Shown in pieces: positions 1-64,000 of a stretch of 64,000 nt of DNA. The notes under the pieces were generated by a model. That model was not told the origin of the DNA. It worked only from the letters and a program-made list of their open reading frames with translations, and ran no database searches. A program made the translations under genes and the position numbers. Numbering within the stretch: position 1 is the stretch's first letter; every line of letters starts with the position of its first letter. This DNA is from a virus (Duplodnaviria > Caudoviricetes): positions 9,257 through 73,256 of the IMG/VR virus record IMGVR_UViG_3300011008_000043, one strand, 5' to 3'.

Positions 1-2
1 AT

Positions 3-563
3 ATGAGCTTCGAGCTGTTCTCGGAGAGCGACGAAAAGATCACGATCAAGAGCGAAACCATGTACTGGAAATTCCGGTACAGGCAGGCGGGTACAGAGCC
101 GTACCGGAACGTTCTGGTCGGAGTAGAGCGGAGCGAGATCGAAATCCAGACGGAAGGCGAAGCTCACAAGATCGAATACGTTATGGCTGGTGTTGAAAAA
201 ACCGGTACGAAACCAAGAACGAATACGCTCGTTGCTATTGAACGAAGCGAAATCAACGTCGAGACGGCTGGAACCGGATACAAGCATCCATACCAGATGA
301 CGGGAACTGAAAAGACCGGCACAAAGCCAAAGACAAATACGATTGTTGCTATCGAAAGAAGCAAACTCACTGCTGAGACAGACAGCACTGGATACAGGTA
401 TTCGTACCCGATGGCAGGAACCGAAAACGCTGGTGTTCTCCCGGAAGTGAATATCAGCACTGGAATTAAGGGCAAAGAGGCTCAGATTTCGAGCAGCGGA
501 AAAGCATATTGGATACGTTACCCCCCTTGCGGCACGATGAAAGCCGGTGGGGAAATTTTGTAG
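3..563 (+). CDS. Distal tail/baseplate protein, C-terminal part, with ~38-aa tandem repeats (probably 5'-truncated by the window)
   Basis: ORF has repeats such as EKTGTKPRTNTLVAIERS / EKTGTKPKTNTIVAIERS and lies upstream of tail-associated genes. Confidence 0.55.
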   Translation: MSFELFSESDEKITIKSETMYWKFRYRQAGTEPYRNVLVGVERSEIEIQTEGEAHKIEYVMAGVEKTGTKPRTNTLVAIERSEINVETAGTGYKHPYQMTGTEKTGTKPKTNTIVAIERSKLTAETDSTGYRYSYPMAGTENAGVLPEVNISTGIKGKEAQISSSGKAYWIRYPPCGTMKAGGEIL

Positions 564-587
564 TATCGACAGAAGGGAGAAGAAACC

Positions 588-899
588 ATGCTCACAACAG
601 CAGCACTGACCGGATTCAAGAACCACATTCTGAAATACGTCACGGCAGCCAGATACAAAGTCGGCAGCACATATTACAACGGGGAAATCCAGAACGCGCA
701 AATCCTCTCGGACGGGCGGGTGGCGGTCGACGTGAAGATTGACCACACCCTGAGCGGAAATATCACGGTGACAGAAGTTCAGCTCTACGACAGGAACGGC
801 AACCTCTGGGCGAAGAAGGCAGACAGCGTTTCCCGCGCAGACTCGCAGGAAGGGATTCTGTACCGGTTCGCCTTTACCATTACGGAAGAGGAAATCTAA
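588..899 (+). CDS. Phage tail/baseplate-associated protein
   Basis: RBS (AAGGGAG) and 103-aa ORF in tail module. Confidence 0.6.
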   Translation: MLTTAALTGFKNHILKYVTAARYKVGSTYYNGEIQNAQILSDGRVAVDVKIDHTLSGNITVTEVQLYDRNGNLWAKKADSVSRADSQEGILYRFAFTITEEEI

Positions 900-919
900 C
901 GGGAAGGAGGTAAAAGGTC

Positions 920-1426
920 ATGAACTATTCTGTAATCGGCTGGCAGGATCACGAGACGGAGTATAGCGACAGGTACACGGAAACCACGAACAGTGACGGC
1001 ACGATAACCCATACCAAAGTCGAGGGTGAAGTCATTGAAGAAGGAACCCCGATGTCAGCTACCAACTTCGGCAAGATGGATGGCGGGATTTTACAGAACG
1101 CGATTGTCCACGCCATGATGTTGAACGCTTTCCGGCAGCTCGGCTGGCGCACTGAGGATTTGGAGAAGGCGACGGTTCAGGAAACCGGCAGCAAGACGCT
1201 GACGAATACCGGCAAATTCCTGAACAACAATTCGCAGGTTTCCGCCGCGCTGCAAAACGTGAGAGACAACCTGAATTACGTTGTCGTGATTATTAGCGTC
1301 GAGGGAAGCGGAAACATCGGAGAGATCGAGATCAAAGACCGGCAGGTCAATGGATTCAAGATCGGTTTCACAGGCAGCGCAAAGAGCGCGACAGTAACTT
1401 ATGCAGTGATTGGAGGGTATGATTAA
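920..1426 (+). CDS. Phage tail-associated structural protein
   Basis: GGAGG RBS; N-terminal W.DH...GTP.SA.N motif seen in tail fibre-proximal proteins. Confidence 0.6.
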   Translation: MNYSVIGWQDHETEYSDRYTETTNSDGTITHTKVEGEVIEEGTPMSATNFGKMDGGILQNAIVHAMMLNAFRQLGWRTEDLEKATVQETGSKTLTNTGKFLNNNSQVSAALQNVRDNLNYVVVIISVEGSGNIGEIEIKDRQVNGFKIGFTGSAKSATVTYAVIGGYD

Positions 1427-1427
1427 G

Positions 1428-1745
1428 ATGATTATCGTTGAGAAAAACGTTGGAGACAAAATCCCCTATGATGTCAACGGCAAGAAAGTCGTTTTTGACG
1501 ACGACCTGAGCATCAACCTCACGAAGCGCGAGCAGGATTGGCCCGTGCATATTGACATCTGCTACGATTCGGACAAGGAGCTGGTCATCGGAACTTCTGC
1601 CGGTCGTGCGTATGTGGCAGAGATCGACATTCCGGCGAGACAGTATACCTATCCGGAAACGGAAGAAGGCGAAGAGCCGCAGCCGCCCGTCCCTGTCCCG
1701 CTGGACATGGATACCGTCACCCTGAGCCTTTGGGCCATTGATTAA
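1428..1745 (+). CDS. Hypothetical tail-associated protein upstream of the DGR target
   Basis: GGAGGG at 1412-1417, ATG 1428, ORF track. Confidence 0.6.
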   Translation: MIIVEKNVGDKIPYDVNGKKVVFDDDLSINLTKREQDWPVHIDICYDSDKELVIGTSAGRAYVAEIDIPARQYTYPETEEGEEPQPPVPVPLDMDTVTLSLWAID

Positions 1746-1764
1746 GAAACAGGAGGAAAACAAA

Positions 1765-2844
1765 ATGCCGAATTTTGATCTGGCGAATCTGGCCTTGCAG
1801 GCCGTTTGCCCTAACAACGTACTGCTGTACGACGACAAGAATCTTCCCAGCGCCATGGTGAAGATTCCGAAAATGACCTATGCGCAGCTCGGTCTGGGAG
1901 ACAGCTCCGCGACGCACCCGGCATTCATTGTGAACGGGCAGGAAGTCAGCGCGATCTATATCTCCAAGTACCAGAATGTGGTCATGAACGGACGCGCCTA
2001 TTCCCTCCCGGGAGAAGACCCGCGAGCGACCATCACCGGCGACGCGGCTCTGGCAGCGTGTACCGCGAAGGGTGCTGGCTGGCATCTGATGACCCGCGCC
2101 GAGTGGGCGTTGCTGGCCCTGTGGTGCAAGCAGAACGGCACTCAGCCGACGGGAAACAATAACTACGGCAAAGATACCAGCGAGACGCTGTACAAAGCCA
2201 TCCCGTCCATGGACAGGGACAGCAGCAACAGGATTCAGAGAGTTGCCACCGGAACCGGCCCGCTGGAATGGAGCCACGACGGAACCCCGGCTGGAATCTG
2301 GGATTTGAATGGCAACGTCTGGGAGTGGGTCGGAGGCATCCGCACTGTGTACGGAGAGCTTCAGATTCTGGCGAACAACAATGCTGCCGACAGCGACAAT
2401 TCGCAGGCCGCGACTTCCGCTCAGTGGATGGCGATCAACGCGGCGACCGGCGAGCTGATGACCCCGGACGGCAGCGGCACGACTTCTGGCTCCGTCAAGA
2501 TCGACTGGGTATCCAGCCATGCCCGGTATGTTTCGACCATCACCACGCAGGAAGCGACAGGACGCTCCTGCACGTTTGAGAGCGTGGATTGCGACAGCAC
2601 CATTGGCGACGATACAAAGCTGCTGCTGCAGGCCCTCGCTCTTCTGAAGTACGACGACACCAGCGGCGCGTACAACGGTGACTATTTCTACTTCAACAAC
2701 GGCGAAGCCGAGCGGGGCTTCCGCTGTGGTGGCGTCTGGGACGGTGGGGCGACTGCGGGCGTCTTCGACGTCAACGGCGGCAGCTCTTTCCGGTCGGCCT
2801 CGCTCACGATCATCGGGTTCCGCTCCGCTTTTGTTGAGCTGTAA
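1765..2844 (+). CDS. DGR target protein (Mtd-like; C-type lectin/FGE-sulfatase fold), likely receptor-binding
   Basis: GIWDLNGNVWEWV motif; C-terminal RGF.CGG.W...GFR motif; 3' end is the VR matching the TR. Confidence 0.9.
   Translation: MPNFDLANLALQAVCPNNVLLYDDKNLPSAMVKIPKMTYAQLGLGDSSATHPAFIVNGQEVSAIYISKYQNVVMNGRAYSLPGEDPRATITGDAALAACTAKGAGWHLMTRAEWALLALWCKQNGTQPTGNNNYGKDTSETLYKAIPSMDRDSSNRIQRVATGTGPLEWSHDGTPAGIWDLNGNVWEWVGGIRTVYGELQILANNNAADSDNSQAATSAQWMAINAATGELMTPDGSGTTSGSVKIDWVSSHARYVSTITTQEATGRSCTFESVDCDSTIGDDTKLLLQALALLKYDDTSGAYNGDYFYFNNGEAERGFRCGGVWDGGATAGVFDVNGGSSFRSASLTIIGFRSAFVEL
2711..2831 (+). repeat. DGR variable region (VR), 121 nt
   Basis: Aligns without gaps to spliced TR (3296-3350 + 3550-3615); 16 mismatches, all opposite TR adenines. 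Confidence 0.95.
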
Positions 2845-2849
2845 GCTGA

Positions 2850-2888
2850 CCCACCGTAAGCTGTGGGGCATCGCGATAGCGATGGCCC
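2850..2888 (+). promoter_or_regulatory. Hairpins downstream of VR/IMH (probable DGR target-recognition cruciform)
   Basis: CCCAC-8-GTGGG and GGGCATCGC-GATA-GCGATGGCCC just after the target stop codon, the position where DGR hairpins typically occur. Confidence 0.6.
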
Positions 2889-2928
2889 GATAAACCAAAA
2901 GAAATTCGCAGAAGGGGACTGAGCAGGC

Positions 2929-3297
2929 ATGGCGGTAGAAGAGTTCAAAACACTGACGAAAGTCAAGGATATGATGATCTATGCGTACCCGGTGCTTGCT
3001 CAGTTCCCGAAAGCGGAGAAGTTTTCGCTGGCGCAGGACATCCGGCACAGCATGGATCAACTGCTGGAACTCACGATTACGGAAGACAAGAAATATTACA
3101 AGAAAACCACGCTCGAAAGCATGGACGTAGAGCTGGCGAAACTGAAGACGTATGTCAGGCTCGGCATGGAGCTGAATTTTATTCCATTCCACAAATACGA
3201 GGTATGGGAAAGACACCTGACAGAAATAGGCAAGATGATCGGCGGCTTGATGAAATCCGTCAACAGCAAGCCGAAGAACATAGGGAACGAATCGTAG
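2929..3297 (+). CDS. avd: DGR accessory variability determinant (Avd/bAvd four-helix bundle)
   Basis: 122 aa basic protein with FPK.EK..LA..IR and EIGKMIGG motifs, between target and TR. Confidence 0.9.
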   Translation: MAVEEFKTLTKVKDMMIYAYPVLAQFPKAEKFSLAQDIRHSMDQLLELTITEDKKYYKKTTLESMDVELAKLKTYVRLGMELNFIPFHKYEVWERHLTEIGKMIGGLMKSVNSKPKNIGNES

Positions 3298-3615
3298 CGG
3301 GGCTTCAACTGTGGTGGCAACTGGAACAATGGGGCGAATGCGGGCGTCTTCGAATGGAGCGGTCAGACGGGAAACCACTGACCGGATGCTGGCTAATTCG
3401 GCGAATATCCCATAGGGACAACGCCGAGCTAAACCGGGAAACCGGAAATGTGTAGAGACTATATACCAGCGGCCTAAACTCATGGGGAGCAAGGTCAAGA
3501 AATAGTCCAGACCGCAACCGAAAGGGCTATGGCAACATAGTGCGGCAGGCGACGTCAACGGCAACAACTCTTTCCGGTCGAACTCGAACACGAACATCGG
3601 GTTCCGCTCCGCTTT
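3296..3615 (+). ncRNA. DGR template region (TR), split into exon 1 (3296-3350) and exon 2 (3550-3615)
   Basis: AAC/AAT-rich copy of the VR, interrupted by a 199-nt insert. Confidence 0.92.
3351..3549 (+). ncRNA. Minimal group I intron (199 nt, no ORF) inside the DGR TR
   Basis: 5' exon ends in U, insert ends in G. P1 CUUC/GGAG with U.G at the splice site; P2 3361-66/3378-83; P3 GCTGG 3388-92/CCAGC 3466-70; P4 TTCGGCG 3397-403/CGCCGAG 3422-28; P6a CCGG-GAAA-CCGG; P7 GACTA 3457-61/TAGTC 3503-07 inside R (GTGTAGAGACTA) and S (AAGAAATAGTCC) elements; P9 with GNRA loops. Confidence 0.88.
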
Positions 3616-3769
3616 ACCCCGAACGCCAGATGCCGCAGGCTCACGGGCCTGCTCCCAGAGCGATGGGTGAGTAAAGGGATTCGAATCCTTGGTCAACCAC
3701 GGGCCAGAAAAAGAACGGCTGCGAAATCCGCGAAAGCTGATAAGCGCAGCTCTTCCATGGAGACTGAAT

Positions 3770-4894
3770 ATGGAGAAATACCAACATGTTTTTGAAAAAT
3801 TCGTGGAGTTTCGGAGACAGTACGACGGATACCGGCTGGCTCGCAGATGCAAGCGATTCCGGCCTGAGGTGCTATCCTATTCAGTCAAATTGGAAGACAA
3901 CATTTTCGACATGATAGACCGGCTGAAAGACCGGACATATCACATAGAAGGCGCACACGAATTTTACGAATACTTCCCAAAGAAACGCATCATAACAGCA
4001 TGGCCTTTTCCGTACCGCGTAGTCAACTGCGCGGCCTATTTGACGTTATGGCCCATATACGAGAAGAGTTTTTATGAACACAGCTATGGCAGCATCCCCG
4101 GCAAAGGAAGCATCAGAGCCGTACAGCAGGTGCAATACTGGCAGCGTCAGGCGCGAGCGACCGGAAAGAACACGGTCGCCGGAAAAGCGGATGTAGCGAA
4201 GTTCTTTTTCAGGGTTCCGCACGAGGTACAGCTCGACAGGCTGATGCGTCCGCTAGATGACCCGAACATGGAATGGTTCTTGCGAACGTCCATCAATGGA
4301 GACGGCAGAGCGACAGGACTGCCACTGGAATTTTCCGACGTGGAAGACGCGGAGAGGATTTTCGGAATCGGGATGCCGGTAGGAAGCCTGATATCACAGA
4401 TGACGGCGAACGTTGTCTTGACACCACTCGACCATTATATGAAACGGGTGGTCGGGATACCGAAATATTGCCGGTACATGGACGATATGTACATACAGGG
4501 AGAGAGCAAACAGCAGGTCTGGGATGCCCTCGGAATGATGGACGGATTTCTGCGAAGGGAGCTGGGCCTGCAACTGAATCAGAAGACGGCGGTCATGCCA
4601 TACGACAGCGGGATAGAGTTCGTCGGAAGAGTGATAACCCCAGACAAGATCACGATCAGAAAAAGCACGACACTGCTGGTCAAAAAGCATCTGAATTACG
4701 TCCGGGAGGCATACGACCGCAGAGAAGTCTCGCTGGACTATGCAGAAAGCGTCATCGTCAGTTACCTCGGATTGCTGAAGCACACGGATTGCGACGCATT
4801 AAGGGAAAAGCTCTGCCGGGATTACGTGCTGATACGGCACTCAACACCGGAAGAGATTGAACAGGAAAACAAGACCCAATGGATAGGGATTTGA
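3770..4894 (+). CDS. brt: DGR reverse transcriptase
   Basis: KKRII....F..RVV, GMPVGSLISQ..AN and RYMDD motifs; follows avd and TR. Confidence 0.93.
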   Translation: MEKYQHVFEKFVEFRRQYDGYRLARRCKRFRPEVLSYSVKLEDNIFDMIDRLKDRTYHIEGAHEFYEYFPKKRIITAWPFPYRVVNCAAYLTLWPIYEKSFYEHSYGSIPGKGSIRAVQQVQYWQRQARATGKNTVAGKADVAKFFFRVPHEVQLDRLMRPLDDPNMEWFLRTSINGDGRATGLPLEFSDVEDAERIFGIGMPVGSLISQMTANVVLTPLDHYMKRVVGIPKYCRYMDDMYIQGESKQQVWDALGMMDGFLRRELGLQLNQKTAVMPYDSGIEFVGRVITPDKITIRKSTTLLVKKHLNYVREAYDRREVSLDYAESVIVSYLGLLKHTDCDALREKLCRDYVLIRHSTPEEIEQENKTQWIGI

Positions 4895-4925
4895 GATACA
4901 AAGAAACAGTCGCAGAGGATAGGCC

Positions 4926-5189
4926 ATGAAGAACGCGCAAAGAGATACCAACTCACCGCGAGATCATCCCCGGAAAACTCGCTTCTATCGCATCGAACCA
5001 CGGGAAGATGGAACGGTAGACATCTATCTGCGGAGCGAGGTTATTCCGGCGACGACAGAAGAAGGCGCAACAGATTACGATATTCGTATCCTGATTGTCC
5101 GTGGAGTCGTCCCGTGGGATGGGATGGAAGAAGATATCAGGCGAAGATATGACGCGTGGTGTGAGGCCGCTGAGACGGTTTATTTATGA
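4926..5189 (+). CDS. Hypothetical protein downstream of DGR RT
   Basis: GAGG RBS, 87-aa ORF. Confidence 0.55.
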   Translation: MKNAQRDTNSPRDHPRKTRFYRIEPREDGTVDIYLRSEVIPATTEEGATDYDIRILIVRGVVPWDGMEEDIRRRYDAWCEAAETVYL

Positions 5190-5277
5190 CCTATAGAGAC
5201 GACGGAATGAAAGGATGAAGAATCATGAGGAAACCGGAAGCAAAGGAAAACGGAATCCCGATCATAGGCAGAGAGGG

Positions 5278-5604
5278 GTGTTTCCAGTGGGAGAAATAAC
5301 AGGCCTACAGTGGCAGAACTTTTTGACGGTCGCGCTGGCAATCGGCGCGGCAGTCGTTCTTTTGGGGAATGTTACGAAGGCCATCAGGGAATGGCGAAAG
5401 CCATCCAACGATCTGCAAGAGTGGAAACGGGATGTGGATGATAAGCTTGGGAACGACAACGAACGCCTGAAAGCCATGGAGAATGGCACGAACGTTCTGT
5501 GCCGTGGGATGCTCGCACTGCTCAGTCATGAGATCAACGGGAACTCGACAGACAAGCTTAAGGCATCCCAAGAGGAAATAACGGATTACCTGATAGAGAG
5601 GTGA
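5278..5604 (+). CDS. Holin-like membrane protein (1 TM plus coiled coil)
   Basis: Hydrophobic helix FLTVALAIGAAVVLLG; lysis module position; start codon uncertain. Confidence 0.55.
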   Translation: MFPVGEITGLQWQNFLTVALAIGAAVVLLGNVTKAIREWRKPSNDLQEWKRDVDDKLGNDNERLKAMENGTNVLCRGMLALLSHEINGNSTDKLKASQEEITDYLIER

Positions 5605-5609
5605 AACCC

Positions 5610-5948
5610 ATGGAGAAGAAGCAGGATCACAGAGAGCAGTTTTCAAAGAGGCTCGCCCGATACGGAGCTGTTGTCTGGGGCGTGTTTCTCGTCGCCGTCA
5701 TTGTGCTGCTGTACTTTCAGCCGGAAACCGCTATGGCCTGCGTGTATCTTGTGCTGATAGTGACGGCAAACAAGGCACTGGACACATGGGCGTACACCAA
5801 AAACTCCACATATGAAAAGGGCCTGCTCGCGATGCTGGACAAGACAAAGATGGAACTGAGCCTGAAGGGGATTGCGACAGCTCCGGGGAGCAAGGCGAAA
5901 TCAGACAGCAGCAAAGACGACGATGAAGGCGAAGGGGGGAATGGCTGA
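5610..5948 (+). CDS. Membrane protein of the lysis cassette (2 TM)
   Basis: Two hydrophobic segments directly upstream of the endolysin. Confidence 0.55.
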   Translation: MEKKQDHREQFSKRLARYGAVVWGVFLVAVIVLLYFQPETAMACVYLVLIVTANKALDTWAYTKNSTYEKGLLAMLDKTKMELSLKGIATAPGSKAKSDSSKDDDEGEGGNG

Positions 5949-6667
5949 TGCTCAGTATCAAGAAACTTTCGGAATCGGCGAACGCCTGCATGGGCTGGCC
6001 TTACGACAGCCCCGGAACCAACGATAGCAAGGGGATTGACTGCTCCGGGCTTTTCGTAAAGATGTTCCGCGATCAGGGTGCGAAAATCTACCATGGCAGC
6101 AACACGATCTTTCGGAAATACTGTTCGGATACAGGAAAGCTGACCAAAGCGAATCAGCTCATCCCCGGAATGGCAGTATTCAAGCGGAAAAACTGGACGG
6201 ACGCCGACAAGGACAACCGGTGGTACGAAACGGAGCCGGGAAATCTCTCTCATATCGGATACGTGGATTCCGTAAATCCGCTCAGAATTATTCACGCCAG
6301 CACCGGGACGATGTGCGTCACGACAGACAGCAGCATCAAAAACTGGGCGTACTGGGGAAAGCTGAAGAACGTGGATTACAGCGGAGACACCCCAGAGCCT
6401 ACGCCTGAACCATCACCGGAACCTACCCCGGAACCGGAACCACTGGTCGCAGACGCGACGGTATGGTCAGAAAGCGGGAAGCCGGTAAAGATGAGGGCGA
6501 AGCCGTCTGGAAGCAGCAGACTCTACGACGAACTGCCGGTCGGAACAGTTGTTACCGTGGAGGAATACAACTACACGACGGATGCCAAAGGAAACCAGTG
6601 GACAAAGATATCCTACGGCAGGCGCAAAGGATGGTACATTATGACCAAATTCCTGAGCCTCGGATAA
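5948..6667 (+). CDS. Endolysin: NlpC/P60 (CHAP-like) catalytic domain, PEPT linker, SH3-like domain
   Basis: GIDCSGL Cys motif, SHIG His motif, TPEPTPEPSPEP linker, C-terminal SH3b-like W..I.Y...GW.M..FL. Confidence 0.85.
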   Translation: MLSIKKLSESANACMGWPYDSPGTNDSKGIDCSGLFVKMFRDQGAKIYHGSNTIFRKYCSDTGKLTKANQLIPGMAVFKRKNWTDADKDNRWYETEPGNLSHIGYVDSVNPLRIIHASTGTMCVTTDSSIKNWAYWGKLKNVDYSGDTPEPTPEPSPEPTPEPEPLVADATVWSESGKPVKMRAKPSGSSRLYDELPVGTVVTVEEYNYTTDAKGNQWTKISYGRRKGWYIMTKFLSLG

Positions 6668-6695
6668 AACAAAAAGCAGAAGGGAGAAAAGAACC

Positions 6696-7058
6696 ATGCA
6701 GATTGGTAATGTTACTATCGACCTGACCCAAATCATTTTGGCGGTATTCACGCTTATCTTCGGGCTGCTAATGAGGTACGTCATCCCCGGAATCAAAGAG
6801 AAGATGACGAACGATCAGATTGAGCTGCTGCGAATCGCAGTCAAGACGGCGGTTTATGCCGCTGAACAGCTTTACGGCAGCAAGCAAGGGCAGGAAAAGC
6901 TCGCCTATGTGATCGACCTGCTGTACCAGCAAGGCTACATCGTGGACAAAGACAAAGTAGAAGATACCGTACGGGCCTTGATCGAATCATTTGTCAAAGA
7001 GCTGAATATGGAGCAGGCAAAAATTGAAGCAGTAAAAACAGAAGCCACGAAGGAATAA
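6696..7058 (+). CDS. Holin (LL-H-like family)
   Basis: N-terminal TM; AV.AAEQLYG..G.EKL motif. Confidence 0.75.
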   Translation: MQIGNVTIDLTQIILAVFTLIFGLLMRYVIPGIKEKMTNDQIELLRIAVKTAVYAAEQLYGSKQGQEKLAYVIDLLYQQGYIVDKDKVEDTVRALIESFVKELNMEQAKIEAVKTEATKE

Positions 7059-7061
7059 ACC

Positions 7062-7247
7062 GTGAAAGCCCCGTGTAAAGACTGCCCGGGCAGGCAGCTC
7101 GGATGCCATTCTGCCTGCGAGAAATATTTGGCTTATGCTGCGGAATGCGAGCAGAAAAGACTCAGGCGAAAAGACACGGCCCGGTATCTCAGCGAAGAAA
7201 CGTTGAAGATGCTGCGGAGAAGAGCATTATCCAGAAACCATAGATGA
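7062..7247 (+). CDS. Small Cys-rich hypothetical protein
   Basis: PCKDC..R..GCH..CEKY motif common in Firmicutes phages. Confidence 0.6.
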   Translation: MKAPCKDCPGRQLGCHSACEKYLAYAAECEQKRLRRKDTARYLSEETLKMLRRRALSRNHR

Positions 7248-7248
7248 C

Positions 7249-7285
7249 AGGCTGTCGTCCCGATGAAAGGGCGACAGCCTTTTTA
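7249..7285 (+). terminator. Intrinsic terminator ending the late/lysis operon
   Basis: AGGCTGTCGTCC...GGGCGACAGCCT then T-run. Confidence 0.85.
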
Positions 7286-7334
7286 TTTTGCGTCGCAAGA
7301 TACGAAATTTGAAATTTTCTTAAATTATTTCTGA

Positions 7335-7381
7335 TTTTTTCGTTTTTGCCTATTGACAAAACGAAAAAGAAAGAGTAAAAT
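7335..7381 (+). promoter_or_regulatory. Sigma70/SigA promoter, copy 1 (TTGACA-17-TAAAAT) with inverted repeat flanking -35
   Basis: TTGACA 7353-58, TAAAAT 7376-81; identical 47 bp at 11806-11852. Confidence 0.85.
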
Positions 7382-7428
7382 AACGTCGAAATCAGGAACC
7401 ATACTACGAAATTGCGGAGGGAACGACG

Positions 7429-7608
7429 ATGGCACAGGCAGCACGGGAAGCATTCGCACGGAAGATTAGGAACCTGAGCATGAGCAGGCTGGACGATACC
7501 TTCTACGACCTGCGGCACGGATGCGAAGACAGCACGGGACTCTCTCAGGAAGAGATCGCAGAGCGGCTGGAAATGGTTCAGAACGAATACTACAGAAGGA
7601 TGAAATAA
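7429..7608 (+). CDS. Small hypothetical early protein (59 aa, below ORF-track cutoff)
   Basis: GGAGGG RBS, ATG 7429, TAA 7608. Confidence 0.55.
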   Translation: MAQAAREAFARKIRNLSMSRLDDTFYDLRHGCEDSTGLSQEEIAERLEMVQNEYYRRMK

Positions 7609-7621
7609 GGAGGAAACAACG

Positions 7622-7819
7622 ATGACGACGGAAGTTAAGCCCTACAACGGAACCCCCAAAGAGTGGGCGCACGTTTTCGAACTGGTGATTGCGAATAAGA
7701 CGGCGACGATCGACGAACTGAATGCGACGAATCACCTCGCGCTGGAACACAAGGCCATTACCCTCGAACACTTCCAGAAAGCGGCGCGGGTGCTGACGGC
7801 AGAGATACTAAAGAGATAA
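7622..7819 (+). CDS. Hypothetical early protein
   Basis: GGAGG RBS, 65 aa. Confidence 0.6.
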   Translation: MTTEVKPYNGTPKEWAHVFELVIANKTATIDELNATNHLALEHKAITLEHFQKAARVLTAEILKR

Positions 7820-7997
7820 GGGAGGCAGAAGCCATGAAGAAGTCACAGATGAACACGAATCAGCTCCGAGAACTTGCGGTGCGGCTCGGAGCGGACAGGA
7901 AGAAGCTCTACGGTACCAGCAGGCAGGCAATCATTCTCACGATCAATCAGCTCGAACGCGAGCAGAAGACAGATAAAAAATAAGGGAGGAAACGGAA

Positions 7998-8435
7998 ATG
8001 AATAACAACAGAAACGAAATCGCGGAGAACGTCGAGCGGTACATCGAAGAAGCGGAAGCCTTCAAGGCTCGTTTCGGAACCGGAAAGAAGTTCATGATCA
8101 CATACGTTTACGATGACCTGAGCATTTTCGACTGGTGGAACGACTACCTGAGCCTGAGCCAACTGAAGCAGATGCAGAAGTTCCTCGAAACGGCAGAAAA
8201 GCTCGGCTACAACGGATATGTGTGCTTCAAGGTTGGCGCAAAGCACTGCTCAAACGGCATGTGGGCCTACAAGAGAGAAAGCACAGAGGGACATAGCCCG
8301 GATGGAGAATGCCTGTATCACAGTTTCGTGAATGGGAGAAACGACTGGGACGCGAAGCTGGCGAACGGAATGTGGGCGCACGACGTAACAGGAAAGTTCG
8401 ACAACAGCCTGAAAGAAATCCAGAGCATGATTTAA
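7998..8435 (+). CDS. Hypothetical early protein
   Basis: GGGAGG RBS, 145 aa. Confidence 0.65.
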   Translation: MNNNRNEIAENVERYIEEAEAFKARFGTGKKFMITYVYDDLSIFDWWNDYLSLSQLKQMQKFLETAEKLGYNGYVCFKVGAKHCSNGMWAYKRESTEGHSPDGECLYHSFVNGRNDWDAKLANGMWAHDVTGKFDNSLKEIQSMI

Positions 8436-8449
8436 GGGAGGGAAAGAGA

Positions 8450-8638
8450 ATGAATCGGTACACAGCTAAATTCTGGCGCGGGAATCCTCAGCTTAAAAAC
8501 GGAGGATACGAGACGACACGGACAATCGAAGCGAAGACAATCACCTCGGCCCGGAAAAAGGCCCGCGAGATTTACGAAGATGGCTGCATCTACGGCAGTA
8601 TGACGCTGATCGACATCAAGAGAGAAGAAACAAAGTAA
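8450..8638 (+). CDS. Hypothetical early protein
   Basis: GGGAGGG RBS, ATG 8450. Confidence 0.6.
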   Translation: MNRYTAKFWRGNPQLKNGGYETTRTIEAKTITSARKKAREIYEDGCIYGSMTLIDIKREETK

Positions 8639-8651
8639 GGGAGGAAAGAAG

Positions 8652-8957
8652 ATGAACAGCGAGCGGTATTTGAAGATCATCCAGACGGCGGTAAACAACT
8701 GGCACATGACGCGGAGGGCGGCGACTCTGATTATCACGGGCCTGTGCCTCATGGCAAAGAATCCCGATCAGCCTGACCTTTGCCAGTACATGAAGATGAT
8801 CGGGATTCTGATGGGGCTGAATGCGACGGAGGCAATCAGCGACTACCAGTACGAGCAGCTTCACAGCGTTGTAGATCAGATTGACACGGTTTTACACGAC
8901 AGTAAATCCGCGTACGAGCTGATTGAAAGCACATTCGCGGAAGAATATCTCGGATGA
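8652..8957 (+). CDS. Hypothetical early protein
   Basis: GGAGG RBS, 101 aa. Confidence 0.6.
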   Translation: MNSERYLKIIQTAVNNWHMTRRAATLIITGLCLMAKNPDQPDLCQYMKMIGILMGLNATEAISDYQYEQLHSVVDQIDTVLHDSKSAYELIESTFAEEYLG

Positions 8958-9383
8958 AGGGAGGGAGACACCATGACGATGAAGGAAAAGATCAGGATTC
9001 ACGTGGAGATCGAAGCAGAAAACAAGCGGAAACTGGAAGAATTCAAGAAGGGAGAAAAGGCAGCATAATTTGCAGACGGCAGGCCTGCCGGGGAGCCTCA
9101 AATCCCCGGCATTCATTGTAGAAAGCGGAGGGACGGAAAATGAAGCTGACCTATGCGGAGTGGAAAGAACACAAAGACCTGCTGAATGAGTTTGGAGAGC
9201 ATAACAACAGCGACGGAGACAAAGCGCGAGAGTTCGTCAGAAGGATAAAGAGCGAGGCGAAGATCGAGCTGCCGGATGACCTGTACAAAGGGATGGAAGA
9301 ATTCAAGAGCGACATCTAATTTACCCGAGTGGCCTTTGAGAGCTTTTTCGGAAAGCGGCACAGCAGACAGACGGAGAAAGACG

Positions 9384-9653
9384 ATGAACAGTGAGGTTCG
9401 GATAGGTGACCGCGTCAAGGTAAAAGACAATGGCGCATTCGTAACGCACATCACACCACGGTGGGCCTACAGCTATTACGGAACGGTAATCAGACTGAAT
9501 CCGCAATCTGTAACGGTACGGCTTGATGATTTCGACGGAATGAAAATCAGGGTAGATTACATCGACCTGACGATAATCAAAAGAGCGGAGGCGGCGCAGG
9601 ATGACCAGCAGAGAGCTATACAGGGAAGCAGAGCGGCTATACCGGAACGTTGA
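9384..9653 (+). CDS. Hypothetical protein, SH3/KOW-like beta barrel
   Basis: IGDRVKV...G.V..L motif; GGAG RBS. Confidence 0.5.
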   Translation: MNSEVRIGDRVKVKDNGAFVTHITPRWAYSYYGTVIRLNPQSVTVRLDDFDGMKIRVDYIDLTIIKRAEAAQDDQQRAIQGSRAAIPER

Positions 9654-9739
9654 TTGGACAAACCGGCAGAGCATACATGAGTACAACGAAAAAGTGAGAG
9701 AGCTGCACAGGCAGCGGGAAAGAGAGGCAGAGGAAAGCA

Positions 9740-9997
9740 ATGAACACGGAATTAGACGATAAGCTGTACGAGCTACAGAAGGCTTGCAGACGGCACAGTG
9801 ACCCGCTGGCAGACTGGGTACTGTTTGCGATCAGCAGACACATCAATACGGGCAGAGCTACACCGGCATTCATTCGCGGATTCATCGCCGTATCGGAGAA
9901 GGATTTCCCGGACATGATTACTCGCTGCCTGAACGGCGACAGAAGCGACAACGGCATCATGAAGACGGCGAAGAAATATATCAGGGAGATCAGATGA
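9740..9997 (+). CDS. Hypothetical early protein
   Basis: GAGG RBS, 85 aa. Confidence 0.6.
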   Translation: MNTELDDKLYELQKACRRHSDPLADWVLFAISRHINTGRATPAFIRGFIAVSEKDFPDMITRCLNGDRSDNGIMKTAKKYIREIR

Positions 9998-10488
9998 CAG
10001 GGAGACAGAGAATGGAAAAAACACGGTTGCAGGGAGTCGGATTGCATCCGGCAATCCCAGCAAAGGAACTGAAACCCGGAATGACGGCGGTATGGAATTT
10101 CGGATACACTTCCCGAATAAAGGCGGTCGAACCGACAAAAACCGGGAAGATGGTCACGGTCACATCGGAGAGCAACGGCAAAGAGTACCAGCGACGTTTC
10201 GGAGCAGACCGGCTCGTCGCGGTGGAAATGGAGCCGTTCGACGGCGGCGAAGTCATCAAAATGCAGGCAGGATATAGCGCCTGCGATTATACGGATTACC
10301 AGAGGAAATATATCGAAGATGTAGGCGGCAGGATTGACGAAAAGACCGGAATGATTACGATCAGCAGAAAGAACCTCCTGAACCGCGCTTACGCGAGCAA
10401 GAGCATAATCGATTCAAGCATCTACACGTGGATGCTGCCCGGAAGCTGCCTCATATTTGAAGGACGACATTTCACTATTACAGACTGA
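9994..10488 (+). CDS. Hypothetical early protein
   Basis: Overlapping ATGA coupling with upstream gene. Confidence 0.55.
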   Translation: MTGRQRMEKTRLQGVGLHPAIPAKELKPGMTAVWNFGYTSRIKAVEPTKTGKMVTVTSESNGKEYQRRFGADRLVAVEMEPFDGGEVIKMQAGYSACDYTDYQRKYIEDVGGRIDEKTGMITISRKNLLNRAYASKSIIDSSIYTWMLPGSCLIFEGRHFTITD

Positions 10489-10505
10489 AAGGAAGGAAAC
10501 AGAAG

Positions 10506-11471
10506 ATGAAGAAAGCAGAACTCAACCTCGCAGGAACTTTATATGGAGTCGCAGTCGGAGACGCACTGGGCGCACCGGTCGAATTCATGGGCGAAGAATC
10601 AATCAAAAGGCAGTACGGGAAGATCACGACGATGAAGAGCGGAGGCTGGATGAATGTAGAACCCGGCGAAGTAACGGACGATACACAGATGACTTTGTGC
10701 GTCGCAAGAGGCATCACGGAGAACCCGGATGCACCAGTGGAGGCAATCGGGCGCGAGTTCATCCGCTGGATCGAATCAAGGCCGAAAGACGTAGGCTCGA
10801 CGTGCGCAGGAAGTATTTTCAGGGCGATAGACAAGGCGGCTCCCGGAAGAGTTCCGACAGAAGCACAATGGATGAAAGCGAGCGAGGAAAACCATAGGCA
10901 GCTCGGAGGCCGCAGCGGAGGGAACGGAAGCCTGATGCGGACGGCATACGTCGGAATGTATTATGAAGGCGAAGAAGCGACTAAGAAGGCATATCAAATT
11001 AGCCGGATGACCCATTGGGATGAAGAAGCAGGACACATCTGCTCGCTGTATAGCTGGATTATCAGCACGATATGCGACGAAAGCCTTACAACGGAGGAAA
11101 GATACTATCAGTTTTTTCAGGCAATCGTCAAGAGCGAGTACAATGATGCCACAGAAGAGGATTTCAGGCCACGTCCTACCGGATACGTTGTGGACAGCTT
11201 TAAGGCGGCAATCTGGGCCATTGTGAAAGCGAGACGGACGGTCACAATATGGGAGCGGCTTTTCAGAGAAGCGGTAGAAAACGCGGTGAACCTCGGAGGC
11301 GATGCGGATACCATAGGAGCCATCACGGGCGGGCTGGCAGGCGCGATCTGCGGCATTGGTGGAATACCATACGAATGGCTCATAGAGCTGAACCACGATG
11401 TAAAGGAAACCATGAACACGCTCATTGGATACGCTTTGAAGCACAGCATTGACCCAAATGAAAAAGAATGA
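10506..11471 (+). CDS. ADP-ribosylglycohydrolase (DraG/ARH family)
   Basis: G.AVGDALGAPVEF, GEVTDDTQM, GGNGSLMR, TH and GGDADTIGAITGGLAGA motifs. Confidence 0.93.
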   Translation: MKKAELNLAGTLYGVAVGDALGAPVEFMGEESIKRQYGKITTMKSGGWMNVEPGEVTDDTQMTLCVARGITENPDAPVEAIGREFIRWIESRPKDVGSTCAGSIFRAIDKAAPGRVPTEAQWMKASEENHRQLGGRSGGNGSLMRTAYVGMYYEGEEATKKAYQISRMTHWDEEAGHICSLYSWIISTICDESLTTEERYYQFFQAIVKSEYNDATEEDFRPRPTGYVVDSFKAAIWAIVKARRTVTIWERLFREAVENAVNLGGDADTIGAITGGLAGAICGIGGIPYEWLIELNHDVKETMNTLIGYALKHSIDPNEKE

Positions 11472-11510
11472 TACAATACGAATACATTTTAGCAAAGGGA
11501 GGGACGCGGC

Positions 11511-11723
11511 ATGGGAATGATAACGCTGAAGGAATACGCGGAGCGGAACGGAAAGAACCATACGACGACGGTTCAGAAAGCAGCGCGAGGCGGCTTTACA
11601 ACGGCCCGAAAGATCGGCTGCCAGTGGTTCATTGATGAAGACGAACCGTTTGTCGATTACAGAATCCATTCGGGAATTTATGTCGGAAAGTCGGGACAGC
11701 GAAAAAAAGTTTCGAAATCCTGA
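11511..11723 (+). CDS. Small HTH DNA-binding protein
   Basis: ITLKEYAERNGK...A.K.G..W.IDEDEP pattern. Confidence 0.65.
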   Translation: MGMITLKEYAERNGKNHTTTVQKAARGGFTTARKIGCQWFIDEDEPFVDYRIHSGIYVGKSGQRKKVSKS

Positions 11724-11730
11724 AATCCAT

Positions 11731-11757
11731 AGCCTGCCTTGCTCGGCAGGCTTTTTT
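11731..11757 (+). terminator. Intrinsic terminator
   Basis: AGCCTGCC-loop-GGCAGGCT then TTTTT. Confidence 0.85.
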
Positions 11758-11805
11758 CATGCAGATTTGATACGCATTTTCGTATTTTTTTGAAAAAATA
11801 TCAAT

Positions 11806-11852
11806 TTTTTTCGTTTTTGCCTATTGACAAAACGAAAAAGAAAGAGTAAAAT
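11806..11852 (+). promoter_or_regulatory. Sigma70/SigA promoter, copy 2 (identical to 7335-7381)
   Basis: Exact 47-bp repeat containing TTGACA-17-TAAAAT. Confidence 0.85.
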
Positions 11853-11903
11853 TCGTGTCGTTGGATGGGAAACCACGACGAAATCAAGCAGGAGGATACG
11901 AAA

Positions 11904-12281
11904 ATGAAGATCACGAAGAAGGCCATCAAGGAAGCTCCCGAATACATGCTGGTTATCGACTGGAAAGCTGAGAAGCGGACGGAAATGAACGACCCCTTCA
12001 CTTACAAGCTCCTGAACGCCACGAACGTATTCGAGGCCATGAATGAAGCGGAGAAGGAAATCGACGAAACGGTCTACCTCGTGAAGCTCCTTCAGAAGAC
12101 CGGAGAGATCGATAAGGAAGACGGAGAAGAAGCGACGCTCGGAATCATCTACAGTGCGGTACTCTGCAACAGGACGAACGGATGGCACACGAATGATTAC
12201 GATCACGGCGAAGGCAGATTCGAAGCTACCTACAACCCGAACTGGAGCTGGTTACCGATCAGTTTCTACCGGGGAGAGTAA
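11904..12281 (+). CDS. Hypothetical early protein
   Basis: GGAGG RBS, ATG 11904. Confidence 0.6.
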   Translation: MKITKKAIKEAPEYMLVIDWKAEKRTEMNDPFTYKLLNATNVFEAMNEAEKEIDETVYLVKLLQKTGEIDKEDGEEATLGIIYSAVLCNRTNGWHTNDYDHGEGRFEATYNPNWSWLPISFYRGE

Positions 12282-12493
12282 GACGGAACCTGAACGACAG
12301 AGCTGACCTACCGGCTACACGGGGAGAAAGGAAACCACGATGGATACATACACGATCTGCCTGCTGGCTTGGTACTTCGGGATGACTCCGAAAGACGTTA
12401 CAAAGCGCGACTGGACGCAGGAAGACATCGACAAAGCTCAGGCCTACTGCGAAAAGAAGCACACTGACCCGATCGAATATTGGAGGTAAAAAG

Positions 12494-12718
12494 ATGAATT
12501 TCAATAAGGATTACCGGATGGGAAGCACGAGCGTTACAAGCATCAGCAGCGTTTGCGAGGATGAAGAACTGGCGCGGGCAATCCGGCAGAGCGACTACAT
12601 CAGGAACGAAACACTCAACCGGACATGGGCTATCCCGTCGATGAAGTACAAGAGCCTGAAGTGGAAGAATCGGTACTACGATCACTTCCGGCAGCAGGTT
12701 ATCGCGGAGCTGAACTAA
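12494..12718 (+). CDS. Hypothetical early protein
   Basis: GGAGG RBS, 74 aa. Confidence 0.55.
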   Translation: MNFNKDYRMGSTSVTSISSVCEDEELARAIRQSDYIRNETLNRTWAIPSMKYKSLKWKNRYYDHFRQQVIAELN

Positions 12719-12766
12719 AAAAAATCCCGCCACGGAGGTTACGACGGCAGAAAGGAAGGTAACACA

Positions 12767-13837
12767 ATGAAGTACGGACGCACACTGCAGGAACTCGCTC
12801 AGGAACTCGACCGGCAGGTCACCGCGAAGAGGGACTACCTCGTGGACACTCGCAATCTGGTAATGGACAGCATCAACGATGGATTCCAGATGCAGATGCA
12901 GAACAGCGCGAATCACAGCAGCACGATTTTCGGAGTGAACGACATCGCTCACCGGCAGATCGGCTCCGCGCTGAAGATTCCGGCGAAGTATTACGACATG
13001 ATGCGGACAGAGAACCCGGAACTCCTGACGGCGAACGTCAATAGCTGGTTCAACAAGAACCCGATGACCCGGATGGTAAGGACGATGGACGGGACGGCCC
13101 GCGCATTCCTGAGCGACAGATACCGGCGCATCGACAATTACGAGATCGCGCAGACGGTTCTCCCGATTCTGTTCGAGCTGGACGGCGCGAAGGTTGAAAG
13201 CTGCGAAGTCACGGAGCAGCGGATGTATATCAAGGTCGTAAACCCGCGCTTGGAGACGGAGGTTGTTCCGGGGGATTACGTACAGAGCGGAATGATCATT
13301 TCCAACAGCGAAGTCGGGATGGGAAGCATGGCAATCCAGCCGCTGATCTACAGGCTGGCTTGCACCAACGGCATGATCGTAAACGACGCGGCAACCCGGA
13401 AGTATCACATCGGGCGCGGGAATCAGGCCGATGAAGATTACTCCCTGTACTCGGACGCGACACTGGAAGCGGATGACAAGGCACTGATGCTGAAGGTGAG
13501 AGACACCGTGAAGGCGGTGATCGATGAGGTTCAGTTCCAGAAGGTTGTCAAGATGATGAGGGACGCGAAAGAGGCGAAGATCACCGGACGGGTGCCTCAG
13601 GTGGTGGAGCTTGCCAGCGCGGACTACGGATTCACGAAAAAGGAAGGCGATAACATTCTCGAACACCTGATCAAAGATGGAGATTTCACGCTGTACGGAC
13701 TGGCGAATGCGGTCACGCGAGCAGCACAGGATGTCGAGAGCTACGACAGATCGACGGACATGGAGAGCATCGGATACACGGTTCTGGGAATGAGCCGCGA
13801 CCGCTGGAACAAGCTGAACAGCGCACTCTCCGCGTAA
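12767..13837 (+). CDS. DUF932 family protein
   Basis: VRTMDGTARAFLSDRYRRIDN, NSEVG.GS..I.PL.YRL.CTNG motifs. Confidence 0.8.
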   Translation: MKYGRTLQELAQELDRQVTAKRDYLVDTRNLVMDSINDGFQMQMQNSANHSSTIFGVNDIAHRQIGSALKIPAKYYDMMRTENPELLTANVNSWFNKNPMTRMVRTMDGTARAFLSDRYRRIDNYEIAQTVLPILFELDGAKVESCEVTEQRMYIKVVNPRLETEVVPGDYVQSGMIISNSEVGMGSMAIQPLIYRLACTNGMIVNDAATRKYHIGRGNQADEDYSLYSDATLEADDKALMLKVRDTVKAVIDEVQFQKVVKMMRDAKEAKITGRVPQVVELASADYGFTKKEGDNILEHLIKDGDFTLYGLANAVTRAAQDVESYDRSTDMESIGYTVLGMSRDRWNKLNSALSA

Positions 13838-13886
13838 ACCACAAAGGACGCTGTGCTAGCGGCGAGACGGGCAGGAAGGAAGACGG

Positions 13887-14105
13887 ATGCAGGCAACGCT
13901 CAGGAAGCGAGACAGATATCGGGACGAACCGGGCGAAGACAGAATCCAGATCGACAACGTGATCAATGTGGAGATTAGCCTCGGTTCGCCGGATTTAACG
14001 GGACTCTGGACGGGATACGGATACCATATGGCGACGATCACGGCAGAGGGCATCGACGGACAGCAGAGCTACAATCTCGAAGTTTACCATATGATCATTT
14101 CATAG
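13887..14105 (+). CDS. Hypothetical protein
   Basis: GGAAG RBS, 72 aa. Confidence 0.5.
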   Translation: MQATLRKRDRYRDEPGEDRIQIDNVINVEISLGSPDLTGLWTGYGYHMATITAEGIDGQQSYNLEVYHMIIS

Positions 14106-14114
14106 GAGGATAGG

Positions 14115-14426
14115 ATGAAGAAGATTACGAAAGAGAACTGGCCTGATGACTGGGAAAAGGTTCCGGCATGGACGATGGTCGATGAAGAAATGTACAATCG
14201 TTTTCTGAACTCACTACCACCGGTTAGCTTCTATCCAGATCATTTTCAGGCAGGTGGAGTCTACTCGCATGAAGAGGATGCATGGGGACGGCTCCACGGG
14301 CTGTATATGACGTTCGCAGACTGCGGCAAAGACGGACTGTACTATCTCGGGCTTTGCCAGAAGGAAAAATACCCGGAAAAGGATATCGAAGCGATTAAGA
14401 AGGCAAGGGAGGAAAACGGATTATGA
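14115..14426 (+). CDS. Hypothetical protein (DUF1419-like EEMY..FL..LPP motif)
   Basis: GGAGG RBS; motif recognised by eye. Confidence 0.5.
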   Translation: MKKITKENWPDDWEKVPAWTMVDEEMYNRFLNSLPPVSFYPDHFQAGGVYSHEEDAWGRLHGLYMTFADCGKDGLYYLGLCQKEKYPEKDIEAIKKAREENGL

Positions 14427-14798
14427 AGACGATTGGACAGAAGGCGCGGAAGCCGCTCCCCTATTATGTGCGGTGGTACGAAAGCGCAGGCGTGTATACG
14501 GTGCTACGGAATAAGAGCTTTGCAGACCCGGCAGCGCGAGATAAGTTTGCGCGGAAACTTCCCCGGAAGGAAAATTTCGCCGGATACGCGAGATAAGGGA
14601 GGGCAGAATGAAAGTCAGATATATGCTCGCCTGCATGAACGCATGGATTGACGGAATGGTCATTGATGATTTTAGCTCAGAAGAAGAGGCGATCAGGTAC
14701 GCGGCAGATTATGAAGCGAGGCTATACAGGGTAGAAGAAGACGGAAGAATGACAGAGGTCTGGAAACCCGGACAGGACGACTGAGGGAGGGAAAGAGG

Positions 14799-15113
14799 AT
14801 GGCAGCATACAGATACTATTTACCGTACAGGATACCGGAACCCGGCGCAGTACCGGACAGCACGAAAGTCATCAACTGCGAATGCTTCGCAGGAAGGCAG
14901 TACGTACAGCACGTCGGGCAGGCCTACGGCTGGGTTGAATACGAGTATCCTCTGACGGAGAAGCAGGTCAAAGACTACGAGCTGGTAGAAGCGACGCTTC
15001 CGTATACGATCTTCTTCCCGGGCGGGGATATGTACACGATTTACACCACGGACAGAAACGCGGATGAAATGCGGACGAAACACGGAATCGAGATTGCGCC
15101 GAACGGGAGGTGA
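14799..15113 (+). CDS. DarA C-terminal-like (defence-against-restriction-related) small protein
   Basis: YY...R.P.PGAVP...YG.VEY..PLT.KQV.DYEL pattern resembles DarA_C domain. Confidence 0.5.
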   Translation: MAAYRYYLPYRIPEPGAVPDSTKVINCECFAGRQYVQHVGQAYGWVEYEYPLTEKQVKDYELVEATLPYTIFFPGGDMYTIYTTDRNADEMRTKHGIEIAPNGR

Positions 15114-15117
15114 GCGA

Positions 15118-15309
15118 ATGCTATACGAGGTAAGCCAGCACAAAGAAAGCGGCCTGTACTACATCCACACGATTGGATACCCATACATCCCGGTATTCGG
15201 CAGCTTCACGGAAAAGAAAGCAGAGGCAACAAAGCTGGCAGCGAATTACAGCGGATTCACAAAGGTGACGGAATACCGGCAGGCACTCAGACGGAAACAG
15301 AAAAGCTGA
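15118..15309 (+). CDS. Hypothetical protein
   Basis: GGAGG RBS, ATG 15118. Confidence 0.5.
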   Translation: MLYEVSQHKESGLYYIHTIGYPYIPVFGSFTEKKAEATKLAANYSGFTKVTEYRQALRRKQKS

Positions 15310-15315
15310 ACAGAA

Positions 15316-15346
15316 AAACGCCATTCAATCACGAATGGCGTTTAAT
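15316..15346 (+). terminator. Terminator ending the accessory region
   Basis: AAACGCCATTC-6-GAATGGCGTTT. Confidence 0.75.
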
Positions 15347-15569
15347 TTAATTTAATTCGTCGCTCTGCTGTCTTCAGACGAAAAGAAGAAGAAATACCCA
15401 TTAAAAAATGCATCGGCCTCAGATCGCAAATTTGGCTCAAAAACGACAGTGCGGATTAAAAAGAGCGGAGCAGAACGAAAGATCGCAGAGGTCATTTACC
15501 ACGTTTTTACCACGTACGATACGATAGATACGGCAGATACGGCAGGAAGACCGGGAACCGGGCAAAGGG

Positions 15570-15604
15570 AAAGCCCTGTGAAATCAGGCGTTTCACAGGG
15601 CTTT
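15570..15604. terminator. 14-bp perfect hairpin 3' of the tRNA fragment (replacement terminator for the target tRNA)
   Basis: AAAGCCCTGTGAAA-7-TTTCACAGGGCTTT. Confidence 0.75.
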
Positions 15605-15609
15605 TCTCT

Positions 15610-15652
15610 GTCGAAGTGGCGGGATTCGAACCCGCGGCCTTTTGGTCCCGAA
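15610..15652 (-). pseudogene. 3' half of tRNA-Pro(CGG) = att core
   Basis: Minus strand reads TTCGGGACCAAAAGGCCGCGGGTTCGAATCCCGCCACTTCGAC: anticodon loop, T-arm, acceptor 3' strand; 5' half absent. Confidence 0.85.
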
Positions 15653-15748
15653 ACAAGGAGTCATATTCGCTCTCCTCCTTGTAAATCAAGCACTTTCTCA
15701 TCATCGCTGAGGCAATTTACCACATATTTACCACGTGGCACCAAAATA

Positions 15749-17017
15749 TTACCCCAAATCAGGCGGCTTGTCAACGGTGACGAACAGCTTCCAGATCGCT
15801 GGCGCAGGAAGCGCGGCAGCATCATTTTTCATCCGGTCAGAAATCCACGAATCAAAGAGAGCTACCATCTGTTTCCGGGAGGCGGCATCGCGCTCCTTGG
15901 ACAGGTGGGTGTACAAATCCATGGTCACACGGATATCGGCGTGACCGAGGAAATACTGAGCGGCTTTCACCGGAACCCCAGCATCATAAAGGGCGGTCGC
16001 GTAGGTATGCCTCAGGTCGTGGCAGGTGAAAGAGAAGACGATGTAATCCGGGGAAGCGCGGAGATCGTTGCGGGCTTTTTCCGCAGCGCGGGAAACCCGG
16101 ACGCGGTTGTCAGGCGGCTCTCCATTCAGGATTCTCGTCATAACATCGCAGAAATGGTCTATTCCCCGCTTGACGGCGGTCGCGGTAAGAGGTTTACCGC
16201 GGGCAGAGAGACAGACCCTCCCTGTACGTTTTTTCTCCGGAATTGAGGATAGAGCATTAAAGAGGGCCTTAGGCATTGGAAGGACGCGGATTCCAGCATC
16301 CGTCTTGGCTCGTTTTTCGATCGCGGTCTGGTTTTTCAGGACGATAGCAACCTGAGAGACGGAGACGGTACGATGTTCCAGATCGACATCCGACCAATCA
16401 AGGGCCATCATTTCAGAGCGGCGCAGGCCGGTGAGAAGCATGAGCAAAACCCAAAGACCGGCGCAGGTCGATTCGCAATTCCAGTTCGCCAGAATCAGCT
16501 CAATTTCCCAGCGGTCGAGACAACGGTGAGTTCCTTTGACAAAGGGCGGCATAGAAAGATCATCAGCAGGATTTTCGCTGATGATCTTATTTTTTTGCGC
16601 ACGGAGAAACACTCGCCGGATGCACTGTATGTATTTATCGACGGTGGAGAAGGACATACCAGCGACGGCATTAAGCGCGGACTGAAGATCAGATTCCCGG
16701 ATATCTACCATGCGTTTCCAGCCTAAAGCCTCTACAAGACGGTCATAAGGAACCGAATCAATGTCCAAATAGGCAGAATGAACATTCTTGCGATAGGTGC
16801 GTTTGAAGATAGAAACCCATTCCGCAACGGTAATGTCCTGCGAGAAAGCAGAACCGGCAAGCATCCTCTCTTTGTACTCATCACGTTTACGCTCGGCTTC
16901 GGCGCGGGAATGACCGTAGAAGTATTTACGGTCAGGCTTGCCATCTGCGCGGAAGCCTACCTGAAGCGAAACCTGAATCAAACCATCAGGCCGCTCGCCT
17001 TTTCGCTTCTTAGCCAT
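15749..17017 (-). CDS. int: Tyrosine integrase
   Basis: N-terminal arm-binding RPDG..Q...G...YFYG; GLRRSE, HDLRHTYAT, LGHADI.VT..LYTH. Confidence 0.95.
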   Translation of the reverse strand: MAKKRKGERPDGLIQVSLQVGFRADGKPDRKYFYGHSRAEAERKRDEYKERMLAGSAFSQDITVAEWVSIFKRTYRKNVHSAYLDIDSVPYDRLVEALGWKRMVDIRESDLQSALNAVAGMSFSTVDKYIQCIRRVFLRAQKNKIISENPADDLSMPPFVKGTHRCLDRWEIELILANWNCESTCAGLWVLLMLLTGLRRSEMMALDWSDVDLEHRTVSVSQVAIVLKNQTAIEKRAKTDAGIRVLPMPKALFNALSSIPEKKRTGRVCLSARGKPLTATAVKRGIDHFCDVMTRILNGEPPDNRVRVSRAAEKARNDLRASPDYIVFSFTCHDLRHTYATALYDAGVPVKAAQYFLGHADIRVTMDLYTHLSKERDAASRKQMVALFDSWISDRMKNDAAALPAPAIWKLFVTVDKPPDLG

Positions 17018-17478
17018 CAGGATACCTCCACGATATAGGTGGAGCCAAATGGTACGAGAGACAGACCGGAATAAGACGACAGAAGCCACGTCACAGTATA
17101 CCGGTCGAAGGATTCCATGAGGGCGGCGCGAAGCTCGGAGACGGTGACGGCAGAATCAGATTCCCGGATAAAATCACAGGCAGCGGCAGCGCAGTCTCGT
17201 CGCTCAGACAACTGAGCGAGGGACATATTCAGATCTGCGGCAGAGATAAGGCCGGACGAGAAGCAGCGACGAAAAGCCGCCTCAGCAACAGACCAATCTC
17301 CGACGCGCTGCATCCGCTCAGAGAGAGACAGTAAAGCGTCTTCCTCGGAAGATGAAAGGGAGACAAAATAATCGCTACTACCACAACTGGAACATGGGAG
17401 CTGGAGAAGAGCCTGAGACAGAGAAGCAGACTGTCCGCAGGAAGAACACCAAATCAAATCGTCCATGAGACACCTCAA
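17017..17478 (-). CDS. Zn-ribbon-containing hypothetical protein in the lysogeny operon
   Basis: CSSC...CSSCGS N-terminus; translationally coupled to int. Confidence 0.6.
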   Translation of the reverse strand: MRCLMDDLIWCSSCGQSASLSQALLQLPCSSCGSSDYFVSLSSSEEDALLSLSERMQRVGDWSVAEAAFRRCFSSGLISAADLNMSLAQLSERRDCAAAACDFIRESDSAVTVSELRAALMESFDRYTVTWLLSSYSGLSLVPFGSTYIVEVS

Positions 17479-17906
17479 TCAAAAACGATACCAGAGGGCG
17501 CAGAGAAGTAAGCAGCACCATTGCGAACACTTACAGTGAAGCCCTCTTCCAGATCAACTTTGCCGATGAGATCACCATTTTCGGCATTAAGAGTTTCGAG
17601 CAGGAACCATGCTCCTTTGGTATTATAAAAAGTCAACGTCGTAACATCCACGCCATCAGCGCAGCGGGCAGAATAAGCCCCGGCAGGAAAATCGACCCCG
17701 ACGACATATTCCCCGATAGGGACGATAAATGAAGCGGAGGCCGGAAGCAGAGAAAAGCCGTCAGGGAGAGAAACAGAGCTGCCAGTAGGAAGGAAATACC
17801 ATCCTTCTGGAACATCAGAACCGACGACAACAGCAGAGTCCCCGGAAGCGGAGATCAACAGAAGAGACAGTAAAAGGGACAGAAGCGGGACAATGCATCT
17901 TTTCAT
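17475..17906 (-). CDS. Secreted/membrane-anchored protein (possible superinfection exclusion)
   Basis: Signal-peptide-like MKRCIVPLLSLLLSLLL; duplicated G.Y.VG.D.P.G.Y motif; GGAGG RBS. Confidence 0.6.
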   Translation of the reverse strand: MKRCIVPLLSLLLSLLLISASGDSAVVVGSDVPEGWYFLPTGSSVSLPDGFSLLPASASFIVPIGEYVVGVDFPAGAYSARCADGVDVTTLTFYNTKGAWFLLETLNAENGDLIGKVDLEEGFTVSVRNGAAYFSAPSGIVFD

Positions 17907-18082
17907 GCGGGACATACCTCCAATCATAATGGGACAGGGACGGGACAACTCACTTTGTCCCATCATTGTCCCACGGGACAAATACGGGACATACGCGGGA
18001 CAGGGACGGGACACCACGGGACAAAAGCGGGACAATGCGGGACAGGGACGGACAGGGGACGGGACAGGGACGGGACAGGGAC
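17876..18082. repeat. GGGAC(A) iteron-like repeat array next to an AT-rich tract (18090-18160)
   Basis: About 20 forward GGGAC plus 2 reverse copies in ~205 bp. Confidence 0.8.
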
Positions 18083-18243
18083 GCACCGTACCTTAACCAT
18101 AGTAGTAGTAGAGAATAATAATACGTTTATATTATATATAATAATATAATAAAGAAAGAACGCGCGCGTGCGCGAGGGAATGCCTCTACGACCTCAGAAG
18201 CACAGGGATGCACCCCCATCGGACAGCGGCAGCGGAGAAGGCA

Positions 18244-18627
18244 TCATGCTGTTGCGCTTGACGTAATCCCCTGTTCAGCCTTGGCAAGGCGCAGCTCTTC
18301 GACGGCTTTGTTGGCGACGACGATTTTCCCCTCGTGCGGAAGCGAACGGAAAGTGCGCAGCAGGAAAGCCTCTTCTTCCGACAGCTCAACATAGGTATCC
18401 GGGATTTTCGGAGTAGCGATCTCCTGCCCATTGATGAGCCAAAGAGGATGGATGTCGAGACATTCTGCAATAGGGCCGACATACGAGGCCGGGAAATCGC
18501 CGCCACGGTTAATCCATGAATTCAGGGTGGTGGGAGGAATGCCAATGTAATCTGCGAGGGCTTTTTTCTGAATCTTCTTCTCAGTCAAAACTTGGTTTAT
18601 GCGTTGTGCTGGGGTCAGACCATCCAT
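18244..18627 (-). CDS. CI-like XRE repressor
   Basis: HTH QKKALADYIGIPPTTLNSWINRG; divergent from cro-like gene. Confidence 0.85.
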   Translation of the reverse strand: MDGLTPAQRINQVLTEKKIQKKALADYIGIPPTTLNSWINRGGDFPASYVGPIAECLDIHPLWLINGQEIATPKIPDTYVELSEEEAFLLRTFRSLPHEGKIVVANKAVEELRLAKAEQGITSSATA

Positions 18628-18659
18628 GATTTGCGTCCTCCTTTGAAAATTTTTTCGAA

Positions 18660-18725
18660 AATTCTAATTTTCGTGTTGACAAATACGCAAAAAGGATTAT
18701 AATTGGACACGCCGATACGAAATTT
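18660..18725 (+). promoter_or_regulatory. Lytic (PR-like) promoter in the genetic switch
   Basis: TTGACA aatacgcaaaaaggat TATAAT with ACG(C/A)AAA motifs. Confidence 0.75.
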
Positions 18726-18892
18726 CGCACGATAATGCGAATTCGCGGAGGCTCACCAGTGGGCTCTCTTGGGCGGTGGCACCGTGCGGTACGCGGAGAC
18801 ACCGGAAAGCCTCGGTACAGCGAATGATTCATTGTACCATATTTTTTGCGAATAAGCAAAACGAAAATGTGCCGGGAAGGGAGGAAATCAGG

Positions 18893-19114
18893 ATGAGAGG
18901 CGGAGTGGTCTATGACCGGACGTGGATGGAAGCGAAGCGGAATACCATGAAACTGACACAGACTGAGGTTGCGAAAGCAGCGAAGACAAGCGTGAGCAAC
19001 TACAGTCGCGTGGAAAAGGGCCTGTACACGCCGGACGTTAAGACCGGGCTTCGCATCTGCGACGCTCTGAGGGAGAACCCCAGACGATTCTTGGAAGAGA
19101 AGCCCATCATCTAA
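18893..19114 (+). CDS. Cro-like XRE HTH protein
   Basis: LTQTEVAKAAKTSVSNYSRVEKG; GGAGG RBS. Confidence 0.85.
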   Translation: MRGGVVYDRTWMEAKRNTMKLTQTEVAKAAKTSVSNYSRVEKGLYTPDVKTGLRICDALRENPRRFLEEKPII

Positions 19115-19147
19115 CGACGAAAAACGACAGGAAGGAGGCAAAGGAAG

Positions 19148-19738
19148 GTGGTCAAAAACCGGATTCGAGTGATGCTCGCAGAAGCGAACACCAGTGCGGC
19201 GAAGCTGGCAGAAAAGATGCCGGGAATGAACAAGGTATGCATGAGCTTTATTCAACAGGGCATCGCGCTCCCGACAAGGGAAGGCATGGAGGCCATGTGT
19301 GAAGAGCTGGAATGCAAGGCCACGGACATTTACGACGAAAAGGAACTCGACCTGAACGTGACGCGGGAAACGGAACGGAAAGCTACAAAGGAAGAAGCCT
19401 ACGAAATGGCGAGGGACAAAATCACGATTAACCCGGACGACGAACAGGTCACAATCCCGCTGAACTCCCTCGAAGCCCCGGTCAGGCAGAGAGTGGAGAA
19501 GCGGAACCACGGACACGAGAATCAGGAACGCGTATTCTTCTGGTTCGCATCGGACGAAAAAGCCGCATTGGTCAAAGCGGTGGAAGGTCTTGGGTACAGA
19601 AACCTGACGGAATGGATGCGGGAAATGTACAGGATGACCCTGAAGCAATACGCAGCCCTGAAGCTGGAAGGAAAGACGCTGCACGAATTGATTCCCCCTC
19701 TCGTGTCGCAGAACTCCTTAGCGACGGAGAAAGCATAA
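19148..19738 (+). CDS. HTH regulator
   Basis: KNRIRVMLAEA..SAAKLAE N-terminal HTH. Confidence 0.65.
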   Translation: MVKNRIRVMLAEANTSAAKLAEKMPGMNKVCMSFIQQGIALPTREGMEAMCEELECKATDIYDEKELDLNVTRETERKATKEEAYEMARDKITINPDDEQVTIPLNSLEAPVRQRVEKRNHGHENQERVFFWFASDEKAALVKAVEGLGYRNLTEWMREMYRMTLKQYAALKLEGKTLHELIPPLVSQNSLATEKA

Positions 19739-19759
19739 CATCGTCGGGAGGAATACGAA

Positions 19760-20206
19760 ATGGCGGTGTTTACAGGAACTGACCTGCGAAAGTGGCGGGA
19801 GTCGCAGCAGATCAGCGCAGCAGACCTCGCGGAACGCATTTCCTGCGACACGACGACGATATATCGCTATGAGAGCGGGAAGATGAAGCCGAATCCCGAC
19901 GTAATGTGGGAGATATGCGATGCGCTGGGTGACACGGGAGTATGGGTCAACTGGATGCGGACAGAATATCCAGCGAGCTTCGGAAGAGAATTCCCGGAAA
20001 TGCCGATATGCGATCTGAAAGGCGCACTGCTGATGGCGTTCTCGGAGCTGGAAGATGCGCTGGAGTTGCGGAAGGAAGCGATGAAAGACGGCGCAGACGG
20101 ACAGATCGACAATCCGCAGCTGAAGCAAGAGGTCGAGAAGGAATTGACAGAGGTTATACAGGCAGCGCAGAGGGTGGTCAATCTGCTGAAAGGGAGGCCG
20201 AAATGA
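19760..20206 (+). CDS. XRE HTH protein (CII/Rha-like regulator)
   Basis: LRKWRESQQISAADLAERISCDTTTIYRYESG. Confidence 0.75.
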   Translation: MAVFTGTDLRKWRESQQISAADLAERISCDTTTIYRYESGKMKPNPDVMWEICDALGDTGVWVNWMRTEYPASFGREFPEMPICDLKGALLMAFSELEDALELRKEAMKDGADGQIDNPQLKQEVEKELTEVIQAAQRVVNLLKGRPK

Positions 20207-20394
20207 AAACGGAGAAACGGTATTACAGCACAGCGGAAGTTCAGATCATTCTTTCCTGCGGAAGGACGAAAGCCAATGAGATCATGCACATGTTTGAGAA
20301 GCGTGGGAAGCTGTTCCGGATTGGAAACATGATGCGAGTTGAGAAAAAGGCTTTCGATGATTTTATTAAACAGCACACGGCAAAATCCGCGTGA
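20203..20394 (+). CDS. Excisionase-like HTH_17 protein
   Basis: YYSTAEVQIILSCGRTKA...FRIG..MRVEK..FDDFI. Confidence 0.75.
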   Translation: MKTEKRYYSTAEVQIILSCGRTKANEIMHMFEKRGKLFRIGNMMRVEKKAFDDFIKQHTAKSA

Positions 20395-20397
20395 TGG

Positions 20398-20844
20398 ATG
20401 GAGGAAACCATGGAACAAATTGAGAGAGCAACGGTCATGCTCCGAAAGAGCAGCAACAGAGAAGACCGACTCCGACAGGCGATGATCGATGGGCTTGTCA
20501 GACGGGAAGTGCAGCAGGATATCGAGGCTACGCTACAGGAAGTGGGCGAAGCGAGAAACAGAGCAGCGCAGATGGAAGCGCAGGCGAAAGCGGTAACGCG
20601 GCAGCTCGATCAGGCGAAGGCCCAGATCAACGATATGAGCTGGCATATCACAGACCTGAAACGGCAAGCGCAGGAAAGAGCAGAGCATTACAGGCAGCTC
20701 GAATACGATTACCAGAAGCGGCAGAGGATAGTTCAGGGTCTGAAGGAAGGGCTACAGATAGCCGCGATGGCGGTAACGGCGATTGCCGTTCTGGTCGGGA
20801 TTGATGTACTGGGTCGAATTGTTTACGGATTACTGATGCACTAA
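20398..20844 (+). CDS. Coiled-coil protein with C-terminal TM
   Basis: Heptad-rich sequence, hydrophobic tail. Confidence 0.55.
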   Translation: MEETMEQIERATVMLRKSSNREDRLRQAMIDGLVRREVQQDIEATLQEVGEARNRAAQMEAQAKAVTRQLDQAKAQINDMSWHITDLKRQAQERAEHYRQLEYDYQKRQRIVQGLKEGLQIAAMAVTAIAVLVGIDVLGRIVYGLLMH

Positions 20845-20855
20845 GGAGGGAAAAC

Positions 20856-22826
20856 ATGAGACTGTCACTGGAAAAAATCCGAATCGAGAATTTCAAAGGG
20901 ATTCGGGAACTGAGCATCGACTTTGGGGCCGAACAGACGGCAATCGCGGCCCGGAACGGATGCGGAAAGAGCAGCATCGCAGACGCATTTACGTGGGTGC
21001 TGTTCAATAAGGATTCCCACGGCAACGCTCCCGGAAGCGATAATTTCCGCGAGAAGCCGCTGGATGAAAACGGCGCAGAGGTTCACAACCTCGAAACGGT
21101 GGTTGAGCTGGATTGTACGCTGGATGGGCAGCGTTTCAGCCTGAAGAGGGCGCAGAAAGAGAACTGGGTCAAGAAGCGCGGCAGCACGAATCCTGAATTC
21201 AAGGGCAACGAAAGCCGCTACTGGATTAACGATGTGGAGACAAAACTGAGTGACTTCAAGGCCAGAATCTCCCAGATCGTGCCGGAAGAGATTTTCAGAC
21301 TGATTGGAACGCTTGCGGCATTCAATGCACAGGACTGGAAGAAACGGCGCGAGCAGCTTCTCAACCTGACGGGTGGTGAAGTAGACGGTAGGCTGCTGGC
21401 GATGGACGAATACAGACCGCTGGCAGATGAGTGCGGGCAGCGGAACATCAGCATCGACGAACTGAAAAAGGTGCTGATGGATCAGCGGAAAAAGATGAAC
21501 GCGGAAATCAACGGAATCCCGATTCGGATTGATGAAGCGAGGAAAGCACTGCCGGAATTCGCGAAGGACGAAATCGACACGGCAGAATACATCATCAAAG
21601 AGAACACGAAAGATATCGAGCATATTGACGAACTGATTGCCGTAGAGAAGGCGAAGGTCAACCGGGAAAGCCATGCATCACAGATCGCGGCATTGGAACA
21701 GGAAGAAGCAAGCCTGATGCGGCAGGCATCCAGCGACTGGGCAGCGGGCCATCGGGAACTACAGAGGCGCAGAGACGAAGCGTCAGAGGATTTCCGCAAG
21801 ACGATTGAGCAGAAAACGTCGGATGAACGGCGGTACGAGCTGATGAAGAAGCAGCACGAAACCGCGAAATCGGAGCTGAACAGGCTCAGAGGGCAGTACA
21901 AGACGACGAAAGATGAAATGTTCGTGTGGGCCGATGAAGGAAAGAACGTCTGCCCGACGTGCGGACAGGAAATCCCCGCAGAACTGCTGGAAAAGAAAAA
22001 GGCGGTCGCCAGCGAGGTTTACGCGCAGGAAAAGACGATCAAGCTCAATGCGCTGAAGGAAAACGGAAAAGCGAAGGCTGAAGAGGTCGCGCTGATCGAA
22101 GCGAATATGCAGAAGGTTGAAGCGGAGATCGAAGAAGCGAACACAAAGCTGAAGAAGGCAGAAGAGGCCCGCGACAAGGTGTCAGAAGAGCTGAAAGTAT
22201 ATCCGACTGAACCGAAATTCGACAACCCCCGGATTGAGGAAATCCGCACGGAAATCGCGAAGATGCGCGAGTTGGACGCGAGGGTGGCTCCGCTGGACAC
22301 AAAGGGATATGAAGAGCGGAAAGCCTACCTGACAAATCAGATCACAGAAAAGCGGGCCGTTCTGGCACGGCGCGACGCGGGAAAAGAGACGGAGAAGCGG
22401 ATTGCGGAGCTGGAAGCAGAACAGAAAAAGCTCGGAGGCCGGATGGCAGAGCTGGAACAGCTCATCGCACTGACGGAGAAATTCGTAACGGAACGGTGTT
22501 CCGCGCTGGAAGAGAGCATCAACGAGAAATTCCCCACGGTACGCTGGAAGCTGTTCGATACCCAGATCAACGGCGGGATTGTGGATGTCTGCGAGGCAAA
22601 GGTCAACTGCGACGGGCATTACGTACCGTACAGCACGGCAAACACGGCAGCACAGGTACACGCGGACATTGAGATTGTGGACGTACTCAGCAAGGCCTAC
22701 GACGTGAGGATTCCGCTGTTCGTGGACAACGCGGAGCGGTGCAATCACATTCCGAAGATCGATTCCCAGATTATCACGATGGCAGTAAGCACAGACGAAA
22801 ACATCACGATTAAGGAGGTCGCGTAA
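20856..22826 (+). CDS. SMC/Rad50-like AAA ATPase of the phage recombination module
   Basis: NFKGI, Walker A NGCGKSS, long coiled coil with CPTCGQ zinc hook, LFVDNAE. Confidence 0.85.
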   Translation: MRLSLEKIRIENFKGIRELSIDFGAEQTAIAARNGCGKSSIADAFTWVLFNKDSHGNAPGSDNFREKPLDENGAEVHNLETVVELDCTLDGQRFSLKRAQKENWVKKRGSTNPEFKGNESRYWINDVETKLSDFKARISQIVPEEIFRLIGTLAAFNAQDWKKRREQLLNLTGGEVDGRLLAMDEYRPLADECGQRNISIDELKKVLMDQRKKMNAEINGIPIRIDEARKALPEFAKDEIDTAEYIIKENTKDIEHIDELIAVEKAKVNRESHASQIAALEQEEASLMRQASSDWAAGHRELQRRRDEASEDFRKTIEQKTSDERRYELMKKQHETAKSELNRLRGQYKTTKDEMFVWADEGKNVCPTCGQEIPAELLEKKKAVASEVYAQEKTIKLNALKENGKAKAEEVALIEANMQKVEAEIEEANTKLKKAEEARDKVSEELKVYPTEPKFDNPRIEEIRTEIAKMRELDARVAPLDTKGYEERKAYLTNQITEKRAVLARRDAGKETEKRIAELEAEQKKLGGRMAELEQLIALTEKFVTERCSALEESINEKFPTVRWKLFDTQINGGIVDVCEAKVNCDGHYVPYSTANTAAQVHADIEIVDVLSKAYDVRIPLFVDNAERCNHIPKIDSQIITMAVSTDENITIKEVA

Positions 22827-22827
22827 T

Positions 22828-23907
22828 ATGGCAGAGGAAAACACGAACATCGCCACGACGGAGCAGGAAATGAAAGCATCCGCGAGCGAGCGATTCACCA
22901 ATATGGTGATGGCGAAATATAACGACATCGGAAGCGCACATCAGTTTACAGAGCGGGAAAAGATGCTGATACGGAATTATTTCATCTGCATCGATCAGAC
23001 GTTGGCAGCGGCAGAAGAGGCCCGGATTCGGAAGAATGAATCCAATACCGATCATGAGAAGTGGGACAACCCCCTCCCCTACAGCTGGAAGACGATTGAC
23101 CTGCCCGCGCTGGCGCAGGATTTAGCGCACTACGCGCACGTAGGGCTGGACATGATGGAAGGCAATACGCTGTTCGCTATCCCGTACAAAGACAACAAAA
23201 GGAACCTGTACACCATTACGCTGATGGAGGGATACAACGGCATCCGGTATCAGGCAGAGAAGTACGCGCTCGACCCGTTCAGGGCGGTGACGGTGGAAGT
23301 CATTTATGAGAATGACCGGTTCGTACCGCTGAAGAAGAGTCACAGCAACCCGATTGAATCCTACGAGTTCGAGATTCCGAAACCTTTCGACAGGGGACGG
23401 CCCATTGGCGTGTTCGGATACATCGAATATGTTGACAGCGCAAAGAACAAGCTGCTGATGTTCAATGAGAATGACGTAATGAAGCGTAAGCCGAAATACG
23501 CGGCAGCGGAATTCTGGGGAGGAAAGAAGGAAGAGTACAAGTACAACCCGGAAACGAAAAAGCGCGAGAAGCAGCAGGTGGAGATTGACGGATGGCTCCC
23601 GGAAATGTTTGAGAAGACGATGAAGCGGGCCATCTATGGAAGCAAGAATATCCCGCGTGACCCGGCGAAGATCGACGAAAGCTACAGGTATATCAGGAAC
23701 CGGGAAGCTCAGTTCGCTGATTACGTGGTAGAGGCCGAGGTAAGCGAGAACGCAAACGGCGCAGCGGTGGTGCTGCCGGAAGCCCCGAAAGCATTACCGG
23801 AAGCAGAGGTCATCGAGGTTCCGCAGGAAAAGCCGGAACAGGAACCGCCTGCGAAGAGTCCGGTACAGGTGGCGATGGATGAAGCCTCGGATGAGATTCC
23901 CTTCTGA
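22828..23907 (+). CDS. recT: RecT-like single-strand annealing recombinase
   Basis: GYNGIRYQA.KY, V...D.F, EM..KT..R motifs; sits between ATPase and MBL nuclease. Confidence 0.65.
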   Translation: MAEENTNIATTEQEMKASASERFTNMVMAKYNDIGSAHQFTEREKMLIRNYFICIDQTLAAAEEARIRKNESNTDHEKWDNPLPYSWKTIDLPALAQDLAHYAHVGLDMMEGNTLFAIPYKDNKRNLYTITLMEGYNGIRYQAEKYALDPFRAVTVEVIYENDRFVPLKKSHSNPIESYEFEIPKPFDRGRPIGVFGYIEYVDSAKNKLLMFNENDVMKRKPKYAAAEFWGGKKEEYKYNPETKKREKQQVEIDGWLPEMFEKTMKRAIYGSKNIPRDPAKIDESYRYIRNREAQFADYVVEAEVSENANGAAVVLPEAPKALPEAEVIEVPQEKPEQEPPAKSPVQVAMDEASDEIPF

Positions 23908-24662
23908 TGAAACTGACGGTACTTGGGACTGGCAGCAGCGGAAACTGCTACGTGTTGGAAGCAGGAGGGGCAGACGGACAGCTCCTCCTGCTGGACGCGG
24001 GAATACCAGTAAAGCAGATCATGAGAGGCGTGAAGGGATGGAGCCGGATAGAGGGATGCCTGATAACGCACGAACACGGAGATCATGCAAAGGCAGCGGA
24101 GGAAATCGCCGCCCTCGGCATTCCGACATACGCGACGGCAGGCACAATCAAGGGCATCGTCGGGAGTGGCAGTTTAACGCGGTTAAATACGTCTCTGGCT
24201 CTACGAGCGGAGCAGGTAGGGCAATTCACCATTATGCCGTTTGAAACGCAGCACGACGCAAATGAACCATGTGGATGGCTCATCAGGTATAACCCGACGC
24301 AGGAAACGGTGATTTACGCGACGGACACGTACTACCTGAAGCAGACGTTTCCCGGAGTGAATTACTGGATTGTGGAGTGCAATTACGTTGAGAGCATCAT
24401 GAACGAACAGCAGGAAAGCGGAGAGCTGACACCGGAACTACGGAACCGGCTAATAAAGAGCCACATGAGTCTGAGACGGCTGTGCGATGCCTTAGAGGCG
24501 AACGACCTACACGCGACACGGGCAATCGTACTGGTTCACCTGAGCGACGAAAGAAGCGACGAAAAGCTGATGGTCGATACGGTGAAGCAGGCGACGGGGA
24601 TAGACGATGTATGGGCCGCAGAGGCCGGAAAGACATACGAGCTGGAATTAGTACCATTTTGA
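23907..24662 (+). CDS. Metallo-beta-lactamase-fold nuclease
   Basis: LGTGSSGNCY, THEHGDH, HD, TDT, HLS motifs. Confidence 0.9.
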   Translation: MKLTVLGTGSSGNCYVLEAGGADGQLLLLDAGIPVKQIMRGVKGWSRIEGCLITHEHGDHAKAAEEIAALGIPTYATAGTIKGIVGSGSLTRLNTSLALRAEQVGQFTIMPFETQHDANEPCGWLIRYNPTQETVIYATDTYYLKQTFPGVNYWIVECNYVESIMNEQQESGELTPELRNRLIKSHMSLRRLCDALEANDLHATRAIVLVHLSDERSDEKLMVDTVKQATGIDDVWAAEAGKTYELELVPF

Positions 24663-24679
24663 GCGACGGAGGCGCGGAA

Positions 24680-25450
24680 ATGGCATGGATAGAATTACAC
24701 CAGTCGCTGATAACGCATAAGAAAACGCGACGGCTTACCAGAAAGCTGGGACTGGAATATCCGGCAGAATTGCCGGAAACAATCGGTCATCTTTGCCTGT
24801 TCTGGCTGTGGTGCGTAGACGGTACAGAGAACGGCGACCTGACTGATCTCGATGCACAGGATATCGCAGACGCGGCAGGATGGACAGGTGACCCGGAAAC
24901 GTTCTTTGGAGCGATGAAAGAAACCGGATTCATTGAAGACGTGGACGGGAAAGTGATGATTCACGATTGGAGGGACTACATCGGAAAGCTGCTGGAACGA
25001 CGGGAAGAAAGCCGCGAGAAGGAACGAAACCGGAAGCGGGATTACAGACAGAGGATGAAGGCGAAGCAGACAGAGAATCCAACAGAGGATTACAGCCTCG
25101 AACTCGATATGGACAGCATCGACCCGGAATGGCTAAAGGTGGTGCAATGCTACGAGCATAACATCGGCCTGATACCGAACGGCAGTGCACTGGATGAATT
25201 GCAGCAGTCGATGGACAAGCTGGGCGCGGACGTTATATGCGAGGCGATTGTGATTACAAACAAAGCACAGGCAGACAACCCATGGAAGTATCTGAGGAAG
25301 ATTATGCTGACGTGGGAAGAAAAGGGAATCGACACGTTGGAAAAAGCGCAGGCGTATACGAAAGACCTTGCGCGGAGACTTGAAAGCGCGAAAAAGCGAA
25401 GGCAACCGGAAGCCAGTGAACCTCCGGCAATATCCGGGAGCTTCTACTAA
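24680..25450 (+). CDS. Replication initiator (N-terminal wHTH plus DnaD-like C-terminal domain)
   Basis: MAWIELHQ..., IHDW.DY.G, NPWKYLRKIMLTWEEKGI.T. Confidence 0.8.
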   Translation: MAWIELHQSLITHKKTRRLTRKLGLEYPAELPETIGHLCLFWLWCVDGTENGDLTDLDAQDIADAAGWTGDPETFFGAMKETGFIEDVDGKVMIHDWRDYIGKLLERREESREKERNRKRDYRQRMKAKQTENPTEDYSLELDMDSIDPEWLKVVQCYEHNIGLIPNGSALDELQQSMDKLGADVICEAIVITNKAQADNPWKYLRKIMLTWEEKGIDTLEKAQAYTKDLARRLESAKKRRQPEASEPPAISGSFY

Positions 25451-25461
25451 GGGAGGCAGGA

Positions 25462-26838
25462 ATGAACGATCAAGATCGAATGATGATTGCACAGGCATCA
25501 CAGAACGGGAATGTTTCGCCGGAAGCAGAAGGAAGCCTGATCGGGAGTATCGTTTCTCGTTACGAGGATTGCGCTCATATCGTCTCCGAGCTTACGGAAG
25601 AGGATTTCTACTTTGAGGCATACGGAACGGCTCTGAGGGCCGTTAAACTCGCAAAGAATGATGGCCTCACGGTAGACCTTGTGACGGTAGAGCAGGAAGT
25701 ACAGAAGATCAAGCCAGAAAAGGCCGGTGAAATCACGAACGCGATCATATCAGCGCTGAACCACGCGGCCCCATGGGCAGCAGAGAGCCATTGCCGGATA
25801 GTGAAGGAACTGGCAGCGCGACGGAAAGCGACAGAATTGCTGGGCAAAATCGCGGAAAAGCTCAAAGACCCAACAGAAGACGTAAACGGAACGCTGGACG
25901 AACTGCGGACAAAGAGCAGCGAAATCCTCACGGGCGGGCATAAGTGGCACAGCATAGGCGACATTCTGATTGAGACGTACAACTACGTAGAACAGCGATA
26001 CAAGGGCGAAATCAAGAGCATTCAAAGCGGAATTGGGAACCTCGACAGGGTGATAGGTGGCTTCTTCGGAGGCGAACTGACGGTCATTGGAGCGAGGCCA
26101 GCGGTCGGCAAATCGGTGTTCGGGATGAACGTTGCACTGGCAGCAGCGCGACAGGGATACAGGGTCGGAATCGTGAGCCGGGAAATGACCGACATCCAGT
26201 ACGGACAGAGAATCCTCTCCTACGCGAGCGGCGTGAACGGTTCAAAGATCAGGAAAGCAGAATTTGAAGAAGAGGACTGGATAAAGATGGCGCAGGCCCT
26301 CGGGCCAGCAGCGGCATTACCGGTCGAGTTCCTTTTCACGGTCAGAACCGTCGAAGAGCTGAGAGCAGAGGTACAGCGGAAACATAACCGGAAAGAGATC
26401 GACATGCTGGTGGTGGACTATTTGCAGCTCATGGACGCGGCACAGAAATACGACGCGGACAGGCTCAGAGTCGGCGCGATCAGCAAGGCACTGAAGGATA
26501 TTTCAGTGGATTTCAAAATCCCGGTAATCGCGCTGGCTCAGGTAAAACGTTTCGCGGGCGGCGCAAGGGCAAGGATGCCTACGCTGGAAGACCTGAAGGA
26601 CAGCGGAAGCATCGAGCAGGACGCGGATAACGTGATATTCCTGCACAACCCATACGATGAAGAGGATGAGTTCGTAGACCCGAGGGACAAAGATTATTTC
26701 CAAGGGTACGTCCAGCAAGGGTATACGTACCAGTGCTTAGGGATTGCAAAGCAGAGACAAGGCGTAACAGGCGTGTGCTGCATCCTGTTCGATAAACAGA
26801 AGATGCGATACATGATGATCGACAGGACAGGAGAGTGA
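25462..26838 (+). CDS. dnaB: Replicative DnaB-like helicase
   Basis: GARPAVGKS, VVDYLQL, LAQ, DLKDSGSIEQDAD, AKQRQG. Confidence 0.93.
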   Translation: MNDQDRMMIAQASQNGNVSPEAEGSLIGSIVSRYEDCAHIVSELTEEDFYFEAYGTALRAVKLAKNDGLTVDLVTVEQEVQKIKPEKAGEITNAIISALNHAAPWAAESHCRIVKELAARRKATELLGKIAEKLKDPTEDVNGTLDELRTKSSEILTGGHKWHSIGDILIETYNYVEQRYKGEIKSIQSGIGNLDRVIGGFFGGELTVIGARPAVGKSVFGMNVALAAARQGYRVGIVSREMTDIQYGQRILSYASGVNGSKIRKAEFEEEDWIKMAQALGPAAALPVEFLFTVRTVEELRAEVQRKHNRKEIDMLVVDYLQLMDAAQKYDADRLRVGAISKALKDISVDFKIPVIALAQVKRFAGGARARMPTLEDLKDSGSIEQDADNVIFLHNPYDEEDEFVDPRDKDYFQGYVQQGYTYQCLGIAKQRQGVTGVCCILFDKQKMRYMMIDRTGE

Positions 26839-26842
26839 GAGC

Positions 26843-27235
26843 GTGAGGAAGGCGAAGCAAGCAATGCCGGTACCACCTGAGGCGGTGGAGCAAAAGACGC
26901 TGATGCAATGGGCGTTTTACAATTCGGCATCGCATCCAGAGTTGAAGCTGCTATACCACGTTCCGAATGAAGGACTGCGATCATACAGGACGGGCCGCGA
27001 GCTGAAAGAACAGGGAATGAAGGCAGGCGTACCGGACATCTGTTTACCGGTGGCAAGAGGCGGCTACCATGCGTTGTACATCGAAATGAAGCGCAGGAAG
27101 GGCGGCAAACTTTCGGAGGCGCAGCAGGATTGGCTCGACAAGCTGAACGAGGCCGGAAACCGGGCGGTAGTTTGCAAGGGCTGGGAAGAGGCAGCACAGG
27201 AAATCACCAGATACCTGAAGGGCGTGAGCGCATGA
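26843..27235 (+). CDS. VRR-NUC domain nuclease
   Basis: YHVPNEG.R, GVPDI.LP, YIEMK, LSEAQ..W. Confidence 0.88.
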   Translation: MRKAKQAMPVPPEAVEQKTLMQWAFYNSASHPELKLLYHVPNEGLRSYRTGRELKEQGMKAGVPDICLPVARGGYHALYIEMKRRKGGKLSEAQQDWLDKLNEAGNRAVVCKGWEEAAQEITRYLKGVSA

Positions 27236-27630
27236 GAGTCGGATACGAGCGGCAGCACGAAACAGACACGATAATCAGATTTTACCAGATGATGAAATTC
27301 ATGCTCGAAAAGGAAGAAACCCCGGAACTAAAGGCATTCGTGGAGAAGGCGCGACTGATCGTGATAATGGCGATGACGCGAGAAATGCAGGACATCGAAC
27401 GCGGAAACATCGCGAAAGACCGAATCATGGAATGCCGGGAATGCAGGATGCGCCACGACGGAGAATGCCAGAAAAAAGACAGGCCGAATGGAAGGTGCAT
27501 TTACGACACCCCGGAAGCAAAGATACGGGCCATTAGGAATCATTTCGGGGAAGAAGGGATGCAATGGGCCGCAAAAGCAGGTGAATTTGCCGAAAGAATA
27601 TTGGAGGCGAAGAATGGGAAAACAGGTTGA
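27232..27630 (+). CDS. Hypothetical protein
   Basis: Coupled ORF. Confidence 0.55.
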   Translation: MRVGYERQHETDTIIRFYQMMKFMLEKEETPELKAFVEKARLIVIMAMTREMQDIERGNIAKDRIMECRECRMRHDGECQKKDRPNGRCIYDTPEAKIRAIRNHFGEEGMQWAAKAGEFAERILEAKNGKTG

Positions 27631-27817
27631 GGTCATGATACCGGAAGGGATGACGTGCATAGGGGAAAACCTGAAGCCGTGCATCCTCGCCAGATACACA
27701 AAGAAGTGGGGAGCTTACAACTGTCAGCTATACCATAGGATTCTCAAGGGAGAAAAGACACCACGGAAATGTAAAGAGTGCATCGAAAGATGCGGAGAAG
27801 GGGGAGCAGAGCGATGA
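27614..27817 (+). CDS. Small Cys-rich hypothetical protein
   Basis: GGAGG RBS; C..C motifs. Confidence 0.5.
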   Translation: MGKQVEVMIPEGMTCIGENLKPCILARYTKKWGAYNCQLYHRILKGEKTPRKCKECIERCGEGGAER

Positions 27818-28059
27818 AGAAGACATTCACGTTTATGGAGGAAAAGAAGTGCCTGCCATTCCACAGTTGCCCGCGATGCAACGGAATAATGATTCTGGGG
27901 ATGGAGCAGATCGAACCGGCAACGGACAAGCCGTGGCACGTGGAATGCGCGAAATGCCATCTGGATACAGAGGATTACGAGAGCGAATATTTCGCATGGG
28001 ACGCGTGGGACGTGCTGAGAAATAACTACGACGGAGAAGAATGGCATGGAGAAGCTTAA
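27814..28059 (+). CDS. Lar-like Zn-ribbon protein (possible restriction alleviation)
   Basis: CPRC...V.C..C...A...W pattern. Confidence 0.45.
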   Translation: MKKTFTFMEEKKCLPFHSCPRCNGIMILGMEQIEPATDKPWHVECAKCHLDTEDYESEYFAWDAWDVLRNNYDGEEWHGEA

Positions 28060-28417
28060 AGACTGTTTTATCGTTAAGAAGGACGGGCTGTATTTCCAGA
28101 CGGAATACAGCAGCGGCCCGGAAAGAAACAAATTCCCGAAATTCTCCGCGTCATATTACGATGCGAAGAAATTCAAAAACGCGGCAGAAGCCCGAAAGAT
28201 GGCAAAGAAGACCGATGGCGAAATACTGAGGTTCAATCAGCTCACGGGCGAGATTACAAAGTACAGCCAGAAGGAAGACGAAATATGCGATACGTGCAGA
28301 TTCTGGACGGTATACAGCGGAGCCTGCTGCAACGGGAAGAGTGAACACAGGGCAGATTTCATGCTGCCGGAAGAATCGTGCGATGCTTGGGAAAGCAGAA
28401 AGGAAAGCACATGGTAA
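28046..28417 (+). CDS. Hypothetical protein
   Basis: ORF track; Cys-rich C-terminus. Confidence 0.55.
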   Translation: MEKLKDCFIVKKDGLYFQTEYSSGPERNKFPKFSASYYDAKKFKNAAEARKMAKKTDGEILRFNQLTGEITKYSQKEDEICDTCRFWTVYSGACCNGKSEHRADFMLPEESCDAWESRKESTW

Positions 28418-28647
28418 CAGACGGATTCGCCGGATATGTCATAAGGACGAAACATGGATACATCGAAAGCGCGACACAGGAAAAGGGCATAAAGATCATG
28501 GTCTGCACAGCAAAGCTGGAGAAGGCGCGAAGATTCATGGAACCGGAAGCCGCGAAGGAATTCAGAGGGGTTTACGACGGAACTATCAAGATCGTTGCGA
28601 CGGACAGCAAAGGGAAGCTCTACACAAATGGAACGCTGGTGCAATAG
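28411..28647 (+). CDS. Hypothetical protein
   Basis: AAGGA RBS, ATG 28411. Confidence 0.5.
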   Translation: MVTDGFAGYVIRTKHGYIESATQEKGIKIMVCTAKLEKARRFMEPEAAKEFRGVYDGTIKIVATDSKGKLYTNGTLVQ

Positions 28648-28812
28648 GAGAAAAGGATTTGGCGCTATCATGAAAGTCAGAACAGCAAAGAAGCGGATAC
28701 ACCGCAATGTCCGATGGTTTGCAAGGCACAAAATCCCAAAGGCGTTTAAATTTGGAAGAGAAAGACGGGCATGGATAAAAGAGGTCAGTGACTATCATAT
28801 TAGGAGGCTTTA

Positions 28813-29187
28813 ATGGACAAGATCGACAGCGCAATCATTGATATTGAGACAGCAATCAGATGGATTGAAGAAAACGACCATCATAAATTCGCCGGATGGA
28901 TGAACGTAACAAACGCCATGAAGACGGCGAAGAGGCTGCTGGAAGAGCGGAAAGACAGAATCACGCACTGTAAGGATTGCAAACACTGGATACCCGGCAA
29001 GATCACAGACAACGATGATTTTATCCAGCCCAGATGCGTAAGGCACGGCGGTGGATGGTCTGCAGATGAGTATTGCAGCGATGCGGAGAAGGAAGAGGAA
29101 CCCGATTGCCCGATGACAATTACCCATGGATGTGCTGAGTGTCCAATAGAAGAACAGTGCGCAGCAAGGGAGGACGAAGATGACTGA
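28813..29187 (+). CDS. Hypothetical Cys-rich protein
   Basis: GGAGG RBS; CKDCKHW...D.YCS. Confidence 0.6.
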   Translation: MDKIDSAIIDIETAIRWIEENDHHKFAGWMNVTNAMKTAKRLLEERKDRITHCKDCKHWIPGKITDNDDFIQPRCVRHGGGWSADEYCSDAEKEEEPDCPMTITHGCAECPIEEQCAAREDEDD

Positions 29188-29455
29188 CAGAGAGAAAGAG
29201 ATATGCCTCGATTTGGCAAAACACACCATTGGCATGGACTCAAAGGAAGTCTACAGAACGCACGGCGAAAAGGTCTACATCCCGTACAGGAATTATTTCA
29301 GCGCGGCGCACCCTGAAGAAGCGTGGGAGCTGATGGTCAAAGAAGGGTACGCGAAGCGGACAGACTATAAGGAATCCGTCAATTACAAGATGACCCCGGA
29401 CGGAATCCAGTGGATGGCGAAAGAACTGAGGATAAACATCTGCTTGACGTATTAA
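29180..29455 (+). CDS. Hypothetical protein
   Basis: HTIG...YRNYF.A motif common in Firmicutes phages. Confidence 0.6.
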   Translation: MTDREKEICLDLAKHTIGMDSKEVYRTHGEKVYIPYRNYFSAAHPEEAWELMVKEGYAKRTDYKESVNYKMTPDGIQWMAKELRINICLTY

Positions 29456-29485
29456 GCGGCGAGGCGACCGCTGAGGGAGAAGACG

Positions 29486-29677
29486 ATGAGAACGATCGAC
29501 CCGAACAAATACAACATGAAGCTGGTAGATGCGGCGGTGATGCGGATAGAGAAATGCCTCGAAAACGATCACTGCGAAGAGACGGAATGCGCATATTTTC
29601 CATACCCGGAAGACCTGAAGGAACTGGTCAGATTCATTCGGGATATTCTTTGCGGAACAACACGAACGGAGGGATAG
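29486..29677 (+). CDS. Hypothetical protein
   Basis: GAGGG RBS. Confidence 0.5.
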   Translation: MRTIDPNKYNMKLVDAAVMRIEKCLENDHCEETECAYFPYPEDLKELVRFIRDILCGTTRTEG

Positions 29678-29680
29678 CCA

Positions 29681-30484
29681 ATGGGAAAGCAGACAAAGAT
29701 AGACTGGTGCGACAGCACGTGGAACCCGGTAACAGGCTGTCTGCACGGATGCGAATACTGTTATGCGCGGCGCATAGCAGAGAGGTTCGGCAGTGGATTC
29801 AGCAAGGCTCCGATTATGAAAGAGGCAGAAATATTCTCGATCAAAGAGAAGCCGATTGCAAATGGAAAGTTCTTGCCGTACCCGTTCGATTTCAAACCGA
29901 CGTTTCACAGGTATGCGCTGGATGTTCCGCAGCAGTGGAAGACTCCGAAGACGATCTTCGTGTGCAGCATGGCCGACCTGTTTGGAAGATGGGTTCCTGA
30001 CTATTGGATAAAAGCTGTTTTCGATGCTTGTGAAGCAGCACCGCAACACCGGTATCTGTTCCTGACGAAGAACCCGTCAAGATATATTGATCTGGCAGAG
30101 AAAAATCTGCTCCCCCGGCAACACTGGTACGGGTACTCGGCAACCAAACAGGATCAGCTCTGGACGTTCAAACACGCAGACGAGTGTCCGTGCCTAAATC
30201 TCTTCGTCAGCATCGAGCCGATTCAGGAGCAGATGCAGCCGGGCTTCTCTACCCACACACCGGCAGATTGGGTAATCATCGGGGCTGAGACGGGGAACAG
30301 AAAAGGAAAGACGGTTCCGATAAAAGAATGGATCGACAGCATCGTTATGGAGTGCGAATACACAGGGAGGCCGGTATTCATGAAGGAATCGCTCAGGGGA
30401 ATAATGGGCGACGATTTCAGGCAGGAATTCCCGTGGGACAGGAAACTGAACGGAGGCGAAACGTCAGATGGTCGAAGAGATTGA
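29681..30484 (+). CDS. DUF5131 (phage Gp37/Gp68) radical-SAM-like protein
   Basis: TKIDWCD.TWNPVTGC..GC.YCYA; IFVCSMADLF; FLTKNP; WVIIGAETG. Confidence 0.9.
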   Translation: MGKQTKIDWCDSTWNPVTGCLHGCEYCYARRIAERFGSGFSKAPIMKEAEIFSIKEKPIANGKFLPYPFDFKPTFHRYALDVPQQWKTPKTIFVCSMADLFGRWVPDYWIKAVFDACEAAPQHRYLFLTKNPSRYIDLAEKNLLPRQHWYGYSATKQDQLWTFKHADECPCLNLFVSIEPIQEQMQPGFSTHTPADWVIIGAETGNRKGKTVPIKEWIDSIVMECEYTGRPVFMKESLRGIMGDDFRQEFPWDRKLNGGETSDGRRD

Positions 30485-30911
30485 GAAAACGGTGCGGACG
30501 GCGCGGAAGGTTCACAGATGTAACCTGTGCGGTGAGAACATTCTGCCGCTGGAGAAATACAATTACGCGAAGCTGAAATTCGATGGGGAGCTGTATCCGT
30601 GGAAAGAACACATAAGATGCAGCGAGGTATGCAGAGAGATATACGATCTCGTAGACCCGGATGAAGGCATGACAATGGATGATTTCTGCGAGGGATGCAG
30701 AGAGGTATGCGGAGTATTTGTTTGCCCGGATTGCGAGTCTTACGACCGCGAATGTCAAGACTGCGAGAAAGACAAATGCTACTGCATCGACAAGCTCCAA
30801 GAGCTTTTCAAGACGAAAGAGCTGTACATGGCGGCGCGACGGTTCGAAGGGCGCGAGTGGAAGGTCAGGGACAGAACTCTACCAGAGGACAGGAGGCGGG
30901 CAGCGGAATGA
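30468..30911 (+). CDS. Cys-rich hypothetical protein
   Basis: ARK.H.C..CG motif. Confidence 0.6.
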   Translation: MVEEIEKTVRTARKVHRCNLCGENILPLEKYNYAKLKFDGELYPWKEHIRCSEVCREIYDLVDPDEGMTMDDFCEGCREVCGVFVCPDCESYDRECQDCEKDKCYCIDKLQELFKTKELYMAARRFEGREWKVRDRTLPEDRRRAAE

Positions 30912-31240
30912 CGAGGCTTGAAGAACTGAGGAAGCAGCGGCATGAGCTGAACCAGCAGATAAGAGAGCTGGAAAAGGGATACCCGATCATCAACGGGAAA
31001 GCAAAGCTCGACCGGCAGGAATATCCAACAGACAAGCCGGACAGATATCACATTTCCATCAAGGTAGAACCGATCGATCCACCGGAAATGAACTCCCCGT
31101 GGGGCAGAAAAGGATACTGCTGGCGAACGGTAGCAAACGGCGGAACGCGGGAAGAGGTCATCAAGCAGATTCCAGAGATTATCAAAGACCTGCAAGGCCT
31201 GCACGACGAATTGGTAGGAGGGCAAGATGGCGAAGGTTAA
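30908..31240 (+). CDS. Hypothetical protein
   Basis: Coupled ORF, ATG 30908. Confidence 0.5.
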   Translation: MTRLEELRKQRHELNQQIRELEKGYPIINGKAKLDRQEYPTDKPDRYHISIKVEPIDPPEMNSPWGRKGYCWRTVANGGTREEVIKQIPEIIKDLQGLHDELVGGQDGEG

Positions 31241-31724
31241 GTGCATTTTCGAGACATACACGGAAAGAGAGACGGAGCCGGACAGCGGGCAGTACGAACA
31301 GCAGATGGAAGAGGGGTGCATCGCCGGAAATTTCAACGTCTGCTGGGAAAACGGCATCCTGTCCGTGCGGCGCGGGAATGATTTCAAGACAGTTTCCTGC
31401 ACGAAGGAAGCCTACATACGGATAAAAGGCATCGACGGACGACTCAGGACAGGGACATACAGAGACATTGCGTATCTGGAGATCGATGGGACGGTATTTA
31501 TCGGGGAGAAAAAGAAAAAGAACCTGAAGCTCCACGGATATACGGCAGAAGACTTTCGGAAAGCGGCAGACTTCCTCGCGGATGCGGAAGGATACATCGA
31601 CGATAACAGCCCCGGACACGCGAGAGACATCGATGCGCTGTTCTGGGCCACGTGCGCGATAGCGAATCACCTTGTGACGGGCGAACCGCTGAAGACAGAA
31701 GATGATGACGATATGGAGGGATGA
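31227..31724 (+). CDS. Hypothetical protein
   Basis: GGAGGG RBS. Confidence 0.55.
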   Translation: MAKVKCIFETYTERETEPDSGQYEQQMEEGCIAGNFNVCWENGILSVRRGNDFKTVSCTKEAYIRIKGIDGRLRTGTYRDIAYLEIDGTVFIGEKKKKNLKLHGYTAEDFRKAADFLADAEGYIDDNSPGHARDIDALFWATCAIANHLVTGEPLKTEDDDDMEG

Positions 31725-31728
31725 AGCG

Positions 31729-31971
31729 ATGGAAGAGAAGGAATGCGGATGGTGCCATTCAGACAATGAAGGGAATTACAACTGCAACAGATTCCAGAAT
31801 GACAGCACCGGAGATACCTTGTCCATATTCTTCTGCGGAGGAATGGCGACGATCAGCCTCGGAAGAAATGGACAGGCGATTGGGATGATGAGCGCGAAGA
31901 TCAACTACTGCCCGATGTGCGGCAGGCTGGTGAGGAAAAAGGCAGAAGAAACGGAGGGCAGCGAAGGATGA
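31729..31971 (+). CDS. Small Zn-ribbon protein
   Basis: C.WC ... INYCPMCGR motif. Confidence 0.55.
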   Translation: MEEKECGWCHSDNEGNYNCNRFQNDSTGDTLSIFFCGGMATISLGRNGQAIGMMSAKINYCPMCGRLVRKKAEETEGSEG

Positions 31972-32402
31972 AAACACTGGGAGAGATTATCAGGAGCGGG
32001 AAGGTACTGGTGGAGGCGACAAGCTACGACGGTGGCAGAGGATTCCTGCCATGCCTCGACCCGAAACGCGCGTCAAAGCAGGCGCGGGTGATTTGGAGCA
32101 ATGGCGGCGGGTGGGATCACGTATCAGTGAGCTGGCCCAGTCGCTGCCCGACGTGGGACGAAATGTGCAGAGTGAAGGATATTTTCTTCAGGAAGGAAGA
32201 AGCCTGCGTGGAGTATCATCCGGCAGAAAAAGATTATGTAAACCATCATCCGTACTGCTTGCATATATGGAAACCGCAGGATGAAAAGCTCCCCATCCCA
32301 CCGGCATTTTTCGTAGGGCCGAAAGAAGGACAGAGCATAGAAGAGGTAAATGCGCAGGCGAACGCATACATTGACGCATACGAGAGAGGTGAAAGACGAT
32401 GA
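31968..32402 (+). CDS. Conserved phage hypothetical protein
   Basis: GWDHVSVS...RCPTWDEM..VKD.FF...HP...YVN.H..CLHIW. Confidence 0.7.
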   Translation: MKTLGEIIRSGKVLVEATSYDGGRGFLPCLDPKRASKQARVIWSNGGGWDHVSVSWPSRCPTWDEMCRVKDIFFRKEEACVEYHPAEKDYVNHHPYCLHIWKPQDEKLPIPPAFFVGPKEGQSIEEVNAQANAYIDAYERGERR

Positions 32403-32929
32403 AGGTTACGCTGATCAAAGGCCCGGACGACAGCGACCGGATGCTGTTCAAGAGGTGCATCTGGATAACGATGGGAAAGAAAGAGGCTCCGAAAACATTA
32501 CCGGCATCAAAGTTGGTGGCGCAGGCATTGGACGCGAGGCACAGTCCGATTAGGGTACTGAATTTCGCGTTCCTGATCGAAGACATTCCCAGCAACACGG
32601 CAACACATCTGGTGCGGCACGTTCATGCAACGCCATTCGTGAGCAGTCTGAGAAATGACAGGCAGGACAGGATAGACGGAGACGCGGCACGACGGGATAC
32701 GCCGGTGGATATGATTTTCTACTGCAACGCGGAAGAGCTGATGAATGTGGCAAACAAACGGCTGTGCTTCAAGGCGGCACCACGGACACGGGAAGTGGTC
32801 GAAATGATGTGCAACGCGGCAGAAGAGTGCGTGCCTGAGCTGGACGGGCTGCTGGTTCCGATGTGCGAATACAGAGGCCGGGAGTGCCACGAGATTAACG
32901 GGTGCGGATGGAACGAACACGCGAGATAG
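32399..32929 (+). CDS. thyX: FAD-dependent thymidylate synthase-like protein
   Basis: HSP.R, H.VRH......SxR motif, N..EL......RLC. Confidence 0.7.
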   Translation: MKVTLIKGPDDSDRMLFKRCIWITMGKKEAPKTLPASKLVAQALDARHSPIRVLNFAFLIEDIPSNTATHLVRHVHATPFVSSLRNDRQDRIDGDAARRDTPVDMIFYCNAEELMNVANKRLCFKAAPRTREVVEMMCNAAEECVPELDGLLVPMCEYRGRECHEINGCGWNEHAR

Positions 32930-32942
32930 GGAGGCGCGACGG

Positions 32943-33449
32943 ATGAACAGCAGAGATCAACCCGGAACCATGCCGCTGACAGAGAGGGAATATTACGCGC
33001 TCAGGGAATTTTTCGGATTCATGAGCGCGGTAGCGAAACACATCGGGCTGCTGGAAAAACGGGCAAAGATGCGGCCCGGATGTTGGGAAGAGCTAAACGA
33101 CGTGATGGAGAAAACCAAGAAGATCATACAGACGATGTTGGAGACGATACCAATAGACAAGCTGAGGATGGTTCGGGAAGAGCTGCCTCACATCCGGGTA
33201 AGCACTGAGTTCGAAAAGCCGAACGGGCGCAGGAAAAAGAGCGACGATTACGCCTGCGTACCATGCAAAGAGCTTGATATGCTGATTCAGAAGACGATAG
33301 ACTGGGAATGCTTTTCCTGCGAAAAGAGCGGCAGAGAAATGTGGAGCTGCCCCATCAGGAAGGCGGTCGATGCGACATACCCGTTCCAGACAACGGGAGA
33401 TACGATGACATATTGCAAATACAGTGGATTAAACATAGAGAACTCGTAA
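32943..33449 (+). CDS. Hypothetical protein
   Basis: GGGAGG RBS, 168 aa. Confidence 0.6.
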   Translation: MNSRDQPGTMPLTEREYYALREFFGFMSAVAKHIGLLEKRAKMRPGCWEELNDVMEKTKKIIQTMLETIPIDKLRMVREELPHIRVSTEFEKPNGRRKKSDDYACVPCKELDMLIQKTIDWECFSCEKSGREMWSCPIRKAVDATYPFQTTGDTMTYCKYSGLNIENS

Positions 33450-33470
33450 GGGAAGGAAGGACAGAAAGCA

Positions 33471-33803
33471 ATGGACATGAGCAATTACCAGAAGTTGGCA
33501 GCACGGACGATAAACAACAAACTGACAGCGAAGCAGAAACTGATGCACTCGCTGTTCGGACTCGCCAGCGAGGTTGGGGAAATCCACGCATTGTTCCAGA
33601 AGGAATATCAGGGACATCCGATGGAGCGAGACAAACTGGTGAAGGAAATCGGGGACGTTCTGTGGATGATCGCGGAGCTATGTACGGTTCACGGATTCGA
33701 CCTCGGATTCGTGGCGCAGGAAAACATCGACAAACTGAAAGCGCGATACCCGGACGGATTCTCGGAAGAGAGAAGCTTGCACAGAGCAGAGAATGATCGT
33801 TAA
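33471..33803 (+). CDS. MazG-like nucleotide pyrophosphohydrolase
   Basis: GLASEVGEI, KEIGDVLW, N..KLK.RYPDGF. Confidence 0.9.
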   Translation: MDMSNYQKLAARTINNKLTAKQKLMHSLFGLASEVGEIHALFQKEYQGHPMERDKLVKEIGDVLWMIAELCTVHGFDLGFVAQENIDKLKARYPDGFSEERSLHRAENDR

Positions 33804-33912
33804 ATTCGATTAAACGTCCCTCTCGCTCCACGGAGAATCAAAAGCGAGCGGATGGAGGGTGGAAAAACAGAAGCCGCCAAATCTCAAATTTGGACGAAAG
33901 AAGGCATAGCGG

Positions 33913-34371
33913 ATGAATATATTCACGTTTGTAGGAAACCTGACACGCGACCCGGAAAGCTCGGTGATGCAGAATGGAAAGACTCAGACGAAATTCAGCA
34001 TCGCCATGAACAGGCCGTATAAGGACGCGGAAGGGAAACAGGGCGCGGATTTCGTGCGGATTACGTGCTACGAGAAGACAGCGGAGAACTGCGCGAAATA
34101 CCTGTCAAAAGGCCGGAAGGTCGGAGTGGTCGGACACGTAAAGACAGGCCAGTACGAGAAGGATGGAAAGACGATATACACGACGGATTTCATAGCGGAA
34201 AACGTTGAATTTCTGTCCAGCGGACAGGCCGATGGACAGGGAGAAGGTCAGCAGGCAGCAACAGCCCCGGCACAGAGTCAACCGCCAATAGCACCGCAGA
34301 ATGCGCCGTATCCGGCAGCGGCGGGATACAGCGGGTATACGTCGGTGGAGCCGGATGATTTACCATTCTGA
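33913..34371 (+). CDS. ssb: Single-stranded DNA-binding protein
   Basis: GNLTRDPE, ADF, YLSKG..V.V.G, acidic DDLPF tail. Confidence 0.93.
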   Translation: MNIFTFVGNLTRDPESSVMQNGKTQTKFSIAMNRPYKDAEGKQGADFVRITCYEKTAENCAKYLSKGRKVGVVGHVKTGQYEKDGKTIYTTDFIAENVEFLSSGQADGQGEGQQAATAPAQSQPPIAPQNAPYPAAAGYSGYTSVEPDDLPF

Positions 34372-34385
34372 AGGGAGGGCAATGC

Positions 34386-34889
34386 ATGACAGCGGAAAAG
34401 GCTGAGGAAATGCTGAGGGAATACAAAGAGTACACAGGGCGATGCGGGTTCCTGCAGAAGGCAATACCGGAAGTAAGAGCGGACATCGAAATGTGGGAGG
34501 CAAGCCTCGCGTCAGACCTTGCAAACAGCGGCGGCGTAAGCATGGACGGAATGCCCCATGGAACGTCAGTCGGAAACCCGACTGAAAGAATGGGACTGAT
34601 GCTGGCGGCGGGATACGTGCCTCAGGGGTTAGGCGAAGCAAAGAAACGGCTGAAAGACATGGAAAGCGAGCTGCACGAAAAAGAGATCGTGGTGGTGTTC
34701 GTGGAATCATGGCTGAGTGGCCTCACAGAACGCGAGAAGTGGCTGATAGAGCAGAGCTATTTCGAGCAGAAGACCTACGCGGAAATCATAACTGGACTCA
34801 GGGATTCGCATGGCATCAGTACGAGCAAAGATGGAGTACGGAGGATGAAGAAGGCAGCGATGGAAAAGATTTACAAGATGGCAGAATAG
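34386..34889 (+). CDS. ArpU/RinA-like late transcriptional activator
   Basis: DGMP.G..GNPTE and C-terminal sigma-r4-like HTH (L...E...I...Y....T..EI). Confidence 0.7.
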   Translation: MTAEKAEEMLREYKEYTGRCGFLQKAIPEVRADIEMWEASLASDLANSGGVSMDGMPHGTSVGNPTERMGLMLAAGYVPQGLGEAKKRLKDMESELHEKEIVVVFVESWLSGLTEREKWLIEQSYFEQKTYAEIITGLRDSHGISTSKDGVRRMKKAAMEKIYKMAE

Positions 34890-34901
34890 GAGGCAGAGAA
34901 G

Positions 34902-35138
34902 ATGAATGTGACGGAGTTTGCGAAGAAATACGGCATCGAGGTCAACAATGCCTATTTGGCATCATTTGCAACAGAGACGCGGAGAACACATACATACGTG
35001 CGGAATTTCCCGGAAGACGAACTCTACGAGGCGACGATCAAGATGCTCGAAGAGAGAAAGCGGAAGCACCAGAGGCACATAGAGAAATGCGAAGAAGAGC
35101 TGAAGAAGCTGAGGGCGAAGAATGGAGAAGAAACCTGA
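34902..35138 (+). CDS. Hypothetical protein
   Basis: GGAGG RBS. Confidence 0.5.
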   Translation: MNVTEFAKKYGIEVNNAYLASFATETRRTHTYVRNFPEDELYEATIKMLEERKRKHQRHIEKCEEELKKLRAKNGEET

Positions 35139-35379
35139 GCAGAAGAAAAAAGCACAGGCACGGGTTATGACGCTTGAAGAGGTGAAAGAGCTGCCGACTC
35201 CGAGCCTGCAATGGATGGAATTCAGAAAGCGCGGCGAACTATTCCACCAGTATCTTACGCGGGGACACATCAGCAGAGATTGGAATGGAACGTTTATATA
35301 TGGGCTGGAATGGCGAGTATGGAGCGACAAACCAACGACGGAGCAACGGAGGAAAGCAAAGTGGAGAATCAAAAGCTGA
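35122..35379 (+). CDS. Hypothetical protein
   Basis: RVMTLEEV...WRVWSDKPT..QR motif. Confidence 0.55.
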   Translation: MEKKPEQKKKAQARVMTLEEVKELPTPSLQWMEFRKRGELFHQYLTRGHISRDWNGTFIYGLEWRVWSDKPTTEQRRKAKWRIKS

Positions 35380-35705
35380 CGAAAGACAGGATAGCATCCT
35401 GCGACAACGAATGGCTGCTGCTGCATCTTATATGGAATTATAAAGACAATTTCTTTGACAAAGAGAAATCCGAATGGAGCGATGAGGTGGTAGACCTGTG
35501 GGAAGAAGCACTGGCCCGGATGAAGGAACCGGTGGTACATGGGTTCGACAAAGAAGGATACCTGAACAAACTCGAAGAGGAATACGAGCAGCAGGACGGC
35601 CTGCTCAAAAGCCCGGATTACACATACAGCTACCATTACGGCATCAGAAGCGGGCTGGATATCGCGTTGAGGGAGTTCAGGAAAGCCATAAGAGCAGAAA
35701 AATGA
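35361..35705 (+). CDS. Hypothetical protein
   Basis: GGAGG RBS, GTG 35361. Confidence 0.5.
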   Translation: MENQKLTKDRIASCDNEWLLLHLIWNYKDNFFDKEKSEWSDEVVDLWEEALARMKEPVVHGFDKEGYLNKLEEEYEQQDGLLKSPDYTYSYHYGIRSGLDIALREFRKAIRAEK

Positions 35706-35711
35706 TTAAAA

Positions 35712-35840
35712 AATACGAAATCGCGACGAAAATGCAACCGATTTGCTACCTTTTTGCGTATTGACAAACGAAAATTCGTCTGTTAACATTACACTAACGC
35801 GAAGCGCATCCGAACAGGGTGCGCGATTTTCGTATAAAAG
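35712..35840 (+). promoter_or_regulatory. Promoter region upstream of the modification cluster
   Basis: TTGACA at 35761 with several ACGAAA/TTTCGT motifs. Confidence 0.55.
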
Positions 35841-35859
35841 AATAAACGGAGGGGATAGC

Positions 35860-36543
35860 ATGAAGGAAACGGTCGTCCAGATTGTGTACATCCCGATTGA
35901 TCAGATCAGGGAGTACGAGAACAACCCGCGAGACAATGAGAAGGCGGTCGAAAGCGTAGCGAGGTCGATCAAAAAGTACGGATTTAGAAACCCGGTAATC
36001 GTGGACAAGGATAACGTACTGATTGCGGGCCATACCCGGCTGAAAGCGGCAATCCAGTTGGGGATGACGGAGATTCCGTGCGTGAGGGCAGATGACCTGA
36101 ACAAAAACGAGGCGAAAGCCTTCCGGCTGGAAGACAACCGGACACAGGAAGACAGCCAGTGGGATACAGAAGCACTGGCGAAGGAATTTGAGAGCCTGAA
36201 GAACAACGGATTCGACCTGATGGAAACCGGATTCGATGAATTCGAGATCAGCGGCATCGACATGAGCAGCTTCGATTTCAGCGCGGCCCCGGAAGATTAT
36301 GACACACCGGAAGCGGAAAGCGGCGAAGACTTCCCGATGGATGAGGGCGACGATGAAGAAGTCCCGGAAGGCGACGAAGACGAAGAGCTGGTGGTCATAT
36401 TCAGCCTGAAGGACGATGAAGAAAAAGCCGAGGTCGCAGAAATGATCGGGGAAACCGGCGAACTGCGGATGCGATACACGGCTGGTCAGGTTCGGAAGAT
36501 GCTGGAAGGTGAAGACGATGGAGAAGAGGACGCTGGTGTTTGA
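35860..36543 (+). CDS. ParB/Sulfiredoxin N-terminal domain protein (copy 1)
   Basis: I.PYENNPR.N, GFRNPVIVD, IAGHTRLKAA..LG...IPC. Confidence 0.88.
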   Translation: MKETVVQIVYIPIDQIREYENNPRDNEKAVESVARSIKKYGFRNPVIVDKDNVLIAGHTRLKAAIQLGMTEIPCVRADDLNKNEAKAFRLEDNRTQEDSQWDTEALAKEFESLKNNGFDLMETGFDEFEISGIDMSSFDFSAAPEDYDTPEAESGEDFPMDEGDDEEVPEGDEDEELVVIFSLKDDEEKAEVAEMIGETGELRMRYTAGQVRKMLEGEDDGEEDAGV

Positions 36544-37576
36544 CGTTGACGATACCATCAGCATTCACCACAACCGCGATTACCCAAACGCGGAACCGAT
36601 TCAGCCGGTGATAGACAAGATCAATAGACTGAAGGCAGAAGGGTATTACATAAAGCTGTACACGGCAAGAGGCCAGAACAGTTGCCACGGCGACATTGAA
36701 CTCATAAAAGAGCGGAATGAAGATGTGCTGAGGGATTGGCTGGACAGGCACGGAGTACAGTACGATGAGCTGATATTCGGGAAACCGCTCGGAGACTGGT
36801 ACATAGACGACAAAGGGATGAGTCTCGAAGCATTCCTTGCGGCAGAATTCAGGCCGATGCGCGGCGGCAGCGGCAGCGGGATTTGGCTGGAAGGAAAGAC
36901 GGTCGTAAAGAAAACCTCGAAAGCGACGGCAGAAGAGGAATGGTACCGAAGAGCGGAAAGTTACGGATTCGGAGATCGGATACCGAAATTGTATTCCCGG
37001 ACGCTGGACACGCTATTCATGGAATACATAGAGGGCGAAACGCTTGCGGACGGCGCGACAAAGAAGGACATCTATGAAGCGCTGAAAATCCCATTCTGCT
37101 TCGCGATGATACCGGACGGCAGGAAGGATGTAGAAGGATACTGCCGGAACCTGATGAGCCACAAAAGCAGCGAAGCTACGCGGTGGGTGGTGAGCGAAGT
37201 AATGCGGAACCGGCGCGAGCTGGAAGATCAGGCGAGCTTCTGCCACGGAGATTTGAGCTTGTCGAATATCATTCGCAGCAAAGACGGACTGAAGGTGATC
37301 GACCCGAACAACAAAGCCGACTATTCGAGCCATCTGCTCGACATTGCCAAAATCCGCTTCTCCCTGACGGGATACGAGAGGATTTTCGGATACGGGAAGG
37401 CAGACCTGCGCGGGCTGAGACGAAAGTTCGACGAATATACGCAACACCGGAAGATCATACCGCTGCTGGAAATTACACACTGGATTCGGCTTTATAAATA
37501 CAGGACAGCGGAAGAACAGAAGACGGTGGACAGAGTGGTGGACGAATTGATAAAGGAGTACAGAAAATGGTCGTAG
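36518..37576 (+). CDS. HAD-family phosphatase (capsule-biosynthesis type) fused to APH/choline-kinase-like domain
   Basis: VFDVDDTI, YTARG, FGKP.D.YIDDK; C-terminal CHGDLSLSNI...IDP. Confidence 0.8.
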   Translation: MEKRTLVFDVDDTISIHHNRDYPNAEPIQPVIDKINRLKAEGYYIKLYTARGQNSCHGDIELIKERNEDVLRDWLDRHGVQYDELIFGKPLGDWYIDDKGMSLEAFLAAEFRPMRGGSGSGIWLEGKTVVKKTSKATAEEEWYRRAESYGFGDRIPKLYSRTLDTLFMEYIEGETLADGATKKDIYEALKIPFCFAMIPDGRKDVEGYCRNLMSHKSSEATRWVVSEVMRNRRELEDQASFCHGDLSLSNIIRSKDGLKVIDPNNKADYSSHLLDIAKIRFSLTGYERIFGYGKADLRGLRRKFDEYTQHRKIIPLLEITHWIRLYKYRTAEEQKTVDRVVDELIKEYRKWS

Positions 37577-38007
37577 GATTTACGTCAGTGGTCGGCGACC
37601 TGCTTCACCCCGGACACATAGCGATGATCGCGGAGTGCGCCATGCAATGCGATACGCTGATTGTGGGGCTGATATGCGACCCAACGGACAGGCCGGAAAA
37701 GAACAGGCCCATCGAAAGCACGTTCGAGCGGTGGTACCGGTTAAGCCATTGCAAGGGCGTGGACATCGTAATCCCGTTGGACGGGGAGAAGGATTTGGAG
37801 CTGGCACTGGAAATGCTGGAATATGATGTGCGGTTCGTTGGAGAGGATTACAAAGGAAAAGAGTTTACAGGGAAGGACATATGCCAGCGGCGCGGAAAGC
37901 CCATCATATACAACCGGCGCGGACACAACCTCAGCAGTACAGAGCTGAGGAAAAGAGTTGCGGAGGCAGAAAATGGAAAAGTACGTGTACGCGATACCGA
38001 GCTATAA
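37567..38007 (+). CDS. Cytidylyltransferase (TagD/glycerol-3-phosphate CT-like)
   Basis: DLLHPGH (HxGH), VGEDY.GK, R.H.LSSTELR. Confidence 0.88.
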   Translation: MVVGFTSVVGDLLHPGHIAMIAECAMQCDTLIVGLICDPTDRPEKNRPIESTFERWYRLSHCKGVDIVIPLDGEKDLELALEMLEYDVRFVGEDYKGKEFTGKDICQRRGKPIIYNRRGHNLSSTELRKRVAEAENGKVRVRDTEL

Positions 38008-38767
38008 CAGGGTAAACAGACAGACAACGCTGGATTACCTGTCAAAGATGGGAGTGCCGAAAGAGAAAATTTGGATATTCACGCAAACGGAGAAAGACCT
38101 GAAGGAATACAACGCGGCGCACGGAGACAGGGCAAACATAGTCATGGTACCGGCGACACGCGGAGTCACGGCCCGGAACAACATCCTCAACTGGCTGAAA
38201 GACGAAAATATCCTGATGATGGATGACGACGTGAAGATGATTCACTACATGAAGGACGGAGGGCTGGTCGGATTCGAGAAGAGAATCGACCTCGCATTCG
38301 CATTCAACAGGTGTTTTGACCAGACGCGGAACCTGCGGACAAACATTTTCGGAATATACCCGGTCGCCAATGCCTTCTTCATGTCGGACGATGTAAGTAC
38401 AAGGGTCACGGTCAACACGATATTCGGGTTCGCCCGGAATTTCCCACAGAGGTTTGACGAACGATACGAGACGAAAGAAGACGCGGAGCTGTGCGGACGG
38501 ATGCTGCGGCATGGATGTCGCGTAGCGCGGTTCAACAATCTGGCGGTGACGGCAGACCATAACAAAGACAAAAACGGGTACAGGGAGAAATGGCATCAGG
38601 ACGAAAACCTGCGGTCGGTCAAAATCCTGTGCAAGGTTTACCCGGAAATTTTCGCCCCGAAAAAAGGCCAGCCGTGGGAAGTAAGGGTGAAGATCAGGGA
38701 TGAAAAGTTCCAGAGCATCCCATTCAAGAGCATTCAGGCTCCACAGAAAGCGGTGAGCGGGGGATGA
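37973..38767 (+). CDS. GT-A fold glycosyltransferase (TAGT/GREB1-like)
   Basis: AIPSYNR, RN.IL, MDDD, KED.E, G...R.N motifs. Confidence 0.75.
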   Translation: MEKYVYAIPSYNRVNRQTTLDYLSKMGVPKEKIWIFTQTEKDLKEYNAAHGDRANIVMVPATRGVTARNNILNWLKDENILMMDDDVKMIHYMKDGGLVGFEKRIDLAFAFNRCFDQTRNLRTNIFGIYPVANAFFMSDDVSTRVTVNTIFGFARNFPQRFDERYETKEDAELCGRMLRHGCRVARFNNLAVTADHNKDKNGYREKWHQDENLRSVKILCKVYPEIFAPKKGQPWEVRVKIRDEKFQSIPFKSIQAPQKAVSGG

Positions 38768-39687
38768 AGAAAGCCTATTACCCGTTTTGCATACAGATCG
38801 AACTCGTTCAAGGATGCAACCGGGATTGTGAATTCTGCGCGACACGCGGACTGGAAAAGAAATTCTATTACGCAAGCGCAGAAACACTCGCACACACTGC
38901 CAGACTGCTACAGAATTTCGGATACAAGGGCAGGATACTACTGGCGATGCACGGAGAGCCAACGCTACATCCGCACGTAGCGGAGTGCATAGAGATTTTG
39001 CGGAGAAGATTACCGGACGTTCTCATGGTGATGTTTACGAACGGGATTATGGTACTGAGAAAGCCGGAACTGCTCGAAAAGATGTTCAAGGCAGGACTGG
39101 ATACGATCATGTTCGATGAATATACAGACAGCCTGATCGGGGAGCAGGTCATGAAAATTCCGGGAATCCAGCGGCACAAGGTAGAAATACTCAAACCCGG
39201 AGTGCATATCTTTGAGCGCAGCGGCAGAAAGAGGGTGCTTATAGCCCCTCCGATCGACGGAAAATTCGAAGTAATGAGCCGGAAGCTGAACAATCATGCT
39301 GGAGTCGGAATGAAGCCAACGGCAGAACCGCTCAAAAAGCCATGCAGCGAAATCTTCCGGGATTTCGCAGTGCGATGGGACGGCGGGATTGCATTATGCT
39401 GTAACGATTTTCGCGGAGAATACCCGGTAACAAACATCATGAAGTGCAAAACCTTTGAGCAGGCGTACTACCACCCACGGATAGAAGCGGCGCGAAGGCG
39501 GCTGATGCAGAAAGACAGGGCTTTCAATCCGTGTGCGAAATGCAGCTCGCTACCGATACGGCCCGGACTTTTACCAGATAAGGCAGGACAGATGAAGATG
39601 CCGCTACCGACAGAAGAGGATATCAGAATAACGGAGGAAAAACATGAACCGATGGCGGTAATCAGAAAAAGAGAATGGGAGAAATAA
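38764..39687 (+). CDS. Radical SAM protein with SPASM/twitch domain
   Basis: CNRDCEFC, HGEPTLHP, TNG, C...F....VRWDG...LCCND. Confidence 0.88.
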   Translation: MKKAYYPFCIQIELVQGCNRDCEFCATRGLEKKFYYASAETLAHTARLLQNFGYKGRILLAMHGEPTLHPHVAECIEILRRRLPDVLMVMFTNGIMVLRKPELLEKMFKAGLDTIMFDEYTDSLIGEQVMKIPGIQRHKVEILKPGVHIFERSGRKRVLIAPPIDGKFEVMSRKLNNHAGVGMKPTAEPLKKPCSEIFRDFAVRWDGGIALCCNDFRGEYPVTNIMKCKTFEQAYYHPRIEAARRRLMQKDRAFNPCAKCSSLPIRPGLLPDKAGQMKMPLPTEEDIRITEEKHEPMAVIRKREWEK

Positions 39688-39815
39688 CCATGCAAGGTCA
39701 GATAAAGCACGATTACGGTTCGCCGCGATGGTCAAACGAAATAGCGGACTGTTCCCTACCGATGACGTTTGACACGTACTCAAACTGCTCGTTTGGGTGC
39801 GTGTATTGCTTTAGC

Positions 39816-41581
39816 CACGATCATTTGACTTTTTGCACATATGAAAATGCATAGTTTTGGTCTCAGATGTCATATCTGGTATTGATTCTTGAAAATACCT
39901 CAACAATTTGTAGATTTAACGCCATTTTTTCTTTGAAAATGGTTGACTTTTTCGTTCGTCTCTGTTAAAATATGCACATATGAAACGTGCTAAATGCACA
40001 TATGCAAAGGAGACGTACGATGGGCCGCAAATCCTCAATCCCAGAAGAGATTCTGCAGTACAGACCATGTAAGTGTGTTCGCCTCAGAAATGATGGAAAT
40101 GGTGTTTACCGTGTGTATAGATACAGCGCCGTTCAGCTTCCAAACGGTGAATGGAGTAACGACTGGGGGCAGCTTATTGGAAAGATTGTTGAGAACGAGG
40201 GATTCTTTCCAAACAAACGTTATCAGAAGGAACTCGAAGAGCAAAAGAGATTGCGATTCAGCGATGAGATCACAGATGTAGCATACGGGCAGTACGCTTT
40301 GCTTCAAGTGCTTTCTGTTGACGTCCTTGAAAAACTTCAAGAATGCTTCCTTCCGGACCGCGCTACACAGATATATACATACAGCCTCATCCTATGCGCA
40401 GAAGGCTTTGTACATCTGGACCAGGTTGGTGAGTTTTATATGGAAAGCATCATGTCGATCCAGTACAGGAACTATTCATTCAAGATGGGATATGATGCAC
40501 TGACCAATCTTCTTCACGATCTTGGAATGCGGGGAAATCCTGTACAGAAGTTTGAGCAAAGTCTTATTGACAATTGCTCTGGGAAAGTAGCAATAGATGG
40601 TCATGTCATTGCTTCCGGCTCCTTACTCAATGATCTTGCAGAGTTGGGTTACAAGGCAAACGAGCTAAAATCCGGGCAGGTTAATTTGTTAATTGCTTAT
40701 GATACAGAGAAGCGATCCCCCCTCATGTATCGTACATTCCGGGGATCAAGTGTAGACAATCAGAGTGTCATAAACTTTCTGGAAAGCAGAAAGTTCAAGA
40801 ATGTAAAGTTCGTTGTGGATCGCGGTTTCTTTTCTGATAAGGTTCTTGAGCTAATGTCCAAGGATGGTAACAGCTACATTATTCCCCTGAAGAGTACCAA
40901 CAAAGACTGGAAAAGAATCAAAAAGACTCTTGCTTATACATCCGGCGAGTTCATATACAAACCAAACAGCAAGGAAACAGCTCGTATCGTATACTATGAG
41001 GAAAAGATTAACGATAAGACACGTATCTTTGTTTTCATGGATGTTGATGAAAACAATTCGAAACGTAAGAACTATCAGCAGCTTATTGATCTTGAAGGTG
41101 GAAACTACACTAAGGAAAACTATGAAAAGTATTGTGACTGGTGGGGTGTGTATGTGTTACAGGATACTACAGGCCAACCGGCATGTCAGGTTTATTCTGA
41201 TTATAAGGACAGATGGTCGATTGAAACATTCAACAACTACATAAAAAATGATGCTGGTTTTAAAAACTTGAAGTTTCAGGACTATTACTGTGAACATGGA
41301 TTTGATTTCATCATGCTCGTAACTGGACTGATTCATTCACGACTGAATGAAGCTGTAAAAGCATTGAACAGATCAAGTATATCTACATTTGATATCTTGA
41401 TCAAATCTGGACATATGAGGATGGTTTATGAAGATGAGCAATGGAAGCTGCATAATACCAGGATGAAAGACATCGAGTTATTCAAGGAAATGGGATTTAC
41501 TCCTGAGCTACAATACATTCCAGCAGCGACGATAACGCATTGATTTTACTGTTCATATGTGCAGAAAACCCAATGATTGTG
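39816..41581 (+). mobile_element. Insertion sequence, IS1634/IS4-like, with 6-bp target duplication TTTAGC
   Basis: Imperfect TIRs CACGATCATTTGACTTTTTGCACATATGAA / CACAATCATTGGGTTTTCTGCACATATGAA; TTTAGC at 39810-15 and 41582-87; lower GC than flanks. Confidence 0.9.
40020..41543 (+). CDS. DDE transposase
   Basis: AIDG, VVDRGFF, Y..RW.IE motifs. Confidence 0.9.
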   Translation: MGRKSSIPEEILQYRPCKCVRLRNDGNGVYRVYRYSAVQLPNGEWSNDWGQLIGKIVENEGFFPNKRYQKELEEQKRLRFSDEITDVAYGQYALLQVLSVDVLEKLQECFLPDRATQIYTYSLILCAEGFVHLDQVGEFYMESIMSIQYRNYSFKMGYDALTNLLHDLGMRGNPVQKFEQSLIDNCSGKVAIDGHVIASGSLLNDLAELGYKANELKSGQVNLLIAYDTEKRSPLMYRTFRGSSVDNQSVINFLESRKFKNVKFVVDRGFFSDKVLELMSKDGNSYIIPLKSTNKDWKRIKKTLAYTSGEFIYKPNSKETARIVYYEEKINDKTRIFVFMDVDENNSKRKNYQQLIDLEGGNYTKENYEKYCDWWGVYVLQDTTGQPACQVYSDYKDRWSIETFNNYIKNDAGFKNLKFQDYYCEHGFDFIMLVTGLIHSRLNEAVKALNRSSISTFDILIKSGHMRMVYEDEQWKLHNTRMKDIELFKEMGFTPELQYIPAATITH

Positions 41582-42988
41582 TTTAGCCAGTACCAGCGGG
41601 CTATAGGCGGCGAAAAGAAGCGGCAGGAATACCTGAACAAGGTAGTACGGAGCGTGAACCCGGAAAAGATCAAGAAGCTGTTTTCGCTGGAGAGGGAAAG
41701 CCAATTCAACGAATGGATACGGCAGCGCAGGCCCATCCAGTGGGGAGGCCTGAGCGATCAGTTTGACGGATTTGAGAAGAAGTACGGAATCACGCTGGAA
41801 ATCATGAAATTCCTGCGGCAGATGAATTACCCGATATGCTTCAGCACGAAAAGCGCGTGGGTATTCCACGACGAACGGTACACAAGGGTGTTCGAGGGCG
41901 CGGACAACTGGAACATGAAATTCAGCATTATCACGCTGGATGAACAGAAGGCCGCGAAGATCGAACAAGGCGTACCTAGTCCGAAGGCGCGGCTGGAAGC
42001 GATGAAAATCTATTCCCAGCTCAATAAGGGCGAAAGTACGTTACGCCTGAGGCCGTTCATAATCGGAGTGAGCAGCAAAGACTACAAAGATCTGATCGTC
42101 GCGGCGCACGATGCAGGCGCGACGGCGGTAACAACGGAGTTCTTCTGCCTCGAAGCGCGAAGCGTGGTGGCGCGGAAGAATTACGAGATCATCAGCGAAT
42201 GCGCAGGATTCGATATCTTTGATTTTTACAAAAAGTACAGCAACGGGAGCGGCTACCTGAGGCTGAACAGGAAAGTCAAAGAGAAGTACATCCGGGAAAT
42301 GGACGAACTGTGCCGAAAACTCGGGATGCGGTACTACGTGAGTGACGCGCATTACAAAGAGGCCTGCACAGGAAGTTGCTGCTGCGGATTACCGGAAGAC
42401 CCACGGTACAATTACAGCAGAGGGAATTTCAGCTACGCGCTGCAACAGTGCAAAAAGAACGGGCGAGTGACCTTTGCGGAGATCGACGCGGACATGGGGC
42501 ATCTGAATTTCCCATACAGGGACGCGGAAGGCTTCAACACGATTAGCGTGGAGCATAGAGCGAAGTTCACGTATATGACAATGCGGGACTATCTGAGATA
42601 CCTGTGGAACAACCCGTACGCCGGACAAAGCCCGTACACGCTGTTCGGTGGAGTGATGAAACCGGCAGGAAAAGACGCAAACGGCGACATCATATACGAG
42701 TACGACAGCACAAAGACGTATATAAGCCCGTGTGAAAGATGCCACCTGAACGGATGAGAGCAGGAATCGTAGAGAATGCGTCCTGAATAAGCCTGAGATT
42801 AGCTTAAAGGACGTTGACGGGAAAACCTACGCTCGGACAGAAGGAACGCGTTAAATGCGGCGTTAAACGCGAAAGAGAAGCAAGTTACGACCGACTATAT
42901 ATTATATTATATATAGATATACCCTACCGTAATAATAATAAAAGAGGAATTATATAAAAAGAAACAGAGAAACGGAGGTAAAAGTCAG

Positions 42989-43636
42989 ATGGCGGTCAAG
43001 AAAAAACCAACGGGAGACAAAAACAGCAGGCTCGAAATTGTGATGAAGAAGGTCAGCGACATCACACCATACGAGAACAACCCACGGAAAAATGAAGCGA
43101 CGGCACTGAAGCTGAAGAAAGCCATAGAGGCATTCGGATTCAAGAACCCGATCATCATTGACCACGACAACGTGATTGTTTCGGGACACGCGAGACTGAA
43201 AGCAGCACAGATGCTCGGAATGGAAGAGGTTCCATGCACATACGCGGAAGGCCTGACAGAGGATGAGATACGCGGATTTCGGATTGCGGACAATAAGACA
43301 GCAGAGATCGCCGGATGGAATTACGACAAGCTGGTGGAGGAAATGACCGCGCTGTCCGAAGTCGGATTCGATCTGGATTTTTCAGGATTCAATGAGGCAG
43401 AACAGCTCTTCTATTCGGAGAGAGACATTACACCGGACAAACCGGACAAAGAGGAATTCAAAGAGTACAGAGACGATGCAGAAGCCACGACAATCAAGGC
43501 ATTCAACGTCGCAATCGTATGCGAAAGCCGCGAAGACAGAGAATGGCTGGCGGGCCTTATCCATGAGACGAAACGCCTGAAACGCTTCTATCTGGGCGCT
43601 GAATTGCGGGCCATGGCGCAGGCAGCGACGGCCTGA
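42989..43636 (+). CDS. ParB/Sulfiredoxin N-terminal domain protein (copy 2)
   Basis: ITPYENNPRKN, FGFKNPIIID, VSGHARLKAA, FRIADNKTAE. Confidence 0.88.
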   Translation: MAVKKKPTGDKNSRLEIVMKKVSDITPYENNPRKNEATALKLKKAIEAFGFKNPIIIDHDNVIVSGHARLKAAQMLGMEEVPCTYAEGLTEDEIRGFRIADNKTAEIAGWNYDKLVEEMTALSEVGFDLDFSGFNEAEQLFYSERDITPDKPDKEEFKEYRDDAEATTIKAFNVAIVCESREDREWLAGLIHETKRLKRFYLGAELRAMAQAATA

Positions 43637-43658
43637 GCGGCAGAAATGAGGCGGTGAA

Positions 43659-44162
43659 ATGGCAAACGAGCAGAATCTGATACCGTTCACCTCCGATCAA
43701 AGCCGAGAAGAAGCCAAGAAGAACGGCAGGAAGGGCGGCATCGCCAGCGGAGCCGCCAGACGGGCAAAGAGAGAAGCGAGAGAGACAGCGAAGCGGATAC
43801 TGTCCTACAAGCCGGAAATCCCACGAGAGCTGCTGACGACGTTACAGCGGATGGGAATGAGCAAGCGGAAGATGAACCCGGATATGAGAGAGATTATCAC
43901 GCTTGCCATTGCACAGAAGGGCATGAAGGGCGACGTGAAGAGCTACCAATTCCTCGTGGAGCTGGCAGGCGAAACGGCAGAGGCAGAAATGTTAGAGGCA
44001 AGAGCAGAAGAGGTTGCCCGTCGTAGCGGAATGGAGGATGAACAGAATGAAGAAGTTTTGATGGATGCGGACGGCATCCGGCAGCGCATGAGCGAAATGA
44101 CGGATGAAGAGCTGGAGCAGTACGAAAAGCTGTGCATGAAGTTCGGAGGCGAAAGCCAATGA
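43659..44162 (+). CDS. terS: Terminase small subunit (putative)
   Basis: MANEQNLIP...GRKGGIASG.ARR; immediately upstream of TerL. Confidence 0.7.
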   Translation: MANEQNLIPFTSDQSREEAKKNGRKGGIASGAARRAKREARETAKRILSYKPEIPRELLTTLQRMGMSKRKMNPDMREIITLAIAQKGMKGDVKSYQFLVELAGETAEAEMLEARAEEVARRSGMEDEQNEEVLMDADGIRQRMSEMTDEELEQYEKLCMKFGGESQ

Positions 44163-45601
44163 GCGAAATTAGAATGGCAGGACGGCTCCCAATAGCAACC
44201 CCGGCAGACTTCCAACAGGAATGGGCGCGGAGACGGTTCGTCAATTACTGCCAATACGTCCATCACGGCGCATGGATACCGGGAAGACACCACAGGCTGG
44301 TGTGCGAAAAGCTTGATGCGGTGGTCAGGGGGGAAATCAAGAACCTGATGGTATGGATGCCCCCGCAGCACGGGAAGAGCATGTGCATCACAGAAACCTT
44401 TCCCAGCTACTACCTCGGACGGTTCCCGGACAGGCGGGTGATGGAGGTCAGCTACAATGACAATTTTGCGCAGAAGTTCGGGAGAAAGAACCGGGAAAAA
44501 GTCGAAGAGTTTGGCAGCAGACTTTGGAACATCGGCATTTCCCAGATAAACCACAGCGCAAGCAACTGGGACTTAGACCGGCGCAGAGGCGGCATGATCT
44601 CGGTAGGCTTCGGCGGTGCGGCAACCGGCGAAGGCTCCGACCTGATGATTATCGACGACCCGATTAAAAACAGGCAGGAAGCGGACAGCAAGACGATGCG
44701 CGACAGGGTATGGGATGAATATACCAGCACATTCTCAACCCGTGTTCATCCCGGAAGCCCGGTCATTATCGTGATGACCCGATGGCACGAGGATGACCTG
44801 TGCGGACGGCTACTGCGAGGGGAATATGGCCCGGTGCTGGATTGGGACATAGTAAAGCTACCAGCAGTCGCAGAAGACGAAAACGACCTGTTGGGCCGGA
44901 AAGAGGGCGAAAGCCTGTGGCCCGAAAACGGGTACGATGAAGAATGGCTGGATATGCAGAAGGGCAAAGTCGGCAGCTACGCATTTGCCGGACTGTATCA
45001 GCAGAGGCCAGCACCGGCAGAAGGTGGAATCCTGAAGCGGAGCTGGTTCCAGTTCTACGACAAGCTGCCGGAATCCGGCACTCAAGTGCAGAGTTGGGAC
45101 TGTACGTTCAAAGACGGAGATAATCACGACTTTGTAGCGGGCCACGTGTGGCAAAGAACCGGCGCGAATTACTACCTTGTGGACAGAGTACATGACCACA
45201 TGGGAATCAGCGACACGATGCGAAGCATTAGAACATTGACGGCGAAGCATCCGAGGGCGCGAGCGAAGCTCGTGGAAGACAAGGCCAATGGAACGGCGGT
45301 CATAGAGCTGCTGAAAAAAGAGATTTCCGGCCTGATACCAATAGACCCGCAAGGCGGGAAAGTGGTACGGGCGCAGGCAATCGCACCATACGCTGAGGCG
45401 GGAAACATCTTCCTGCCTAACCCACGGATGGCTCCGTGGATACACGACTTTTTGGAGGAATGCGCAGCTTTTCCGAATGCGGCGCACGACGACGACGTGG
45501 ACGCGATGACGCAAGCGATTAACTACATGAGCGCGGGAAACAACACAAGCCTGCCTCCGAGGAATTACGGAGCAGACCGCGTAAGCCCGTGGACAAGGTG
45601 A
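44159..45601 (+). CDS. terL: Terminase large subunit
   Basis: MPPQHGKS, IIDDP.K, TRWHEDDL.G, YQQRP, SWD, EDKANG, HDD.VDA. Confidence 0.95.
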   Translation: MSEIRMAGRLPIATPADFQQEWARRRFVNYCQYVHHGAWIPGRHHRLVCEKLDAVVRGEIKNLMVWMPPQHGKSMCITETFPSYYLGRFPDRRVMEVSYNDNFAQKFGRKNREKVEEFGSRLWNIGISQINHSASNWDLDRRRGGMISVGFGGAATGEGSDLMIIDDPIKNRQEADSKTMRDRVWDEYTSTFSTRVHPGSPVIIVMTRWHEDDLCGRLLRGEYGPVLDWDIVKLPAVAEDENDLLGRKEGESLWPENGYDEEWLDMQKGKVGSYAFAGLYQQRPAPAEGGILKRSWFQFYDKLPESGTQVQSWDCTFKDGDNHDFVAGHVWQRTGANYYLVDRVHDHMGISDTMRSIRTLTAKHPRARAKLVEDKANGTAVIELLKKEISGLIPIDPQGGKVVRAQAIAPYAEAGNIFLPNPRMAPWIHDFLEECAAFPNAAHDDDVDAMTQAINYMSAGNNTSLPPRNYGADRVSPWTR

Positions 45602-45611
45602 GGGAGAGAGC

Positions 45612-47000
45612 ATGAAAGAATATGGCGCGATAGGACAGCGCAGGTACGCTGGGATTTTCGCAGAAGAATTCCTGAAAGAGCTGCAAGGCAAAAGAGGAAT
45701 CGAGGTATTCCGGGAAATGAGCGAGAATGACGACGTGTGCGGCGCGATTCTGTACACCATCGAAATGCTCATCCGAAAAACCACATGGAGCATCCAGCCC
45801 GGAGGCGACGGAGCGAAGGATAAAGAATGCGCGGAGTTCGTTGAAAGCTGCATGAACGATATGCAGGACACATGGACGGACACGATAAGCGAGGTTCTTT
45901 CCTTCCTTGCGTTTGGGTGGAGCTACCACGAAATTGTGTATAAGCGGAGAACCGGAAACACGAACGACCCCCGGCAGAACAGCAAATACACAGACGGCCT
46001 GATCGGATGGCAGAAGCTCCCGATCAGAGCGCAGGAAACGCTATTCCGGTGGGAATACGATGACAATGACAACCTGCTCGGAATGACCCAGCTCCCGCCT
46101 CCCCGGTATGTAATGGCGACTATCCCGATAGAAAAGGCGCTGCACTTCAGGACAAAGAGCCGGAAGAATAACCCGGAAGGGCGAAGTATACTGAGAACAG
46201 CATACCGGGACTGGTACTTCAAGCGCAGGATTCAGGAAATCGAAGGAATGGGACTGGAACGCGACCTCGCCGGACTTCCCATTCTTACGCCCCCGGAAAA
46301 CGTGGACATCTGGAACACGGATGACATGGCGATGCAGGAAGCATTTGCACGGGCAGAAATGATCGTTCGAAACGTGAGGCGCGACGCGACGGAAGGACTC
46401 GTCCTTCCGAACGGCTGGACATTCCAGCTCCTTACGAGCGGCGGCAGAAGGCAGTTCGACACGAACCAGATCATCGAACGGTACGACACGCGAATCGCGA
46501 TGAGTACGATGGCAGACTTCCTGCTGTTGGGGCATCAGGGCGTAGGCAGCTTCGCACTGAGCAGCGACAAGACGGAGCTGTTCAGCATCGCGCTGGAATC
46601 GTATCTCGATATCATCTGCGAGGTTTTCAACAATCAGGGAATCCCCCGGCTCATCGGAATGAACGCGGAGCATTTCAGAGGAATCACGGAATATCCGCAG
46701 CTCACACACGGGAACGTGGATGCGCCGAATCTGAAAGACCTTTCCACGTACATTAAAGAGCTGACCGGGTGCGGCGTGATTATGCCGGACGAGGCGTTGG
46801 AAGACTTTGTACGCGAGACGGGCAATCTCCCAGAGCGTCTGGAAGCGCAGCAGTTCGACCGGGAAGCGAGAGAACAGCAGCGGCGCGAACAGAAAGAACA
46901 GCAGACTGGCGGCAGGAAGCTGGACACGAAAGAGCTGGAAGATGAAGACGCGGAAGACGCGAAAGCAGCGGAGGCAGCAAAGCGCAGACTGGAAAGATAA
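45612..47000 (+). CDS. Portal protein (DUF935/Mu gp29-like)
   Basis: Follows TerL; NP.G.S.LR.AY..WYFK, ERD..G.P. Confidence 0.85.
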   Translation: MKEYGAIGQRRYAGIFAEEFLKELQGKRGIEVFREMSENDDVCGAILYTIEMLIRKTTWSIQPGGDGAKDKECAEFVESCMNDMQDTWTDTISEVLSFLAFGWSYHEIVYKRRTGNTNDPRQNSKYTDGLIGWQKLPIRAQETLFRWEYDDNDNLLGMTQLPPPRYVMATIPIEKALHFRTKSRKNNPEGRSILRTAYRDWYFKRRIQEIEGMGLERDLAGLPILTPPENVDIWNTDDMAMQEAFARAEMIVRNVRRDATEGLVLPNGWTFQLLTSGGRRQFDTNQIIERYDTRIAMSTMADFLLLGHQGVGSFALSSDKTELFSIALESYLDIICEVFNNQGIPRLIGMNAEHFRGITEYPQLTHGNVDAPNLKDLSTYIKELTGCGVIMPDEALEDFVRETGNLPERLEAQQFDREAREQQRREQKEQQTGGRKLDTKELEDEDAEDAKAAEAAKRRLER

Positions 47001-47018
47001 ACAGAGGGGAGAAGTGGA

Positions 47019-50000
47019 GTGGCGAAGGACATTAAGCAGACCTTGGACGGGTGGATAGACTATTCCAGCCCGAAACTCGGCACTTTCCTTACGCGGACTT
47101 GGAAGAATCAGCAACAGGCGTTGACGTACAAGGAAATCCGCGAGGCCATTCAAAACGGACAGCTCGACATATCCTACCTGAGCCAATGGAGGCAGGATTA
47201 CAGCAAGTTCATAATCAACGGATACGCGCCACTGGCCCAGCAGGCCATAGACAACAGCGTGAAGGCGGTCACCTCACAGTTTGGAGTCGGCGCGAAGATT
47301 CTACAGAACCAATACATCGACAATTTCATCAGCAGCAGAGGCGGCAAGCTCATACGCGAGGTTACGCAAGAGCAGTACAAGGCGATCAACGTACTGGTAC
47401 GGCAGGCAACCATGAGCGAGGGCATGGACGTTCAAGAACTGGCGAAAGCGATAAGGCCCACGGTGGGCCTGACACAAAGACAGAGCATGGCAGCGTTTCA
47501 CCGGTACGAGCAGGCGAAGAAAGACGGATACTCGGAGGATGAAGCGCGACAGCAGCAGGCAGCATACGCGGAGAAGCTGCACCGGCAGAGAGCGGAAACC
47601 ATAGCCATAACGGAAATGGCATACGCTTACAACTACGGGCAGCAGGCATATATGGAACAGTGCATTAAGGACGGCACAATCGGAGGATGCCAGAAGGAAT
47701 GGATAACGGCATTAGACGAAAGAGTGTGCGACATCTGCGGAAGCCTCGACAAGAAAGTTGTGGAAATGGATGAGGATTTCATAGCGGGCGGGATTACGGT
47801 ACCGGTACCACCGGCGCACCCCCGGTGCAGATGCGTTTGCAATTATGTCAACGTTCTGCCGCCTGCCGATTGGGTGGATACATCAATAAACACTCAGAGC
47901 AGCGCAGCCCCGGACGATGTGGAGATACCGGACGATTTCGACTGGTCAAAAACCGGAATGGATTACAAAGGACTTGCGCATCTTGGCGGCACGGGCGAAA
48001 TGCACATCGTCGAAGACTCCCCGAGCGGAGAAGAATTCCTGTTCAAACCGGCTCAATCAAAGAATGGCACAGAAGAGGATTTCCGAGCGTATGTGCAGGA
48101 AGCTGGATACAAGGTTCAGGGCATTATCGACCCGGACAGCGCGGTCGTCGTCGGAACCGGATACGTGGACATACCGGGACGCGGCAACACGTTCGGCGCG
48201 GCGCAGCTCCGCATCCAGAACGTAGACGGAACGTTCGACCTCGAAGCGTGGCAGCTCCACGGCGGGACACTCGACCCGAATATAGTGGCGCAGCTACAGC
48301 GGGAAAATGTTACGGACTGGCTGCTGGGGAATTACGACTGCCACGGCAGGAATTTTGTGCTGACGACAGACGGACGGCTGATCGGAGTAGACAAAGAACA
48401 GTCTTTCCGGTACATCAACGCGAGCGGCGCACAGACAATGAGCCTGAATTATCACCCGAACTCGATTTACCATGAGACGGAGCCGGTCTACAACACACTG
48501 TACAGACGGTTCGCCAATGGGGAGATCGACATAAAGCTCAACGATACGCTGGCGTACATTAAGCGTATCGAGGCTGTATCGGACGCGGATTACAGGGAGA
48601 TATTCAGACCTTACGCGGAAGCCTTGAAGGGCAAAGGGCCGAGTGCGGAGCTGCTACTTGACCAGATTGTAAGCAGGAAGCAGAACGTGCGAGCGACCTT
48701 TGAGAACTTCTATAGCGAGCTGCTTACCCAGCGCAAAGGGACGAAAGTGCAATTCCAGTTCGCAGACAACGGACAGAGCTTGATGTATCAGGCGAAATCC
48801 CCGCTGACAAACACGTTCTCGGTGGCAACGCTGAAAACGATGAAGTTGGCAGACCTTCACCAGCTCGCGAAGGCGCAAGGGATTAAGAACTTCGGGATTA
48901 TGCACAAAGACGAAATCATCACCTGTCTGAGCGACCCGAGTAAGATTCAGCAAATCCACGACACGGCGACAGAGCGAGCGCGGCTGATTGGACAGGCCCG
49001 AAAGACAAAGCAAACCGGGCAGGCCGGAAACGCGAGAACGCTGGAAGGCATTCCGCAGGTATCCGACGCGATAAAGAACCCGGATGCGGTTTTACAGACG
49101 GCAGGCCCGCGAGGCGTAGCGCTAATTGGTGATGCGACCGCGCTTGAGGGCATGGAAGCCACGATGCGAAGGGTGAGCATCGACGGAGAAGAATACATCG
49201 AGCTAACAGGCAAGATGACGCAGACCCGGTGGGAGCAAGCCCTGAACAACATGAACTCTTCCCAGAGTGGTTCATACTGGCGGTACAATCAGGGAGTCGG
49301 GAACATTGATTATACGCAGCCGGTTCTCAACCTGAGCAGCGGAACGGAGAAGATCAGCCTCGGAACCCGATACATCAGGAACGGCGACGATATTCTCATT
49401 GTCGCAGGCTCAGACGCAGCGAGTAGCCAGCGGGCATTGATGGGGCAGTTTAACATCCGCGTAAAGGCAGGCCCGGACGCGGGCATGAGAATACAGGCCC
49501 TAATCAATCAGGCCGGAATCGGAGACGTGACAGCAGAGGCGACAGTGGACGCACTGGACAAATACAAAAAAATGCGCCTGCTGTGGCAGACAGACCCTAA
49601 GACGGCGACCGGGCTTGACCCGACGACGGTCACAGATACGCAACTGACACTCGCGCTAAACCGCGCAGGAATCACTCAGGCACGAATAGACGCGGTGAAG
49701 GTAAAGCAGATTCAGGAAGGTTACTGGACGCTGGTTGACCCGGAAAACAAAGCCATTGCGGACAGAACCGGCGTAGCCTACATTTACCACCAGATTTTCG
49801 ATGAAAGCGCGGTGGCCCCGGTGCTGAAAAGCGGTGAGTTGCTTGCTACTACAAACCGCTGGAACAGAGGAATCGTGAACAGCGGAATGAGCAGCAGCAC
49901 GGACGTGCGGACGGGCGGCGCGGACAGCGTTTTCACGCGAGTTGTATTCAAAGACCATATAGGGACTGACACGCTGTACAGCAGCCATGCCGTGACATTC

Positions 50001-50318
50001 GTGTTTGACAAAGACATTCTTGAAAGAACGGACTGGTACGCATACGGCAGAGACACCTACGGAAAAACGGACGATTACAATATGTCCAGCAGGCGTGGAA
50101 CGGAAGAGTTCTTAAACAAGCTGAAGAACAGCTACAACGGCAGCAACGAAATCATGTTCCGCAAGACAGTGCCGCTGATGAAAGACCTGAAGGAAATCCG
50201 CGTAAGAACAGACTACGACAGGCAATCTTTGCTGGATAGCTTGAAGCAGGAAGGCATTACGCGGTACAATGGAGTCATAATAGAAGACTTCGTGAAGGTA
50301 GGAGGCGGGAAGCTGTGA
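47019..50318 (+). CDS. MuF head-morphogenesis protein fused to kinase-like, Rho-N-like and ART-like domains
   Basis: RAETIA.TE, K.W....D.RVC..C, PPAHPRCRC; FLFKP...DWLLGNYDCHGRN...VDK; LADLHQLAK..GI; YH...S...NEIMF. Confidence 0.8.
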   Translation: MAKDIKQTLDGWIDYSSPKLGTFLTRTWKNQQQALTYKEIREAIQNGQLDISYLSQWRQDYSKFIINGYAPLAQQAIDNSVKAVTSQFGVGAKILQNQYIDNFISSRGGKLIREVTQEQYKAINVLVRQATMSEGMDVQELAKAIRPTVGLTQRQSMAAFHRYEQAKKDGYSEDEARQQQAAYAEKLHRQRAETIAITEMAYAYNYGQQAYMEQCIKDGTIGGCQKEWITALDERVCDICGSLDKKVVEMDEDFIAGGITVPVPPAHPRCRCVCNYVNVLPPADWVDTSINTQSSAAPDDVEIPDDFDWSKTGMDYKGLAHLGGTGEMHIVEDSPSGEEFLFKPAQSKNGTEEDFRAYVQEAGYKVQGIIDPDSAVVVGTGYVDIPGRGNTFGAAQLRIQNVDGTFDLEAWQLHGGTLDPNIVAQLQRENVTDWLLGNYDCHGRNFVLTTDGRLIGVDKEQSFRYINASGAQTMSLNYHPNSIYHETEPVYNTLYRRFANGEIDIKLNDTLAYIKRIEAVSDADYREIFRPYAEALKGKGPSAELLLDQIVSRKQNVRATFENFYSELLTQRKGTKVQFQFADNGQSLMYQAKSPLTNTFSVATLKTMKLADLHQLAKAQGIKNFGIMHKDEIITCLSDPSKIQQIHDTATERARLIGQARKTKQTGQAGNARTLEGIPQVSDAIKNPDAVLQTAGPRGVALIGDATALEGMEATMRRVSIDGEEYIELTGKMTQTRWEQALNNMNSSQSGSYWRYNQGVGNIDYTQPVLNLSSGTEKISLGTRYIRNGDDILIVAGSDAASSQRALMGQFNIRVKAGPDAGMRIQALINQAGIGDVTAEATVDALDKYKKMRLLWQTDPKTATGLDPTTVTDTQLTLALNRAGITQARIDAVKVKQIQEGYWTLVDPENKAIADRTGVAYIYHQIFDESAVAPVLKSGELLATTNRWNRGIVNSGMSSSTDVRTGGADSVFTRVVFKDHIGTDTLYSSHAVTFVFDKDILERTDWYAYGRDTYGKTDDYNMSSRRGTEEFLNKLKNSYNGSNEIMFRKTVPLMKDLKEIRVRTDYDRQSLLDSLKQEGITRYNGVIIEDFVKVGGGKL

Positions 50319-50662
50319 GCATGGACTACAGGAAGACCTACAGAGTCGCCATAGACGACGGAGCAGGCACGATGACGGATTTCGCTATCAGGACGGAACT
50401 CCTGAAGGACGGGAAGCGCGAATACATAAGGTATTACAACTTCGAGCGCGAACACGTTTTCTACGGGAGGCTGAAAAAGCAGACGAAAGACGGATTCGTG
50501 TTTAAGACAGCAGAGAACGGATGGACACTGACGTTTGCAGAATTGACGTTGCAGGACTTTAACGACAACATCAGGCCGAATCTACCGCAGGAAGTCAGCG
50601 AAATGCTGGTAGACCTTGATGACGTTTACACATGGCTGAGACAACAGGCCAAAATCAACTGA
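50315..50662 (+). CDS. Hypothetical protein, candidate immunity partner of the MuF toxin
   Basis: Overlaps MuF stop, followed by a terminator. Confidence 0.55.
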   Translation: MSMDYRKTYRVAIDDGAGTMTDFAIRTELLKDGKREYIRYYNFEREHVFYGRLKKQTKDGFVFKTAENGWTLTFAELTLQDFNDNIRPNLPQEVSEMLVDLDDVYTWLRQQAKIN

Positions 50663-50665
50663 AAC

Positions 50666-50694
50666 AAAGCCCCCGCGAGCGCGGCGGGCTTTTT
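50666..50694 (+). terminator. Intrinsic terminator
   Basis: AAAGCCC...GGGCTTTTT GC-rich stem. Confidence 0.7.
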
Positions 50695-50711
50695 ACATGG
50701 AGGAAAGAGCG

Positions 50712-51197
50712 ATGAAAGATCACAGCTTTGAGACCTTTTACAAACAGCAACCACGGGCAGACCCCGGACAGAAACAGCTCTTCTCCGTCGCGAAAGCGGA
50801 TGAAGAGCGTCACATGGTTTTTGGATGGGCCAGTGTAGCAACCCTCGCGGACGGCTCTACGGTCGAGGATTACCAGAAGGACATTCTCGACATCGACGAA
50901 CTGGAAGAAGCCGTATACCAGTACGTGCTATATTTCCGGGACGGCGGCGAAATGCACCAACGGCGCGGAGTAGGCGTGTTGGTCGAGAGTGTGGTATTTA
51001 CCCCGGCAAAGCTGGAAGCAATGGGCATCCCGGAAGGGACGCTGCCGAACGGCTGGTGGCTGGGGCTGAAGATCACAGATGATGATGTATGGGCAAAGGT
51101 GAAGGACGGAACCTACACCATGTTCAGCATCGAGGGCGAAGCTACGCGGGAACCTGTAGAAGAAGAGACGGAGGAAAATGCCGATGAGCAAGAGTAA
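50712..51197 (+). CDS. XkdF-like putative prohead serine protease
   Basis: KADEE..MVFGWASV, EMH, W..G....DD.VW..VK.G....FSIEG. Confidence 0.85.
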   Translation: MKDHSFETFYKQQPRADPGQKQLFSVAKADEERHMVFGWASVATLADGSTVEDYQKDILDIDELEEAVYQYVLYFRDGGEMHQRRGVGVLVESVVFTPAKLEAMGIPEGTLPNGWWLGLKITDDDVWAKVKDGTYTMFSIEGEATREPVEEETEENADEQE

Positions 51198-52365
51198 GAA
51201 GCCTACCGTCCTTCGGAATCTGAACATCAAGAGCGTGAGCGTGGTCGATCAGGGCGCGAATCAACACGCGCACATCAAGCTCGCAAAACGGGCCGATGAA
51301 GAGGCCCCGGAAGTGAACACGGAAGAGAAGCCGGTCGAAAATGACACGGCTTTTTTCGCGCGTCTGGGGCAGGCTGTTGCGAAGATGTTCAGGATGAATC
51401 CGAGAGAGACGGAAGAAGTCGAAAAGGAAGCGAGATCGTTCGCTACCATCGACGGAACCCGAAAGACCTACGAGCGGATATACCGCATCAGCGATGCGCT
51501 GGGCGACAGTCTCCGCTCCATTGTATCGGACGAAGAGCTGAACGATGAACAGAAGGCTGCTATGATCGTAGAGACGGCAGATCAGGCCGCGAAGGCGATC
51601 AAAACAGATATAGCCGCGATGTTTAACGGGACGGCGGCGGTCACAAAGGGAGAAGCGGACGACAACGGCGAAAAAGGAGTAGGTGAAACGCCAAATCCTG
51701 AAGCTCCCGCAACAGACCCGGCCCCGGAAAGCAACCCGGCAGAAAACACGGCAGCGGAAAACCCCGTTGCAGAATCCAACATTGAGAAGGGAGAAACTGA
51801 CATGAAATTCAACATGGAAGCCATGACCCCGGAAGAGCGGGCGCAGCTCGAAGACCTGCAGAAGCGTTTCGGTGTCGAAGAAGAAGCTCCTGCGGCTCCT
51901 GCCGCTGCTCCCGCTGACCAGAATGAAGGCGCGGGGGATGGAGACGTTTTCAAGGGCCTGCATCCCGCTGTGAAAGCGGAGATCGAGAGCCTGCGGAAGT
52001 TCCGCGAAGAGACGGAAGAGCGCGAGCTGATGGAGATCGCGAAGCGGTACACCATTATCGGGAAGAAGCCGGAAGAGCTGGCCCCGGTGCTGAAGAGCCT
52101 GAAGGCCGCTGGCGGTACCGCGTTTGCGGATATGATCGCCATGCTGGACAGCACGAAGGAAACCGTCGAGAAGAGCGGCGTGTTTGGGGAGATCGGCAAG
52201 CGCGGCAACGTCGCCAGCAACGCGGATGACGCGTGGGGACGGATTGAGGCCGCTGCGGATGAAATCCTGAAGAGCAATGCCAACATCACCCGGGCGCAGG
52301 CCATTGAGAAGGCGTGCGATGTGCACCCCGATCTGGTGGCCGAATACGAAAACAGCCGGAAGTAA
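51178..52365 (+). CDS. Head scaffolding-like protein
   Basis: L..L.I..VS.VD.GANQ.A.I N-terminus; acidic low-complexity and coiled regions. Confidence 0.65.
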   Translation: MPMSKSKKPTVLRNLNIKSVSVVDQGANQHAHIKLAKRADEEAPEVNTEEKPVENDTAFFARLGQAVAKMFRMNPRETEEVEKEARSFATIDGTRKTYERIYRISDALGDSLRSIVSDEELNDEQKAAMIVETADQAAKAIKTDIAAMFNGTAAVTKGEADDNGEKGVGETPNPEAPATDPAPESNPAENTAAENPVAESNIEKGETDMKFNMEAMTPEERAQLEDLQKRFGVEEEAPAAPAAAPADQNEGAGDGDVFKGLHPAVKAEIESLRKFREETEERELMEIAKRYTIIGKKPEELAPVLKSLKAAGGTAFADMIAMLDSTKETVEKSGVFGEIGKRGNVASNADDAWGRIEAAADEILKSNANITRAQAIEKACDVHPDLVAEYENSRK

Positions 52366-52389
52366 GAACCGGCAGAAGGGAGAATAACC

Positions 52390-52779
52390 ATGTACCTGAC
52401 TCATGCAATCAATGACAGCGGCGTTATCTACGGAGAAGCCGCTGCGGCCCTGACGGCCCCGGCGATGAAGGCGGTGGCCTTCGACAGCAACGGGAAGATC
52501 ATTCTTCCTGCGAACTCAGGCGACCTTGCCATCGGCATCGTGCTTGCGGACGCGGCAGACATTGCCGCTGGCGGGCGGGTGAACGTGCAGATCAAGGATA
52601 TCTGCTACGCGCTGGCTGGAGAAACCATCAAGCGCGGCGACCTGCTGATGGCTCATACGGACGGCAGCGTCAAGAAGGCCACAGCAGGCAAATGCGTACT
52701 CGGAATCGCGCTGGGTGACGGAGCTTCCGGCAAACCCGTCGAGATGATGATTATGCACGACAGACTGCCTGCGGAATAA
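52390..52779 (+). CDS. Capsid cement/decoration protein (DUF2190-like)
   Basis: Small Gly/Ala-rich beta protein before the major capsid gene. Confidence 0.7.
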   Translation: MYLTHAINDSGVIYGEAAAALTAPAMKAVAFDSNGKIILPANSGDLAIGIVLADAADIAAGGRVNVQIKDICYALAGETIKRGDLLMAHTDGSVKKATAGKCVLGIALGDGASGKPVEMMIMHDRLPAE

Positions 52780-52802
52780 TCTGAAGAAGGGAGAACAAAC
52801 AA

Positions 52803-53825
52803 ATGAACGCGAAAACCAATGCGTCCATCCAGAAGGCCCTGAGCAATGGATGGAAGCCGAACATGTACCTCACCAACATGAGCGTCGCGCACTTCCAGCC
52901 CGATGACTGGTTCGTGTCCCCGTTCATTTTTCCGATGCTGCCCGTGGCTCTGAGCAACGGCCTGTACAAGGTTTTTGACAAGGGCGATCTGGCGCGGGAC
53001 AACATGGCCCGGAAGCCGGAATTCGGCAAGGTCACTCCGATGCTGTTCGGAAGCGACGAACAGCCCTATTCCTGCGAAGTCGATCAGGTCATCATCGGCC
53101 TTGACCAGATTGCGACGCTGGACTACCAGCGCAGCGCGAATCCGGGAATCACTGACCCCCGGAAGGCGAAAGTCCGGCTGGCGACAGAGCAGGCGAAGCT
53201 GCACATGGATGTGCTGTTTGCCAACGGCTACTTCAAGAGCGGCATTTGGACGAATGAGTGGACTGGCGTTGCCTCCAACCCCTCTACGTCCCAGTTCATG
53301 CATTTCGATGACGCGAATTTCGACCCCATCAACTTCTTCGGCGCACGGCGCGTAGAAATGATGAAGAACGGACGGCGCAAGCCCAATGTGCTGGCGCTGG
53401 GCGTTGAGGCCTATGAAGGCCTGAAGCAGAACCCGGACATCCTTGACCGGGTGAAGTATTCTGGCTCCACGGCGAATCCCGCTACGATCAACACGAATGT
53501 GCTGGCGCAGCTGCTGGAAATCGACCGCGTTGTTGTGCTGAACAGCGTGTACAACAAGGGCGCATACGGAACGACCAATATGGACTTCGTGTGCGACAGC
53601 AAGGGCGCACTGCTGGCCTATGCCGCCCCGAATCCCGCGATTGATGAAGCGTCCGCAGGATACACCATCACGTGGGATATGCTGGGAACCGGCAACTATC
53701 TGGTGTTCGACCAGTGGGAAGGCGAGAACGGCACTCATACCGAGTTCATTGAAGCGCTGATGAGCTGCACCCCGAAGAAGGTGTGCGACGAACTTGGCGT
53801 GTACATGACCGGTTGCGTGGCCTGA
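52803..53825 (+). CDS. Major capsid protein
   Basis: 340 aa, LTN.S.A, G..PN.L.LG motifs; position in head module. Confidence 0.85.
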   Translation: MNAKTNASIQKALSNGWKPNMYLTNMSVAHFQPDDWFVSPFIFPMLPVALSNGLYKVFDKGDLARDNMARKPEFGKVTPMLFGSDEQPYSCEVDQVIIGLDQIATLDYQRSANPGITDPRKAKVRLATEQAKLHMDVLFANGYFKSGIWTNEWTGVASNPSTSQFMHFDDANFDPINFFGARRVEMMKNGRRKPNVLALGVEAYEGLKQNPDILDRVKYSGSTANPATINTNVLAQLLEIDRVVVLNSVYNKGAYGTTNMDFVCDSKGALLAYAAPNPAIDEASAGYTITWDMLGTGNYLVFDQWEGENGTHTEFIEALMSCTPKKVCDELGVYMTGCVA

Positions 53826-54112
53826 TAAAGACCGTTGACAGCTCCGCGCTACAAGCGCAGCCGCATGAGTCCTATCACCTCCCTCATGGGTGATGCCCTC
53901 GCCGGAAGGAACGCGTTATTGCTGCCGCACCAGTGACACGATTATAGAACGGGAGACAGCCTGACCAACTGTCTCCCGTTTGACTGACGGCGCAAAGGGT
54001 ATCTAACGGAGCGTATCGCCTGTGAGGTTTGAATCCTTGCGTACCACGCGGGGGACAAGTAGAACACACGGGCAAAGAAAAAACTATCTTTCAGTAAAAG
54101 GGGGAGAAAACA

Positions 54113-54391
54113 GTGTACACAGCAGAAAAGCCAATCAAGCTGAATGGCAAGGCCTATCCCGTAGGCGCGGAGGTTCCCGAAACAGAGATCAACCCCGGAA
54201 GGGTGAAATCTCTGTTGAAATACGGGATACTTAAATTTGCGCCAGAAATGGCCTCAGCAGCTCCGCCAACGGCGAGCGGGACGAACACCCGCACAGAGAC
54301 AAAAGAGGGCGCAGAAGCTGTTAAACAGCCGTTAAATGGCACAAAGAAACCGGCAGTCAGGAAGCAGCCCGTGAAGAAGGGCGGGAAGTAA
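54113..54391 (+). CDS. Small head-associated hypothetical protein
   Basis: GGGGAG RBS, GTG start. Confidence 0.55.
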   Translation: MYTAEKPIKLNGKAYPVGAEVPETEINPGRVKSLLKYGILKFAPEMASAAPPTASGTNTRTETKEGAEAVKQPLNGTKKPAVRKQPVKKGGK

Positions 54392-54392
54392 G

Positions 54393-54845
54393 ATGGCATA
54401 TACTTACAACCCGGAAGAAATAGCGGTGGAGAGCGTGAGCCGTGCGAGGTTCGAGCTTGGAGATATCGCAGTAGCGGGTGGAGCAGAAAGCTGTTACCTG
54501 TCAGACGAAGAGATTTCAGCGATATTGAATGACAGTACCACGACGCGGTGGAAGAGGAAACTTTTCCGGCTGGCAGACGCGGTGTGCATGAGATTGAGCT
54601 ACGAAACGAACTGGAAGAATGACGGAACGTCGTTCGACCTTTCCCAGAGGGCAGACCGCTGGATGGCGTTGAGAGACAGGCTGAAGAAGGAAGCAGACAC
54701 TGAAGCGAGCCTACCGGCATCGAGCGCGGTACAAGAAAGCCTCAGTGGAGCAGACGGAGGCCATTATTTCCACAGGGGGATGCAGAATTCCCCGTATGTC
54801 CAGCCGCCTTACCCAGACAGCGCAGAAGCGGGTGATCTCAGATGA
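54393..54845 (+). CDS. Head-tail adaptor
   Basis: R..LGD......LSDEEI...L motif. Confidence 0.7.
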   Translation: MAYTYNPEEIAVESVSRARFELGDIAVAGGAESCYLSDEEISAILNDSTTTRWKRKLFRLADAVCMRLSYETNWKNDGTSFDLSQRADRWMALRDRLKKEADTEASLPASSAVQESLSGADGGHYFHRGMQNSPYVQPPYPDSAEAGDLR

Positions 54846-55231
54846 TGCAATTTGGCGCAATAGGGATGAAAAGGCCGGAAGACTTTCCGAAGCTGTTCAA
54901 AATATACCGGCAGGAAACCGCAACAACGGCGCGAGGGCGCGAACGACAGCAAGCCCCGGAACTCATCGGGCAACTGCATTGTATCTTGTCCATCGCAAAG
55001 CCGGATGAACAGCAGAGATTCAATCAGATGGGCGTGACGGTCACTCACACCATCTTCCACACGGGCGCAAAAGCCGCGAAGGAAAACGACATTTTTGCGC
55101 TGTGCAAAGAAGAAGACGGTGAAGCAACCCGATTCTTCCGAGTGCAGGCAGTACAAGACCATGGAGAAATGAGTATTTTCACAACGTACTACTGCGAGGA
55201 AAGAGGCGACGTGAATGGGCTTGACAATTAA
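54842..55231 (+). CDS. Head-closure protein
   Basis: Position; THTI motif. Confidence 0.6.
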   Translation: MMQFGAIGMKRPEDFPKLFKIYRQETATTARGRERQQAPELIGQLHCILSIAKPDEQQRFNQMGVTVTHTIFHTGAKAAKENDIFALCKEEDGEATRFFRVQAVQDHGEMSIFTTYYCEERGDVNGLDN

Positions 55232-55616
55232 CCTGAGCAGCATTCCTGCAAAGGTAATGGCGCAGGTCGAAGCGGAACTCCCCTCCCGGGCAGTACGGGC
55301 AGCGAATGAACTGCTGAACGCGGAGCATGAAATCATGCGCGGGCAAGGCGGCGGGCGAAGATACGGAAACCATCAAGCGTCTGCTCCCGGAGAAGTGCCT
55401 GCTGTATGGTCTGGCCATTACAGAGACAGCTACAAAACGCTGGAAGACAACGCGCATCTGCCCGGAATCGAAAGCGAAACAAAATACGCTCACTGGCTCG
55501 AAGAAGGAACTCCCGGAGGGCAGATGGCCCCGCGACCTCACGTAGAGAAGATTCTACAGATGGCAGAGCCGCAAATCATCGCGATATACTCAGAACCATG
55601 GCACATCAGCGTCTAA
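55215..55616 (+). CDS. HK97 gp10-like neck protein
   Basis: SAPGE.PA...G..R, YA..LE.GT..MAPRP. Confidence 0.75.
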   Translation: MGLTINLSSIPAKVMAQVEAELPSRAVRAANELLNAEHEIMRGQGGGRRYGNHQASAPGEVPAVWSGHYRDSYKTLEDNAHLPGIESETKYAHWLEEGTPGGQMAPRPHVEKILQMAEPQIIAIYSEPWHISV

Positions 55617-55628
55617 TGGAGGCAGAGC

Positions 55629-56537
55629 ATGGATCTGTATCAGAGAATATACGAACGGCTCCGAGAGGACAGCCAACTGCAAAGCCTGACGGCGACGTAT
55701 GACGGCGGGACGGCGGTCTTTTACCAGAGGCCAGCACCGCAGAGTGACAGCCGATGGGAAAGCCCGATACAGTACCCCCGGATTGACTACATACTCGATA
55801 TGACGGAAAACCCGGAACGGAATACGAGCGGGATGCTGTCAATAAACGTCTGGTGCGATGCACAGGTCGGAGCAGAGCCGGAAGATATCGAGAACAGAAT
55901 CAGAGCATTGCTCCACGCGGCATTTGCGCAGACGGACGACACCATCTACTGTTTTGCATGGATGAGGTCGGACGCATTCGAGGTAAAGCAGAAGGACGAA
56001 GAGACGGTACGCACGATTGGCGTAACTGTCATTTTCGACGTTATGGAGTGTCCTACCCTCTCCTTGCTTTACCCAGACCCAATCAAAGCCATGAACGAGT
56101 GGACGAAGACGATTATCCCGGATGCGATTGTGCTGGGGATAGACAGCATCGACGGATGGCAGGAACCCACGAGGGAAAACCCGGTCATCTTCTGGCGACT
56201 GTCCAGCCAATCGCTGAAGAGTAAGCACTTCACCCATACGTGGCTAAACATAACGATGGAAGGGCATGTCTGCTGCACGAACGCGGCAGACAGGCTGCAT
56301 AACCTGTCCATGCTGAACACGGCGGCGGCACTACTCGGGCATATCCCGATGGAGGATACGTCACCGCTGTTCCCCACGGAGTTTCTTTGCAGGCCGAATC
56401 TGAACTATCTCAGGACAGGGCAGATTCATATGGCAGGCAACTTTGGGATATTGCAGCCGGAAAGCCATTTCCAGAATAAGGCGACGGGTGAGCCTCTAAA
56501 CAACCCGATCAACAGTTACAATGATAACCCGGAATGA
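55629..56537 (+). CDS. Tail completion/terminator-like protein
   Basis: Position before sheath gene. Confidence 0.6.
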   Translation: MDLYQRIYERLREDSQLQSLTATYDGGTAVFYQRPAPQSDSRWESPIQYPRIDYILDMTENPERNTSGMLSINVWCDAQVGAEPEDIENRIRALLHAAFAQTDDTIYCFAWMRSDAFEVKQKDEETVRTIGVTVIFDVMECPTLSLLYPDPIKAMNEWTKTIIPDAIVLGIDSIDGWQEPTRENPVIFWRLSSQSLKSKHFTHTWLNITMEGHVCCTNAADRLHNLSMLNTAAALLGHIPMEDTSPLFPTEFLCRPNLNYLRTGQIHMAGNFGILQPESHFQNKATGEPLNNPINSYNDNPE

Positions 56538-56560
56538 CCGGGAGAAGGGAGCAGCTAACC

Positions 56561-56764
56561 ATGGCTGAAAAGAAGACTCAGGAAGTTCAGCAGCCTGTCG
56601 AGGAAGTGTACGAGGCGGCAGAGATCGCTAAGAACGCCCCCCGGCTTTTCGGGTACAGCGTGGACATTGCCAAGGCGGCGCTGGACTTCGCAGGAATTAC
56701 GTCCTGCACACTCACCAAAGCGAAGGAAGTTATCAAAGCTTTCGCGGAAAGGAAGGTAAAGTAA
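56561..56764 (+). CDS. Small protein upstream of sheath
   Basis: RBS, ATG 56561. Confidence 0.55.
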   Translation: MAEKKTQEVQQPVEEVYEAAEIAKNAPRLFGYSVDIAKAALDFAGITSCTLTKAKEVIKAFAERKVK

Positions 56765-56765
56765 A

Positions 56766-58187
56766 ATGGCTGATCGTTTCACGGTGGGCGAAACCAAGGT
56801 TCGCCCCGGCGTACACTTCCGGCAGGAAAGCGCGGATAGCTTTTCCCTGACCGGGTATGAGAGCGGAATCGTCGCGGTTGCCTTCAAGGCCAACTGGGGG
56901 CCTCTTGGCGAAGTCGTGACCATCAACAATCCGTCCGAGATCGAGACGGTCTTCGGCGATGATTCGCAGTCCGACAGCAACGTTTCCATCCTGCGGAAAA
57001 TCTTTCAGGGCGGCGCTGCCTCCATCAAGGCTGTGCGCGTAGGCAGCGGCGGTACGAAAGCAGCAATCACGCTGAAGGACAATGCCGGAACCCCTGCGGA
57101 CGTTGTGACCCTGACGGCGAAGTACGCCGGAACCCGGCCCCTGTCCGTGACCATCAAGGACAACCTGTCCGTATCCACGGAACGGCTGTGCATCATCTAC
57201 AGCGGAACCACGGAGCTGTTTACCGTCGCGTTCGCGAAGGGAACCGCTGAGGTTGACGCGATTGTCGCGGCGATCAACGGCGCGGATGAAGCCCCGGTGA
57301 CGGCGGCGAAGGTTGCTGCCGGAAGCGGAACGCTGGCGGCCGTGGCTCAGGCGACCTTCACCACGGCGGGCGTGTCCCCCACGATCACCAGCTCCAGTTA
57401 CGACTCCGCGTTCGAGCTGCTGGAAGCGACGAACTGGAACACGATCTGCGTGGACAGCGAAGACACCGCTGTACATGCGCTGGTCAAGGCGTTTATCGAC
57501 CGGGCCAACGATCAGGGCCTGATGGCGATTGCCGTCATCGGAGAACCCAAATCCGTGAGCTACGACACCCGCGTTGCGCGGGCTGCGAGCTACAACAGCG
57601 AGAACATTGTGTATGTTCTGAACGGCTTCAAGGTGGGCGACACCACGTTTGAAGGCTTCGAAGCGGCGGCGGTCGTGGCGGCTCTGGTCGCATACACCCC
57701 CTCCAACGAATCCCTGACCCATACGGTCATTGCGGGCGCGACGGAGGTTGTTGACCCGCTGACCAACGCGAAAATCATCGAGTGCCTCCAGAACGGTTGC
57801 CTGATCTTCACCGAAAGCAGTTCCGGCTCCATCTGGATTGAGCAGGGAATCAACACTCTGGTCACTCTGGGAAACAAAGATGCGGGCTGGAAGAAGATTC
57901 GCCGGACAAAGACCCGGTATGAGCTGATCACCCGCATCAACCAGAACTGCGAGCCGATCATTGGAGCCGTGAACAACGATTCCAACGGACGGCAGACGGT
58001 CATCGCCATTGCCAATGGCGTTATCGCGCAGATGGTTTCCGAGGGCAAACTCAGCAGCGGTAACTGCGTCGAAGACCCGAACTACCCCGCGAGCGGAGAC
58101 AGCGCATGGTTCGCGGTAAGTGTGTACGATCTGGACAGCATCGAGCATATCTACCTGACCTACCGTTTCCACTTCGCGGAAGACTAA
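56766..58187 (+). CDS. Tail sheath protein (contractile tail)
   Basis: GETKVRPGV, WGPL, SLT..., I.QGINTL, W.KIRR motifs (XkdK-like). Confidence 0.92.
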   Translation: MADRFTVGETKVRPGVHFRQESADSFSLTGYESGIVAVAFKANWGPLGEVVTINNPSEIETVFGDDSQSDSNVSILRKIFQGGAASIKAVRVGSGGTKAAITLKDNAGTPADVVTLTAKYAGTRPLSVTIKDNLSVSTERLCIIYSGTTELFTVAFAKGTAEVDAIVAAINGADEAPVTAAKVAAGSGTLAAVAQATFTTAGVSPTITSSSYDSAFELLEATNWNTICVDSEDTAVHALVKAFIDRANDQGLMAIAVIGEPKSVSYDTRVARAASYNSENIVYVLNGFKVGDTTFEGFEAAAVVAALVAYTPSNESLTHTVIAGATEVVDPLTNAKIIECLQNGCLIFTESSSGSIWIEQGINTLVTLGNKDAGWKKIRRTKTRYELITRINQNCEPIIGAVNNDSNGRQTVIAIANGVIAQMVSEGKLSSGNCVEDPNYPASGDSAWFAVSVYDLDSIEHIYLTYRFHFAED

Positions 58188-58212
58188 TAAGACAGGAAGG
58201 AGATAAAAGACA

Positions 58213-58680
58213 ATGGCTGTACTGAACACCTCCCCGGTCGCTGATGTCCGCAAGGTCATGAGCGGCAAAGATGGCGCACTGTACGATGAAGACGGCGTGA
58301 TGCTCGTGTCCACCGAGAATTTCCAGTCTCAGGTGACCATCAACAATGGAACCTACCAGCCGCTGGGCGATGCGCAGGAACACGGCGCGATGACCAGCTA
58401 CCGCGTGACGCTGACATTCAGCGAGATCATCGTGGAAGACAGCCGGTTCTTCCAGCAGCTCATGAACGGGATGGCGCAGCACGCGATGCCGTGCTGGACG
58501 TTCCGCGGCATGATGCGCTCCCCGTACAACGCCTCGGAAGAGCAGGTCGTGTACCGCGACTGTGTGCCGGATGGAAACATCGACATTCAGAATATGCAGG
58601 TGGGCGAGCTGTACAAGAGGCCGTGGAGCTTCATCGTCAACAAGCCCCCGGAACTGCAGAGCCTCCTGAGATACGCTTAA
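58213..58680 (+). CDS. Tail tube protein (XkdM-like)
   Basis: SGKDG.L, follows sheath. Confidence 0.85.
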   Translation: MAVLNTSPVADVRKVMSGKDGALYDEDGVMLVSTENFQSQVTINNGTYQPLGDAQEHGAMTSYRVTLTFSEIIVEDSRFFQQLMNGMAQHAMPCWTFRGMMRSPYNASEEQVVYRDCVPDGNIDIQNMQVGELYKRPWSFIVNKPPELQSLLRYA

Positions 58681-58722
58681 TTTGCGTTCTGAGGGCGGTC
58701 TGCTTTATGGTAGGCAAAGAAT

Positions 58723-58760
58723 ACGGGGACAGCGGTCAAACGGGCTGCTGTCCCCGTTTA
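58723..58760 (+). terminator. Terminator-like hairpin after tail tube
   Basis: ACGGGGACAGCGG...CTGCTGTCCCCGTTT. Confidence 0.7.
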
Positions 58761-58799
58761 AATTCGTTAAACTAATAAATTAAACGGAGGGAAAGAGAA

Positions 58800-59339
58800 A
58801 TGAGCATGAATTTTGAGGAAAAGAGCCTGTACGAAGAGGATGTCGTCGGATACGATGAGCCGATGACGCAGGAAGACATTCAGAATGTGGTGGCATTTAA
58901 CGAGAACGATCTGCTCAAGGCCCTGAAGGGAGAAGGCGACCATCAGGACGAAACCCGGATGGTCACGGTCAAATTCCGCAATGCGCAGTTCAGTTTCCGC
59001 ATCCGCGCACTGACTGAGCGGGAATACGACAAGTGCCGCGAGCAGAGCACCAAGTATGTGAAAAATCGCCGGATGGGCGGCATGAAGCTGCCGGACAAGA
59101 CGGACACCGTTGCCTACCATACCCGGCTTATCTACACCGCGACGGTTGACGAAGACAAGGCGAAGCTCTGGAACAACAAAAACTTGTGGGCCGCTGTTAA
59201 CGCCGTCACCGGAACGGATATGGTGGATGCGCTGATTCCCCTCGCCGGAAAGAAGCAGCAGATCGTAGAGCTGATTGAGCAGCTTTCCGGATTCGATGAG
59301 GACAGCGAAACCATTTATGAGGAAGCTGTAAAAAACTGA
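58800..59339 (+). CDS. Tail assembly chaperone (XkdN-like, G form)
   Basis: F.IR.LT..EY, LIY.ATV motifs; between tube and tape measure. Confidence 0.8.
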   Translation: MSMNFEEKSLYEEDVVGYDEPMTQEDIQNVVAFNENDLLKALKGEGDHQDETRMVTVKFRNAQFSFRIRALTEREYDKCREQSTKYVKNRRMGGMKLPDKTDTVAYHTRLIYTATVDEDKAKLWNNKNLWAAVNAVTGTDMVDALIPLAGKKQQIVELIEQLSGFDEDSETIYEEAVKN

Positions 59340-59542
59340 TAATTGCTGGCGGTAAATCGAGGCTGCTGCATTGCATATTCCAGAGGACAGGGATTCCCCC
59401 GGATGAAGTGATGAGTAAGCCTCGGTTTACCCGCATTTTCATGCTGAAATCTATGGAGATACAGCTTGAAGCAGACGCGGAGCAGGCCGCAAGAGAAGCG
59501 GCAGAGAGACAACGCCAGCAGGCAAATAGAAGCAGGAGGTAA
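59330..59542 (+). other. -1 programmed frameshift (A AAA AAC) and GT extension of the chaperone
   Basis: Slippery heptamer 59330-59336 just before TGA; -1 frame open to TAA 59542 (KLIIAGGKSRLLHCIFQRTGIPPDEV...). Confidence 0.8.
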
Positions 59543-59547
59543 AACCG

Positions 59548-62020
59548 ATGGCAGACTCGCTGAGAATTGAAATCCCGGTTGAGGTGGTCAACAAAACGGA
59601 CGCGGGCGCACTCAATAAGCTCGAAAGCGAATTGAATAAGATGTATAGTGCGCCCAGCAATAGGGCAGCGCAGCTAGCTGGTGGAAACCCAGCCCGGTAA
59701 GGCAATAGCCAAGCCACCGGCATCGACCTTGTGTTGGCAGGGGTAACCCTGAGGGCAAAGCGTAGGAAGAGAGGCAGTAGGGATAGTATTGAGCATCGAA
59801 ACTTATTTACCATACTCAGAGGTCTACATGTTTATACACATGGAAGACAACATGGAAGCAAACGCAAAAGGCGAGTTTGCCGAAGCTCTGGCGGTGTCTG
59901 AGACCTATTCATGCTGTACAATGCTGCGGTGTCAACTGGGGAGAGCCTACAACGTCCGCGGAAGCGTGTGAACCGCGGTATGTGGACGCAACGAAAGGAG
60001 GGAAGCAAAAGCGTTGTAGGCAGTCGGATGGCCCCATAGTACCGATGAAAGTGTGAAGTTCCTGTAAAACGGATATAAGCACCGGAGGGAAGGGGAGAAG
60101 GAATTGTACCTTTACGGTTCCCGCCATGCAAAGCCATATCAGCCAAGGAAACATAGACCATACTCAGGGATGGAGGAACCTATGGAAACGAAACTGGCGA
60201 GAATATCACAGATGTCTCGCGAAAACCCAACGATGATTTTCACATCAATCAGTCATTTGATCAACAAAGAGATGCTGAGATCATGCCACGAAGCCATGGA
60301 TGGAACCAAAGCCAAAGGGATTGATGGCGTGAGCAAGGCAGACTACGAAGAACACCTTGACGAGAATCTTGACAGGCTGGTAGACAGGCTGAAAAGAAAA
60401 GCCTATCATCCCCAACCGGCAAGACGGGTGGAGATTCCGAAAGATAATGGGAAAACGAGACCTCTGAGCATATATTGCTACGAGGATAAGCTGGTACAGG
60501 AAGCACTGAAGCGCATCCTCGAAGCGGTATTCGAACCCATGTTCTATGATGAAATGATGGGATTCAGGCCCAACAGGAATTGCCATATGGCTCTGCGGAA
60601 ACTTAACCGGATGTTGGAATGGGAGTATACCAACTACGTGCTGGATGCTGACATCAAAGGATTCTTCGATCATCTTGACCACGAGTGGATCATCCGATTT
60701 GTAGAATCGAGAATCAAAGACCCGAACATCATCAGACTGATAAGGGTCATGCTAAAGGCAGGTATCATGAAGGATTACGTCTTCGAAGAAACCGAAGAGG
60801 GGTCTGGGCAGGGCTCAGTATGCAGCCCAATCCTTGCAAACATCTACATGCATTATGTGTTGATATGGTGGTTCAAGGAGAGGATACAGCCGAAGGCGCG
60901 TGGATTTTGCGGATTGGTAGTATATGCAGATGACTTTGTCGTATGCTTCCAATACAAAGATGAAGCTCAAGCATTCTATAAGATGTTGGATGATAGGATG
61001 GAACGCTTTGGACTAACCCTGGAAAAGGAAAAGAGTCGGCTGATCGAATTCGGACGCTTTGCAGAAAGCAATAGAGAGCGTCGGAAGGAAGGGAAGCCGG
61101 AGACTTTCACCTTTCTTGGATTCACACACTACTGTTCCCATAGCCGGTACGGTAAGTTCAGGGTGAAAAGGAAAACCAGCAAGAAGAAATTTAACAAGAA
61201 AGTCAAAGGAATGGACAGAGAGATCAAGGAAAGACTATTAATCCTTGGGATCAAAGTTCCAGAACTGATTAAATGGCTGAACCAAGTTCTTGTGGGTTAC
61301 TTCCATTACTACGGTATTACTGACAACTGCAAGAGCCTTGTGCGCTTTGTCGACCGCATCAAGAAGAGTCTCTTCAAGTGGCTCAATAGAAGGAGTCAAA
61401 GACGAAGCTTCAACTGGGATAACTTCAAAGACTTGATGAAGGACTTCCCGCTGGCAAGGCCCAAGATTTATGTCAGTATATACGGAGGCTGAAGTGATGT
61501 ATCAACTTTGCAAAGAGCCGGATGCGAGAAAGCCGCAAGTCCGGATCCGTGGGGGGCAGGTCTCGCAAGGGGCCTGTCTACCCGACCGTCCGTACAGAGG
61601 ATTGCCTCAGCGGCGCAGTCTGCCTTTGGAACCCTCAGTTCTACAGCAGCTCAGGCAGGCTCTGCAATGGGGCAGGTCGGACAGAATGCACAGCAGGCGG
61701 CTACCGGGATGGAACAGCTCGGAGGCGCAGCCCAGACCGCAGGAAGCGAAGCAGAAGGTGCAGCCGATGAAGCGGCAGATGCGACGGAGAAGATTGGAGA
61801 CTCCGCAGAAAAAGCCGCTGATTCTTTTGAACAGATCGGCAGCGCGGCAGAAGAAGCGGGAGGTCAGGCTGCGGGTGCATTCAACGAGGCCGGAAGCGGA
61901 GTTGACCAATTCACTCAGAGGGTTGAGAAAAGTCAGCAGAGCATCCGCAAGGCATTCGCGGAAAAGATCAGGCTGACGCTGGAACTGATGGACAAGGTTT
62001 CTCCCATCATAAAGAACATT
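59548..62020 (+). CDS. Tape measure protein, 5' part: exon 1 59548-59647, exon 2 61587-62020, then interrupted by an IS
   Basis: GGAGG RBS; intron removal gives in-frame ...NKMYT|SVQRIASAAQ...; Ala/Gln/Glu-rich helical sequence. Confidence 0.85.
59648..61586 (+). mobile_element. Group II intron
   Basis: Starts GTGCG; domain V GAGCCGGATGCGAGAAAGCCGCAAGTCCGGATC; domain VI ends CTACCCGAC; encodes an RT. Confidence 0.93.
60182..61492 (+). CDS. ltrA: Group II intron RT/maturase (no endonuclease domain)
   Basis: GIDG, RRVEIPK, RPL.I, DADIKGFFD, QG...SPILANIY, YADD, FTFLGF; domain X. Confidence 0.95.
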   Translation: METKLARISQMSRENPTMIFTSISHLINKEMLRSCHEAMDGTKAKGIDGVSKADYEEHLDENLDRLVDRLKRKAYHPQPARRVEIPKDNGKTRPLSIYCYEDKLVQEALKRILEAVFEPMFYDEMMGFRPNRNCHMALRKLNRMLEWEYTNYVLDADIKGFFDHLDHEWIIRFVESRIKDPNIIRLIRVMLKAGIMKDYVFEETEEGSGQGSVCSPILANIYMHYVLIWWFKERIQPKARGFCGLVVYADDFVVCFQYKDEAQAFYKMLDDRMERFGLTLEKEKSRLIEFGRFAESNRERRKEGKPETFTFLGFTHYCSHSRYGKFRVKRKTSKKKFNKKVKGMDREIKERLLILGIKVPELIKWLNQVLVGYFHYYGITDNCKSLVRFVDRIKKSLFKWLNRRSQRRSFNWDNFKDLMKDFPLARPKIYVSIYGG

Positions 62021-64000
62021 AGGATTCGTGCAAAAATAAATGTTACAACTGCAGAAATAAATTTGGTACACAAATAGTTCTAAATAAGTTCCAAATTCGG
62101 TTGTAAAAACCTCTGGTATTACGGTATACGAACAAGAAGACGGGAAGGGTTACGATATATGAGAGTACGTCATGCTACGATCCTGTAAAGAAGACCTCTC
62201 GTCCGAAGAGAAAGTACATAGGATACGAAGATCCTATCACCAAAGAATTTATACCAAGTTCAGGGAAACCTGGTAGGAAAAAGAGACCCGAAAATGAAAC
62301 GCACGGAACAGGCGGTGCCTATCAAGAGCAGTACAAACGAGCACTGGCTGAACTGCAAAAGCAGCGGGAAGAGAATCAGAAATTGACAGATCAGGTACGA
62401 ACCTTGACAAATCAAAACAAGGCATTACAAAAGGCAGCGGATCGGTTTTCAAAAACCGTGAATGAAATTATTCATGACGGTAAAATGTGAATTCAATTCA
62501 TGCAAGTAGCAGCTGGTGCCACCAGAATCTGCGATTGTGTGGTATGTGATATGAGCATTATTCTTGCGGAAGATTTTGCAGCTGAAATTCTGTGCAACCT
62601 TAAGGGGATGACAGAGAGGGCGCGAAGACTCCATCTCGGACGTATTTCCCTTGAACTTGGATATGGTGGACAGACAGCATTGGCGAAGCTTACAGGTTGC
62701 AGCAGAGCGATGATTATCAGAGGGGAAGTTGAGGTAAAAGCTGGTGAGATTTACTGCTGTGGAGATCGTAACCGAAGGAAAGGCGGCGGTAGGCCAACGA
62801 TCGAAGTGACACATCGCAGAGAAATGGAGAAGCTTGGTCTGGTTGGAGCTGAACTTGATGAAGCTATAGACATATGCTCCGTAGTAAGAGTGATAGTAGA
62901 AAAGGTCGCATATGGGGATCCAATGACCAATAATCAGTGGATCAATACGACTACCAAAGCTATAGGTGAAGAAGTCTTCAAGAAAACCAGCCGGAGATAC
63001 AGCCATAACAGCATAAAGAAAATTGTACGAAAAATCGGTTTTTCTCTGCAGAAGAATCAAAAATACAATCAAGTTGGGAAACAACATCCGAAGAGAAATG
63101 ATCAGTTTGAACACATTGAGGGAAGGAAGAATGACTATCTCAGAAGCGGCGATCCTATTATTTCCATTGATACCAAGGCAAAGGAAAAACTGGGGGATTT
63201 TATCAGGCCGGGCCGGGAATGCAGGATGAAGGGATGTCCCAGAAGAGTGCTCGATCACGACTTCGCCCTGAGGTTTGACGAGATTTATCCTAATGGGAGT
63301 GAGCTTGTTCCTGCTGAACTGCTCAAACGAAAGGCAATCGTAATACCGAATGGCGTATATTGCTTCAACAACAATACAGCACATGTGAGTGTTGGCATCA
63401 GTCATGATACATCGGAATTCGCAGCAGACTCTATTCGCAACTGGTGGCAGGAAAGAGGGAAACATCAGTTCCCACATGCGAAACGTCTTCTGATTCTGGC
63501 TGACGGTGGTGGGAGTAATCGAGTGAAAGGCTGGCTATGGAAAATAGCGTGTCAGCAGCTTTCGGATGATTTGGAACTCGAAATTGAAATGTGCCATTAT
63601 CCACCTGGATGTAGCAAGTACGATCCTATCGAGCGACGACTGTGGTCTCAGGTAACACATGCATGGGCAGCCAAACCGCTGAAGAATCTGGAAATCATTT
63701 GCGGATATATCAGTCACACAAATACTGAGACGGGCTTATCGGTGACTTGCGAAATATGCTCCAAGGTGTATATGACAGAGGAGCAGAAAAAGGATGCGCT
63801 AAATCTGGGAATCCCCGTAATCGGAATTACAGACAGCAAGCTGTTGAGCAGGCATCTGATAATTGAATTCATAGGAGAAGATGATGATTTGAAAAATTGG
63901 AATTATCGATTGTACCCACATCCAGAAGATTGTCGATGGCACGATTACAAGATGCTCAAAGAAGCATTGTAGTTGTAACATTTATTTTTGCGGGAATCCT
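62021..64000 (+). mobile_element. Insertion sequence, ISAzo13 family
   Basis: TIRs AGGATTCGTGCAAAAATAAATGTTACAACT (62021) and AGGATTCCCGCAAAAATAAATGTTACAACT (reverse complement at window end). Confidence 0.88.
62500..63972 (+). CDS. ISAzo13-family DDE transposase
   Basis: HP.RN.QF..I, ISIDTK.KE.LG, DT.EFA...I..WW, ADGGGSN, HYPPG.SKY.PIE.RL.S. Confidence 0.9.
   Translation: MQVAAGATRICDCVVCDMSIILAEDFAAEILCNLKGMTERARRLHLGRISLELGYGGQTALAKLTGCSRAMIIRGEVEVKAGEIYCCGDRNRRKGGGRPTIEVTHRREMEKLGLVGAELDEAIDICSVVRVIVEKVAYGDPMTNNQWINTTTKAIGEEVFKKTSRRYSHNSIKKIVRKIGFSLQKNQKYNQVGKQHPKRNDQFEHIEGRKNDYLRSGDPIISIDTKAKEKLGDFIRPGRECRMKGCPRRVLDHDFALRFDEIYPNGSELVPAELLKRKAIVIPNGVYCFNNNTAHVSVGISHDTSEFAADSIRNWWQERGKHQFPHAKRLLILADGGGSNRVKGWLWKIACQQLSDDLELEIEMCHYPPGCSKYDPIERRLWSQVTHAWAAKPLKNLEIICGYISHTNTETGLSVTCEICSKVYMTEEQKKDALNLGIPVIGITDSKLLSRHLIIEFIGEDDDLKNWNYRLYPHPEDCRWHDYKMLKEAL

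Follow-up and report, generated by a model that had tools for sequence, protein, structure and literature searches.

A small group I intron in the template region of a phage diversity-generating retroelement, probably spliced out before the template is copied

The closest described counterpart of the locus presented here is the diversity-generating retroelement (DGR) of phage BPP-1, in which a td intron engineered into the template region (TR) is spliced and the ligated RNA becomes the template of adenine-mutagenised cDNA (Naorem et al, 2017; PMC5703328). When a splicing-defective td mutant was placed in the same TR, no ligated-exon cDNA was obtained (PMC5703328). A full-text literature search that included DGR surveys returned only such engineered td cases and no natural intron in a DGR TR, in line with a preliminary description of the present DNA, whose author knew of no group I intron in that position. 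The T4 td intron in the BPP-1 TR reportedly also features in work by Guo and colleagues in Mol Cell in 2008. Here we describe a complete phage DGR whose TR has, in all likelihood, been colonised by a small, ORF-less, self-splicing group I intron of an IC3-like kind (a label that we presume from kinship and from likeness to the Azoarcus intron), such that splicing would be obligatory and the intron most likely a passenger.

The window, by which we mean the whole stretch of 64,000 nucleotides that was analysed, covers most of a complete phage record of 73,256 bp with direct terminal repeats. The DGR cassette occupies positions 1765-4894, and its parts (target gene with variable repeat, VR; avd; TR; spacer RNA; and reverse transcriptase, RT) are co-oriented:

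1765 to 2844, + strand: DGR target gene (from the ORF list); its 359-aa product is of the tail or receptor-binding type, and the C-terminus is C-type-lectin/FGE-sulfatase-like
2711 to 2828, + strand: VR, intron-free, a 118-nt ungapped match to the spliced TR
2865 to 2888, + strand: GC-rich hairpin with a GATA loop, directly 3' of the target-gene stop codon (DNA fold -14 kcal/mol, z = -4.2)
2929 to 3297, + strand: avd, encoding the 122-aa accessory variability determinant (PF22296 bAvd in the gene calls of contig L112, where the gene is identical)
3296 to 3350, + strand: TR exon 1, 55 nt, overlapping the avd stop codon and ending 3' in CUU
3351 to 3549, + strand: group I intron, 199 nt, no ORF, IC3-like (RF00028 and folds)
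3550 to 3615, + strand: TR exon 2, its final 20 nt (3596-3615) identical to VR 2812-2831
3612 to 3749, + strand: structured spacer RNA between TR and RT (RF02921 RT-14 RNA, E 9e-4, tentative)
3770 to 4894, + strand: DGR reverse transcriptase, 374 aa (PF00078 on the identical gene of L112)

The locus is a complete phage DGR. Exactly one VR and one TR lie within the window, and they mismatch only at TR adenines; the TR is adjoined by a DGR-type RT, which passes the motif filter Y[MIVLA]DD + [ILV]GxxxSQ, and an Avd protein (PF22296 bAvd) is encoded alongside. Gene calls on the 100%-identical contig L112 give the target gene a weak match to PF03781 (FGE-sulfatase) and place baseplate genes upstream of it. 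The hairpin at 2865-2888 resembles the hairpin/cruciform of the BPP-1 DGR, which is said, from work by Guo and colleagues in 2011, to be a target-recognition element.

In BPP-1, the Sp RNA serves to prime and to position cDNA synthesis (Naorem et al, 2017; PMC5703328; bioRxiv 10.1101/2023.10.23.563531), and by analogy the spacer at 3612-3749 is likely to be its counterpart. Its assignment to the RT-14 family is tentative, since the score of 44.7 bits lies below the gathering score of 48.1 and the motif was not found at E <= 0.01 in the sister loci. By eye, the spacer of one such locus (L114) has the same CCAGAUGC...hairpin...UAAAGGGA pattern as that of the window, and a spacer of this pattern is probably the Sp RNA of the window's DGR clade. 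Elsewhere in the window we noted a group II intron at 59683-61586 (RF02005 D1-D4 at 59683-59906, 128.7 bits; RF00029 domain V/VI at 61513-61586, 44 bits), so that both intron classes occur in the same phage, and a DUF3800-VIII RNA motif (RF03075) at 54014-54077 that scores 46.4 bits, above its gathering score of 40.2.

When TR positions 3296-3350 plus 3550-3612 were aligned with VR 2711-2828, the match ran over 118 nt without gaps and contained 16 mismatches, every one of them at a TR adenine (16 of the 26 A), with eight to the left and eight to the right of the junction. Apart from these A-site mismatches the VR of the window is identical to the ligated TR exons, and the exon junction maps in the VR between 2765 and 2766, inside the Phe codon of an AGVF motif. 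The insert between the two TR blocks is exactly 199 nt long (3351-3549). The presence of CGA at both of its borders makes four junction registers possible, and comparison of these registers leaves 3350/3351 with 3549/3550 as the sole one with an exon-final U and an intron-final G. On all these points the alignment agrees with the preliminary description, which had the TR match the VR to 3350 and resume at 3550 after a 199-nt insert, had singled out this register as the only one with the group I signature, and had noted that TR-VR DNA homology would be split into two short blocks. These blocks measure about 55 and 63-66 nt. The insertion is no assembly artefact, since an ENA contig of independent origin, L112, matches at 100% identity over 6,297 nt, VR included. 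These two identical contigs provide one VR allele for the window phage, and the evidence of DGR activity comes from sister lineages.

The insert is a genuine group I intron, as judged by its covariance-model score, by covariation and by ten counterparts at the same site, with which it makes up a family of 11. The covariance-model search proposed in the preliminary description, which had already placed the insert in this class, yielded a match of Rfam RF00028 (Intron_gpI) to 3338-3530 with 56.3 bits, against a gathering score of 50; E is 1.7e-12 when 8 kb are scanned and 1.3e-11 for the window as a whole. The intron at 3351-3549 is the sole group I match of the Rfam scan in the phage genome. 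The minimum free energy fold of its RNA gives P2-P6, P8 and P9, with z = -4.0 relative to shuffles. The conserved core is complete, with the P3-P7 pseudoknot, the P4-P6 domain, P8 and P9, and the intron-terminal G (omega G) is G3549. The helices are as follows:

3348 to 3359, + strand: P1 hairpin, 3348-3351/3356-3359, with exon C3348-U3349-U3350 facing guide G3359-A3358-G3357
3360-3366/3378-3384, + strand: P2, with a GAAA loop at 3371-3374
3388-3392/3466-3470, + strand: P3
3398-3403/3422-3427, + strand: P4
3408-3411/3415-3418, + strand: P5
3434-3437/3442-3445, + strand: P6
3455,3457-3461/3503-3508, + strand: P7, formed by the R/S elements
3471-3474/3493-3496, + strand: P8
3512-3515/3542-3545, + strand: P9
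3518-3519/3524-3525, + strand: P9a, with a GNRA loop
3527-3531/3536-3540, + strand: P9b, with a GNRA loop

Within P1, the splice site is marked by the wobble pair U3350.G3357, and C3351 pairs with G3356. The elements first read from the sequence thus include several that stand, namely the P1 U.G pair, the P2 GAAA loop, P7 within R and S, and the GNRA loops of P9a and P9b. The exception is P10, which is weak: it amounts to at most 1-2 bp in the window intron and is not conserved across the family. The exon part of P1 is likewise weak, with 3 bp only. With so short an exon P1 and a near-absent P10, splicing may depend on a protein cofactor.

At 15 IMG/VR loci, the encoded RT is 61-72% identical to that of the window, and a TR/VR pair could be read in 13 of them. 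The TR is uninterrupted, at 112-120 nt, in 12 of these 13; in the other (L001) it is split by 205 nt, and this insert is a homologous group I intron scoring 33 bits. It was the split TR that exposed the L001 intron, which an Rfam scan of the 15 relatives at the gathering threshold, returning no match, had missed. Relatives were sought by pattern scans of viral and metagenome contigs with conserved core strings and by protein look-up. The scans identified one further TR intron in viral contigs (L052) and seven in metagenomes (L103, L104, L105, L107, L108, L110 and L111), and the look-up added L118. The survey of related avd-TR-RT loci that had been suggested as a check therefore produced 10 TR introns beyond that of the window, all at the same codon, giving at least 11 distinct introns of 198-212 nt.

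All 11 share the same insertion site, after the TT of one Phe codon in an ...AG(V/S)F motif of the lectin-fold scaffold, and all retain the terminal G and the P1 U.G pair. Five reach the gathering score of 50 (the window at 56.3 bits; L104, L052, L105 and L107 at 50.6-55.2 bits), and the other six score 33-42 bits with E <= 4e-5. Among cultured phages, blastn gave no match to the DGR region or to the intron, and a pattern scan of species genomes yielded only a tRNA-type intron (L123) and no TR intron. The matches of a second pattern scan of viral contigs, mostly due to chance, were set aside. In L104, the 3' end of the intron-bearing TR lacks one G that is present in VR 755-867 (oriented; TTTCCGTCCGC vs TTTCCGGTCCGC), which is either an assembly error or a sign of a damaged template.

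We next consider covariation, which was quantified over 45 pairs of P2, P3, P4, P5, P7, outer and inner P8, P9 and P9b in a 10-sequence alignment of TR introns (L118 left out). Of the cells at these pairs, 98.9% are paired, as against 92.7% in shuffles and 25-37% with a slid partner, and 14 pairs have changed on both sides, a number matched by 0 of 500 shuffles. Since P3 and P7 show no variation at all in this alignment of 10, covariation is uninformative for these two helices. In the MAFFT alignment (A2), P1 was misregistered in three rows and P6, inner P8 and P9a were scrambled, and the helices garbled in this way were judged from segment-wise folds instead of the formal pair count. P1, P6, inner P8 and P9a refold segment-wise in nearly all members with differing sequences. 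Two hairpins drawn by RNAalifold at columns 122-138 and 177-185 were rejected because they conflict with P7. Altogether, compensatory changes are found in 8 of the 11 helices (all but P3, P7 and P9a), so the covariation in homologues on which the group I reading had been staked is present and includes the P1 pairing of exon and guide. There, in what is the most informative of the pairings, exon triplet and guide occur as CUU/GAG in six of the 10 aligned introns, GUU/GAC in three and UUU/GAA in one, the covarying position being exon position -3, with three-way change; L118, outside the alignment, has the same CUU exon and GAG guide as L103. This covariation reflects selection for splicing at exactly this junction.

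The VRs themselves bear on how the template is used. At every locus where it is visible, the VR is intron-free and corresponds to the ligated exons, with mismatches at TR adenines on both sides of the junction. A-site changes account for 16/16 mismatches in the window, 11/11 in L001, 14/14 in L102, 16/16 in L103 and 15/15 in L108, and for 17/17 core mismatches in L111, where eight others lie upstream of the TR boundary. The L103 lineage consists of six contigs with identical Avd plus L103 (avd differs at three positions), and five of these seven carry the intron. L118 and L103 have the same TR exons and introns only 5 nt apart, and their VRs differ at 21 sites; every one of these is a TR adenine, with 8 on the left side of the junction and 13 on the right. 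Similarly, the introns of L128 and L118 are 1 nt apart, and their VRs differ at 13 adenine sites in the visible half. Most parsimoniously, DGRs that bear the intron go on rewriting the two halves of their VRs, which would require a spliced template. Diversification could in principle have taken place in intron-less ancestors, with the intron arriving later; the order of events is not provable from sequences.

Since the retained 199 nt, not being a multiple of three, would break the target reading frame, splicing is logically required before full-length retrohoming, and it is strongly implied by these sequences that the template is spliced before reverse transcription. The earlier proposal that splicing must precede retrohoming holds in this logical form, from the frame break and from the identity of the VR with ligated exons. 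The argument from P10 is weak. In the model that we favour, the avd-TR-spacer transcript would fold the intron core, guanosine would attack at the U3350.G3357 pair of P1, and the exons would be joined behind the terminal G3549. RT-Avd would then copy nothing but this joined 118-nt template from end to end into the VR, in an adenine-mutagenic manner, making splicing obligatory for full-length retrohoming. We infer both self-splicing in vivo and the order of splicing and priming. The intron itself would most likely be a dispensable mobile passenger, presumably with no regulatory role, and would be tolerated because the TR works only as RNA.

The dispensability of the intron for the DGR follows from near-identical phages that have the same TR exons and an exact empty site. 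L119 is such a case: its TR exons are identical to those of L118, its site is exactly empty, and the two differ outside the VR at 5 positions in 4 kb and at 22 in the 1.7 kb downstream. Likewise, L114-L117 and L122 are intron-less siblings of L001, whose target protein has exact copies on two contigs in the protein cluster listing. Such comparisons suggest that the intron has been precisely lost or gained among near-identical phages. On the RT tree, intron state is scattered, with at least 3-4 changes and no clustering, and one intron lineage has therefore been repeatedly gained and/or lost among related DGRs. Between L113 and L122, identity around the intron site is mosaic, at 92.8% upstream and 99.1% over exon 2 and onward into the start of the RT, which suggests that intron-plus and intron-less phages have recombined in or close to the TR.

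These observations also bear on a more elaborate possibility, which takes up the GTP/Mg- or chaperone-sensitive switch of the preliminary description: the intron may be an adaptive gate, kept to make diversification depend on splicing efficiency and hence on GTP/Mg2+, temperature or chaperones. With such an intron, diversification from unspliced RNA might also be confined to the exon-2 half of the VR, or the TR might be shielded from DNA recombination with the VR. Consistent with this idea, full-length homing logically needs splicing, the intron structure and P1 guide are under purifying selection, and 11 diverged DGRs have an intron at this one site. Moreover, several VRs have more A changes to the right than to the left of the junction (5 vs 11 in L103, 6 vs 9 in L108 and 8 vs 13 in L118). 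However, this asymmetry is absent from the window (8/8), L001 (6/5) and L102 (7/7), and selection for splicing is expected of any intron in a needed RNA and is no proof of regulation. The scatter of intron state on the RT tree is as expected of a mobile passenger, and the existence of near-identical phages that lack the intron makes an adaptive role less probable, though still conceivable. We therefore consider such a gate unlikely.

We give much less credence to a second alternative, in which the insertion inactivated the TR, the intron is decaying or fails to splice, and the VR differences are older. The single VR allele seen for the window phage and the 1-nt deletion of the L104 TR relative to its own VR could be taken in this sense, but a disabled element would hardly show compensatory changes in 8 of 11 helices, exon-guide pair included, or a terminal G and U.G pair kept in 11/11 introns. 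Furthermore, L118 and L128, with near-identical introns, differ at 13 VR adenine sites, and the RT, avd and spacer are intact, which together make a dead DGR highly improbable. Related RTs are known to switch templates, and beyond this nothing specific speaks for a third alternative, that the RT jumps from exon 2 to exon 1 on unspliced RNA. We regard such a bypass as scarcely credible, given that all loci have exactly the junction of a group I intron, behind a U and behind the terminal G, that no microhomology-shifted junctions occur at the loci compared, that an unused ribozyme core would not stay conserved, and that a splicing-defective intron in BPP-1 yields no ligated-exon cDNA (PMC5703328).

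Returning to the passenger that we favour, its source appears to lie among the introns of phage tRNA genes. About 40 other phage introns share the core, and most of them are in tRNA genes at ...GGACTT-intron-AAAATCC... sites. Removal of the intron in silico gave a tRNA-Leu(UAA) by ARAGORN in L027, L030, L037 and L055; since brute-force splicing combined with ARAGORN is noisy, only CTT/...G/AAAATC solutions were used. A tree built from 49 cores unites the 11 TR introns in a single group (support 95/83), which is nested within the phage introns of the tRNA-Leu(UAA) site, U34|A35. In the anticodon loop of that tRNA, CUU is the partner of the ancestral guide GAG, and the TR site, too, is preceded by CUU. 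The TR intron most likely derives from these phage tRNA-Leu(UAA)-site introns.

The phage tRNA-Leu(UAA) introns vary in form. Those of L027, L030, L039, L055, L067 and others carry an HNH endonuclease ORF between P1 and P2 and are 660-680 nt long; alongside these there are short forms of about 200 nt that lack an ORF. The family also has members in L033, L035 and L040/L042 with no tRNA 3' half adjoining, which gave no tRNA after in silico splicing and appear to sit after or within HNH-like coding sequence.

An RT at hand could aid both gain and precise loss of the intron. Taken further, the DGR RT might drive the life cycle of the intron, by reverse splicing of an ORF-less tRNA-type intron into a CUU of TR RNA, fixation in DNA via RT-made cDNA, and precise loss via cDNA of the spliced TR, while splicing efficiency could also tune the timing and extent of VR rewriting. 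We put this forward tentatively, as an idea with a small though appreciable chance of being right. If true, it would explain why there is one clade at one site with repeated gain and loss among near-identical phages, and it would give the RT-dependent mobility long proposed for group I introns its first natural setting.

Whatever its route into the TR, the intron occupies a new niche for self-splicing introns, a host RNA whose sole job is to be reverse-transcribed. Wild phages thereby seem to repeat the experiment that proved the DGR RNA intermediate, and they offer a ready system for the order of splicing, priming and cDNA synthesis that should interest DGR and intron specialists alike. Should the amount of template be limited by splicing, this step would also be a possible point of extra control over the diversification of phage host range. 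At least 11 split-TR DGRs are present in the viral and metagenome contig collections, and this arrangement is likely to be a blind spot of DGR surveys, since the TR-VR match is cut into two blocks of about 55-65 nt. DGR finders are assumed to rely on one contiguous match; if so, split-TR elements have probably been missed or mis-measured.

Set beside known systems, the TR introns have the same core in J3/4-P4, P7 and J8/7 as tRNA-Leu(UAA) introns (cyanobacterial/plastid IC3) and their phage relatives. They also share the P2 GAAA loop, the CCUAAA...AUGG receptor-like motif in P8, the 3-bp CUU/GAG exon pairing, the length of about 200 nt and the lack of an ORF; a comparably minimal intron is that of the Azoarcus tRNA-Ile. 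They differ from the tRNA-Leu(UAA) introns in that the host RNA is a DGR template and the guide is now GAC or GAA where the TR exon has changed. With canonical phage DGRs (BPP-1 and others with C-type-lectin-fold targets) the locus has in common the order target-avd-TR-RT, adenine-only mismatches, a hairpin after the VR and a C-type-lectin/FGE-sulfatase-like target near baseplate genes, but its TR is discontinuous in the DNA. Finally, the BPP-1 td construct resembles the window in having a group I intron inside the TR, with ligated exons as the template of adenine-mutagenic cDNA. Whereas that construct was made in the laboratory with a different intron (td) and left foreign exon tags in the TR, the arrangement described here is natural and tag-free, and its intron is one of at least 11 related ones that share a conserved codon, with a guide that co-evolves with the TR.
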